DNA from: Chrysemys picta bellii
Lineage: Eukaryota
Direction: 5' to 3'
NCBI RefSeq assembly: GCF_011386835.1
Contig: NC_088795.1
Coordinates: 114,328,001 to 114,392,000, forward strand
DNA: 64,000 nt
In this document: positions 1 to 64,000 of the stretch, piece by piece
How the letters are laid out: each line of letters starts with the position of its first letter
How positions within the stretch are numbered: the stretch's first letter is position 1
The notes under the pieces: model-generated
Databases searched by the model: none
The model's input: the letters and a program-made list of their open reading frames with translations, nothing else
What the model was told of the DNA's origin: nothing
Position numbers and translations under genes: made by a program

Positions 1-632
1 CAAAACATCAGGGAGTAGTTTGGCCAGCTTTTGTTGTCTCATGTTAGTTCAGCTTGCTGGAAATATGAAAACGCTGTTGAACAGTATTTCATTGTAACTG
101 CAGCTGAATGGAGATTTCCATGATAGCTCCAATCCTTCTGAGTGCAATCACATTAAGCATAGTTCAGATCTTTTTCAGTCCCCTCTGTCCAAACATTTTG
201 TATGTACTGTAGCTTAGCAATGCCTCCCAGGAAATATTACTCTGTCAGTAGACAAACAATTGCTTAGCTTGAAAGAAATGTAATTATTTAAGGCATGCAC
301 GAATGTTTTTGGCTGCATGATGCTGTAACATTATTAACTGCAGGGAGAAAAAAAGGTGGTAGTGCTATTTTAGAGAGTATATTACTATTGTCCTAAAATG
401 CTAACTAGCTGTAAGTTCTATCTTTACCAGAATTCCACATTTGCTCCTGATAGAAGATTGGATTTCTGAGTAGGATTAAGTAAATAAATCATATTAAAAT
501 GACAAAATGGGTAAATAGAATATAATGTGAAATGAAATGTAAATTGGATTTAGGCAAACACTTTTATACAGACCTCCCGTCAAACCCTATCAGGCTGCTT
601 CAAATTCCTACTGTGATTTCTGCTCGCAGTTC

Positions 633-772
633 NNNNNNNNNNNNNNNNNNNNNNNNNNNNNNNNNNNNNNNNNNNNNNNNNNNNNNNNNNNNNNNNNNNN
701 NNNNNNNNNNNNNNNNNNNNNNNNNNNNNNNNNNNNNNNNNNNNNNNNNNNNNNNNNNNNNNNNNNNNNNNN
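633..772. other. Assembly gap (run of 140 N)
   Basis: N run seen directly; the ORFs at 532-855, 600-830 and 608-805 are artefacts of reading through it. Confidence 0.99.
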
Positions 773-1199
773 AAAAGATGATTTTGAAGAGCTTTGCTGT
801 CTCAAATGTATGCAGATTAAAATCTAACAAAGTACACCTTGTTACAAAACTGTAAAGAATGGTGTGACACGGACTTAAATTGATTTATTCTCGTACTAGT
901 GCCTATAAACTTTACATGCTTGGGTTTCTTCTGAAAGTGGAAAAAACTTTGTCTACTGAATCTGAGCCAAGTTCTGCTTTCAGATGGGGGTTCAGTGGGT
1001 GTATGAGATCTATGTTTGGCCCTTTGTGTCTAATCTATCTGCTCTATTACATTTGTGGAAATGTTGTGGTACTAGTTGGATCTCATGTAATTTTTATGCT
1101 GAGATGAAGAAGTAGGAGCAGAAACAAGGGAGGCCATTCAGGGTTGGCAGGATATGACTCTTTGATCAGATACAGTATGATGATAATTGGCACTTGTAT

Positions 1200-1320
1200 A
1201 GGGCTTTCTTTCAGAGGAGTTCAGTGCTCTAATAAATATTAATGGATTAAGCTTCATAACTGAGAAACTGTAATTATTACCCCCATTTTACAGATGGTGA
1301 AACTGAGGCATAGAAATCAA
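1200..1320 (+). mobile_element. MIR-like CORE-SINE remnant
   Basis: Core motif cccattttacagatggtgaaactgaggca. Confidence 0.6.
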
Positions 1321-2199
1321 CAGTTTCAAATGTGTCTGCTAATTTTATGTGCCTCTGCTTTTGGGCATCTCAAGCTTGATGCCCAAATATTGAAGAATGC
1401 AAAATTAAAGACTACTTCTGAAAATTTTGGCCTAAGGGACTTACCTGAAACTGACTCTCAGACCACATTTGTTCATTTTGCCTACCTAATTTCAGATGTC
1501 ACCAGTCTCCACTGAGCAGACAAAGTTCATTTCTACTGCAGTCAGTTCAAGTAGAGAATGTACTGAGACATTTAGTCTCAATTAAGAGCAATGAAGGCCA
1601 TATGGGTGTTTTAAAGAAATCTTACAGTAATTTGTCCTTTACCCAATCACTCAGATGCAACTGGTGGTTTAGAAACCTGACTGCCTGGTTTCTTCGCTAG
1701 CTTGCCACCCACCTCCTCAGCAGCCCATCTGGCAGACTGCTGGGACTCCTGGGTTAGCAGGGTTCATAGCTCTGGAGCAACCTACTGGGCAGATTGTTTT
1801 CAAGTTGGGGACTCCAGGGCTTTGAATATCCATGTCTCTTAGGCAGTTCTCAGGCTGCCTCCTGGAGCTTCATTCTCTTTCATAGTGGAGAATTTCAAAA
1901 TTTTTGATTTTTAGTTTTGAATCAGCATGAAGCCAAATATCTAAATCCTCCCTGAAATGGAATACTTTCCCCCACCCATCTCTAGTTCGGCTTAGTCAAT
2001 ATTTGGGGGTAGCCAGTCTGGATGTGCATCCTTCACCTCATCTCCCCTAACAGTAAGCACACAGCAAATTTTCAGATTTACCTCAGGTTTCCATCAATAA
2101 AGCCAAGAAGGGTAACTGTAGCATAGTGCATAGCATAAGCTCATTTCCACCCTTTGTTTACCCTGCAGGAGTATCACAAGTAATGTTCTTTTCCCTCAG

Positions 2200-2226
2200 T
2201 CTTGTTACATGGGGTTAACCACACAG
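2200..2226 (+). CDS. Putative internal micro-exon A (27 nt, phase 1-1; xLLHGVNHT) of an unidentified multi-exon gene
   Basis: Acceptor ttcttttccctcag, donor CAG|gtatgg; phase-compatible with exon B. Confidence 0.45.
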
Positions 2227-4174
2227 GTATGGTGATTCGTATATAGAGATTACATAGAATTGTAATTTGATATGGTTCTGGGGACAACTAAAGCAAAGTT
2301 TGCTCAGAAACCTGAGATGGGATTGCCACTTTATGTAAATATTTGTATATTTTATGATGCATGGAGATTAAAGAAATTATGGTACTATGAAGTACATTTT
2401 TAGAGGCAAGAAAATTTTCTAAGGGTTTTAAAATGTTTAAAAGTTATTTAAAGATTACATTAACTATACAAATAGTATCCTGCTACACAATGGAGACTCC
2501 TGTATTTGTTTTTGTGATTTTGCTTATTATTGATTTACATCAAATTGCAGTCACCATAACTATCCATATATTAAACACATTATTCATAGTATTCACTCAG
2601 TAGTCAGTGCAAGCTACGAATCTAATCCTATCCTAATTATAGTATACAGACTCAGTGTGTATCCAGTATTATGGAAGTTTTCCCATATAATGCCTTGAGT
2701 CAGGTTCCTGGTTATTTTAATCATAGATTGGAGGTGGGGAAAAGGAAATGGCTTGTAAACTTTTGAGGCTATGTAATTCATAGTATGTTTAAGAGCATAA
2801 AGGCAGTTTTTTGTTGTTGTGGGTTTTTCTCTCTCTCCTAGTCTAACAGAAGGTTCAGCCCAGGCCAGAGAAAAGGGTGTGAAGTCCCTGACGGCATAGT
2901 ATCCTAGCTGACCTGGCTCTGTTAACTCTTCATCTGTTGAGTCCAAACCCTTTGAACAATCAGGAAATATATCCCAAATCCCCCACTCTATGGCTCTGTA
3001 ACTGGTGTCAGCTGGAGGACCCTATATAGAGGTGCTGAGCTATTCTGTTGACCGCTCTGGTAGCCAGACCATGGGGGGCCTCAAGCCTTACACCCAGGAA
3101 TTAAGAGGTGGAGAGCCTCACTCAATATAGGTCTTCACTGCAGAACTGTGGTTCTTATTTGGGTGTTGCCTCACGTCCACACACAACCCTCTTACCCAAG
3201 TTTGGTGATGCTTTAAACCCAGGCTGGCTGGCCCATCTGGGGGTGTAGACTAGCCACTTTCATTCAGGCTGGTAACTTCCCTCTTTTGCAGGGTTGACAC
3301 AAGCTGAGCCATTCAAGTGCTGATGGTCTTCCAGTGTCTTCCCACAATTCCCCCTGTGTGCCCAGGACGACAAAGGAGTTGTCTTACAATTCAGTGGAAA
3401 AGAATTATTGAGTGGTTCAATTTACTGGAACACAAAGAACCACAAAGAACTCAGAGGTCCTAGCGACGCACACAGGAGAGTGCGCACAAGTGAGGACATG
3501 GTTACCCGGGTACGCCTTTGCAGTGTGGCTGCTCACACCCAGGCTAGACTAACACGGGTGCCAATCACCTGAGTTAACTCTGTAATGAAGACATACCCTT
3601 TGAGGCAAGAGCACACTCGAGAGAAGTAAGTGGTGCAGGGAGTAATCCCATTCCATCCATTCACAAGGGTGCTTGGGGACAAAAGCTGCAGTCCTCCTTT
3701 AGGACTTTGATACTTAAAGAATAAAGGCAAAACTCAGGAATAGAGTTAGTTTGGCAATATCCCTTATTTATGTACTATTAAGAGTGAGGTGGAGACACAA
3801 ACCATTAGAAAGCCCATATTATTATTTTGTACAGCAATTGGTTCTGCCCTAGTTTAAACCTTTATTCATGGCCGACTGAAGAAAGTCTTGACAAAACTAT
3901 AACCAGATCATTTGCAACAGGGATGGAGGGTCTTTGTAACTCTTACCACTAGAAATCAGATCCAGTGAGATGGAAAGAAAATTGCTGGCAACTGCAAGCT
4001 TATGATAAAGAAACTGCGGCAGAAAAGCTAACTGAAAAACGTAACATTTATTAACTTGGGGCATTACTATATCTCCCAGAACATATTGCAATTCAATCTT
4101 TGCAGATGTTGTTGTTAAAATAATACACAGTCTGATAAAATGCATAAATTATATTTTAACCTTCTGAATTACAG

Positions 4175-4194
4175 AATTTGATTTGAAAAGGATG
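4175..4194 (+). CDS. Putative micro-exon B (20 nt, phase 1-0; EFDLKRM)
   Basis: Branch-point-like ttttaac then cttctgaattacag; strong donor ATG|gtaagc; its phase-1 reading joins A to C without a stop. Confidence 0.55.
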
Positions 4195-4304
4195 GTAAGC
4201 ACAGCAAGCCGTTTGCTTCATGTAGTTTGACACTGCTTCTTTAGCACTGAATGAGTAGATGGAGCTTTATGATGCCTGTGTAAGAATAGAGGAGCTGAAG
4301 GCCA

Positions 4305-4395
4305 TTGATTGTGAACTCTTTGGGGTAGAGACTGTGATTCTGTTGTGTGTTTGAACAGGACCTAAAACAATGGGGCCCTGATCGCTGATGTGCTA
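4305..4395 (+). mobile_element. L2/MIR-type 3' tail remnant
   Basis: gtgaactctttggggtagagac...cctaaaacaatggggccc; the same motif recurs near 12480, 31600 and 63900. Confidence 0.5.
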
Positions 4396-4468
4396 TGGAA
4401 CTTGTGTATCTTGGATCTAAATGCCTGCAAGCTTTGGAAAAGCTCTCATTCAAATTCAAGTTTTGCAG

Positions 4469-4545
4469 CTTAAGCCAATCTCTACTCAAGATGAACTTGA
4501 GCACAAGAACTGCTGTGCATTGCTAAATATGACACATAGGGTAAG
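4469..4545 (+). CDS. Putative exon C (77 nt, phase 0-2; LKPISTQDELEHKNCCALLNMTHRV)
   Basis: Acceptor aagttttgcag; donor AAG|gtaagc at 4545, with a second donor AGG|gtaagg at 4540; open in phase 0. Confidence 0.55.
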
Positions 4546-5943
4546 GTAAGCCCACCATCTGATAATGCACCAGCTTTTTTAGTTTTCTTCAGAAACTTCT
4601 GAATCGTCTTGAAAGGAACCTGACAAGGGTATTTTAAATAAGGAAACAAATCACAGCTCAGGGTTTCAGTCTGTTTTATGATTTTCTAACAGAAGGAGAC
4701 TAGAATGTGGTACCTATTTAGGTAATTAGTGATTCAACATGCAGCCTGCATACACGGGAGTTTAAACTGCTGGAAGTCTCATTTGTAACCATAAGAATTC
4801 AAAGGGGTACAAGAAGCTTGATTTGTTATTGTTGCTTTCCTCAGTAAAAATTAAGCCTGTTACCAAGAGCTGATGGTGCAATACTGTTTTGTTAAAGTGA
4901 TGTTTGTCACTTTCTATGTATTGTTTACCGCTAGTAACCAAATATATAATTCTTGTTGGTCTTTGAAAACCAGAATAAAATATTGTTTTGATGCTGTCCA
5001 GCATAGCACTGGGACCATTACACTCAGTCTGGTGAGCTAGGCATAGTGAGTAATAGATCTGACAATTTAGCCCTTTTTTACTCTTTGAGTTACCTGACAA
5101 TGATTGCCCAAATTTATCTGTGTTTAGGCAAATGCTTTGTATAGACATATTTCCACCTGCGGATGTTCATTGAACCTATCTTTCTGAGGCTAGTCACCTA
5201 CTGATGGTATTGTTCTTACTGCCTAACTGGACAGCTGACCGTTATAAACATAGAATGACCACTTCAGAGGAAAAGATTTATTTAAAGTATTATTTAGATT
5301 TGTAAAAATAAGAAAGTGCCTGTTACATATTCTGGGCAATTTAACATAATTAAATTTCATATTATTGTATCAAATATAAAACAAGTATCTGTATTCACAT
5401 GCAGACAGCTCTGTTTGTAAGTGAATATGGGTATTTGAGCAAAGAACAGCCATTTTCCATCTCTGTGCCTCTTGCCCCTTATCAAGGCAAGGACCTCCAT
5501 GAATTAGATCTTATTTCAGGAAAGCACTTAAACATGTACTTAAGTGCATCAGTATACAAGAAACCACTTAAACGGGTCCATTTGCTTAAGTCGCATTGAC
5601 TTCAATAGGATTTAGGCATGTGCTTAAACACCCTTCCTGGATAGGGATGCTTTCCTAATGTGTAAGGACACTAACCTTCCCTCCAAAGGCTCCTCAAAAC
5701 CTACTCTACTGTGACACTTACCAGAAGTCAGCCAGCCTCTGGTGGTTTAGCTGTGCTGATATATTTAAAGTGAAAAAAACAAAACAACCACTACAGCAAA
5801 AGCCAACCAAACCCTATCCATGTGAGATGGTTCTATTACCATTGTTCCTTCTTTCCTCCTCTCCCTTCTTTTCTTTTTCATGGTCACTTCTTGGGTCGCG
5901 TTTATTTAGATTTTAAGCTCTTTGGCCCAGGCACTGTCACAAA

Positions 5944-6235
5944 GGGTACATCTTCACTACCCGCTGGATCGGTGGGTAGTAATCGATCTATCAGGGATCG
6001 ATTTATCACGTCTCGTCTAGACGTGATAAATCGATCCCCGAACATGCTCCCTGTCGACTCTGGAACTCCACCAGGGTGAGAGGCAGAAGCGAAGTCGACA
6101 GGGGAGCTGTGGCCATCGATCCCGCGCTGTGAGGACGCGAGGTAAGTCGATCTAAGATACATCGACTTCAGCTACGCTATTCTCGTAGCTGAAGTTGCGT
6201 ATCTTAGATCGATCCCCCCCAGTGTAGACCAGCCC
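5944..6235. mobile_element. Harbinger-type MITE, CpG-rich, with internal hairpins
   Basis: Imperfect TIRs gggtacatcttcact / agtgtagaccagccc; aaa on both sides; perfect 20-bp stem 5994-6013/6019-6038; family assignment from recall of TIR type. Confidence 0.7.
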
Positions 6236-6238
6236 AAA

Positions 6239-6544
6239 GGGTATGTCTATACAGCAAATGAAGGTGCTACTGTAGCATGGGTAGGCATACCTTCCCTAGT
6301 TGTAATCTAGCTAGCATGGATAACAATGATAGTGAAGACATGGCAGTACAGGCTTCTTTGCTAGATAGGTGCCCCAGTACAAGCCCAATGGGGACCCTGG
6401 GTGTATACTCAGGTTGCTAATGCGCATGGCAGTCCATGGCATCACATCCACACTGCTATTGTTACTCATGCTAGCTAGATGAGGCTAGCATGGGTATGCA
6501 TATCTGTACCACAATCACACCTTTATTTGCTGTATAGCCATTCC
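6239..6544. mobile_element. Second Harbinger-type MITE abutting the first
   Basis: TIRs gggtatgtctatacagcaaa / tttgctgtatagccattcc. Confidence 0.7.
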
Positions 6545-7659
6545 ATGAGTGTGTTTGCATCTAGCACAATATAACCTTGATCCTGATTGGCACCTCTAGC
6601 GAGCTCCCATAGTGCAAATAATACTTGCATAAACATTTGCAGGCGAGTGAAGCAAAAGGGGCGTGAACAGGCTGAATTGAAAGGTAATTCAGAATTAGTA
6701 AAAGCTTTTGTGAATATTTTTGCCCAATATTCATCTAGTGCTGATTACACTGTTACTGCTGATTTTAACTATAACACAATTAATACTTTTGCACAGACTT
6801 TCCACAGTAGGAAACTAAGCAGAAGAATGAACATTGATTAAGGGAGATGAACCAAAGTCTTTTTACTGATCATATATGTAGAAACCTAAAAAAATGTAAA
6901 TTATATTCCATTGTTGCAGTAATTATGCTCTTCAGTGTACAGTGTATTTCTGGTTTATTGGGTTGGCACAGGATTTGGTTTTCCAAAATACATGTTTACT
7001 GTACATGTTTCAGTCAGAATAAGGTTCTAAATTGCTATGTCATTCAACAAAACTACAATTCACAAGAATTTATAAGGTTATTTTACTTTTTTCTTGTAGT
7101 CACTGGAGAGTTTATTGAAACAGACTATAGCTAAATTCCTTCTTGATGCATAAGGATCTTTCATAGCCGCTTCCTCATAATTTAGTTTTTCTTTTACTCA
7201 TTTCATCTTGAAAGGTCATTTTAGGAACTAAAAAGCCCAGTTGCCAACTTTTAAAATAATCATGATCTCCAATAGAACACCATCTATTTTTAACATTGTA
7301 CTTTTTAATGTCTCTTCTTTAAAGACACAAAGCAACTGACTTTTCTTTTGCCATGAATAATGTATGACTTCAGAGATTTCAGATGCTATGACATAAATTA
7401 TCAACTGCTTTCCCACTATTTGCTGATAAAGTCGGGATGTTTTCTGCACACTTTGTAGTAAGCTTGTCATTATAATTTGCTCCTTTCTGCTATTAGATTT
7501 AATAAATAACATTTCTTTGCAATTTATACAACCTGAATGTGTAGAATGGTAGGGAAAATTATGATTTCACTTCTGCATGTGGAATCTATATAGTGTTCTC
7601 TGCATGTATCTTGTAAAGCTACAATGTGGTATAGTTTGTAAAGTAAGACTGTACACTTA

Positions 7660-7830
7660 ATAGATTAAGGCCAGAAGGGACCATTATGATCATGTAGTGT
7701 GGGTAACCTGTATAACACAGGCTATACAATTTCACCCAGTGATTCCCAAATCTGGCCCAACAAATTATGGCTGAATGAGAGCATGTTTTTTCAGAAAGAG
7801 ATCAAGTCTTGATATAAAGACTTCAAGTGT
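7660..7830 (-). mobile_element. CR1 LINE 3' end fragment
   Basis: ttaaggccagaagggaccattatgatc matches the reverse complement of the CR1 3' tail at 17480-17540. Confidence 0.6.
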
Positions 7831-7839
7831 GGACAATGC

Positions 7840-8667
7840 TCAGACAAAACCATGCTCAGGGCCTCGTGGATTGTGATAGCTGGGATTCCTTGATAGTTGG
7901 TTAAAATGCTGGCACAGGCAGATTTTGATGTGTATTTGGCATTGTCATGGCATGAGACTTTCCTTCAGTTGGCTCAAGTGATAGCCTCTCCGCCCCCAAG
8001 GATACCTGAAAGAAACTGGAACAAAGGACAGTAACTACAAGGGGTGTGAGTGATTGCTGGACCCAGACTAGAAGGAGACTAGTCTGTAAAAGGAAGCTTA
8101 CTGGAACTCCTCTGAGGGTGAGGTTTTATCTGTATTCAGTTTTCTTACTGTATTAGGCATAGACTTGCGTGTTCTATTTTATTTTGCTTGGTAATTCACT
8201 TTGTTCTGTCTGTCGCTACTTGGAACTACTTAAATCCCACTTTCTGTATTTAATAAAATCACTTTTTACTTATTAATTAACCCAGAGTATGTATTAATAC
8301 CTGGGGGGGGGAGGGGCAAACAGCTGTGCATATCTCTTGATCAGTGTTATAGAGGGTGAACAATTTTATGAGTTTACTCTGTATATGCTTTATACAGGGT
8401 AAAATGGATTTCTGTGAGGTTTGGACCATATTGGGGGTTGGGCATCTGAGTGTTAAAGACAGGAAAACTTATTAAGTTGCTTTCAGTTAAGCCTGCAGTT
8501 TGTGGGACGTGGTTCAGACCTGGGTCTGTGTTTGTGGCCGGCAAGCGTGTCTGGCATGACCAGGCAGGGCTCTGGAGTCTCAAGATGGCAGGGAAAGCAG
8601 GGGCAGAAGTAGTCTTGGCACATCAGTTGGCAGCCCCAAGGGGGTTTCTGTGATCCAACCCCTCACA
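7840..8667 (+). mobile_element. Solo-LTR-like element
   Basis: About 0.8 kb non-coding block with aataaa (8251) ending in ...caacccctcaca; resembles reptile LTRs from recall; 5' boundary uncertain. Confidence 0.5.
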
Positions 8668-9166
8668 CACATTATCAGGAGGAAATTAAAAATTAATTCA
8701 TAATACCCAGAAATAAACAGGCATTACAAATGAAATGAACAAATCAAATGATATTCTTGGGAATGTCTACTGACTTTTAGATATATATCTGACAGAACAA
8801 TGCCTCGTGTCATCCTTATGTCAAATGTGATAAAGAAAATTCTCACTGAGAAAGTATTGAAGAACAAGGAATACATATTCTTCCTGTGAACATTTGTAGG
8901 AGCAAATTTGTGTTGTTGGAAAGAGAGTGGACCACTAAACAGCATTGTTTAGTAGGCCATCTTGAAAGCTTTTTGTGGGCTTGGGAGTCAGCTTCAGGAA
9001 GCAGAAACTGTAGTGACCAGTCAAAATAGCCATAGCAAGGAAGTTTCCAAGCACTCATTGGCTGAAAAATATTTGTGTAAACTGTTTGAAAAGTTTTGAA
9101 TAGTGAACAAATTCAGAAAAATCAAAGTCTTCACTGTTTGCTATGTTGTTATGTTGGTCCCAGGAT

Positions 9167-9334
9167 TTTAAAGAGACAAAGTAGGTGAGGTAATATCTTC
9201 TATTGGACCAACTTCTGCTTGTGAAAGAGACAGGCTTTTGAGCTTACACAGAGCTCTTCTCGAAAGCCTGTGTCTTTAACCAGCAGATGTTGGTCCAATG
9301 AAAGATGATATGTCACCTACCTTGTCTCTTTAAA
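9167..9334. mobile_element. Penelope-derived fold-back mini-element with decayed hammerhead motif
   Basis: Inverted arms tttaaagagacaaagtaggtga...ttggacc / ggtccaa...cacctaccttgtctctttaaa; same family as 27732-27899. Confidence 0.65.
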
Positions 9335-11132
9335 GTCTTCACAGATCCTTTGCAAATAGAAAAAGGGGCTAAACTTGTTAAATGTTTAATTATGAATAGT
9401 TCATCTAGTTCTATTTGTGATATTCAGTGTCAGTCCTGGTTGATATATGAACTGATAATTGTGTTAACATTTCACAAGTCATCAAGTAATTACCATTGTT
9501 TTCAGTGGTGTTACAGCAAAATAATATGCAATATTTCAAGGTATTTAATTAACTAGTGTCAATGAGTTCCCTTGACAATGATTTCTGTCATCCCCAGGAT
9601 CATAGATGACACATGTCTGATGGATGTTAGACTGCTCAAAGTAAATGATAGATAAACCAGGGACCAGCAATATGCTATGCAGAAGTCAGTATGATGGAGT
9701 ATATATAATTATTTGTTACCATTTAAAGGTGACCTGCGGAGGTAATAAATTGGAGTTTGTCTTCCTTTTCTTCATTATGATGTATGAAGAATGTCCAAAA
9801 GGCTTTTTATTTCCAAACAAAATAAAGTTCTGCTATTTTTTATGTTAGAAATTCTTGTCCACTCTGTTTTCCCTGGAGGACGATAGGAGACATAATAGGT
9901 TTATGATATCAGATACCCAGGATTAAAGCTGATTAATTGAAATAAGTGATTTTTTTATCTAGAATATTTTGGATTCTTTGTGTTGTCATTGATTTAGTTC
10001 TAATGTCTTTCAAACATTTGCAAGAAAATCTTTTTGTTTCAAATTCAATCCTCACCACATCCTTCATTTGGGAGCTAAGGAAGCTCCCAATTCTCTTCTC
10101 TGGCTCTTGTGAATGAGTGCTCCAGCAGTCAGGGAAATAGAAAACTAGAATTAAGAAAAACCAAACCCTTATCCTCTCCTCATCCTTCATAAAGAAGAAA
10201 ATAACCTGCATCTCCTATTAATTTCCATAAGATTTATAGGTGCTCAGCGCCTCTCGGGATCAGGTTCTAAATTAGCCATCTACAGATAACAAAGAGCAAG
10301 AAAGAGGAAAACGTGACCAATGCCTGAAGGAGAAATAGTTGTGAATCTATGCACGTCATCATAACTTAAAGTGTTGCCTTTGGTAAGAGGTGCTATTTTT
10401 TTCTGTGTATTGTTTTATTATATCTTCTGTAAGATGCTTTAATGGTGTCATATTATTAATGGCACATTTAATGCATAGTCCCCGTGTATGTGAATGCGAT
10501 TTCCAGCTGGGAGAATTTTAGCCAGTTTTTACAGTCTTGGTTTGCAGGTGGCACCATTTAACTTGTTAAGAAACGATCTCTGAAGAACATGAGGGTCCTG
10601 GTTTGGATCTTGAGTCCGTATTTTTATACAGTGGGCCTGATCGACCCATGTGCTAAGTGGTAGGTTAACAAGTGTAATTTGCAAAGGTTGCCCAGGAAAC
10701 ATGAGCAAGGTACATGAAAATAGGTACTATAATGTACACAGGAGTAGTACGCTGTAGGTACTAGTAATGTCTGCTTCATATCCCACCATCACCTCCAGGA
10801 GATGTGTAGTGGGAAATAGAAAACAGATGTGAGATTGGGGAAAAGACATACAAAGAAGGGAAGTTAAAGCATGTTGGGGCTGTTTTATCTTGCAAAACTG
10901 AATGCACTAATAGTTGTTTGTATTGATGGATATCCCCGAGCATTACCATGGCCTGCTCTTGGTAATTACACAAATAATGGGCTGCTATCAGTATGCTATT
11001 CAAATAACCATTGTGATGTCTACCATACATCTGCATCGATTGGTTAGATATCTTTGTTTACATTATGATTTACTGCCTGGTTGGCACCTGAATGTCACGA
11101 CACCACTGACTTAACCATGGCTTTTAGTTTCT

Positions 11133-11335
11133 AATAATAAAATATATGGAGATATATCTAGCTCATAGAACTGGAAGGAACGCTGAAAGGTCAGGGAGTC
11201 AAGTCAAGCCCTCTGCCTTCACTAGCAAGACCAAGTACTGATTTTTGCCCCAGATCCCTAAGTGGCCCCCTCAAGAATTGAACTCACAACCCTGGGTTTA
11301 GCAGACCAATGCTCAAACTACTGAGCTATCCCTCC
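11133..11335 (-). mobile_element. tRNA-derived SINE with CR1 3' tail (tortoise polIII/SINE type)
   Basis: Minus strand begins ggagggatagctcagtagtttgagcattgg (A box), then ggttgtgagttcaattc (B-box-like), and ends in a CR1-like tail (ccttccagttctatgag) with AT-rich end. Confidence 0.85.
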
Positions 11336-12477
11336 TCCCTCTGAACTGGCATCTTGCTTTACTCCCCAGGGAGACTGCCTCCCGCTTGCCAGCCTGCTCT
11401 TCCCCCACTACACTAGTGCACGTTCCTATGTACCTATGTCTTCTGTAGAGATTGTTCAGGTGATAACTATGTGAGCCATACTTATTCACAACTCAGCTGT
11501 TAGGGCCCACAGTTTGGCTTCTGCTGATTGTGCTCAGTGTAGTTACACGCCTACTACTGTTCTGCTGCACGTTTGTTAATCATAACATTTGCCTTTCCAG
11601 CGCTGGTATGCTGCTGACTGTTTGATGTGATAACTGGGATCCATAGTTTCCTATATTGATTGCTGCGTTGAACCACGTGCGAAGCATCTTTTTTGGCTTC
11701 TCCTTGTATGAGTGTTTTGTGCATAAGTGAGCCCCTTGCATATTCTTTGGTGCATATGGCTCAGATAGCACTTACTGGGAGGAAATTTAGATTCTTATAG
11801 TGATGCCCGTCACTGGAGTATCTGAGTGCCTTCTAGAGAATGACTAAAGTCCCCATAGGCCAGTGGTCTAATTCTCCTCCCTACCTTCCCAAGGCAGTCG
11901 GAGCTGTTACAGTTACTTTTTTTAATTATTTCCTGTGACAGCAGGGTTCTGACCTTCATTTTCTCAGCATTATTTTATGCATCTATATTTCCTTGCCTTC
12001 CCTTTTCTTGTGTTAAAGGGGCAGTTTGGGTGGCAGAAGGCCACACCTCTGTCTTAATCATGTATCAAGACTATTCATATTGAAAACATTTTCATAGGTT
12101 GTGTATATAATTAGAATAAGGAACCTAATTAAACTATGACAGCAACTGTGAATTTAAAATACAGGGTTGCAGAGTTCAGTAAAAGAATATACACAATAAA
12201 TAAGGATGGGGAGTGGCAGAGATGGCTTAACGATAATGTGCTTGCTTAAAGAAATGATCTGCCTATTGTATTTGACAGGGAAAAAATGTGGTTTAAAATA
12301 GAACTTAAAGGTATTTAGGGTAGAGTTTAGTATGTATAGTAGCTAGCTGTCACCAGGTTGCTTTGGGAAAGTAGACCAGGAAATGTATGAATTCAGAAAA
12401 TTGGTTGTGGTTGATTTTAGATACCCATTAGCTATGAAGTCAGACAGTGCAAAATATTTACTGCTTTGACTGCAAAC

Positions 12478-12590
12478 TCTTTGGGACAGAGATCATGTTT
12501 TTTATGATATGTCTGTACAGTACCTGATGCAATGGGCCCTGGTCCAGGACTGGGGCTGCTAGGTGCTTCTGCAATATAAATAATAATGAT
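12478..12590 (+). mobile_element. L2/MIR-type 3' tail remnant
   Basis: aactctttgggacagagatc...gtacagtacctgatgcaatgggccc...taataatgataat. Confidence 0.5.
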
Positions 12591-14002
12591 AATCTAAAGG
12601 AGAAAACTACCAAGATCAAATATTTGCAGATTTTTCTATGAATATGAAAATGCTCCTATTTCCAAAAAAAAAAAAAAAGTATTAAATGTAATTACTTTTG
12701 AGTGAAAGTGGAGTAGCCTTTGAGCAAAGGTGGCATCTCTCTCCTAAACTGTGCCTTCCTCTCTGTCTCCCATTTGCACTTTTTCCTGCTGCCCCTACAT
12801 ACCTGGAACAGCCTCCCACTTCTAATTCTAATTTCCAATTATAATGACTTTTGTGCTAAACTGATGGCCACAGAAGACATATTTGCAGGTAGAGTGAAGG
12901 AGTAAGTGAAGTAAGCAATCAAAGTAAGGTCAACATAAGAGTTTTATTCTCCATTGGACCCAGGCAGTTTTAGTCACCCATCTCCTATTAATGTTAATGG
13001 GAAATGCACATTTCAAACAGTCAAAAATAGCCAACACATTTGATCTGTTGTTATAACTGGTAAATTAGTATCATTGTTCCAGCAACGTGCATTTACATCT
13101 ACTGTTGGAATAGCAAAAGCTCCTTAAAAATGTATAAACTGACTATGCAGGTTAACTTGTATTTGCCGTTACACAGTGTTGACTCAGAGTTAAATTTAGT
13201 AGCACTCTGCAAAACTAGTGGAAAGTAGAACATTTGTTCGACATCAGAAGCTTACACATGGTTTGAGCTAAATATAAGGATGAGCATTCAGTCACAGCTC
13301 AGGCAAAGTCATAATGCTCAGAATAGTTTCCATGTGGTGGTCAGTCTAACTTAGAAGATCATTTTGTGTTTCATTATAAACTAGAGAAGTTTGTGGGGAA
13401 AGTGTGGACTTTGTGGAGTGTAGAATAAGATACGGAAAGACAGAAAACAAAACATTGTGCATGCTCTTTATGGACCCACTCCAGCTATCATTGAATTCAA
13501 TGGGAGTCTTTCTATTGACTTTAATGGGTGTTGAGTTGAATGCTATGGATCCGGTTCTCTGAATTGCTAAGCATCTTCTGTGAGTTGACGAGTTCCTTCA
13601 ATTCCCATTCAAATCAGCATCTTGTATGATACCCAATGTCTCTACATTTCCTTATATACCTGAACCAGAAACTGACAATAATAATGACTTACAGATTTAT
13701 AGATTCTTTCACTCAGAGGAATCTCAAAACTCTTTACAAACCGGGGGTTGGATTTTCAAACTTAGGCATGTGCGATTGTTTGTGTGTGTGCCTTTTCATC
13801 TGTGTGTGCCTAATTTACACACACAAATACCCAGTGCACTCATGCAAATCACGTGCTTGGGTGTGACCAGTTAACTTGCCTAACCAGCAATGTTCCCCGT
13901 GCAAATAGCTGATTTGCATGCACACATTAGGTATATGTTAAGCATGCACATTTATGAGTGTAACTGCATGCTCCTAAACTGAGGAATGACACAACTATAT
14001 AT

Positions 14003-15344
14003 GACACAAGGAGGCCCTTGAAGAATTCCACCTGGATTTCAACAATTTCCACCCCACCATCAGCCTCAGCCTGGACCAGTCCACACAAGAGATCCACTTC
14101 CTGGACACTACAGTGCAAATGAGTGATGGTCACATAAACACCACCGTATACCAGAAACCTACTGACCGCTATACTTACCTACATGCCTCCAGCTTCCATC
14201 CAGGACAAATCACATGATCCATTGTCTACAGCCAAGTCCTAAGATACAACTGAATTTGCTCCAATCCCTCAGACAGAGACAAACATCTAAAAAGATCTTT
14301 ATCAAGCATTCTTAAAACTACAATACCCACACGCGGAAGTGAGGAAACAGATTGACAGAGCGAGACGGGTACCCAGAAATCACCTACTACAGAACAAGCC
14401 CAACAAGGAAAATAACAGAACACCACTGGCCATCGCGTACAGCCCCCAGCTAAAACATCTCCAGCACATTATCAACGATCTACAACCTATCCTGGAAAAT
14501 GATCCCTCACTCTCACAGACCTTTAGAAACAGGCCAGTCCTTGTTTACAGACAGCCCCCCAACCTGAAGCAAATACTCACCAGCAACTATACACCACACC
14601 ACAGAAACACTAACCCAGGAACCAATCCCTGTAGCAAACTCTGTTGCCTAATCTGTCCCCATATCTACTCTAGCGACACCATCAGAGGACCCAACCACAT
14701 CAGCCACACCATCAAGGGCTCATTCACCTGCACGTCTACTAATGTTATATATGCCATCATGTGCCAGCAATGCCCCTCTGCCATGTACATTGGCCAAACG
14801 GGACAGTCCCTACGTAAAAGAATAAATGGACACAAATCAGACATCAGGAATGGTAACATACAAAAGCCAGTAGGAGAACACTTCAATCTCCCTGGACATT
14901 CTATAACAGATTTAAAAGTAGCTATACTTGAGCAAAAAAACTTCAGAAACAGACTTCAAAGAGAAACAGCAGAACTAAAATTCATTTGCAAATTTAACAC
15001 CATTAATTTGGGCTTGAATAGGGACTGGGAGTGGCTGGCTCATTACAAAAGCAGCTTTGCCTCTCCTGGAATTGACACCTCTTCATCTATTATTGGGAGT
15101 GGACTACATCCACCCTGATCGAATTGGCCCTGTCAACACTGGTTCTCCACTTGTGAGGTAACTCCCTTCTCTTCATGTGTCATTATATAATGCTTGCATC
15201 TGTAATTTTCACTCCATGCATCTGAAGAAGTGAGGTTTTTTTACCCACAAAAGCTTATGCCCAAATAAATCTGTTAGTCTTTAAGGTGCCACTGGACTCC
15301 TTGTTGTTTTTGTGGATACAGACTAGTACGGCTACCCCCTGATA
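14003..15344 (+). mobile_element. 5'-truncated Penelope-like retroelement (RT C-terminus, linker, GIY-YIG endonuclease, pLTR)
   Basis: Translates as EEFHLDFNNFHPTI...IHFLDTTV...KPTDRYTYLHASSFHP, followed by the GIY-YIG region; 3' end ttagtctttaaggtgccactggactcc...ggctaccccctgata. Confidence 0.92.
14339..15118 (+). pseudogene. Open 3' part of the Penelope ORF: Cys/His linker plus GIY-YIG endonuclease
   Basis: CSKLCCLICPH linker; VIYAIMCQQCPSAMYIGQTGQSLRKRINGHKSDI motif; upstream RT part has in-frame TGA stops and a frameshift near 14290. Confidence 0.9.
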
Positions 15345-16636
15345 TTTAACTATATATTTATAACCTATATCCTTCCTCATGCCCAAGCCTGCCCTGATGC
15401 ATGAAATACTCTGAAATGTTTGTCAGGTCCTTCATTTACATAAGTTCTTCTGGGTAGACAGCATCTCACGTGTTTTCTGTGATGAGCTAAGTATATGCAT
15501 AAGTATGGTAAAAACCACAGTATCTACAAGGTCAGCCCATTGTGCATGGAGAGTGCACATTCTGCTCCATCCATTAGAATGCAGCAGATTGCTCCTCCAC
15601 TATATCACCTTGTTTCATGGACTGGTGTGGAGGGGAATTTTTGGGACATGGCCTCACTTCCTCTCTGCCCCCTTCATGGAGAATTTGTTTGCCAGAGAGA
15701 TCGGCGGCTGAGGACTACTATTATCAGTGACCTTTGCATTGACCATGCAGTGGAGGGCTCCTTTCATAGTTCTCCCTCTGGGCAGCCACAAAAGAACTGC
15801 TCTAGATCATATGTTTAGTTTGGGGTCAGGTTTTGTAAAAAGAAAAACAAAATGTTTGCATTTGGATTGCAACATGAAGAGTTTTCTCCACTCGGTTTGG
15901 AAGGGTCTGTTTGACAAAGTGCATAGGTGGGTGTGAATGAATCAATGGATCTTCAATGAAGCCCACTTCTGCTGCTAATGTCATTTCTTTGCATTTAGGG
16001 CAATTTTTACATAGACTGTTCTCCTGGTACCTGTGTATTTAAAGCCGCAAGTAGCTTTAAAGGCATTAAAGAATGAAATGAGTTCAGCTGCAAATGTTAT
16101 TTGAAAAGGAATGATCATTACTGTCTAGGTACAGTACATCTCTGATATATTATGAGAATGCCTGCAGCCCTTTCATATTTGTTATTTAGCAGATGACTTG
16201 CTGACATCTGTATCTGCACAATTTACTATGAATAATTTAAACCACAAAGAGCAGAAAGTGTGACTGAATAAAAGGCCAAAAATGCTTGAAAATGCTTTCA
16301 TGATCCTTTGCTTGCTTAAAATTTGGAGATCAAACACACAAACAAAAAAATGCAGTTTAGAATTACTGCATACTATACAAGGAACCAGCAGAGAAATGCA
16401 GAGTGAGCTCATTGGATATATCAACTTAAAATACTGTATCTCTTTGTAGTCAGTCATGAAAAAGATGTAGACTTAATAAGGAAATATTAAACATTTATCT
16501 TGGATGTTTGACTTATCTTCACAGGATCATTTTGTAAGCAGTTTGTGTTACTGGAGAGACTTCATCTCACCACTGTGCACAAATTACTTGTCACTCAGAT
16601 GTTAATGCTGTTGTTTGTGTTTGTTTTTCCAATCAG

Positions 16637-16688
16637 CCTCATAGGGCAAGCTAGGCAACTGAAAGATTCCTGGGGAACTTTGAAGCAT
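16637..16688 (+). CDS. Putative exon D (52 nt, phase 2-0; LIGQARQLKDSWGTLKH)
   Basis: Long pyrimidine/GT tract ending ttttccaatcag; donor CAT|gttagt; only phase 2 is open, matching the 4545 donor of exon C. Confidence 0.55.
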
Positions 16689-16799
16689 GTTAGTTCAGCT
16701 ACTGGAATTGGATAGTCAATGTTAGGGCTCTAATGATAAATTAAGAGGATTGGATAATTTTGTGATAAGTACTATTCTGAGTTATATATGTATCTTGCT

Positions 16800-16945
16800 G
16801 TTACAGGGCATAAGCTAATTGCCTATGGGGGCTAAGAAGGAATTTCTTCCATCTCCTCTGTACAGCATCATCTACCGATGGCAGCTTATGGCAGGATACC
16901 GGGATCAAAGGACCAATATCCTGGGCCACTGTGGCAAATACTATC
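16800..16945 (+). mobile_element. Old CR1 3' end fragment
   Basis: aagaaggaatttcttcc...caggataccgggatcaaaggaccaatatcctgggccactgtggcaaatactat. Confidence 0.45.
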
Positions 16946-17308
16946 TATCTTCCTCACATATGAACATAATATTCAGTGCTATGAAATTAGTTGTCTGGGC
17001 AGGTGTATTTTCTGCATAGTAATCAACAAAAACAGAGCGTTGTGGGACAGCATCTGGCTGTGGGGGGTTATCAACACAGTGAACAATTATAATGCCAGAA
17101 GAGCTAGACTGTACAACCTTACTCATGGTAGTGAGCAGCCATTCACAAAAGCGGCCTCATTGATGTCAGTGGGATTTTTCATGTGAGCCAGTGAGTGAGG
17201 TTCGCACATCTATCCCTTAATAAGCAAAGGGCTTTGTTCTCATCACAGCGCAGAGGGTTTTTCACCTGTTCAGCTCTTAGCCACACAACATCCACTAGAA
17301 GGGCTATC

Positions 17309-17541
17309 TGAAGCTAGGCAAATTCAGACAGGAAATAAGGTGTACATTGCTGACAGTGGGAGTAATTAACCATTGGAGCAATTTACCCAGGGGCATGGTG
17401 GACTCTCCTTCACTGGCAATTTTTAAATCAAGATTGGCTGTTTTTCTAAAAGATGTGCTCTAGGAATTATTCTGGGGAAGTTCTATGGCCTGAGTTATAC
17501 TGGAAGGCAGACTGAATAATCACAATGGTCTCTTCTGGCCT
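17309..17541 (+). mobile_element. CR1 LINE 3' end
   Basis: ctgaagctaggcaaattcagacaggaaataagg...taaccattggagcaatttacccagg...tggccttggagttcgtgaatctatgaa tail. Confidence 0.8.
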
Positions 17542-20500
17542 TGGAGTTCGTGAATCTATGAAACTCCAATTTTCAGTGGGCATTTGTTTGAATAGGAACT
17601 GAGTAAAAACAGAGGGCTCCATTGTCCCTTCTGCTGTATGTCTTTGCAGAAAGGGAGCTTGTGCCCTCAGAAGGGAGAGTTTAACCTCTGTAGATTGGTT
17701 TCCTTTTCCTTCCTGATCATGGGCTTCAAAGGTCTGTAGGGAGCACAGTGTGTAGGGATACGGCTAGGCTCCTCAGAAATCTTACCTGGGCCAAAAAATG
17801 GGAACAGCAGGCAGAAATGCTGCAGAATCCTGCCTTGTTGGGTAGGGGGTCTGGGGCTTACCATCCTGTAGGAGCTGGGCTCTCCAAGCCTGGTGGGAGT
17901 TGGAGGAGGGGGGCAGACCATGAAAAGATGCAAAGGTGTATCCTTGTGGATTATACATGACTCCTATGGATTTTGAGAGAGCATTGCATTCTGGAAATGG
18001 GACCCCTAAGCTGTTGGGTTTTGGAGGAGCAAATCCTGCCCCCCAGTGGCAAAATGAATGGGAAAATCAGAGTTGAAACTCACATAATTTCCCTTCTCCT
18101 ATGTTTGGTATTCCTGGGGAGGTAGGAGACGGGGAAGGTTTGGGTCTAAACAGTGGGGAAACACTATCATTCTATTCCGTTATTTCCAACGCACTATTAC
18201 AATTGTATTTTAAAATATTTTTACTGAAGTTCGGATTGCTTCATCTGTACAATAATTATTATTATTATTTGTTTTTTATGTTATGGTAGCACCCAGAGAT
18301 GGTTAATATATTGGTTAAAAATAGCTTGCAGTGACATGTTTAAACTCTGGCAAGACACAGATATGGTGTCACTATTGACGTTTCTTTAGCACAAATCATT
18401 AAGGTCTAAATATTGAAAGAAAAGTATTAAAAGATACACCCCCCTCCAGGGGAGCCTCCCACTTGAGCAATGACTGTCTTCTTAAGAAATCATAGAATGT
18501 GCTATGCTGCAAAAACAGAGTTAACAAACATGCATTCCAACACTGAATGGCTGTTTGGGCCAAACATGTTGTATTCACTATTTGCCAACATTCCCACAAA
18601 TAGTTTTTGTTCACACCAATGTTCATGGAAAAGCTGTTCTTCCTGGGCCTGATCCAAGTCCCATTGGAGTAAATGAGTTTCTATTAACTCTAAAGACTGC
18701 CATTGAACTTAGTGGGCTTTGGATCAGGCCCCGTGCATCTAGTTCTGTTTGCATGTGAATGAATGTATTCATGTGCGAACAAGTGTATTTTCTAGTGGCA
18801 ATTTACCACCTTGAGCAAGTGGCATCCTCCAGTCTAGGCCTCAGTTTCCCCATCTCTAGAACATTGATTGTGATATTTACCCTTCTTTGCAAACAGCTTG
18901 GTGATCCTTGGATAAAAAGTGCTATGTAAGAGCAAAGTAACATTATTAATTACTAATAATTCTCATTTAAAATAAATCAGTCTTCCAGTCAGGGAACAGA
19001 AACAGTACCATGTGACCAGTCAGACCACAAATAATGAATAGTCAAACTGAACAGTTTGTGAACAACCCTTAGGCTGAAATTTGTTTGCATGAGCTGTCAA
19101 ACTATTATGAATAGTATCAACAGATCTAATACATTTAAATCTGATATTTAAAAATGGATATTATCACGGAACTTGGGAAACTGGCTTGAAACCCCATCCT
19201 GTTTTGTGTTTGCTACTTCGTGTGTCACAATTTTTTAATTAATTTGATCATAGTGCCTTATACCTCTTACTGGAACTATAATCTATTTACCAGAGCTGCT
19301 GTTCTATTTCAAAAGATGTCAGAATAGGATTCCCCATCTATTCAGTGGAAAGTCAGCTATCCCACAGAGCCATTCTTTAATCAATTCTAAGAGGGCCTTC
19401 CATAGAGAGCTAAAAGTGCTCTTGACTTTATTATAATACATTTCTTCACCCCTGTTGAACAAATTGAGTCAAAAGGTCACCTTAATAGCCTATGGAAGGA
19501 TTTTTAATTTTTTGTGGAAATTTACAAAATCTGCAAGTTGGAGTATTGTTAGTGATGTATACTTCAAACAATAAGCACCAAAATGTTATAGAGACGGACA
19601 TTTCCATATTCTTGAATTTCAATAATTTTCTTGCCCGACAGTCTCTGACCTTTAAGTCACTGCTGCAAGGGCAGATCAGAATTCCCTAACAGTTAGAGTT
19701 CTGGTCAAGCCACTAGCCACATATTTCTGTGGCTATAATTGAGTGCACTACAACTTGGCAAAATAGGCACCATATCTGACGAATCTGATGCATACAACTA
19801 TGACTGCAGAGCCAGTGACGTCTGCTATTAAAATGCCAAAAGGAACTTTTCTTCTGAAGATAAAAATGCCACCCCAGAGACAGCAGGCCACTGCTTGGGG
19901 CTATGCTGCTTAAGTAGCCTACTGTGACCCAAGACTGATTCAGCTGACCAAATAAGAGGGCTTCAGGGAGCTAATCAAAGACCTCCCTTGCCCTTCACTT
20001 AGGTGGCAGAAACTTTGAGTCCCTCTGCAAGGCGTCTACTGTAACTGGCAAGTTTTGGATCCGAATGAAACTGGTACACCTCCAACCACTGTAGGTCAGC
20101 CTCCACCCTCTATTCAATTCCTGGCCCACTGTCTTGCAGGAAGCCATAGGCTTCTCTCAGTGTCCTTCCTTTTGCCAATCTGAGCAAGTGGTGCCTCAGC
20201 TGCTGAGCCACGCATTCATTGGAAGTTATAATGATTTTTATAAAGCAAGGGCAATTAAACATGTTGAAACCCTTCCTGTAAAATGGCAGCAGTGTTTGAA
20301 AGGCATAGTTTGAAGCTAAGGTGTTACATGCTACACAGTGTGTTGCTAAACACAGAACAATAATTCCTAAAAATAAATAACTTGCCTTTCACAGGACTTG
20401 ATCCCGATTTGTGTAGAACTCCCCCGGTGTGAACTGTGGCAATTGAGCACTTCTCAGGATCCCCTCTGCACCTCGCAGGATTAGGCCCTTCATCTTTTTC

Positions 20501-22344
20501 CAAGACTAAAAACCAGAGAATTTATATTATGCATAGCAAACAGTAACACTTTATTTGGGACCTGGTTTTGTTTTATTACAGAGTACAAAAAAACCCATTC
20601 TTTTAAAAGAGCAAGAACTCTGTTTTACGTTATAGCTTCGTTATAATACATTTGGCTGTCCCTCTGGAGAACTAATCCAGATTCACCAGCATCCCAAAAC
20701 TCACTGCCCAGCTAAAAGATTGATGTGAGTCACATTTGGCGGGAGTGTGAGGGGGGTGAATAATGGTTATGGCCTGAGAACTTCAATACCAGGTTGGAAC
20801 AACATTTATGGTTGATTTACAAACACTTAAAACATACAGTGGAAACGCCAGTGTAATTTTGACTACCAAGGCACCTTTGTAAGAGTTCCCTTTTAATTAT
20901 CATGCCTAGAATTTAGTGCTTTTTAATAAACTGGGAGAGCTCTTACATTTTGGGATAGGAAAAGAAAAGAATGTACTTTATGTCACTGCTCTGCAAATGA
21001 CCAGCATTCCACACTGACTTAGATGACAATAAGAAAACGACCAAAATATACCCGTTTATTGTTATCTCATTGGTATGTGCAAAGATGCCACCAAAGATGC
21101 CTAACTTCTCTCTGTGTCACAGGATGGTCCCTGTTGTATTCCTTACTAAGCAATGCTTACTGCTAAAGCCCATGCCAAGATCTGACTCTACTATTAAGCC
21201 CACAGAGAGCCTGGATTCCCTGCTGTGGGTTGTGCTCATTGTTGACATGCTTGGAAATCAACACAGAGCTGCGAGTCCATACTTCTAATACAGAAAGTTA
21301 AGGTTAAGATCAGCTTCCTGTTTAAAGCTCAACTGTTCTAAAAGCTGTAAAATCCTTACGGTTAATCAAACTGCCTTGGCGTGCCTCATGGGGACATGGG
21401 GTAGTCAGTGAGCCAGATTTTGGGTCCCTTTGGCCAAGGGAAACAGCACCTGGGCAAAAAACCCAGCTTTTCTTAAAGTTGACAAATTTTGGCATCATAT
21501 TTTGCTGACAGACAGAGATCAAACCAGAGCTCAGGTCATCACACCAGGATCTCAAATGTTCAAGAGTTACCCCAACAGAGTGCATGGCACCCGCCAGCCC
21601 TCTGGGGGAAATCAAACTAAAACGTTATTTGAAATAGAGTTTGCTTCTCCTGTTAGGTACATTAAGGGTGGCTCACGTGCCTAATGGATTACTCTGAGCA
21701 TGTGCAGCGTAAGGGGCCAACTATCTGGAAAACTATTTCTACATCATAGTTGCTGGATGGCTCCTAGGGTGTACTATAATCATCCGCTCTGTACCTGGCA
21801 TTAAATGCACAGACTGCTTTCATATCCCACTGCACTACTGATAGTACCTATGGCAAGAAAATCCTAGTGACCTGTTAATGACACAACCAACACAATTGAA
21901 GTGGTGCGGACTGGAACCTTATGGTACACATGCACCTCTTTCCTTTGATAACGCACATGGGGGGCTCAGACCTAGATCTCTTCATGTCATAATCGCAACT
22001 CTTCCAAGCTGCTCCACTTTATTCCTTCACCATTCAGTACAGCTATGTCTACCACAGTGAATGCAGCTAGAGTGCATGCAGATTATTCCCAGTGGCTATT
22101 GCCATCTCCAGGGGTCAGAGTTGGTTGCCAGGGGGGTTACCTTAACTCTGTATTTTCTGGTTTTTCAAAAGTTTTGAGTTTTGCTGATCTCAGCATTCTG
22201 GAAGTGTACCAGCTATCCCTGGGCAACCTTAGCTCTTAGTTACTATGATTTTTGCCATTTAATATGTATATTTTGAATCAGGGAGTTGTATTTTAGAATC
22301 CTGGTTTGCTTGTACTGCACACTGGGTTTTCTGTGGCATAGCAG

Positions 22345-22431
22345 GTGAATGTACAGTATGTGAGAGCAGAAGAGTATCATCTGGAAGGAGAAATACCTTT
22401 AGCTGGAAGGTTTACAATAGCAGATGCTCAG
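22345..22431 (+). CDS. Putative exon E (87 nt; phase 0 VNVQYVRAEEYHLEGEIPLAGRFTIADAQ)
   Basis: Acceptor ttttctgtggcatagcag; strong donor CAG|gtaaga; continues the frame of exon D; also open in phase 1. Confidence 0.6.
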
Positions 22432-24046
22432 GTAAGATGAAAGAGTGTTTGCATCTTTCGCTGAGGAAGAAAATTGGTGGCAGTTGCAGGAAAAAAGTTA
22501 GCTTTTGTGATACCATAGGTGGGGAATTGGACAACTATTCTGATGGTTATGGATGTGTAATTACTGTGCTTTACTTACTGGTTAGCCTGGTAAATTATGA
22601 ATCTTTAGTAAGATGAATAACGTTTTAGCCTAAGGATGGACAAAGTGGCTTGGATGAAATGTGATCCTCTTCTAAGTACCTCCCCAAATCTTTGCCCTAA
22701 AGTTGAACTGAACTTGATTTTTTTTAATTACCCCTCCCTTTTTCCCAAACACACACTTCTCACTGGATGACAGGTCTTTTAGAAGGTTCACTGGTTAGCT
22801 GACCTTTCCAATATCCAATGTCTTCCAGTCCCCTCAACCCTTCCATATCTCTTCCTTTCAGGAAAACAACAGGAATGGACAATGGGAAATGTTGCTTCCC
22901 CCGCTCCACCATTGAGAAAAGAACCCTGAGTATCCACTGCTTGTTAGGTGTGAGGTAGACTGGTTTATTATTAGCATGTCTTTACTGGGGGTAGTATCAT
23001 ATAATGCAGGGATAGTCAATTATTTTTTGTCAAGGTTCAAAAATCTTGGTCAGATATAGTCACGGTCCAGACTCCAGAGAAACATTTTTCACATCTCAAT
23101 AAGAATAATGATAATAATAAGTAAATAAAAAAAAATTCACAGTCCATTCAAAAGCATCTGGCAGTCTGGATTTGGCCTGCGGTCTGCCTACTGACTACCC
23201 CTGATGAAATGCATCTGTAGAACACAATGCTTTGGAAATTTGGTCTGATAACCACACAGCTACAAGGGCTATGATGAAACCGAGCTTCTGTTAGAACTGT
23301 GGCGCAAGGTAATAGTACTCTTAATATCTGAAGCTGATATACTTGAGGTCTCTTGTCAGCAAATAGGTGGAAAAACTTCAAACATATCATCCTCTGCAAC
23401 AATGAAAACTAACCTGATCTAGGCCAGAGTCACCTAGCAGACATAGATGCCATTCAGTTGTACTCAACAGTCCAGACCAGCAACTTGCAGCTATTTAGCA
23501 ATGCAGTGCTCTAGACCCAAAAGGGTAGGAAAATGTGATATGTGATAGAACAGCTGCTGCTAATAATAATGCAAATAGGGAACCAAAACTTTGTTTTTAA
23601 AAAGTAGCTAGTCCACCTGGCTATGCTACCTTTTCCATGCCTGCTTTGATCTCACACCAGACTATATCAGGAGTCATAGAGCTGTACAAGTGTTAAATCA
23701 GTATAAAATCAGAATCAGGCTGCATTTGTTTGTGAGAGCAAACAGAAAGTGCCCTAAATCTCATATTTATATTTGTCACTCTTTTTTGCAATCAGTATAT
23801 TTTTAAAAATGTCTGTTGAGTGGGAAGGGGAAGACAACTGGGAAAAACAGACTTGCAAATTAGAACAATCTCTGATCTATCTTGTGATGATTTAATATAG
23901 CATAAGGCTCTAAAAGACCGTTGCCAATTCTTGAAGGGGTGATTGAGGAAAAATGTGAGAACACATGGAAATGAGTAACATATTGCTTTGTTTCATAGTA
24001 ACTTATTCACTTAGCAAGCAGACTTCTAGCAATCTTTATTTGCAAG

Positions 24047-24153
24047 GAATCTCTGTTCACTGCAGACAGTGTAAGGGCTGTGAAGTACCAGCAGCAAAAC
24101 ATACGGATCCTGATACTTTTACTCATGTTGCAATCAATGGGGCTATGCCAGGA
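24047..24153 (+). CDS. Putative exon F (107 nt; reading frame ambiguous)
   Basis: Acceptor ctttatttgcaag; donor GGA|gtaagg; phase 0 gives ESLFTADSVRAVKYQQQNIRILILLLMLQSMGLCQ, phase 1 gives GISVHCRQCKGCEVPAAKHTDPDTFTHVAINGAMPG. Confidence 0.4.
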
Positions 24154-25009
24154 GTAAGGTGATACTCGATTTCAACAAGGATGTCAGAATCTGGCCTATA
24201 TTGTGTGAGCCGCAGGAAAGATTGTGGATAATTTTTCATGACATTTCTCACAACTTCTTCTGCAAATTTGATTTTGCTTATAAATCTAATTTATCTGTTA
24301 AAATTGTGTCTGGCAGGTCCTTGCTTGGTCGGTCCTCCGCTAGTCTCTTATGCTTTTTTAATTTCATTATGCCTTACAAATATTGAAAGTACCATTCAAG
24401 GAACATACTTCAGTATAATGGATAAGAAGGTCAACCCCCCCCCCCCTTTTCTTGGGGATGAACACAGCCAATTTCATTTTTCTGCAGATTTGCCCTAAAA
24501 TGAGTCTCTTTAGCTGCTGGTCTTTGTCCTGTCCAGAATGAAAATACCACAAAAATGGTCCAAGATACTGAGACTTATGGAAGTGATCTTGCAGTTCTGA
24601 CTTATTCTTATAGACTATTCTAGTATGTTGTTTATAAAATATGGGCAGCCAGAATTATTTTTAGTGATAGGTGAACATATTTTGCCTGAATGCAGTTAGG
24701 CCTCATAGTTTCTAAATTGGGCCACATATTTGAGATTTTCCGGACTCCTTACATTTTCCTAATCTTGACAAAGTGTGCACCTAATTCTTGGATGAAAACT
24801 TGTGTTTTTCTTCCTGGTTCAAAGCACAAGTTTCCTCCTGGAGTGAAATGACAATTTGTCCTTCTTTTTGAAATAGAAGTTATCTGAGAACTGCTTGCTC
24901 ATGAGAGTTCTAGTCTACATAAGTTCTCAACTTGGATGACAAAAATTGTACTGAAAGTATCTGGAAGGAAAGAGAAAAAAGAGGAAGATGGCCTAAAAAA
25001 CCTTTGATA

Positions 25010-25010
<1 letters not shown>

Positions 25011-25052
<42 letters not shown>
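25011..25052. repeat. (CT)5(CA)16 compound microsatellite
   Basis: Seen directly. Confidence 0.97.
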
Positions 25053-25053
<1 letters not shown>

Positions 25054-26072
25054 CAAAAGGCAGAGGGAGGAAAAGGAGAAGAAACAGCCTTTATTAAACA
25101 CAGGTGTTGTGGACATGGACCAGAAAGGAGGACATTATTAAACACAGGGGTAGTTTAAAAAGTTACAAGGCTATGAAAAAAATCCTTTCCAATTAAAATA
25201 AAAAGGATTTTAGGAGTTCTGAAACAGAGCTGGGGGTGGCAGTGCCAGAATCTTTCCTTTTTTAAAACTTTTAAAAAAGGCATGTAATGTTGCATTAGGC
25301 ACCCCTTGTTCCACCATTATGTAGGACAAACACATAAAACAAGGCTATAGTGTCCTGCCATTCTCTGTGCTGCACTTGCCTGTCTTAATATCTACAGAAC
25401 CCTGTTATCACGGTTAATGATCATCTGATGCTTTGAAATTGAACAGCAGCGTATAATTGGTTATTATTACAAGTGTCCGACTCTAAAAATCTTTGGAAAG
25501 GATCATGTGGCTTCCAATTGTGGGTGGCCATGTACTAATGCCATCTCTTGTACTGTTTCTGCCAGCTGATGCCCTGGAGAGTAACAGAGTTGCAACTAAT
25601 AAGTTAGCAATTTGCTTGGCTAATAAGAGAGTGCACTTAAGCAATTTCTATGATTTGGGTGGAGGTTCCACTACACATTTGCAGTGCCACCTGTTTTCCC
25701 TGCCGTTTGCTGCTGTGCGGTGGGAAGAAGGGGTTCAGTTAATGACACCCACTTGTGCCATCATTGCTTTTGGGGGGTGCCTTCTCTAAAAAGGGTTTGT
25801 GCTGCTGTTGTGATGTTTGGTGTGTCATCCTCACCCAGGACAAAGGGTGTCAAAGGTTGTAAAAATGTAATGGCTCTTCCCATTGACAAAATGACTCCCA
25901 AATTAGGACCTGACTAATAAAGAAATGTCTGGTGATGCTGTGCGTTCCCCACCACATCATCTGTGTGATGTATTGTAATAAAATTGATTCTTGATGTGAC
26001 CCCTGCACATATTTTGTTACCCACTGTTCAGTGTGTGATACGCATCCCTCTCTGTGTCCGATTCACAGAGGA

Positions 26073-26181
26073 TGTGACTCTGTTATGGCCCGCAGCTACA
26101 GAAACTGGCTCGTTAGTTCAAGCTATAGAGACTCAAGCTTTTAACTCTGGAGGTCCCCAGAGTTCAACATTTGGTGTCAGC
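26073..26181 (+). mobile_element. Short LTR-like unit with tRNA-like A/B-box segment
   Basis: tgtga...tcaca termini; gttagttcaagctatagagactcaagc...ggaggtccccagagttcaac resembles the LTR at 39826-40026. Confidence 0.45.
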
Positions 26182-27731
26182 CAAGATTGGCGGGCATCAC
26201 AATATCACAAACAGGGATAGAAACACTCACCATCTGAACACCATCCCTGTGATGCCATTTAATAACTGTTCAGCCCAGCACGGACCTCTGATGATAAGAA
26301 AAATGCTGGTGCCACTACAGATGACAGTGGTGATATTTCTAAAACTGTCAGTTTATAACTCCCTTTGCTGTCAGCATGACACCACAGTAACATCAGCACT
26401 CAGCAAGGCACATGTCATTGGTTTTCTGTTTGTCAGGGCTGATTTTGTTCACTCTCCAAAAAAGTTTTCTTTCTAGAAGACATTGAGACTTTTGCTGTTA
26501 TGGCAGAAGAGATTGCTTTATAAGGAGCCATTATTAACTTAGGTTGATTTGACTACATGGACCATTGGATCCTAAAGCACCTCTGTTTCTAGGGCTAAAG
26601 ATATGTAGCAACATTTGAGCAGAATTATACTGATTCTTAGAACAACATTTTATGGAAGAAATTCTTGAAGGCTGGACAAGAATGTTTTTCTATCCTCAGT
26701 GAAGACAGAAGTGCAGCTCTGTAAGTTCTCATATCAAGATCTTCACTCTTAAAATTCACATGAGAATTACTTGGAAATGGGACTTTGAGATGGCATAGGC
26801 CAAGGAGGAGATATTTGGCTTGGGGGGAAAATGGCTACGCTCAAAGTTTAGTAATGCTAGTTGCTGGTACCTATCCATATAGTTGACCTGGGTGTTTCAC
26901 TTTGCGCAGTAGGACTGTGATACTTACATTTTATGGCAAATTAGCTGTGTTAAATGTTGATATTATAGAGCAAGACAAATAATAGTAATAGTACCAATGA
27001 ACAAAATTCATGCAGCCTTTCAGTAAAGGTAGAAGAACTTTCAGAGAATCCATCCAGTGCCTGTCTGCACGCTACATCTTCCAGTAAATGGTACTTCTTA
27101 ATACTTCAAATATTGTATCTGGAAGTGGTATTTCCTCTGCAGCCTATAACAACTAGTGTCTTAGCTCTCTTGGCTCTCCCTCATCCAGAGTTGCTGCCTG
27201 AATGGGTACGTTGTACAAAATCAGATTGATTTGGCATACAGCAGGGTACTCTCTTCTAGTCTTAAAGAAAGCCAAGTGCCTCATTAAATATTTTGCCAGT
27301 TCTTGTTTTGAAACAGCACTTAACTGCATGGTTACTACAGCCATTACAGTCCCTGTAAGTGCTACAATAAATTCCCTGTCACCTGAAAGGGAATGTTTAT
27401 ATACTAGACCAAAAAATAAGTTTTCTATTACTGCTCCTTGAAAACAGTTACATTTACAGAATAAGGAACTTTGATTTTGAAAAAAAGGCAGTTGATATAT
27501 ATCTTTCAAAGTGATGCAGGAGGTCAGGCTATTGCAAGGACAAGGTAATATTGATGGTAGCCTTCCTGAATAAAAGGGCACTCTTTCTTGCTGGTTTAAA
27601 GTGAACGTTGATATTCACTTTTGTATCTGAGTACTTTTCAACATGACAGAGCAAGGCAAATTTGTCTTTTCTATGGCAACCTCTGTAGTAAGTATGCAGA
27701 GTTGTTGTGGCTGTGTTGGTCTCAGGATATT

Positions 27732-27899
27732 AGAGAGACAAGGTGAGTGAGGTAATATCTTTTATTGGACCAACTTCTGTTGGTGAGAGAGAGAGACAAG
27801 CTTTTGAGCTTACACAGAGCTCATCTTCAGAAAGCTTGACTTTCTCACCAGCAGAAGTTGGTCCAATAAAAGATATTACCTCACCCACCTTGTCTCTCT
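27732..27899. mobile_element. Penelope-derived fold-back mini-element with decayed hammerhead motif
   Basis: Arms agagagacaaggtgagtgaggtaatatcttttattggaccaacttctgttggtgaga / tctcaccagcagaagttggtccaataaaagatattacctcacccaccttgtctctct; minus-strand ctgaagatgagctctgtgtaagctcaaaagcttgtc in the loop. Confidence 0.75.
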
Positions 27900-28189
27900 G
27901 TAACAAGTAGTAGTTAGATGTGTGGGGCCAGATTTTGCTCCCTGCTGATACTCTTTTGTGCCCATTCTGTAGCATGCATAAATGTAAAAGGGCAGGAGCA
28001 GCTTGTTGGGGAAAAGTACATAGGCATGAATCTTGAGAGGCACAACATGGAATCTAGCTCATAGACGAGAGATTGCAAAAGAAAATCTAATACATTCAGA
28101 CCATGGTGTTTTTGTAATGGAGAATATGCATGTTGTTCATGGATTCTGCAACAAAAATGTTGATTCTTAATATGAAAACTTACAGTGAA

Positions 28190-28560
28190 ACTGGAACTGA
28201 GGGAGTAGTCTTTTGGACAAGCAGGTACCAAGCCAATTAGAGCTTTGTAGGTCAAAACTAACACCTTAAATACCAGAACCACGAGGTAATGAGCGATTGT
28301 TCATAGAAACTAGTGTTGTGTGCTCGAGGCGAGATAATGCATTTAACAAGTGGGCTGTGTGACATTCTGTAACAGCTTTAGTTTCCGAATGGATTTAAGG
28401 TGCAACATGGCAGTTATCTAACCTAACGGTGACAAAGGCCTGGTGCTAGTTGAGGTCTGCCTCTGAGAGAGACACTCATAAGCGCCTGCGAAGACATAGA
28501 TTTTAAAAAGCCTTCCTGATCATTGCTGCTACCTGATAATCTAGAAGCAGCTGAGAATCC
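28190..28560 (-). mobile_element. L2 LINE remnant (ORF2 C-terminus)
   Basis: Minus-strand translation LVFKVLVLTYKALIGLVPACPKDYSL resembles the L2 C-terminal FKxLxLTYKALxGLAPxYL motif. Confidence 0.6.
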
Positions 28561-29503
28561 ACCCAGTTTCCCAGTCGGTGTGTACATGCCACAAATGGTG
28601 GACATATACCCTGCCTAAGAGGGGCCGGTGTAACCTTTGCAGTATCCTCCAATTGATTTTCCCAGCTCACCAGCCTCATTTCCAGCTTGTTCAGAATGAT
28701 CAGGCAAAATACAGTTTGGGATTGTCAGGGGTATACAGAGATGAGTAAGGAGTTCAGAGACGCAACTTATTAATTAATTATGGACTTCTAAAAGGCCCAT
28801 TATGATAGATTTAGATTGCCTTACTTTGCATAGGGACCTGCAAATTGGAGGGTCTATAGCTTGAAGAGATTAACAATATCACAGGAACCTTCATTTTCAT
28901 TTCATTTCAAGGTCTATTTTTCATCACCGTGAAGCTTGTAAAGAAACCTTTAATATAAACATATGAGAACTCATTTTGTAGTTGTGCCATTGAAAATGAA
29001 TGCTTTGTCTTTTAAGATTTAAGGACCTATTTGTGCAGACCGCTTGTTGGACCTCCCTGCAGGCACCCCTCTTCATGTTGCCAAAGTTAGGCCGGTGGCT
29101 GCAAAAACCCAGCAGCCAACATTCTAACTAGCCTGTTTTGACAGAAGTGCATAGTTCAGTGTTCATTAGTGCGGCATGATGCTAGCTGATCATGCAGCAC
29201 TTTTTGAAATTCTAAAAAGGCTTCAAAAGCAAATTAAAAACAGTAATTTGAAGTCAGAATTCTTTGGCTTCCTGAATCCAGAATAAACATACATGAGAAG
29301 CAGCCTGATTTCACTACTCCTTACACAAAGGAGTTACCCTAGGTTTGAAAATTTTCAACCCTCAACTTAAATACACTGGGACAAATTCATCCCTGCTGTA
29401 ACTGCAGTGAGGTGAGTGAAGTTACACCAGGGTTTAATTTGGTTTACTATTCACATTTTATCTTCTACTAGCTTGCTATATGTACAGTTGTCACTCTGAA
29501 TTG

Positions 29504-29662
29504 TGGATATGTCTACACTTAGGGTGGCTGTAGAGTACAGATACTGCACACCCAGCTAGCATGGGTATGAATAGTAATGTAGATGGAGAGACATGGCTTA
29601 GGTGAGGAGAGTGCCCTACATGCCTGATTCCTAGTGTATGTATACTATATGGCTGTCTACAT
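29504..29662. mobile_element. Decayed Harbinger-type MITE
   Basis: Starts ggatatgtctacact; ctagcatgggtat motif shared with 6239-6544. Confidence 0.5.
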
Positions 29663-30769
29663 TCCCTCTCTCTCTCTTCTATATATAATACACACAAACA
29701 CACCCCTCATTCACTATCTAATTGATTATTCCACATTGTCCATTGGAGACAAAGGACATTATGATGTTTAAGAATAAACAAAATTGTCATTGTAAATTTA
29801 TACAGATTACAGTAAAATGTCAAGACAACAGCCAGATTTCATTTCCAGTTTATGGAGAAGATATTAGGATGTCAGTATTAAACAAAACATTGTCAGTATG
29901 TATCTGCAGAAACAATACTGGTATGCAGCTACATGAAGGCATGTCAAATCAAGCCTTTGAAGTTATGTGGGACGTATACATGAAGGCAAATGAGCTACAG
30001 TAAATGCATATCTATGCAGAAGACTCTGATGAAATAATGAAGTTAAACTATCAATATGAGCACATTCCACCTTTATGGGTTGTCCAGACACTGGCTCTGT
30101 AGTGGGAAGGGATTCTGGGAACAATACTCTTTTTGTTTTGTTTTTAAATCCTGGAGGTTATTTTAAACTTACACTGTGTGTGCTTGAATTTAAACTAAAT
30201 AATACAAATTGGAATTGGATTGTCTTTCAGAATTACCCTTTTGTTTGTAATACTGGGCATTCTGCTATGAAGTCGTAAAGAGAGAAGAATCTTGTACATT
30301 GTCTTTGGCTTTGTGAGAACATTTCCTGGTTTCAGTCCATGTCAGTTGTTACCCCCCGGAGTTTTGCTGTAAGATTTGGCTTTGAACAAACTCAATTTCA
30401 AAGTGAAAGGGAACCAACATAAACCAAATTTCACTTGCTTTTGTGTTGGAGCCATGCATTTTATACAATTTTATACAGTATTCTAAATGAACCTAGGTAT
30501 CCTTGAAACTGGGTAGAGTCACAGGAAAGGTTCATGAACCTTCGTGAACTGTTTGAACATAGTTTGATTTTTTTCTTCTTGCCCTGAAAGCCAAAATTGG
30601 CCAAGTTTCTTAAGTTTTCACTGCAAACATTTCATGCAGTGCCTTTATGATTTTTCATTTTTTCTCCCAAAGAAGTGTCCAAATCAAACAAGTATATTGT
30701 TATATACAATGTCATATAGGCTCATTCAAAGGAAATTAAAGATACAATATTCAGCCTCTATAAAAAGCA

Positions 30770-31185
30770 GAAAAGCACCTTGAATATTGTGTTCAGTTCT
30801 GGGCACTTAATTACCAGAATGATATTGATGAACTGGGAGGAGTTTAGAGAAAAACAATGTGATGGAGGTATCGATTTATGAGGAAAGATGGAAAGAGCTT
30901 GGGAACTAAAGAGGCTGAGAGTGGAGATGTGAGTCTACAGATATCTGAAGGGTGTAAACACCAAGGAGGAGAGGAAAATATTAGTGTGATATGTGGGGGT
31001 ATAATTAGGAGTAATGGGATTCAATTAAGAAAATAAACATTTTGAACAAACATCATGAACATTTTCCTGCCCTTAATATGCATTAGGCTGTGGAAAAGTC
31101 TCTCAAGGGAAGTGGTGGAAGCCCCATTAAAACTAAACTAGACAAAACTCCACACAGTCAGGGAGCTGAACTGGATGTTCCAATC
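30770..31185 (+). mobile_element. Old CR1 ORF2 3' fragment
   Basis: gaatattgtgttcagttctgggcac...tacagatatctgaagggtg...ggagtaatgggattcaatt match CR1 C-terminal coding sequence (YCVQFW motif). Confidence 0.75.
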
Positions 31186-31554
31186 TTTTATTTTCCCTCG
31201 TGTTCCTGTGAGGTAGCTGAGAAAATAAAAACAATCATTGCTAAAAGATTTTGTGGGGGATGAACTTAGAATGTCTTCTGAGCAAAAACCATTGGAGAGT
31301 TTGTGAGATTCCCTTTCAGTTCCTTCTGACTTAATTCCCTTTCTTAAATTTTCAAACAATTACTTTTGTGCTTTCTCTTATGCTGCCCCTCGTGCTGGGG
31401 ACAGGCTCCCTGTAAACAGCCACATAACTAACTCATTATCCTCCCACAAACCCTCCTTACAACTTTCCTTTGCTATGAGGCCTACAGCACACTGACAATT
31501 GGTAGATTGCTGCTATGCTGAGACCACTGCCTGTTATATGGACCATGGTACTTC

Positions 31555-31710
31555 CCCATCTATCTGTTGTCTCTTGTCTTAGATTATATTGTATTGTATC
31601 ATACTGTAGATTTGGGGCAGGGACTCTTTTTGTCCTGCACCTAGCACAATGGGCTCCAAGTTCATGACTCGAGCTCCCAGGCACCATGATAGTACAAATA
31701 ACAATAAACT
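31555..31710 (+). mobile_element. L2/MIR-type 3' tail remnant
   Basis: tttggggcagggactc...cctagcacaatgggctcc...tacaaataacaataa. Confidence 0.55.
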
Positions 31711-34700
31711 CCTTCAATGTCCCTGCAAAGTGTATTTTACAAACAATTCTTCATAAGTTTTATTGTTGTTTTCAAAGAACAGCTTAGACATTCTACCTTA
31801 AACTGAGGCAGTTCTTCATAGAGAGATTTCCTAAGAACAAGTGAAATGCCGCTTTGTTAGGATGTGAGGAAAGTTTGAAAGAAGCTTTTACTGATGCCTT
31901 TTTATTGAGCACTTCCTCCTCCTCAAAACTTAAAATGCCATCAAATAGCTCTACTTTTGTTGAGAAGGGGAGATGTTGCATTCGTGGGTCTTTTAACTGT
32001 ATTTACTATACTGATCTGCAGAGACAAAGTAGCAGCAGCAACATTTTATAAGCTTTGTAAAATAATAAAATTCCACAAAAAGCTTTTCCAGTCCATGGTT
32101 CCTCATCGAACATCTCTGCTCGGTGTCCGCGTCAGGTTCCCTTCGTTTGACCCTTTGACCTCACGCCTGTCCCTGTTATCTCATTAGTTATCCCCCGGAA
32201 TCATTTGGCTTCCAGGTCCTGTGGATTCTCCCCTTAGGCTGGGGGTAGGTCCTTTAGCAGTGGGCCGGCTCCACCCGCCCACTTCCTGGATCCCAATAGG
32301 ATCTCTTCAGCTTTGGAATACTTAAGAACAGAAGCAGGCCATGGAAACAAAGTAACCAAACAGTTGTGAGGCTATCAAAGCAGAATACATCTCTGCTGTA
32401 TGCATAGGGAAGGAAATGTCACATCACTATGCCAAGTTAGCATAGAAAGCAGATCATCGATTAGACCAACCTACTACAGAAAGTGTCCACTTGTGGCAAG
32501 TTGATAATACTGTGGTGATTTGTGGAGATGGGAAACAAGAACAGTTCAGCATCTTAGCATGAAATGAACTATGAGGATCTGCCTAACCTCACATTCCTTT
32601 TCCTCTTCAAAAGAATGTACAGTTCAAGCAGGAATAAGATACAACATCTGATTTGTTTTTAAAAATAAAATTAGATAGAGCTGTTTCTAATAATACAATG
32701 GATTTTCATTTAACTGTTCAGGTAGAAATGAGTTACCTTTAACAAAAAGGCATATGAAAGTGTAATATTCCAGATGTACAATGTTGCCAGTGTGCTTTTA
32801 TGCAGAGGTCATGAATTTCAAAGTAAATTTAACCTTAATTATGTTGGAAGTCTCTGTAGATTTTTTTAAAGTAGCTGCAAATGCTCAATGCAGAATATAA
32901 AGCAACACATTTCCTATTAGGGAAACATATTGTTAATTTGTTAAACAAGTCACACCTGATTGCAAGTTACACCTCATTGGTATGCCGTTAAAACAGACCC
33001 CTTCACATGTAGTTAGACATTATATCAAACGACTTGCCAGCATAGATTTTTTTTCCTTGGATCTTGGAAGACAATAGGTTGTACATACCCAGGAACAACA
33101 GCATTTGAATGAGAATTATTTTCAACTTTGGTTTTTGACAGGGACTCTTAATTATTAATCCCAGGCAAAAATCTTCATTAAACTGGAGTTAAGATTATAA
33201 ACATTTAACAATTATTTAAGGGAAAAATCCTTGTGAGAACACCAGTTTTAAAGTAACCCAAGCCCATAAACACTAGCCTAGTAATTCAAAACTAAGGTTA
33301 CATTCAAAGCAAACACAAAATCCTCCAACCATTTAAAGCTTGCACAATTAAAATCACACATATAACCTTAACTGTGCCCCTGTCCCTGCCAACTTCCATT
33401 GCATGTGTGTGCCACACTGTGGGTGTGTAAGATCAAAGCATTTTGCTGAAGGAGAGTTAATGAGGAGTTAAATTCTCAAAAGACAGCTGCAGACACAACT
33501 CCACTAAATCCAGTTTATTTGCATATTTTTTCACTAGAGTCGAGGAAGTGTGAAATCCTTGTCTTAATTTTGGACATATATTTCCATGATCTGGCAAGGG
33601 ATCACACTTAACCTATATATTAGAGATGCAGATTGTATCTAAAAGTAGGCTCCTGAGTCTGTAGTTAGGCACCTAAATAAGTGGCCTGATTATTAAAAAA
33701 ACTGAGCGCTCAACATCTCCCAGTGACCTAAGTGAGGGTTGTTGGGTGCTCAGTACTTTTGAAAACCAGGTCACTTATTTGGGCACCTAAATTTAGACTC
33801 CTACTTTAATTTTAGGGAATTGTGCCCCATTTAAACTGCATTTCCTGTTTCCTCTCTGTTACACAAAGCTTTCCCCCCACATGAACTTACAGATAACTAC
33901 TGTGAGGGAAAAGATCCCTGTTATACAGAATAAGAGCTTTAAAAGCACCCAGGAAATAAATAAACAGAAGCTGCAAACTCATGATGCTTCTTCCAGTGTA
34001 AAGCTAATCTACTTCATCAGACCATGACTGAAAACAATGGAGACAATTGCTGAATGATTTATAAAATAATAATGAGGGGCATATTTAGGGTATGAAATGA
34101 ATTGTTTTGGGATGTCAGACTATTTTCATTTAACTGAGTTGATTAGCACATTATCTATTGAATCATAGAATCTCCAAAAAGAGCATTAAGGTTTCATTAT
34201 CTTGCTTGGGTACTTTGCTTGCATATCATTGTTCTATGTGTTGATTTCACAGAATGAGATATCAACATTTTTGATCTAATCCAAAGATATGAAAAATGTA
34301 AAATGGTAATTTCGTGAGACTGACAAAAATATGAAATAAAAAAGTTAGAAAAGTGCTAAAATATTGCATCCTGAGTAGCATTCCAGTGCACAAGATACAC
34401 CAGTTCACGATAGTATCTCATCATTGTTCATCATACTTTGGGCTCCTCTGGGCTCTCATGCACTCTTGTCTAGTCAGGATGAAACTAATCTAATAGTGTG
34501 TAAGGGCTGCAGATGAAATGTGTGCACCTCAATGAGGTAATAATTCTAAGGCTTTGGGGAGCCCCACCATCCTTGCAGAAGACTGTGTGTGGCTGGAGAA
34601 CAAGAATGCAGAAGGCCTGGTCCACCCACCAAACAGACAGACCCACGCTGCTGAGCTAAGCACTGGCAGGCCCCCCTGCTGCTGCCGTCCCTCTTTCTCT

Positions 34701-35454
34701 TTGGAGGGAAGAGGGGAACCATGCTGCTCCTGAGGGGATGGAGATCCCTGCTGCCACTCCTGGGAGAGAGGGCTCTGAGACAGGAGAGGGGACCCCCAGC
34801 CATTATCACTCCAAATGGTGGTTAATGCCCCATTTTGCAGTGTGTCTGTAACCCTGTATAGCCTTAACCCAGCCCTGGTCAATAGTAATGTATGTCCAGT
34901 GGCAACAAACTTCCACGTATATTGTGTGTAGGTGGCTCCTATTCCAGTTCAGGGGATGGAGTAGCAGGGGAGGCTGTGGAGCTGCTGCATGACCTGCCCA
35001 AATGTTGGAGGGTGGATTTGCTTCCCATCAACATTCCCTAGTAGTTCACCCATAGAAAGTCAATAAACTCAGGCTTTGTGCAGGGTTGTGCAGGGTTTGG
35101 GTGAAATTCACCATTAAAAAATACGTATTGTTATGGGGTATCTTTGTTTTAACACACTCATTCACGGATTAAAACTCCTAAAATGAGCATGCAGCAGTGC
35201 ATTTTGGTTGATGGATCTTTGTGAACCCAGGCTATTTACCAGTGCTAATGCTGAATGCAGAGTCCTGTAAAGCTGGTGGCCCAGCACAGCAGAATTCAGG
35301 GAAGGAGGTGTGAGTTATCAATACGATCAGCCAACACAAGCAACCATCTGTCGATATTATACTTGTGATCTCCTGCAGAAATAGCATGTGTGTTCTGAGA
35401 ATTTCCATCATGCATGACCTCTTGGTTGAGGGGGAAAAACCTGCGTAACTGGCT

Positions 35455-35700
35455 TAGGGATGTAAAATACTAAATGGTTAACCCACTGGCCCCACCCCGT
35501 GTTGGCTGATCCCAGTTGTGGGCCAGCCGGCTGGAGCAGCCCTAGCCGCACCGGCCCGCCGACCCCAGCCCTAGCTGCACCGGCCTACTGGAGCAGCTGC
35601 AGAGGCCCCAGCCCCTCTCCCTTTAATCAGTTAACCGTTTAAACTACATAACTGTAATTGTTTAAACGGTTAACTTTATAAATGGATATTTACATCCCTA
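35455..35700. mobile_element. hAT-type MITE (246 bp)
   Basis: TIR tagggatgtaaa / tttacatcccta; perfect 8-bp TSD aactggct at 35447-35454 and 35701-35708. Confidence 0.9.
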
Positions 35701-38276
35701 AACTGGCTGCTTGGGAAATTTTACATCCTACAGTAAGAAAAAAGATGCAATTTCCTTTTAGCTTTTGGGAAAGTATAAGGGCCAAATTTCACCACCTCTT
35801 CTGCAGATGGGCAAAAGGCAACTGAGTAAGGAACAATCACTGTACTCCACTCCAGAGTCCCCCAGAACTACTGGAGTTCCCAGTCCGCAAGTCCTTTGTA
35901 TCCAACACTTATACACTATTCTTTGGCACAGCTCCTAAAACTTAGTTTGATCAGATAGTCATTAACCTCACCATGAAACATCGCCAATAAATTGATTTTC
36001 TGGTCCCTGGCAAAGAAAATATGCAAACGGGGCTCTGCATGAAACTGCATCCAGGTTAGTTTCTGGGTCTGTATTAATGCAGCAAAAGCAGGATTCTTGT
36101 ACTCCTATTTTCACCCAGACTTCAGTCTAATGGGAATTATGGACAATGAGATTTTTGAAAACAACAGTTTAGGAGCAGATTTCAGCTATCCAGATGTAAA
36201 ACAGAACAAGCTATGTTTAAAGTATTGCTCAATATGACTTGTAAACTTGTGCATGACTGCTTCCCTCCATGATATGGAAGAAGGAGAAACAGGAAGGGAG
36301 TCGAGATGGGCCCGAGCTGTGAAGTTTGGATCCTCAAATATCAGGATTAATAGGAATCCAGGGATTTCGTTCAGATCATCTCTAGAGGGGAGAAATTCTT
36401 GGCTTAGTTTTCTCTGGCAGAAGATATGCCTGGTGTGGCATATGTAGCTTGACATTTTTGTGTTTTTTTTTCTTTTTGGGGGGATGGGAGAGTATTGCAA
36501 CTTTAAATGTCTGACAATTCACCTTGTACCCAGACAGAACCACCATTTTGTTATCAGAATTACTGCAGCCTGTTCAGAGGCAGTACATGGATTGTGCTCT
36601 AGCGTTCTTTTATGATTTTCTTATTGTTGTTTTCCTTACTCTAAAGTAAGTCATTCAGATTGAAAGCATCTGGCTGATCTTTCTCTAAGGAAATGGAACA
36701 ACTGGAAACATAACAGTGCAGAAGCAGCTAAGCAATAGATAGCTCTTTCATTTAAGATGCTAGCATTCTGCAGAGCAGTATTTGGAAAAACAAAGGGAAT
36801 GCCAAATGAAAATTAAATGGAGGGGGAGGGTGGAAAGAGGGAAGGAATAGGACGTGTTGAAAGATAAATGGCTATATGCCCAAGGGTTATGAGTGCCATC
36901 TAACAATAAATACACTAGGAGTTAAAAAGGTCACTGTGAATAAGAGAGTGCAAAAAGTAATCAAGGATTAGAAAGACGGACATGCATTGTGTAAAGAATG
37001 AGGTACTGGAGTTAAGGGTATAAGTACTGATAAGGAAATGCAAGCTGGAGAATGAAAGGCAGATTGCACAAGAGTTTCAAATGGTTGCATAATAAAATAT
37101 GCTACAAGAACATAAGGACAAAGAGGTCAGCGGGGAAGAGTGGAGCTGCTAAATGTGACAATGGTTGACATAAGGGGACGGATTCTTGGGTCTAGACAAA
37201 TTACAGACAGTGCAAATCAGGCTTCGAGTGCAAAGGTGGATAAAAGTTCCCCCTTGTATTCCCCTGCTCTTGGGGTGGTTGTGTGAAGGGTCAGGTGGAC
37301 TGCCTCAGAGTTGGGAGGATTCCAGCCTTTGGGGATCCATTGCTTTGGGGATCCATCCCAGACTGCCACATGGAACTGCCGCAAGGCCGCAGTTCCATTC
37401 CCTTTCAAATGGGATTTTTAAATTTTGGAGCTTTGTTCCCAATTGGAATTAAACCAGATGTCAAAATGTCAAAATCATCTCTGGAAGCAGAGTTACCTTT
37501 TTCTGTTCAGCTCTAATGATGATATTTGGCCAGACCAGGGGATAGTTTTAGAAATCTAGGATTCTAATTTATCATACCGAATGCTGATTCACTTGAATGA
37601 CAAATGGGCCTTAAAACTTCTGAAAAAACTAACTAAAAACCCCCTTCATCTGAGGAATTTATAGACATAATATTCTGTACTGGAAAGCTTTTGAGGTAGT
37701 ACTGCATATAATCAGAGTTGAGTGCATAAAGAACAAACTTTGAAACTTCACATTGAAAGTCCTTGTGGTTCATAGTGTAGATTGGAAGTTAAGTGACCCA
37801 GTGGTGTTTGTCCAAGATAGGCTTGGATTAATTTTGTTCACTTTATACATCAGTGACCAGAAGGAAGAAATATGCAAAAAGGTAGTACAGTTATTGATTA
37901 CCTGAAACAGAAGAAAGGTGGTGGAAAATACTTTGACATGCCAAAAAAAAAGAAAAGAAAACAAAAAAGATATCAAGTTTACATCAGGAAACGTGTCTAG
38001 CACTACATAAGGGAAATAAGAAAATGAGGTCACATTTAGAACTCTAATTTTATTGAGGAGAGTGCACAGACAACCTTAATTCTAGCATTTCCTAATTATA
38101 GAGTGTCACAGCCAGATCTAGTGGTCAGAGCCAGAGTCCACAGTCATGAGTTGAGAGTCAACTGGGCCAGGATACTAGGAGATCAGAAGCAGGAGACAAA
38201 CTTGAGATCAGAACCACAAGTCAGACACCAGGAGTCAAGCTGGCTTAGGATGCGAACAGGAGCAGGATGGCTCTCA

Positions 38277-38515
38277 GCAGGTACCTGGGGCGGCCATAGA
38301 AAGGGGCGGCAGTCCATCCGTTGTTGGGGTGGCACCTCCAGGTCTGTGGTGGCAATTCGGCGGCAGGTCCTTCAGTGCCTTGCTTCCACTTTGGCGGCAG
38401 CTCAATCACCCCACTTCAGTCTTCGGCGGCAATTCGGCAGCCGCTCAATCAGGTTTTTCCTTCTTTTTTTTTTTTTTCACTGCTTGGGGCGGCAAAAAAG
38501 CTGGAGCTGGCCCTG
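38277..38515. mobile_element. hAT-type GC-rich MITE (family of 48003-48258), 5' end degraded
   Basis: gcaattcggcggcagg repeats; ends aaaaaagctggagctggccctg. Confidence 0.65.
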
Positions 38516-39675
38516 CCATGGCGGAACCTCCAACTGGGCCTGAGCTTCATGGATCCTGGGTAAGCTAAATAAAGTTTAGTTTCATGCCTACTGCAATATT
38601 CTGGTCAACCCAAAACAGAAATTTTTCAAGGTTTTTAAAATGTTTTAAATTTGTAAAAAAGAAAATTGAAAGAAATTCTGAAACAAAATACCTTTCCAAA
38701 ATTGAATGTCAAAATGTGTTTCAGAAATGCTGAAATTGAACTCTTTTGACACTTCTGAATTTTTTCCCTTATTTTTTGGCTGAAATAATGAACCAAAATT
38801 GACTTCAATGTAGGGATGGTTTTGGTTGACCTGAAAGTTCGACCTTTTTAGTGAAAAAAGATTTTGCATGAAAAATATCTCTCACCTCTATCTGTATGTT
38901 TAGTTTATGAAATCTTCAGCATTGTCTGGGGCAGCAGCAGGGCACATATTGCAACTAAAGGTTTGAAAGACTTGCTCAGGACTTTGAAGGAAGCAATGAT
39001 AGAGAAGTACAACTGTGTCATGAAAGAAAAAGGCAAGACGTATAGTAAACAGGCTCTTTGACCTTTTTCCTTTTGAAATGTCTTATGTTTCTCTTTACCA
39101 GTGAGAATATGACAAACTCTGGCTTTTCCTATGAAAGCCTTCCCTGTTGCCAGCCCTCCCTTTCCTCAGTTATTGGGATTTGGTGTTATGCTCATTGGCT
39201 TGTGATGTGATGTAATCCCTAAAGTAAAGTTCAAATGGGGAGATTTTTTTTCTTGGTACAAAGGGAATATGGGGGAACAGAAGGAACAATCCTATGTAGA
39301 ATTCCTTTAAAGAACATTGTCTCTGTTTGGTATTAGATCACCTTTCTCTTGAAGAAAGGACCCTTCTATTAGTCCTATTCTACATATGATCCCAAGGCCT
39401 GGTGTGAAAAAGACAAATATGGCGGAAAAGAGACCAATGCAGTTTTCAGAGGCACCACAGAACAGAGCAAAGAGATGATAATCCCTCTCTATACTTTGAT
39501 GGAACAGTCACCCCTGGAATACTAGAGGGTGTTTGTGTAAATCAAGCTGAGGATGGAACCAAAGACTGAACAGACTAAGTATCATCCCTCCAAATACTCA
39601 GTGCAGATGGTCTCTTCTTCACGTGACTTTGGCTTCTTCAACACACACCGTTCCTCATGCCCAGGCCCTCCAGGA

Positions 39676-40026
39676 TCATGCAGTAGAGGCTCATGTACTA
39701 CGCTCCAGAGGTCCTAGGTTTGATCCTGCCCGCTGACAACCGGGGTCTCTCGGTGTTACAAGTCGGGGCTCGTCCGGGATTTGAACTGGGAAGTATCTGA
39801 AGCTTGGGATGCGCTAGGGGAAGTATGTAACCCACCCACCTCTCCTGAATGTGGTGTTTTGTTCCATCTAGTGGCACCGAAATCACTTAGAGAAAGAGAT
39901 CAATGAGTCTGCTCTACAGCCTTGGCTAATAGCCATGCGGCTTTTAGCTCATACAGTAGAGGCTCATGCACTAGGCTCCATAGGTCCCAGGTTAGATCCC
40001 GACAACCAGGGTCTGATGGTGTTAGA
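39676..40026 (+). mobile_element. Miniature LTR retroelement (TRIM-like): partial 5' LTR, PBS(tRNA-Pro), about 65 bp internal, PPT-like tract, full 3' LTR
   Basis: 39676-39760 repeats 39949-40026; 5' LTR ends gttaca; PBS tcggggctcgtccgggatttgaac at 39763-39786; aggggaagta precedes tgtaac at 39826. Confidence 0.75.
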
Positions 40027-40531
40027 CCAGTGTGGAGACACAGGACCTCTGTGTGAATGGCTTTTTGTCTCTGGCAATTCCCCAACATTCATGTGGCATA
40101 GGGGTTACTTCCATATGTGAATTTCTGTGTGTGCTTATAGGGAAGGGCAGCAGATCCCAGATCCCTTGAAGAAAAGGTCGAATGAAACCTTGCATGAAGA
40201 ACCTTATTGAGTTTTCATATGCCCCTGCCCTGGAGGCTTCACTGGGAGAAGGTACAGTTCTGCCCCTCCAATTGGCTGAACAGCTGACCATGCGACTTAG
40301 AAAATGTATAAAATTTGGCAGATAACATTTCTTCCAAAATAAAAAATTTGCACTTGGATCAAGTCATGTCAGGTTATGAGCTAAAACCTTATGTTCTAGT
40401 CACATATGATGGTGTGACGTGCTGCATCAGTGTCAGAAGTCTACACAAAGAGACCTACATCCCCAAAAGTTTGAGGAGATCCTTTATTGCTCTATCTCTG
40501 ACCTGTTTTAGTTTTGTTCTTGCCATTTTAG

Positions 40532-40557
40532 CTTTCTGCAGTTCGACAGTAGATTAG
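40532..40557 (+). CDS. Putative micro-exon G (26 nt, phase 2-1; FLQFDSRL)
   Basis: Acceptor ttttgttcttgccattttag; strong donor TAG|gtgagc; only phase 2 is stop-free, matching the phase-0 reading of exon F. Confidence 0.4.
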
Positions 40558-40860
40558 GTGAGCCGCATTGGATTATATTTTCATAAATGAAACATGGTGC
40601 CTGGCAGTGTTGGTCATGCAGAGTGAATTTGCTCTCATTTTGTTTTGTTATCTTGTATGTGCTGACCCTGTATTTTTTCCTCTCGGCACGAATAACACTT
40701 ACAATGGCGCACTCAGAGTTGGTATAGTTAATGGGTATTTTTACATTTCACTGACAATTCTCAGGGTTTTATAAATCAACTTTAAACATTTCAGTTTGGC
40801 CTGTGTTTTCTGTATATGAGTATTAGAGCACTTATTTAAAGTATAAAACACCCATATATA

Positions 40861-40950
40861 GGATCATAGAAGTTAAGAGATGGAAAAAACCTATTAGGTC
40901 ATGTAGTCCATTCTTCTGCCAATGCAGGATTGTTTGTTCCCTCTTGTACA
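40861..40950 (-). mobile_element. CR1 3' tail fragment
   Basis: atcatagaagttaagagatggaaaaaacctattaggtcatgtagtcc. Confidence 0.55.
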
Positions 40951-43316
40951 TTTTCAATACTGGTGTTAGTATTATGTCCCAAGTGTGAAATTCCAAAGGT
41001 TTTCATATTATTCAGTTTAAATGTTTCCTTTAATGCTAGTGACACCCCTACCTATACACACCTAAATTCCTTTTCTTCTTCTTGGTGTTTAAGCTCAAGT
41101 TATAAATACACTTTTATGTTGCCCATGACATTATTTAGTACATATGACATATGTAATACACGTAATCTTTCCTTGTAAGTCAGTCAAAAATATTTCAATT
41201 TTGTGGAGATATTTTTCTGTTTTTTCCCCCATCAGCATATGAGGACAGAATGTGAGCTTGGGTATGTTAGCCTTAACTGTGATTTACTTTAGGGGAGTTA
41301 ATGATATGTAAATAGTATTTTCTTGCTTACCTAATCTCTTGTCTTCTTGTTCTTGTCAATTTTTTTATGAGTCCAATTAAAGTAAAATTTTAATCTATTC
41401 TGAAACCTGAAGTTTCAATAAAGAGTCAGTCGGATAGCAGCAATCAAAAAGGTTCTGTATCTGGTTGTATTGTTCTCTGTTGTTCGTTGTGCTTTCCACT
41501 TTGGTATCAGCTGATAAGCACAGTTCAGGGAACAAAAAAAGCTTTGTTGATTGTCAGTGGATGCAACAAAAATTGATTGTGTTCTGATGGTATTTTAACA
41601 TGGGGAATTTTAAAAATATGCAAAATGATCTATTAGTATTTGGGTATTTTCTGTATTGGGTTAAAAATATTGAAAGGAAGAAAAGGCAGCATGACCCCAG
41701 TGTTTTTATGCATGAGCTACAGAACAAACCAGACAGAAATTTCTCTGTCTGACCCATCCAATGGATCTCATGATGGCCTAATTCTTGTCCATGCCCTGTT
41801 ATTAAAGATGAAAATGGGTCTGACTTATAACTTATATAATTTGGGGTCCTTTAAGAATATCATTTGCAATAAATATTTCTCTGGTATATTTGGCAGATAG
41901 CGGGGCTAAATTATATATTAGGAGTCCAGCAAAGGGACTTATCTGACCCGAAGACATCAAAGGCCTGCTGCAAACAATGGAGGTGTTAAAGCTCTTCAGA
42001 AAAGGTTACAAGACTTATTATAATTGGAAGTCTAAATGTAGGAGTTATTGTTGCTCCCCATAGGACTAATATTCATATTACAGAAGCATGTGGAGGAGAA
42101 AAATACGATCAGTGCCCCATTGTGTTAGGTGCTCTGTATAAGCCCCAATCTCTCAGTGTAGCTCTGCATGGTTTGCCCACATAGACTCAGTGGATCCAGA
42201 GAATGACACATTCAGATTCACTTTGCACTTTGACAATATTTAGAACGGAACTATCAAAGATCTGCTGAATGAAAAATCTTGGGATCAGATGAGATTTTAT
42301 TAGCTGCTTGAATATAAAGGTTAGATATGACACTTAAGTTTTCTAGAGACAGCAGCTTTCTCAAAACAGCACTCTACATTTTAATCTTGTTTTTTAAAAC
42401 AATGCTGGTATAAAAGAAATATTTATTAACTTTGTAATGGGATTAAAGAGAATTGGAAGAGTGTGATCATTAACCCAAGGGATAAACGTTATATATCCAG
42501 CCAGCATTATCCAAGCCATCATTCATTTGGAAAACCAATTTAAGTTAAGCCTTTTTTAATTGCTTCTCTGTGTACATTAACTCAAATCAAGGAAGGGGCA
42601 GAAGCATTTATTTTCACTCTGCCAGATTTTTGTTGTGAATCTCTAATTTTTTATAAATATAATGGACTTGAACAGATATGTCAGCCTCCCTATCTAAATG
42701 GCCTTGTCTGCTCTAGGAAAATAAGTACCTGTATTGCAGCAACAACCATCAGGGATGTAATAGGATTGTTAGACAGGATTCAGGAATTTTTAACACCGTG
42801 TCACAAAGAGATTAGTAGTAAAAGTGCCTGTGTTCTGTTTATACTGTTGGCTTAGCACAGTGCAGCTGCACCATTGCTGCAGTACGGGGATGAATTTTTC
42901 TAGCGTAGCTACTCACAATGTGAAAGTCCTTGACTGCTCACCCAAGTGAGGAAAATTCACGTGACTAAAGCTTTGTGGGGTTAAGCTTTAGGTTGATAGA
43001 TACTGGCACTTTTTTAAAGCTTTCAACTAAAAGCAAAGCCATCAAATGGGAGTTTTTGTCTCTCTCCCCCACCCCCATTTTTTTCATCAGCCTGACAATC
43101 TGACAGCAGAGGCCACCCCGGTCCCAGCAATCATGGTGGTTCTTCAACTGCATGCTGTTTGGATAGCTTTGAGTCTGATTGGGTGCATTTTAACATTTTT
43201 ATAATAAGACTTGCCTCCTACGATGACAAGAGCTAAAAAAAAGACTAAATAGGAAGCATTATTGTAATCATCATTAGTAGCATGGCAGGATCCACCAGAG
43301 ATCAGGGCCCCATTGT

Positions 43317-43476
43317 CAGGTCTGTCAGGTCTGTGGACAGCAATTCCGGGCCCCGGGGCAGAACAGTCAATGGGCCCCCAGGCACACACAAGCCGCTGTG
43401 CCAGGGCTCCCTGGGCCTTTTTAAGTCACTTGGGCACCTGGGCAATTGCCCTTTCCCCCCCCCATCGGTGGGCCTG
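43317..43476. mobile_element. hAT-type MITE inserted in a MIR/L2-tail SINE
   Basis: 8-bp TSD cccattgt / cctattgt; splits the host sequence cagggccccattgt|gctagg. Confidence 0.65.
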
Positions 43477-43549
43477 CCTATTGTGCTAGGCATTGTACAC
43501 ACACATACTGAGAGACATCCCCTTCCCTGAAGAGCTTACTATCTACAAT

Positions 43550-43864
43550 CAGTGGTGCCCAACCTTATTATATAGGAGGGCCACATAAACCTAAGCACAA
43601 CCTTGTGTGGGCCAAACAGATTCTAATAAGATTTAAAGTCACCTGTACTGATTTATATTTTAGGTTCAGCTCATTTCGTATGTATTTAGATAGATTTTCT
43701 ATGTACAGTGTCTATTTACACACTTGTGTAAACAAAAATGATGTAAATGACAACAAAACACTAATGAATCGGCTATTAGTATATTGTGTTGAAGCAGGCT
43801 GCGGGCATTATGAAATGCTCTGGTGGGCCATGTACAGCCCATGGGCTGTAGGTTGGGCACTCCA
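43550..43864. mobile_element. hAT-type MITE inserted in the same SINE
   Basis: TIR cagtggtgcccaacct / aggttgggcac; atctaca duplicated on both flanks; MIR-core sequence resumes at about 43890 (gaaacagaggcacagggaggtgaaatgac). Confidence 0.7.
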
Positions 43865-45136
43865 ATCTACATAGACATACTGAGAGTAGGGGAAACAGAG
43901 GCACAGGGAGGTGAAATGACTTTCCCAAGGCCACAGAGAGGTCAGTGGGCAGAGCCGGGAACAGAAACCTGAAAATTCAGAAGTCAAAAATAGAAAAATG
44001 AAACTTTTGGTTTCCAAAAACTGAAACAAAATGGCATTTTAAGTCAAAGGAAAGGAAATTCTTCAGTTTTCTTTGTGCTGAAAAATCCCTTGGAAAAACC
44101 AAAGCTTTTTGGCCAGGAAAGAATCGGGGTTTCCAACAAGGACTATCATGTTGTTTTATTGCATTGTGGTAAATAGCTGCTGCAATTATGTTTCACTCCA
44201 CATTTCAGTTATGGCTGAGCAATCTTGTATGTTTCACTTGTAAAGTGTTTTGGGATCCTTTCTTATGAACTGAACAATATAAGTATAGTGAATTATTATA
44301 ATATTTGAGTAGAGACTAGCTGAATATCAATGTGGCGCTTCAGACCCACCTCCTTCATAGTGCACATATTAGGCTTTGAGATCCAAAGTCATATTTTCAC
44401 AGATGCAATAACCTTTCTGCTTGTGGTAAAACTGGGAAAACCTCCCAGGTATTTAAATTAATTTTTTATGTGAGAAAAGAAACAGTAAAAAGCTAAATTT
44501 TACCAGTTCCTTTTAGGTGCAAAAGGTCCCAAAGACTTCTACATAAACTATTTTCCCTTTGTCAGCACATCAGAAGGTAAATGCTGAGTGCTAAATCTTG
44601 GAACTACTTGTATATGGAACTTTATGGAATGCCTGTCAGATGTTCTGATTCATTTTTAGGAGTCTGAAGTATCACAGCTATAAAAGATTTAAAAGTTCAG
44701 AACAGATCTAGCTACTCAACTCAAAGCACTGTATCCATTCCTTAACTGTTTACCTGCCCTTTACATGCCCTCTGTGCTCAAAACTGGAATTGGCATGTTA
44801 ACAATGAGCAATGCACCAGCATTATGCTAATGTTCTCCTTTATTCACCCCCATGCCATTCTGCAGAAGTTCTTTAACTTTCATGGTATGCTGTTCTTAAA
44901 GAATGCAAAGACATTAAAAATGAGGCAGAGGTGTCTGAAAGTTCCAAGGACCATCAAACAGATCGCCTCGCTCACACACACACACAGACCCATATTTACT
45001 AATGCAAAATATTCCTACTTAGGGTTGATGCAAATTTCTCAGAATCCTTTTAACCATTGTTTCTTTCCTTGCAACTTCATGACAGCCAGAGTAGCAGAAA
45101 TATGGACAGATAACCCTACTCTTGAAAGTGCTATTT

Positions 45137-45330
45137 CAGTAGTTCTCAACCTTTTTCATTTGCAGACCCTTAAAAAATTTCTACTGGAGGTGCAGACCCC
45201 TTTGGAAATCTATTGTCTATATACATAGTTGAATTCTGTTCAGTCAGTTTTCAGTCTAAGTGTTTTGCAGAACCCTTAGACCTATTCCCAGACCCCCAGG
45301 GCTCCGCAGACCATAGGTTGAGAATCACTG
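45137..45330. mobile_element. hAT-type MITE (194 bp)
   Basis: TIR cagtagttctcaacct / aggttgagaatcactg; perfect 8-bp TSD tgctattt. Confidence 0.9.
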
Positions 45331-46961
45331 TGCTATTTAAACGTGATGACAACAAGGCTATGAGCCAAGATTGTTTTGCTTTCATGGTGAAGACTTCTGT
45401 CCTGCATGCAAGACTGCAGGATATAAATTTGATCCCCTTACTCATCTTTAAAGCTGCTGTGGATTCTTCATAAGAAATAATGAAAGCCAGTTAGTGCTTG
45501 AAATTGGTTAAAAAAGACGCACACAAATCATTTGGAGGCCCCCTCAGCCCTGTACAAGGGCTGTCTTTTATTTAACGTGAAAGTTGCTATAATTTCTGGC
45601 AGTCACTCATGTGATGGTGAGTGCCTGCATATTTCTGTTCTGTATTTGCTTTGTGGGAGATGCTCTGGAATGTAAGCCTACCTAATGACAGCAGTCTTGT
45701 CAAGTTTACTTTTTAATAGCAGAGAAGTAATCTTGCTGCTTTCAATGGCAGCAACTCTCTAGGCAACTGCTGAATTCATAACAATACAGATGGTGCCTGC
45801 CATTTCTTTTTTCAGCACCACACTGCCCTACTAGTCTGACATGTGGAACTTGTTTTATACAATAATGCGGCAGCTGGAGACACTTTTCTGGGAGGTAAAA
45901 GCAGTTGTGCTTGCGTTTTTCTTGGCGGCATTGAATTTTATCCACCTGCAGGCAAGATTTATTTTTCCTTCCAAGGTGGCAGATCTCATGATGATGATCT
46001 GATTTGAGTTTTTTGGCATGGAGCCATTCCCTCTCTGACACATAAACTGGCATGGCTAAGCATCCTTCCTTTGCTAAACAGCAAAAAGTGCAGGCAGGCA
46101 CCCAAATAACTCTGTACAGACTGCAAAGAAGATATGTAAAGTGTTTAAATAGAAATATCACCCTTTGGATTGTCCCTCTGTCAATGATGTGGCTAATATT
46201 TAATTACATCAAATTAAACAAAAATGGTCCTAGCTACTAAAAGAAATAAACTAAACATAATGCTCCAGAGCAGAGTGCATTGCAGCCTTGTCTAATCTTT
46301 TCTGACAGTCTCTGATGTGCTGTTGACTGCAGCTGGAAAATAGACTGAAGCAAGAGGATCATGTGATTGAAGTTCAAAGTACAAGCATGAGATAATCATA
46401 GAGAAAACGGTAGTTTCTTAATCTCTTATACACAAGCCCACTGTCATTTCTTGATTTCTGGATGTCTCTGTATTGTGTTTGTCAATAGTTACCACAACAG
46501 TCTGATGATTTCATAAGCCAGCTTTTTATGTTTAACTTTCTATTTCTTGGAAGTTTTGGAGGCAGTCTGGCAGCAATGAATGGAATAAATAAAGAAAACA
46601 AAACATGACACAAAATAAAATTGCATAATAGAAACACCAGTCCCTCATTCGCAGCGATGTACATGTGTTTTCACTGGCTTACATATGATGATCATGGTCC
46701 AAGACAGGGCCAGATTTTGATCTCAATTGTACTGTATAAAGCCGGACTCACTCCTTTGTCTCTTTAGAAATACATTCCATAAAATCTGATATCAGTATCT
46801 CAGGCCAAGACCCTTAATGCATGGAGAGAATTTGAATTTTAGCACATCATAATAATGCTCCTTTGGAGCTCAGCATTCTGAACAGCGCTGAATTATGGGA
46901 TAAATTCCCCCCTGGGTATGGCTGTGGGTAGACCCTGGGAAGTGGCAGTGGGCCTCTAGAG

Positions 46962-47635
46962 CAGTCGTTCTCAATCTGTGGGCCGCTTGCAGTCCAATCA
47001 GCATGCAGCTATGCCCCATGTGACATCCTCAGGGCCATACAGGTAGTATACCTTATATACTCGTTCATAAGCTGAATATTTTTGGTAAAAAAGTGACGCA
47101 TAAAAGAGTGGGGGTCGACTTATAAATGGGTCTACACCAAAATGTGATGATTTTAAACTCTATGGATTCATTGAATTGAATATCTAATACATTGTCATTT
47201 TGTTTACCTGGAGCGTCTGCAGGCATGGAGCCCCTCAGCTCCCTGTGGCTGCGGTTTACCATTCCCAGCCAATGGGAGCTGCGGGAAGCGCCACTTCCCG
47301 CAGCTCCCATTGGCTGGGAATGGCGAACCGTGAGCACAGAGAGCTGAGGGGCTCCATGCCTGCAGATGCTCCAAGTAAGCAAAATGTCCCGACCCGCCAG
47401 CGGCTTACCCTGACGGGCCGGGAGCCAAAGTTTTCCAACCCCTGAAATATAGGGTCGGCTTATGAAAGAGTCATACAGTTTTTGCTATTTTTACCTATCC
47501 ATTTTGGGGGGTTGGCTTATAAATGAACAGGCTGATGAACGAGTATATCCGGTATATATTGTGTGGATGTGGCCCACATAATACATAGAGAGCTGCATGT
47601 GTGGCCAACAATGGTAAATAGGTTGAGACCCACTG
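46962..47635. mobile_element. hAT-type MITE containing a nested Tc1/mariner-superfamily MITE
   Basis: TIR cagtcgttctcaatct / aggttgagacccactg; perfect 8-bp TSD ctctagag. Confidence 0.88.
47051..47552. mobile_element. Tc2/pogo-like MITE with TA TSD and long central hairpin
   Basis: TIR ccttatatactcgttcat / atgaacgagtatatccgg; ta on both sides; central inverted repeat 47196-47386. Confidence 0.75.
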
Positions 47636-48002
47636 CTCTAGAGGACCCTTCCAGCAACTACCTTAACCCACATCTATAGCATTCCCTCCTGGAAAGATTA
47701 ATAACTTGTCAGATTTCAGCAATATGCGTCTTAACATAGATTTGCTATTAGGGTTCTTAAAAAATATGTTCACCAACAGTTGTTTTTGGTAAATCTGCAT
47801 ATTGCAAAAGCCTGTTACTGAACTGTAAATATGAGTAGACTTAAAGTCTGCAGGAAAGAAGGAGTGGGTGGTCATATCGGGCTGAAACTGCTGGATCAGA
47901 TAATTCTCTTTGTTTTTGTTGCCTAAATAAAACAAATCAGACACAAAGATCTTTTTTATCTAGTCAGATTCAGACCCTGAAATGGATTCCAAGTCCTGTT
48001 CA

Positions 48003-48258
48003 CAGGGCCGGCTCCAGCTTTTTTGCGTCCTAAGCAGCGAAGAAAAAAAAAAAAGATAAAGCTGTGATCGGTGGGACTTCGGCGGCAACTCTACCGCGCT
48101 GCTTCATTGTTCGGCGGCAATTTGGCGGCCGGTCCTTCCCTCCGAGAGGGACTGAGGGACCCGCCGCCGAATTGCCACCGAAGTCCCAGACATGCCGCCC
48201 CTTTCCATTGGCCACCCCAAACACCTGCTTCCTGCACTGGTGCCTGGAGCCGGCCCTG
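48003..48258. mobile_element. hAT-type GC-rich MITE (256 bp)
   Basis: Perfect TIR cagggccggctccag / ctggagccggccctg; perfect 8-bp TSD cctgttca; many CpGs retained. Confidence 0.92.
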
Positions 48259-48600
48259 CCTGTTCACCTCTCAGATCAAAAGGTTATACTTTTATCCATA
48301 TAAAGTGAACCAGGTCAGCAAAATATGGCATTTTATTAGTTCTGTGTGAAACCCCAGTGTGGTGGTTGCTTGTATATGATAGCATTTGAAAAGGAGCAGG
48401 AGGTAAAAGAGAACATTTCTTTGCCTTGTCACATGCTCTGTCTTAACCTAAGCCACATGATCATTGTATCACTACTCACTGCCACCGGGAGACTTTGGTG
48501 GGAGTTGAGCAGAAATCAGAAATAATCGGTAAGGCAGATTTCCAAAAAGACCTGAACATTGCTTATTTGTCCCCTTCCTGTACTGCTTTCAAAATGACAG

Positions 48601-48790
48601 GTTTCAGAGTAGCAGCCGTGTTAGTCTGTATCCACAAAAAGAACAGGAGTACTTGTGGCACTAACAAATTTATTAGAGCATAAGCTTTCGTGGGCTACAG
48701 CCCACTTCTTCGGATGCATATAGAGTGGAACATATATTGAGGAGATATATATACACACATACAGAGAGCATGAACAAGTGGGAGTTGGGA
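48601..48790 (-). mobile_element. Penelope pLTR fragment
   Basis: gtttcagagtagcagccgtgttagtctg...gtacttgtggcac resembles the reverse complement of the Penelope 3' end at 15270-15344. Confidence 0.8.
48678..48717 (-). ncRNA. Minimal type I hammerhead ribozyme motif (CCGAAGA core variant)
   Basis: Minus strand GCAU CCGAAGA A GUGGG-CUGUAG-CCCAC GAAA GCUUA/UGC; 5-bp stem II; palindromic AAGCUU stem III; activity untested. Confidence 0.65.
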
Positions 48791-48967
48791 GGCCAATTAA
48801 GTAAGAGAAAAAATGAACAAGTTTATAGATTTACAAATTAGGGTAAAATGTTGTTTTCACCTAGCATGTCACAATTGGACAGGCACGTTACAGGATTGTT
48901 GTTTTTTATCTTTCTCTGCAGCATCAGGCATTGGCCGCTGTCAGAGAAGGGTCACTAAGACTTGATG

Positions 48968-49140
48968 TCAAGTATCAGAGGGGTAGCCGTGTTAGTCTGA
49001 ATCTGTAAAAAGCAACAGAGGGTCCTGTGGCACCTTTAAGACTAACAGAAGTATTGGGAGCATAAGCTTTCGTGGGTAAGAACCTCACTTCTTCAGATAC
49101 TTCTGTTAGTCTTAAAGGTGCCACAGGACCCTCTGTTGCT
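48968..49140 (-). mobile_element. Penelope-derived fold-back mini-element with 12-bp flanking duplication
   Basis: Perfect 44-bp inverted repeat 49011-49054 / 49097-49140; taagacttgatg at 48956-48967 and 49141-49152. Confidence 0.85.
49060..49100 (-). ncRNA. Minimal type I hammerhead ribozyme motif, canonical core
   Basis: Minus strand GUAU CUGAAGA A GUGAGGU-UCUU-ACCCAC GAAA GCUUA/UGC; stem II has a 1-nt bulge; activity untested. Confidence 0.65.
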
Positions 49141-49190
49141 TAAGACTTGATGGACTATTGGAGTGATATGGGATTGTAAAACTGCTTCTT

Positions 49191-49215
49191 CCTCTTTTTT
49201 TTTTTTTTTTTTTTT
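49191..49215. repeat. Poly(T) tract
   Basis: Seen directly. Confidence 0.9.
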
Positions 49216-50356
49216 GAAAAGGAGGAGAATTATGGGGGTGACTGAGAGAGAAGCAACTGAAGAATTCCTGTGAAACTAAAAGGGCAAAAGAACAGCAGAG
49301 AAACAGTAGAAAAAATTAAAATGCAGGGAGCAGACAAGAAACCCTCTTCTATCCCTGTATTTCCTGTGTAAGAGGAAGAGAAAGCAATATACTAGGGGCA
49401 GGGTCATGTATGTTGAATCAGAATAAGCTTTATTTTTATACTGCGGGCTCATTTTTAGCACCCTTACTTTGTGTGGTACCTTATTCCAGAAATAGTTCTA
49501 TCAATTTCAATAGGGCTACTTGTAGAGTAAGGTACTACTCAGTGGGAGAAAAGGCGGCAAGAACTAGGCAAAAGAACAGAATAGGCAAAAGCAAAAATAA
49601 GGCCTCCATAGGAGATTATGGTGTGTGTGTGTATGCGCGCGCGTGCGTGCATACAAAATGGCAGTTGCCTCTGCACTTATAGGAGCAGTATGCAAGAAAT
49701 AGGTTTAACATTGATACAAGCTATTTTACTGTGAGCAGAAATGGGAATAGTCATATTTGAGACCTATAAGTAAAAGTTTCAGCCAAATTTTGAAGCCTTT
49801 ATTTCACATTTTTACCATGCTCACAAACTGATAAGATTGAAGGGATACAGACCTTAGTGAAGCTGAACTACAGATCCAATGGAATTGTAACAAGCAAAGT
49901 CAGAGTGTTGCTTAAATCGAGAGACATCATTTGCTGTCAGGGAATATAGGAAGGAGCATCTACCTCTGCTACTAATAGATTATAGTCATTTGTATAAGAA
50001 ATGTGATTGGTGGGACAAAAGGCACTAATTTCTGTAGTTTAAAACTACTGATGTGATTAGGTTAACGTTCATCTATCAATGGTCAAATGTCCTTTTTTTA
50101 AACTTTAGATTCTCTCAAAATCTTGGTCATTAGTTTCAAAATCCCTTAGCATTGGATTGAACAATGGTCAACATTCTGTTACTATTGCAAGATATGTTTA
50201 AAGCTTGCTATTCTTTTGATTCTTTAATTTGTGTTTGTTGTCTTTTAACTTTTTAAAATCCTTTAACTTAGATTCTTATCTCTCAGTGCAGTTTAGTCCT
50301 GTAATTGTGTGACTGCAGGTTAACTATCCAGCAGGTGGATGCCATGGTTTATCTTA

Positions 50357-51643
50357 TAGATTCATAGATTCTAGGACTGGAAAGGACTTCGAGAGGTCAT
50401 CGAGTCCAGTCCCCTGCCCGCATGGCAGGACCAAATAATGTCTAGAAGACCATCCTTGAGAGACATTTATCTAACCTACTCTTAAATATCTCCAGAGATG
50501 GAGATTCCACAACCTCCCTAGGCAATTTATTCCAGTGTTTAACCACCCTGACAGTTAGGAACTTTTTCCTAATGCCCAACCTAAACCTCCCTTGCTGCAG
50601 TTTAAGCCCATTGCTTCTTGTTCTATCCTTAGAGGCTAAGATGAACAATTTTTCTCCCTCCTCCTTATGACCCCATTTTAGATACCTGAAAATTGCTATC
50701 ATGTCCCCTCTCAGTCTTCTCTTTTCCAAACTAAACAAACCCAATTCTTTCAGCCTTCCTTCATAGGTCATGTTCTCTAGACCTTTAAGCATTCTTGTTG
50801 CTCTTCTCTGTACCCTCTCCAATTTCTCCACATCTTCCTTGAAATGCGGTGCCCAGAACTGGACACAATACTCCAGTTGAGGCCCAACCAGCGCAGAGTA
50901 GAGCAGAAGAATGACTTCTCATGTCTTGCTCACAACACACCCTGTTAATGCATCCCAGAATCATGTTTGCTTTTTTTGCAACAACATCACACTGTTGACT
51001 CATATTTAGCTTGTGGTCCACTATAACCCCTAGGTCACTTTCTGCCGTACTCCTTCCTAGACAGTCTCTTCCCATTCTGTGTGTGTGAAACTGATTGTTC
51101 CTTCCTAAGTGGAGCACTTTGCATTTGTCTTTATTAAACTTCATCCTGTTTACCTCAGACCATTTCTCCAATTTGCCCAGATCATTTTGAATTATGACCC
51201 TATCCTCCAAAGCAGTTGCAATCCCTCCCAGTTTGGTATCATCTGCAAACTTAATAAGCGTACTTTCTATGCCAATATATAAGTTGTTGATGAAGATATT
51301 GAACAGAACCGGTCCCAAAACAGACCCCTGCGGAACCCCACTTGTTATACCTTTCCAGCTGGATTGGGAACCATTAATAACAACTCTCTGAGTACGGTTA
51401 TCCAGCCAGTTATGCACCCACCTTATAGTAGCCCCATCTAAGTTGTATTTTCCTAGTTTATTGATAAGAATATCATGTGAGACCATATCAAATGCCTTAC
51501 TAAAGTCTAGGTATACCACATCCACCGCTTCTCCATTATCCACAAGACTCGTTATCCTATCAAAGAAAGCTATCAGATTGGTTTGACATGATTTGTTCTT
51601 TACAAATCCACGCTGGCTATTCCCTATCACCTTCCCACCTTCC
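50357..51643 (-). mobile_element. Young 5'-truncated CR1 LINE (RT domain, C-terminus and 3' tail)
   Basis: ORF 50785-51645 has SQRGFVKNKSCQTNL, YLDFSKAFD, GVPQGSVLGP, KFADD; ORF 50442-50831 is the frameshifted C-terminus; tail repeat (aatctatg) at the 3' end; possible TSD atctta. Confidence 0.95.
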
Positions 51644-51799
51644 ATCTTAATAAGTTGTGTAATTTTTTTATTTTATTCTTATGCATTATTTGTTGAGCAC
51701 CAATCCTACGGGACTGTTTGGGTAAAACCCGGATGGCTGGCAACCCTACATATTACACCCCAACTATGTTCTCTCTTCCACAACTTAAGGAAATGAAAA

Positions 51800-54700
51800 C
51801 TAGTGAGCAGGAACAGCAGTCATGGGAGTTGTCCAGGTGAAGAAGGAGCAACTACGTGACCTTTGAGGTGAGCTTGTTGTCTGATAGTTTGTGTGTTGTG
51901 TGCTTGCTGGCTTGCTTGCCATGTGTCTGCTTGACTGAAGTTTTTAATGTGGTCTGTTTTGGGGCTGTGTGCTGAGCCAAGTGGCCTGTAGGCTATGCTG
52001 AGACCTTATGGGGAGACAGTAGCCTGCTATGCTTTGATCCCTAATCCCTTTAGGATCCCTTGACAAGAGGGTGGGCTAACTCAGGGAGAACAGGGGTTTA
52101 TAAAACCAGCTCCTAAACCACCAGAGGAACTAGGGAAGAGGAGCAGCAATCAGGAGAGTTTTGTGAAGGCATTTAGAGGGGGAGTTTCAGAGTCAGATAC
52201 ACCTAGCTAACACATATTAAACTCCACAAAAAACAGAGAACAAACAAACAAGCAAACAAAAACCCTGCAAGAGTAAAAATAATGCAGGCAGAAGTCCAAC
52301 AGAAAAGTGGGGCTATCCAGTTCATTGCTCTGAATGTAAAATATATGATTACCTGTCCTGTGGGCAGGTGGTATATGTGTGCCTTTAGTGCAAGCAACTC
52401 ATGGCCCTCAGAGACTAAGCACAGGCTCTTGAGATCAGAGAGGCTGAACTTGAGGAGCTGAGGGAGACAGAGAGATACATAGAGGAGACTTTCCGGGACA
52501 CCATAGAGTGGTGTTGAGGATGAAAGTCTCAGAGAAGGAGAACATCAAGCTGCAGTGTAGGGAAACAATCCCATAGTTGGGACCCTCCTTCCAGATGATA
52601 TCACGGTATCCTCTTGCACTGAGCATACCCCGCTAGGGGAAGGGACCCAATTCTTAGGAAGAGACAGGTAAAAGTAATAGGGATTCAATTATTAGAAATA
52701 TAGATAGTTGGGTTTGTGATGAGTGGGAGAACCGCATGGTGAATTGCCTGCCAGGTGTGAAAGATGCTGACCTCTAGCAATATCTAGATAAGGCTTACAT
52801 AAGAACGGCCATAATGGGTCAGACCAGAGGTCCATCTAGCCAAGTATACTGTCTTCTGATAGTGGCCAATGCCAAGTGCTTCAAAGGGAATGAACGGAGC
52901 AAGTGATCCATCCCCTATTGTCCATTCCCAGCTTCTGGCAAAATTCTTACGTGCTTATGTGCAGTGCTGGGGAGTAGCTGGTGGTCATGATACACCTAAG
53001 TACTAGTGACATAGAGAAAGGTAGGAAAGAGGTCCCAGAGGCCAAATTTAGGCTGCTAGGTAAGAGATTAAAGTCCATTACCTCAATGGTAGCATTTTCT
53101 GAAATTCATCCAGTTCCATATGCTGAGCCAGTTAGACAGGCAGAACTGCAGGGTCTCAATGCATGGATGAGATGATGGTGTCGGGAGGAGGGTTTTAGGT
53201 TTATTAGGAACTGAGCAACCTTTGGAGAAAGGAGGAGCCTATACAGAAAGGATGGGCTCCACCTATACCAAAATGGAACCAGATGGCTGGCATTTAAATT
53301 AAAAGGTCATAGAGGAGTTTTTAAACTAAGGGTTGGGGGAGAGCTGACGGGTGTGGAGAAGCACACAGTTTGAATTGATAAATCCTCCCCTAAGGGATTT
53401 CTCTAAGGTTATACTCTATATCCTAGAAAACAGGAGACGATAGAAGTTGATAAAGTACAGGTAAGAACTGAAGAGAGAAAGTCAAACGAAAAAGAGTCCC
53501 ATTCAGTTACATCAGATGAAGGCAGAAAATAAAATATAGACAAATTTGATAAGTGCTTATAAACAAACGCTACAAGACTAAACACTAAGATGGGTGAACT
53601 TGAGTGCCTGCTATTAAAAAAGGATATTGATATAATAAGCATCATAGAAACTTGGTGGAACAATGATAAACAATGGGAAATGGTAATACACAATATATAG
53701 GAATGATAGAGTAGATCATGCTGGTGGGCAAGTGGCATTATATATGAAAAAAAGTATAGAGTCCAATATAATAAAAATCTTAAATGACTGAAACAGTAAC
53801 ATAGAATCTCTATGGGTAGAAATTCCATGCTTGAACAAAAAGAGAACCGCAGTAGGAATATACTACTGACCACCTGAGCAGGGTGGTGACAGTGATTGTG
53901 ACATGCTCAGGGAGATTAGAGAAGCTACAAAAACTGAAAACCCAATAATAATGGGGGATTTCAAATATTCCCATATTGACTGGGCACATGTCACCTCATC
54001 AGAGGATGCAGAGAAAATTTCTAAGACACCATTAATGGCTGCATCTTGGAGCAGCTAGTCCTAGCACCCACAAGGGGAGAGGCAGTTCTTGATTTACTCC
54101 TAACTGGAGCACAGGATCTGATCCAAGAGGTGAATATAGCTGAATCGCTCAGTATTAGTGACCATAATGTAATTACATTTAACATCCTTGTAAGAGGAAA
54201 AATGCTAAAGAAACCACCACAGTAACATTGAGCTTCAAAAAGGGGAACTATGCAAAAATGAGGAAGCTAGTTAAACAGAAATTAAAAGGAACAGGCGCAA
54301 GAGTGAAATGCATGGAAACTATTTAAAAACACCATAATAGAGGCTCAAACTAAATATATGCCCCCAATTTAAGAAAAAAAAAGTAAGAGGACCAAAAAAA
54401 AAATGACACCATGGTTAAACAGCAGAGTTGAAAAGGTGTTTACAGGCAAAAAGACATCCTTTAAAAATTGGAAGTCAATTCCTAGTGAGGAAAACAGAAA
54501 GGAGTAAAACTCTGGAAAGTAAAGTGTGAAAATACAACTAGGCAGGTCAAAAAAGAACTTGAAGCAACTAACAAAACTAAAAGCAAAAAAGAACTGTGAG
54601 TACATCAGAAGCAGGAAGCCTGCCAAACAATCAGTGAGGCCACTGGACGATCAAGATGCTTAAGGAGTACTCAGGGAAGACAAGTCATTGCGGAGAAGCA

Positions 54701-56414
54701 AAATGAATGCTTTGCATCTGTCTTCACTGCAGAGGATGTAAGGGAGATTCCCATACCTGAGCCATTCTTTTTAGGTGGCAAATCTGAGGAACTGTCCCAG
54801 ATTAAGGTGTCCATAGAGGATGTTTTGGAACAAATTGACAAATTCAACAGGAATAAATCACCAGAACCAGATGGTATTCACCCAAGAGTTCAGATGGAAC
54901 TAAAATATGAAATTGTAGAATTATTAACTGCAGTATGTAATCTATTGTTTAAATCAGTGTCTGTACCAGATAATTGGAAGATAGCTAAAAGAACAGAATT
55001 ATCAGACACACAGATGAATATGATGCATTGGGGAAGAATCAACAAAGCTTTTGTAAAAAGGGAAATCATGCCTCACTCATCTGTTAGAATTCTTTGAATG
55101 AGTCAGCAAGCATGTGGACAATGGTAATCCAATGGATATAGCACTTGGACTTTCAGAAAGCCTTTGACAAGCTCCCTCACCAAAAGCTCTTAAACAAAGT
55201 AAGCAGTCATGGGATAAGAGGGAAGGTCCTCTCATGGATCTGTAACAGGTTAAAAGATAGGAAACAAAGGATAGGAATAAATGGTAGGTTTTCACAGTGG
55301 AGACTGGTAAATAGTGGGGTCCTCCAAGGATCTGTACTGGGACTTGTGCTGTTCAACATATTCATAAATGATCTGGGAAAGGGGGTGAACAGATGATGCA
55401 AAATCACTCCAGATAATTAAACCCAAAGCTGACTGTGAAGAGTTACAAAGGTATCTGACACATCTGGGTGACTGGACAACAAAATGGCAGATAAAATTCA
55501 ATGTTGATAAGTGCAAAGTAATGAACATGGGAAAAAATAATCCCAACTATGCATACAAATTGATGGGATCGAAATTAGTTGTTACCACTCAAGAAAAAGA
55601 TCTTGGAGTCATCATGTATAGTTCTTTGAAAGCATATGCTCATTGAGAAACGCCAATCAAAACAGCTACCAATATTAGGAACCATTAGGAAAGGGATAGA
55701 TAATAAAATAGAAGATATGATAATGCCACCATATAAATCCATGGTATGCCCACACCTGGACTATGGTGTGCAGTTCTGGTCTCCACATCTCAAAAAAAAA
55801 AGTTATATTAGAATTGGAAAAAATACAGAGAAGGGCAACACAAAATGATTAGGGCTATGGAACAACTTCCATATGAGGACATATTAAAAGACTAGGACTT
55901 TTCAGCTTAGAAAAGAGATGACAAAGGGGGGGATATGATAGAGGTCTATAAAGTCATGAATGGTGTGGAAAAAGTGAATTGGAAAATGTTATTTTCCCCC
56001 TTCTCACAACACAAGAACCAGGGGTCACACAATTAAATTAATGGGCAGCAGATTTAAAACAAACACGAGGAAGTATTTTTTTCACAGAGTAAACAGTCAA
56101 CCTGTGGAACTCGTTGCCAGGTGATATTGTGAAGGCCAAAAGTATAACTGGGTTCCAAAAAGAATTGGATAAGTTCATGAAGGATAGGTCCATCAATGGG
56201 TATTGGCAAAGATGGTCAGGGAGCAACCCCATGGTCTGGGTGTCCCTAATCTTCTGACTGCTAGAAGCTGAAACTGGACAACAGGGGATGGATCACTCGA
56301 TAATTGCCCTGTTCCGTTCATTCCCTCTGAAGCATGTGATACTAGCCACTGCTGGAAAACAGGATACTGGGCGAATTGGACCATTGGCCAGACAAAATAT
56401 GGCTGTTCTTATGT
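51800..56414 (+). mobile_element. Near-full-length decayed CR1 LINE (5' UTR, ORF1 with esterase-like domain, ORF2 APE-RT, 3' UTR)
   Basis: ORF1 remnant IHLSTSDIEKGRKEV...LNAWMR; APE-like start near 53550 (IIETWW); [37 protein letters not shown]; tail gttcttatgt; many stops, frameshifts and a deletion near 55000. Confidence 0.9.
52797..52943 (-). mobile_element. CR1 3' tail nested antisense inside ORF1 of the long CR1
   Basis: acataagaacggccata...gagggaatgaac-like segment...gatccatcccc matches the reverse complement of the host tail at about 56240-56414. Confidence 0.8.
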
Positions 56415-59129
56415 AACAACGAACTTCCAAAGTTTCTTTAATCTGCCTAAAAATCAGAAAGGATGGTGACAACTCCCACATTATACCCCCATGACATTGA
56501 AATATATTAGCCTTACCAGGAGGTTAGTTATAGGGACTTACAAATCGGACCAGTGAAAATTTAAGTCAGTGTTTCTGTTCGACAATCTTGGTAGTCTCCC
56601 TTTTATGAAAGAAAATAACCTTCCAGCGGCTTACAAAAGCGACTGTGCTACTGGACAGAACAGGTTGAAAGAATGACTATAATGTGATTCATATGATTTC
56701 AGTCTCTAGCCAACTGCCAAATTTGGATGCTCTGGCAGCATACACAGTCCTTGACATGGTGCTTCCCAAGATCATTGAGGCTATTGATTAGTTGTGTCAA
56801 AGCTATTTTGCTTGGCCAGGTTGTGTACACTTGCTCTGACATAATTTAAAGTCTGTGGTTTCTGTTGTGGAATTCCTTCATTTGCTGGCTCTGGGAATGT
56901 TTTGTGCATTCCTCTTGAATTTTTAAAAAAATACATAGACCATAAAGTGGTTCATAAAATATAAAAACAGTTCATTGTGATACAGCACCAGTAAGAAGAT
57001 ATACATTAGTCAGGTAGCTGAAGAGAGTCTGTTCAAGAAGCTGGAGTGTTACTCTCTAGGACAGCTGTTAAATCACTTTCCCCATTAACTGGTGACATTT
57101 GAGTTAAACTAATGAGAAGTATGTCTGCTGCAATGTAGTGCACATTTATTCTTGGAGATTGCTTTTTCAGCTTACACACTGTTTTACCAATACTCTTAGC
57201 AACCCTTACAACTGTGTAATGATGCCATCCATTAAAGCCGAACTGTTGCGGACAACCCTATTTGATCCAGTCTGAAACTTTTCTGTTTCTGACCATCATC
57301 TTCTCTTCTCTCCCTCCCTTCTCCTCTTCATCTTTCATTGGAAAATATAAGTGAGACAAGAGAAAATGCATTCTCACCCTTTGATCCACTAGTGTACATA
57401 TGCTATATGAAAAAAGACAAAATGCAAAAATGATGTTCTTGATAAAACAGATGCTTCCATGCTCATATGTTGCTATAATCTAAATTGCCATAAAAATCCC
57501 AAGTATTTTGGCATAAGCCTAATGCCGCTTTCACAACAGGAGTGTTTTAAAGTACAACCTTAAATCTCATCTCTGATACAAAATCTGTGGTTTAATTGAA
57601 TTTTTTCCATCAGAGATGGCTGCAGGATTCTTTACTGCTAGGGGTATTTAGATGCTTGCTTCAGATTTACTTATGCCTTACGTGTCTTATAGTTTTTTGC
57701 TATGAGTCTTCTGTGGTACTGTAAGGGCACTACTCTGAGTTCTGATCTTTTGAACTAGTACAAACACGTGTAGGCTCTGGTTTTCCTTGACTCTTCTGGT
57801 GAATTTGATTGGTGTATAGACTGCAAGATATGTTGCCTCTTTGACAGATAATGCACTGTTCTGTTTTGTAGTACAGGAGTTTCATTTCATGTGATGGGAA
57901 AATTGGGTTTCCTCCTCTTGGCCACAAAGCTGTCTACAAGAGTTCTTAGAGTGTTTCAAGACAGTGGAGTGTAACCAACAGCAAGAATTCCCGGAGCCAC
58001 AAAGATAGAAGTAGAGGAATAAGCCAGTTTAGCAGTCAGAGTTTTGGCACTGGACTCTTCTCTTTTGAAGAAACCTGCTGAGAGAGGACATGACCTATTT
58101 CTCTTTGCATGGTGTGTGGTAATAGGCTGTAGAATAAGGACCCTTGAAGACTGGGCAGTAGGAAATGAGATCCAAACATAAAAAGGAAAAAAAAGTCTTC
58201 CAATTACCTCTGGAGTTCATTTTAATCTGCGTAGATGCATTTAGAGTTTACGATCTCACTGATAAATAAAACTTTTAAAAATCAGAATCCTGTAGAGCCA
58301 ATACCCCATCTAGTCACTTGAAAGAAACACCAAGAAATGAAGGGTACATATGTAAATATAAAAATCCAATAACTGTTTTTAGTATGAACACAAACATGTA
58401 TGGCTTATTCATTTACATATATGAAGCATCCATGGAATGTTCTGAGTGCTGTACAAACCAATAATTACTCAATAGGTCAAAAGGACTTCAAGGAAGAAAG
58501 AGTACACCCACAATTTCTTAAGATCATATAAGGGATGTTCATATTTAACTTTCACCAACCAGTATCCAGCCCTATTCACCATTTCCTATCCCAGCTCTCA
58601 ACCCTCTCAGCAGTTCCCTGGTCATCCCCTAGTTATCACTCTCCTTCCTGAGAAAAAGCCTGGGAAAATGAGTGGATCTTGCAGCATGCTACTGTGCTCT
58701 AGCAGAAAAATGATAAGGGAGAGTGGGTTTAAAAACCAAGGTCCCTATCATCAGCCTCCTCCAGCTTATGACAGGAAGGAGACTGCTATTATTTTTTATT
58801 TGTATTACCCGCGTATCTATGAGCACTTGTTATGGATCAGGACCTCATTGTGCTAGTGCCTCAGAATGACCTCAACAGCCATGGTGCCTCGTAGCATGAA
58901 GGTGGTCTCTTGGGTAGCCGGGACACAGTGTCAAGACTGTATTTCATTCAAAGTCATATCATGAAAATGTATTCACTCCTTTAATTTACTCAACTTTGAC
59001 AAGTAACCCAAAATTTACATACAGGTTTTTCTTCTCATATGTGCCACTGCTTCACTTAAATAGCCTCAATGCCAGTCTATTTTTCGGTAGATGCATCAAA
59101 ACCTAGATGCAATTGGTTAAAAAAGCATA

Positions 59130-60210
59130 TTGTCTTCTTTGAGAGATGGTCCTAATGTGTATTCCACTATGGGTGTACATGTGCTTCATACACCTGAGAC
59201 TGGAATTTCTAGCAAATGTCTGTTCGTCTGCTCCTGCACCTTCACCTTCTCTTGCTCAAAACTGAGGGTGTGATCCAACTGCCTCTCCAGTTCCTTTCTG
59301 CCACCCGTGATTTGAGATAGAACCTCTTCAGCATCTGCAGTGTTAACAGACTTCTTCTAAAACTATCTGTAATTACCTGTAAATAGTTGTAGTTAATAGT
59401 CTTAAATAAATTTATAGTCAGTTAAGTGTAGTTTTCAGTAGTAAAGGGCAAAGTGGAAAAAATTTTCTATCTGTTGTGAACATCATCTGATAACCCCAGA
59501 GGCTGCCAACACCCATACCATGCTGGAATACTTTCTCTCCTTAAAGACTTCAGGACTATCCTTTAGTTCCTGTGGGTACAAGTAGCTACTATCAATGTCT
59601 GTCACTCTGTGGTGGCCAACTATTCGATCTTCAGCCACCCTGTTACAGTGCGTATTCTAAAGTATCTTGTCAGAGCCTTTCCTCTGACAATGAAATCTAC
59701 CCCGATATGGGACCTCAATGTAGACCTATCAGCATTAACAAAGGATCATTTTGAACCCTTAGTCTCATGTTCCTTAGCCTACCTATCAATGAAGAAAGCC
59801 TTTCTGGTTGCAATCACCTCAGCCAGAAGAATAGGTGAACTGGAAACATCATGGCTGATCCACCTACGCAATCTTCCATAAAGACAAAATGCCTCTGAGA
59901 TCACACCCTAAATTTATCCCAAAGTAATGTGAGAATTCCATCTAATCAGACCACACACTTACCTTTCTTCTCCCCAGAGCCACGTGTCAACAGTGAGAAT
60001 AGGAAACATCACTCTTTGGATGTCCATCATTGGCATTCTATCTACAAAGGACAAAATCCTTTAGGAAATCACCTAGACTGTTGTGTCCTTTGTGGGAGGT
60101 CTGAGAGTGGAAGCAATCTCTTCTCAAAGACTTTCCGTATACAGGTAGGGACCACACATCTCAAAGAATACCAGTTATTATACAGGTAAGTAATGAAGTA
60201 ACATTTTCTT
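59130..60210 (+). mobile_element. Internally deleted DIRS-type (tyrosine recombinase) retrotransposon
   Basis: PIWDLNVDLSALTKDHFEPLVSCSLAYLSMKKAFLVAITSARRIGEL (59609-59881) matches the vertebrate DIRS YR box; inverted termini ttctttgagagatggtcc / ggaccacacatctcaaagaa. Confidence 0.85.
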
Positions 60211-61554
60211 TCCAAACCATCCCAATCTCTAAAAACTTTGAAACGTCATCCATCCATGTACACTTACAAAGCATGCAACTGACCTTTACATGAAGTAGTA
60301 AAGGGAATACTACACTAAGGTCTAAAAGCAAGAATGAAGGAAACTAGGTTTTGTAGATCAGGTATTTTTCTAGTATTGAAAAGAAGAGCTTTTTTTCTCT
60401 TGAATTAAAGACACAGATACAGTATAGTGCATGTGAGATGTTTCTTAAATCTAAGAGCACAGGGGACCAGGAATACAAGTGCAGAGAATGGCTTTTCAAG
60501 GACAGGAACAGTTGGAAGCATTTCTGGTCTGCTACTATTCCTATTACCCATTAGAACAAACTGAATGAGGAGTAAATGTGGAACATCAGAAATCAATAGA
60601 AGCAGAGGATATGGAGCACAGTGGACTGTGATATTAGAAATGTACTTTATTTAAATAGCTCTAAAGTCAAAATCTTCATTACCCTTATCCAGAGCAAGAA
60701 ACAGTGTGATACAAGCTTTATTGAGGTGGCTAAAATGTATTCTGAGCTTGCTTGTTTGGAAATGTTTTCAAGTCTGTTGCTCTTGTATACTTTTGTTTAT
60801 AGGATTTCCACTCTATAATGTGATCACAGCCTCCCCTTGAACATGGAGTCCAATAAATTGCATACATCTGTTAAATGGGAGGAGAAAAATCTATATTAAT
60901 TCAATGTTATGGTTCCATATAGAAACACAAAAGTCGAGAAATGGTACCTTAATGTTGCCATAACAACATCATCTTACTCTCATTGCATGCACTTGTCCAC
61001 GGCTTGGATTGTGTCAGAAGTGCACGTGGCAACAAGTTGAGGAAGAGGAAGAGCTGTGATGGTTTCTGCTAGCATTTTTACACATGCTTTCTGAGCATGC
61101 TTGTACTGGAAGTGATTTTTCTATCACTTGTAAGTTTTAGTTTTAATTTTAATTATTCTCACCTAATTTAACAAAGGGATCACTTTTCAACTAGGACTGT
61201 TACATACGAAGTTTGGGCATGGGAGTTTGGTCAGCAGTTTGAGTTATTCGCAAGCAAAAAACAGAACAAAGAACTCCCCAATAACAACAAAACAAAAAAC
61301 CTCAATATGCTCAGAGAGTGTATTTTTGGTTCCCAATAGCTGAAAAATGGTAAGAAGGATTTAAACCTCTCCAGAAAAATCAGCTTTAGGTTGTGACCAA
61401 GCATGGAAAGTTTCAGCTTTTTTTCAGAGATATTTTCAGTTTTGAGAAAGCGGAAATATGATTTTAAGCAAAGAGTGTCAGCACTGGTAACTCATTTCAT
61501 TGTTTGAGTGGAGAGAGTTCTACAAGCAGGTTGCAGATGCTAAAATATTGACAG

Positions 61555-61953
61555 TAGAGCTGGTTGGGAATTTTTCCATAAAACATTTTTTTGGGTCAGA
61601 ATATGCAAATTAATCAAAACTGGGATGGAAATTCTGGTCAACACCAGGGAAAGAGAACCCCCATACCCTTAGAATAGCCAATAGCCCAGTGATTATGGCA
61701 CTCACATGGGATATTTGGGCAAATCAGGCAGAGCAGGAATTTGAATCTGAATCTCCCATATCCTGGGTCAGCACCCTAACTGTCAGGGGCTATTATCTAT
61801 TCTGGACACTCTCCTCCTCCCTCCCTCCTCCCCTCCCCCCCCCCCCCCCGACTCTGGCTTTTTGTTAAAAACCTTGAAGGGTCTCAGTTTCATTCTGATC
61901 TAGAATGAGGAAAATTTTCACAGGATAGCATAACCAGTGCCCACCCAGCTCTA
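61555..61953. mobile_element. Old hAT-type MITE
   Basis: TIR tagagctgg / ccagctcta; degenerate 8-bp TSD attgacag / attcacaa. Confidence 0.55.
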
Positions 61954-62935
61954 ATTCACAAGCCTTTTTGGCAATAGGCCTCCTGTTTGCAGCCTACCTT
62001 AAATATGAGCAGAGAGTTCTGCATCACATGTTCAGAAAGAACCATGTTTCTTTTCTGTGGCTTACATTGTAGCCTATGATAGCTTTGTTTGTACAGGAAA
62101 TAATTTAATAGGTGAGCTGCAGTGATGAAATATGAATGTTGCTAGCCCTTTTCCACGAGCACTCAATCTACAATGAGGTCAAAGGAAAACAGCAAATTTA
62201 TGTTGAGTTCTGTATATGTACCAGTACTTCGGTATTTTCTATGCAGCATTCTTGACCACCCTTCTCTAATTTTAATGAGAAGCCATTGTGCTGATTCTTT
62301 GTACATCAGTGCTATTTGCCTCTCTGTAGGTACAAGGGAACACAACTGAATTGGAGGCATAAAACATTGATTCATATAACCAAAGGCCTTGCTGTTAGTC
62401 TGTGCTCAGAATAGTTGAGAACTTCGGGTTTAGCACATCTCTGAAATTCCCTGCATTACTAGCAAAGATTCTATTACACATTAACTCCAAGTATGCTTGT
62501 TTTTTTTTCCCCTCAGAGAATAAGCATGTCACTTTCTAACCATCATTTGTGGTTTTGGACATCTTATCTACTCAGTGGTTACTTATTAAATGGAGCTGTG
62601 GAATTACAGGAAAAACTTGCAAATACCTATATTTGTAGCAAATATATAAACATCACTACTTTGTATTGATGAAAGGGATGGGGGAGGTGCCTATATCCAT
62701 GTATCTACTTTAGATCATGCTTCATTCTGCTGCAGAAATCCCGATCAAGTACATGGGAATTTTTAGTGTAGCTCAATAGCAGTATCAGACTAATTGGCTC
62801 TCTAGATTCCTTGGACATTAATTTTCCACTGGAGGCTTGCTGGCAGCTTGTTTGGCATAGTAAGTGGAGTGTTGGCAGTCAGGTGGATAAGGACTTTACT
62901 CAGGTTCCAAAACACCATCTTCAAGTTGCCTAATT

Positions 62936-62960
62936 TGTGTGTGTGTGTGTGTGTGTGTGT
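62936..62960. repeat. (GT)n microsatellite
   Basis: Seen directly. Confidence 0.95.
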
Positions 62961-63889
62961 TTGAGAGAGTGAGAAAATTCTTGGCTCTCTTTGGAAAAGG
63001 TAATCTTCTAATAACATAAAATTTCCCATCTTGAATATATTCTGTCAGAAAGAAGTGCTCAAAGTAGAGAAGGCTGGAAAGTAGCAAAAAAATTCAAATA
63101 GCTGAAACTGTTTTCACCTCACAGGATTTGAAATGGAACAGATTTTTCATTTTTTAAATTTTCACATGAAATACATTTTTCCAAAAAAATTAATGTTTGA
63201 AATTTTGCCTTTTTGTTTTTTTCCTCACTTTTTTCCCTTTTGACACTGAGTGCAATAAAATGGATGATCTCCATTTTCCTCCCCCCACACACTTTTTCAA
63301 TTTTTCTTTTTCTTGTTTGTTTTTCTACTCTGTAACCTGTTGAAATGTCGGTAACTTTCCCAATAATGAGGCAGTTTTGAAAAGTGAGATGGATATAAAA
63401 AAAACAATAACAAAAGAAGTTGGGGGGGCGAAATCTGGCACCACTGGAGCTCATCCATTCTACTACATTCAGTGGCACAAAGGAGGGAAAAAAGAGTATG
63501 AAAGGGAACTCTCCCTACCCAAAAATGTCAAAATTTACGATGAATACATGGGATTTTGTTTCAATTAAAACTTTTCATGAAAGATTCCTGTTTCAATATA
63601 CAGCCATTTTTAATCAAAAATAATTTCTACCATTCTACCTGAAACAAACTAGATACTAAATTCAGAAAATAGTGCATGTTTATGGTTAAATAGCAGTACT
63701 GTTTCTGAGTAGTAAGCTACTACTCGCATGAGTAAGGGTGTAAGAATTTAGGGCCAGCTTTTAAAGGCTTTTAGGTACCTAAAGATTCAGATAGGCATCT
63801 AATGGGATTTTCAGAAGTTGTACTTAAATCTCAGGAGAATCTATCAGCATCTTTAGGTGCTGAAATACCTGTTAAAAATCTGGTTCTTT

Positions 63890-64000
63890 CCCCTTAGATT
63901 GTAAACTTTTTGGGATGGAAACTATCTATTTCTCTATGTGTGTACAGCACTAAGCAGATGGGGTCATGATATAATTTGGGGCTTCCAGATGCTACCAAAT
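63890..64000 (+). mobile_element. L2/MIR-type 3' tail remnant
   Basis: tagattgtaaactttttgggatggaaac...gtacagcactaagcagatggggtc. Confidence 0.55.

What the first reader, a model, noticed from the sequence alone, without database searches (positions are those of the whole stretch)
39676..40026. TRIM-like miniature LTR element with a tRNA-like pol III promoter in its LTRs and an over-long tRNA-Pro primer site
Seen: a 201-bp LTR (tgtaac...gttaga, 39826-40026) and a partial upstream copy ending gttaca (39676-39760), separated by only 65 bp. That spacer starts with tcggggctcgtccgggatttgaac and ends in purine-rich aggggaagta. Established: the 3' end of vertebrate tRNA-Pro reverse-complements to TGGGGGCTCGTCCGGGATTTGAACCCGGG; the match here runs about 24 nt with one mismatch, beyond the usual 18. 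The LTR contains ttagctcatacagtagaggc (A-box-like) and ggttagatccc / ggtttgatcct (B-box-like). Inference: a non-autonomous LTR element that may be transcribed by pol III, analogous to plant Cassandra TRIMs, which carry 5S sequence. The 5' copy begins near the A box, about where such a transcript would start.
Basis: partly seen in the sequence, partly recalled or inferred. Interest (0 to 1): 0.7.

Follow-up and report, generated by a model that had tools for sequence, protein, structure and literature searches.

The report
Helenus-type tRNA-bearing mini-retrotransposon in a reptile
This is an old, damaged copy of a 480-base non-coding jumping element present in well over a thousand places in this reptile (likely turtle) genome, whose end-repeats carry a tRNA look-alike predicted to have served as its promoter; the type was described in 2024 as Helenus, and this is likely its first record in a land vertebrate.

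Summary
The window holds a 5'-truncated, decayed copy of a high-copy TRIM: LTRs about 205 bp (TGTAAC...GTTACA), a 74-bp internal part (tRNA-Pro primer site plus polypurine tract), 4-bp target duplications, many solo LTRs, LTR pairs about 15% diverged. The LTR carries a tRNA-like stretch with A and B boxes that does not score as a tRNA. This meets the definition of Helenus/TRIMp3 (Kojima 2024, PMC10886601), which lists no tetrapod and no vertebrate family with a Pro primer. The host is a sauropsid, likely a turtle. Added here: a strong TG-CWWG-CA target preference; a Gypsy family in the same genome with the same primer, termini, similar PPT and 4-bp duplication (likely helper type, too young to be the helper); and one T4 run at the A box, a possible pol III terminator. 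Pol III transcription is untested. The scan found Helenus-type elements before in other genomes. Repbase/Dfam could not be checked.

The parts
39670..39673 (+). CCAG, possible left target-site duplication, abutting the truncated LTR
   Evidence: same 4-mer as 40027-40030; a single locus, chance not excluded
39674..39760 (+). 5' LTR remnant (about LTR positions 122-205; predicted U5), with decayed B box at 39717-39727, ends GTTACA
   Evidence: truncation shared by contigs of other labelled organisms
39761..39825 (+). internal region, 65 bp (74 bp in the family)
39763..39780 (+). tRNA-Pro primer-binding site (17 of 18), 2 nt after the LTR; match runs on to 39786 in this copy
39813..39825 (+). 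polypurine tract region
   Evidence: 10 of 13 identical to the PPT region of the Gypsy element L164 (compared on copy L054)
39826..40026 (+). 3' LTR, 201 bp, terminal CA mutated to GA, 7-bp deletion after the B box
39939..40005 (+). tRNA-like stretch: T4 run 39942-39945, A box from 39945, B box 39990-40000, both decayed
40027..40030 (+). CCAG, right target-site duplication position
   Evidence: fits the family's CWWG-like target core only loosely

Best explanation
It is a truncated, decayed copy of an extinct high-copy Helenus-type TRIM that was likely transcribed by RNA polymerase III from the tRNA-like boxes in its 5' LTR and likely copied and inserted in trans by a Gypsy retrotransposon using tRNA-Pro as primer. 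Shown: architecture, copy number, 4-bp TSD, target preference, tRNA likeness, age. Inferred steps: pol III starts about 7 nt before the A box of the 5' LTR, passes the T4 run at +5 to +8 during initiation, reads U5, the 74-bp internal part and U3 (about 280 nt, no other T4 in most copies) and stops at the same T4 in the 3' LTR, leaving an R repeat of under about 10 nt, as described for Cassandra (18 bp). The RNA is packaged by a PNMA-gag Gypsy, primed by tRNA-Pro and the PPT, and integrated at TG-CWWG-CA sites. LTR-LTR recombination then left mostly solo LTRs.
For: 1497 exact LTR-end motif hits vs 19 for the reversed control. 30 of 30 loci picked by an internal motif have the LTR upstream; internal length 74 in 24 of 26 measured; 4-bp TSD perfect in 6 of 17 and within one mismatch in 13 of 17, none perfect at 5 or 6 bp; in the window-like sample 24 and 37 of 48. 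tRNA likeness: mean local score 47 against host tRNA-Cys vs 23.5 +/- 1.0 shuffled, 71 LTRs; A-to-B distance 45 nt in 44 of 77; B box intact in 42 of 90 and CpG-decayed in 20. AATAAA in 2 of 87 LTRs, TATAA in 4. T4 at the A box in 27 of 30 5' and 29 of 30 3' LTRs. Gypsy L164/L165: PNMA gag, RT, RNase H, integrase, exact Pro PBS, TGTAA...GTTACA ends, 4-bp TSD, right flanks C-W-W-R with A at +6 in 17 of 28. Kojima 2024 infers Gypsy helpers and 4-bp TSD for animal Helenus.
Against: No transcription data; even for published Helenus the promoter is unvalidated. Boxes are not better kept among copies than the rest of the LTR (minor-letter fraction A 0.093, B 0.050, rest 0.073); both boxes intact in only 7 of 124 LTRs, as expected of neutral decay but giving no support. 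The A box has an extra base against host tRNAs. Absence of other T4 runs (26 of 30) is weak: 47% of shuffles also lack one and the copies share one ancestor. Most published animal Helenus have only T3 at this place (by eye), so the terminator model may not generalise. No blastn similarity between a TRIM copy and the 5 candidate helper elements beyond E 0.94; L164's LTRs are 99.9% identical, far younger than the TRIM (median K 0.15); its flank preference is weaker (C at +5 in 11 of 28 vs 52 of 70). ERV-like elements with the same Pro PBS also exist here.
Confidence: 0.7

Rival explanations
1. Ordinary pol II TRIM or deleted ERV1 whose LTR passively carries a tRNA-SINE fragment; the boxes play no part in replication.
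For: tRNA-Pro PBS and 4-bp TSD are also typical of class I ERVs (recalled); ERV-like Pro-PBS elements are in this genome. No excess conservation of the boxes.
Against: No TATA or poly(A) signal in nearly all LTRs whereas the ERV LTR L166 has both; about 21 of the first 100 LTR ends listed are followed by the short Pro internal part and none by another primer site (by eye); ERV flanks show no C-W-W-G-C-A pattern (by eye, not counted); the tRNA-like part had no non-LTR hit in the 200-odd loci held (3 leftover hits are all LTR pieces); the 15-bp slip that removes half the A box is in one LTR only in 11 of 24 pairs and never in both, so it arose after insertion.
Confidence: 0.17
2. Pol III-driven Helenus, but mobilised by an ERV (class I) rather than a Gypsy.
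For: Three of five Pro-PBS clusters in 30 loci (15 loci) are not the Gypsy type; one has pol plus env.
Against: Termini, PPT region and flank preference resemble the Gypsy; ERV L166 starts TGTTGA and ends CTAACA.
Confidence: 0.1
3. The window structure is a one-off deletion of a long element, or a retroposed pol III transcript.
For: The window copy is 5'-truncated near the A box, with CCAG on both sides.
Against: The short internal part is the family norm; the 4 of 30 copies lacking a 3' LTR show no second LTR downstream in the same orientation and no pol in 10 kb; the copy keeps a whole 3' LTR, which a transcript would lack.
Confidence: 0.03

Closest known systems
Helenus (TRIMp3), animal families: LTR1_LCh/LTR2_Lch (coelacanth), LTR-11_DR (zebrafish), Helenus-1_CGi, Helenus-1_CVi, Helenus-1_TeGr (bivalves); Kojima 2024, PMC10886601 (read: whole main text, supplement parts 1, 5, 10, 11 of 11 and two searches)
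   Same: Two LTRs with a tRNA-like A/B-box stretch, PBS and PPT, no ORF, 4-bp TSD, solo LTRs and tandem units; size inside the 311-1263 bp range; LTR 205 bp like coelacanth (199) and fish (162-227). By eye: same TGTAAC...GTTACA ends as LTR-11_DR and a similar upstream motif (CTAGC/CTAC, short spacer, GCTAG/GCTAA, about 11 nt, CTTTAGC) in coelacanth, fish and oyster families; the turtle form is found in 73 of 87 LTRs.
   Different: Host is a sauropsid; Tables 1 and S1 list no tetrapod and the supplement has no hit for turtle names. Primer is tRNA-Pro, listed only for a bivalve family; vertebrate families use His, Leu, Lys. T4 rather than mostly T3 before the A box. Target preference not described in the paper. 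Family is old and apparently extinct.
Cassandra TRIMs of plants (PMC7215508, passages only; mechanism as summarised in PMC10886601)
   Same: Pol III promoter inside both LTRs, transcript predicted to start and end in the small-RNA part, short R, tandem arrays (one LTR-I-LTR-I-LTR here, L143/L144).
   Different: 5S-derived, plant, experimentally shown transcription; this one is tRNA-like and untested.
PNMA-gag Gypsy elements of this genome (L164, L165)
   Same: Exact Pro PBS, TGTAA...GTTACA ends, similar PPT region, 4-bp TSD with C-W-W-R core.
   Different: Autonomous, LTR over 1.4 kb with AATAAA, very young, no alignable sequence shared with the TRIM.

Membership tests
Helenus (TRIMp3) | TRIM under 1000 bp with two LTRs and no coding capacity | tested here: met
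   intact copies 423-506 bp, internal 74 bp
Helenus (TRIMp3) | tRNA-derived sequence in the LTRs with box A (TRGCY, YGG) and box B (GGTTC) | tested here: met
   (score 47 vs 23.5 shuffled; best tRNA-Cys, then Phe, Ala, of 29 distinct host tRNAs of 13 anticodon types, not the full set); intact A box 21 of 124, 33 more CpG-decayed; decayed in the window copy
Helenus (TRIMp3) | PBS complementary to a tRNA 3' end and PPT | tested here: met
   Pro PBS as in Fig S2C
Helenus (TRIMp3) | 4-bp TSD in animals | tested here: met
   24 of 48 and 6 of 17 perfect at 4 bp; 1 of 48 and 0 of 17 at 5 bp
Helenus (TRIMp3) | tRNA-like part is not a functional tRNA and not its own primer | tested here: met
   ARAGORN 0 calls at thresholds 100 and 90, mixed isotypes below; no Rfam tRNA hit; LTR part is Cys/Phe/Ala-like, PBS is Pro
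Helenus (TRIMp3) | Transcription by RNA polymerase III | not testable with these tools
   only contigs of guessed RNA runs available; also unvalidated in the paper
Helenus (TRIMp3) | Mobilised by Gypsy (animal families) | tested here: inconclusive
   shared PBS, ends, PPT, flank pattern with young Gypsy; no shared internal sequence, ages differ
Cassandra / Ajax | 5S rRNA-derived sequence in the LTR | tested here: not met
   no 5S hit in Rfam scans of the window stretch or 6 loci
Class I ERV (deleted provirus) | LTR shared with long gag-pol-env elements; pol II signals | tested here: not met
   no LTR similarity to 30 non-TRIM Pro-PBS loci (30 of 280); AATAAA 2 of 87; search was a sample, not exhaustive
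Catalogued turtle LTR family in Repbase/Dfam | sequence identity to an entry | not testable with these tools

The most novel reading that the evidence does not exclude
The first amniote branch of one ancient animal Helenus lineage shared with coelacanth, ostariophysan fish and bivalves (common upstream hairpin motif and termini), reached by descent over more than 400 million years or by aquatic horizontal transfer, which switched to a tRNA-Pro, PNMA-gag Gypsy helper with palindromic target choice, and whose single T4 run at the A box defines a pol III unit with an R repeat of under 10 nt, among the shortest proposed for an LTR element.
Probability: 0.3. Interest if true: 0.5.

Novelty: new member of a known kind. 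Interest (0 to 1): 0.32.

Why it matters
It extends pol III-type TRIMs to amniotes, adds thousands of tRNA-like boxes to a reptile genome (a source of mis-annotation and possible regulatory co-option), gives presence/absence markers for turtle phylogeny, and makes two open points of the Helenus model testable: where the transcript starts and ends, and which Gypsy lineage is the helper (target-site fingerprint).

Tried and rejected
ARAGORN and Rfam on the window and on 6 loci: no tRNA, no 5S, only sub-threshold hits outside the element. First tRNA-Pro pattern was one base too long and found only the window. Idea that reverse transcriptase read-through repairs position 21 to the tRNA letter: rejected, G in 1 of 100 listed (3 of 31 in the window-biased sample). 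Extended likeness of internal nt 19-36 to the tRNA-Pro complement: p 0.008 by shuffling on one copy, p 0.08 without the first two T, p 0.18-1.0 for six other Pro-PBS elements: suggestive only; the coelacanth Helenus shows a similar run-on by eye. Linkage between U3 and U5 subfamily markers to locate R: too few rows, inconclusive. Long-internal versions: none in 4 copies followed for 10 kb. Expression: no RNA holder listed; four guessed RNA runs hold family pieces of both U3 and U5 in contigs that often run into flanks, no verdict on pol III. Dating in years: no rate obtained from a paper (listing only), so only divergence is given. The Cassandra PNAS paper was not held, so its terminator position is cited second-hand. 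Not in print: searches Helenus+TRIM+tRNA+LTR, TRIM+turtle+tRNA (12), turtle+non-autonomous LTR+tRNA-derived+Gypsy (54), TRIMp3 (55), Gypsy target site+turtle (66), Helenus since 2024 (70, with passages of PMC12859917) gave no turtle record; listings only for the other papers.

Full report
Observation. The sequence is as described: an 87-bp LTR remnant (39674-39760), a 65-bp spacer beginning AG plus a tRNA-Pro primer site and ending in a purine tract, and a 201-bp LTR (39826-40026). The two LTR copies are about 80% alike. No tRNA or Rfam family is called on it.

Family. The genome is 2.37 Gb. The LTR has 1342 first-look candidates, 40 scored, at 81-85% identity; 27 of the 30 loci fetched have no spacer and look like solo LTRs. 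A junction query returned LTR-spacer-LTR copies in 30 of 30 loci. To avoid bias toward the window I took the first 30 of 118 hits of an internal motif (three repeat earlier loci, two are one tandem locus): all 30 have the LTR upstream, the internal part is 74 bp in 24 of 26 measured, and the target duplication is 4 bp (6 of 17 perfect, 13 of 17 within one mismatch, none perfect at 5 or 6). In the first 59 loci, 48 had both ends placed (two were mis-parsed and left out): 24 perfect and 37 near-perfect 4-bp duplications. An exact 16-nt LTR-end motif occurs 1497 times against 19 for its control; since about 28 of 49 sampled ends match such a motif, roughly 2,500-3,500 LTRs is my estimate. By eye about 21 of the first 100 are followed by the Pro-type internal part and none by another primer site, so solos outnumber two-LTR copies about three to one. 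LTR pairs differ by K2P 0.15 (median; 0.07-0.26; 28 of 32 pairs with at least 120 columns): the family is old and no young copy was seen. Subfamilies exist (one U3 marker agrees between both LTRs in 13 of 13 elements).

Host. At least 150 beta-keratin matches lie in two clusters on different contigs, so the host is a sauropsid. A second beta-keratin cluster outside the epidermal differentiation complex is reported as turtle-specific (PMC4760078, passages); I did not test its neighbours, so 'turtle' is likely, not shown. Contigs of four runs labelled as four other organisms carry the same insertion; three of them bridge the truncated left junction by 31 nt or more, so insertion and truncation predate their split.

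tRNA-like part. Against 29 distinct host tRNA genes of 13 anticodon types, 71 LTRs score best with tRNA-Cys (47 vs 23.5 shuffled), then Phe and Ala, so the source isotype is not settled. A-to-B distance is 45 nt in 44 of 77 (43 in host tRNA-Cys, counted by hand). It is not a tRNA (ARAGORN none at 100 or 90). Against the reading: the boxes are no better kept than the rest among copies, both are intact in 7 of 124 LTRs, and all are decayed in the window copy. For it: pol II signals are nearly absent, and a recurrent 15-bp slip that removes half the A box is found in one LTR only (11 of 24 pairs, never both), so it arose after insertion. A T4 run ends exactly at the first base of the A box (27 of 30 and 29 of 30) and the 271-nt stretch between the two runs lacks T4 in 26 of 30; this fits a Cassandra-like unit with a very short R but is statistically weak (47% of shuffles, one ancestor).

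Primer site. The window copy matches the host tRNA-Pro complement at 23 of 24 nt. The family matches 20 nt and then differs: position 21 is C in 94, T in 3, A in 2 and G in 1 (the window) of 100 listed hits (counted by eye). A looser likeness runs to about nt 36 (p 0.008; 0.08 without the first two T). So 'over-long' is partly a private mutation, partly a weak family trait, also seen by eye in coelacanth Helenus.

Helper. Insertions prefer a palindrome: T and G at -6 and -5 (45 and 41 of 67), G at the last duplicated base (42 of 70), C and A at +5 and +6 (52 and 51 of 70), p below 1e-9 each. Of 280 other exact Pro primer sites I examined 30: five clusters, none alignable to the TRIM. Two clusters (15 loci) are PNMA-gag Gypsy elements, one (10 loci) is an env-bearing ERV-like element, two were not classified. 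The Gypsy shares TGTAA...GTTACA ends, a 4-bp duplication, 10 of 13 PPT-region bases and a weaker version of the flank pattern (28 distinct flanks, T at +1 excluded by the pattern); the ERV does not by eye. But it is very young and shares no internal sequence, so it indicates the type of helper, not the helper.

This copy. Its 5' LTR lacks about the first 121 bp, which are not elsewhere in the window. CCAG flanks both ends, so either a deletion began at the LTR edge or an incomplete cDNA was integrated; one locus cannot tell. Other copies broken at LTR 117-136 carry a later insertion there, with the upstream part still present (L032, L153). It is not a transcript copy because the whole 3' LTR is present.

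Comparison. Kojima 2024 (PMC10886601) defines Helenus by exactly these features. All sequence-testable criteria are met; pol III transcription is untested there and here. The paper lists no tetrapod and no vertebrate Pro primer. By eye the termini and a small hairpin motif before the A box resemble the fish, coelacanth and oyster families; this was not computed. Parts 2-4 and 6-9 of the supplement were only searched, not read. Repbase and Dfam were not available, so the LTR may already be catalogued under a turtle name. Earlier notes of this scan report Helenus-type elements in fungi, a diatom and animals in other genomes, none by sequence or in this genome.

Verdict. Real, correctly read in outline, a new member of a known kind in a new host group. 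Interest 0.32.

Noticed in passing
L164 (G000:C1:18148500-18158400), L165 (G000:C1:43442700-43452600): Very young Gypsy elements with PNMA-type gag, tRNA-Pro primer and LTRs over 1.4 kb (99.9-100% identical); their LTR-end motif occurs 1206 times.
   Followed up: partly
L166 (G000:C1:1538000-1547900): Young env-bearing ERV-like family with Pro primer, 418-bp LTRs 98.8% identical; 89 LTR-end hits. Described only.
   Followed up: partly
L032, L042, L049, L057, L143, L153 (LTR positions about 129-136): The A-box region of the LTR is a hotspot for later insertions that look like hAT-type miniature transposons with about 8-bp duplications (label recalled, not tested).
   Followed up: no
L143/L144 (G000:C1:219116422-219119726): Tandem LTR-internal-LTR-internal-LTR unit, as known for Cassandra and LTR-11_DR.
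   Followed up: no
L199:101-483: A copy whose internal part stops at nt 42 and is followed by an inverted LTR.
   Followed up: no
window 14291-15115 (+) and 50788-51672 (-): Open frames with GIY-YIG (Penelope-like, recalled) and reverse transcriptase Pfam hits; unrelated to the finding.
   Followed up: no
window 38142-38515: GC-rich repeat with internal short direct repeats, also in other loci; probably a miniature DNA transposon.
   Followed up: no
G000:C1:4.19-5.17 Mb and G000:C20:22.75-23.58 Mb: Two large beta-keratin clusters, at least 150 matches.
   Followed up: partly
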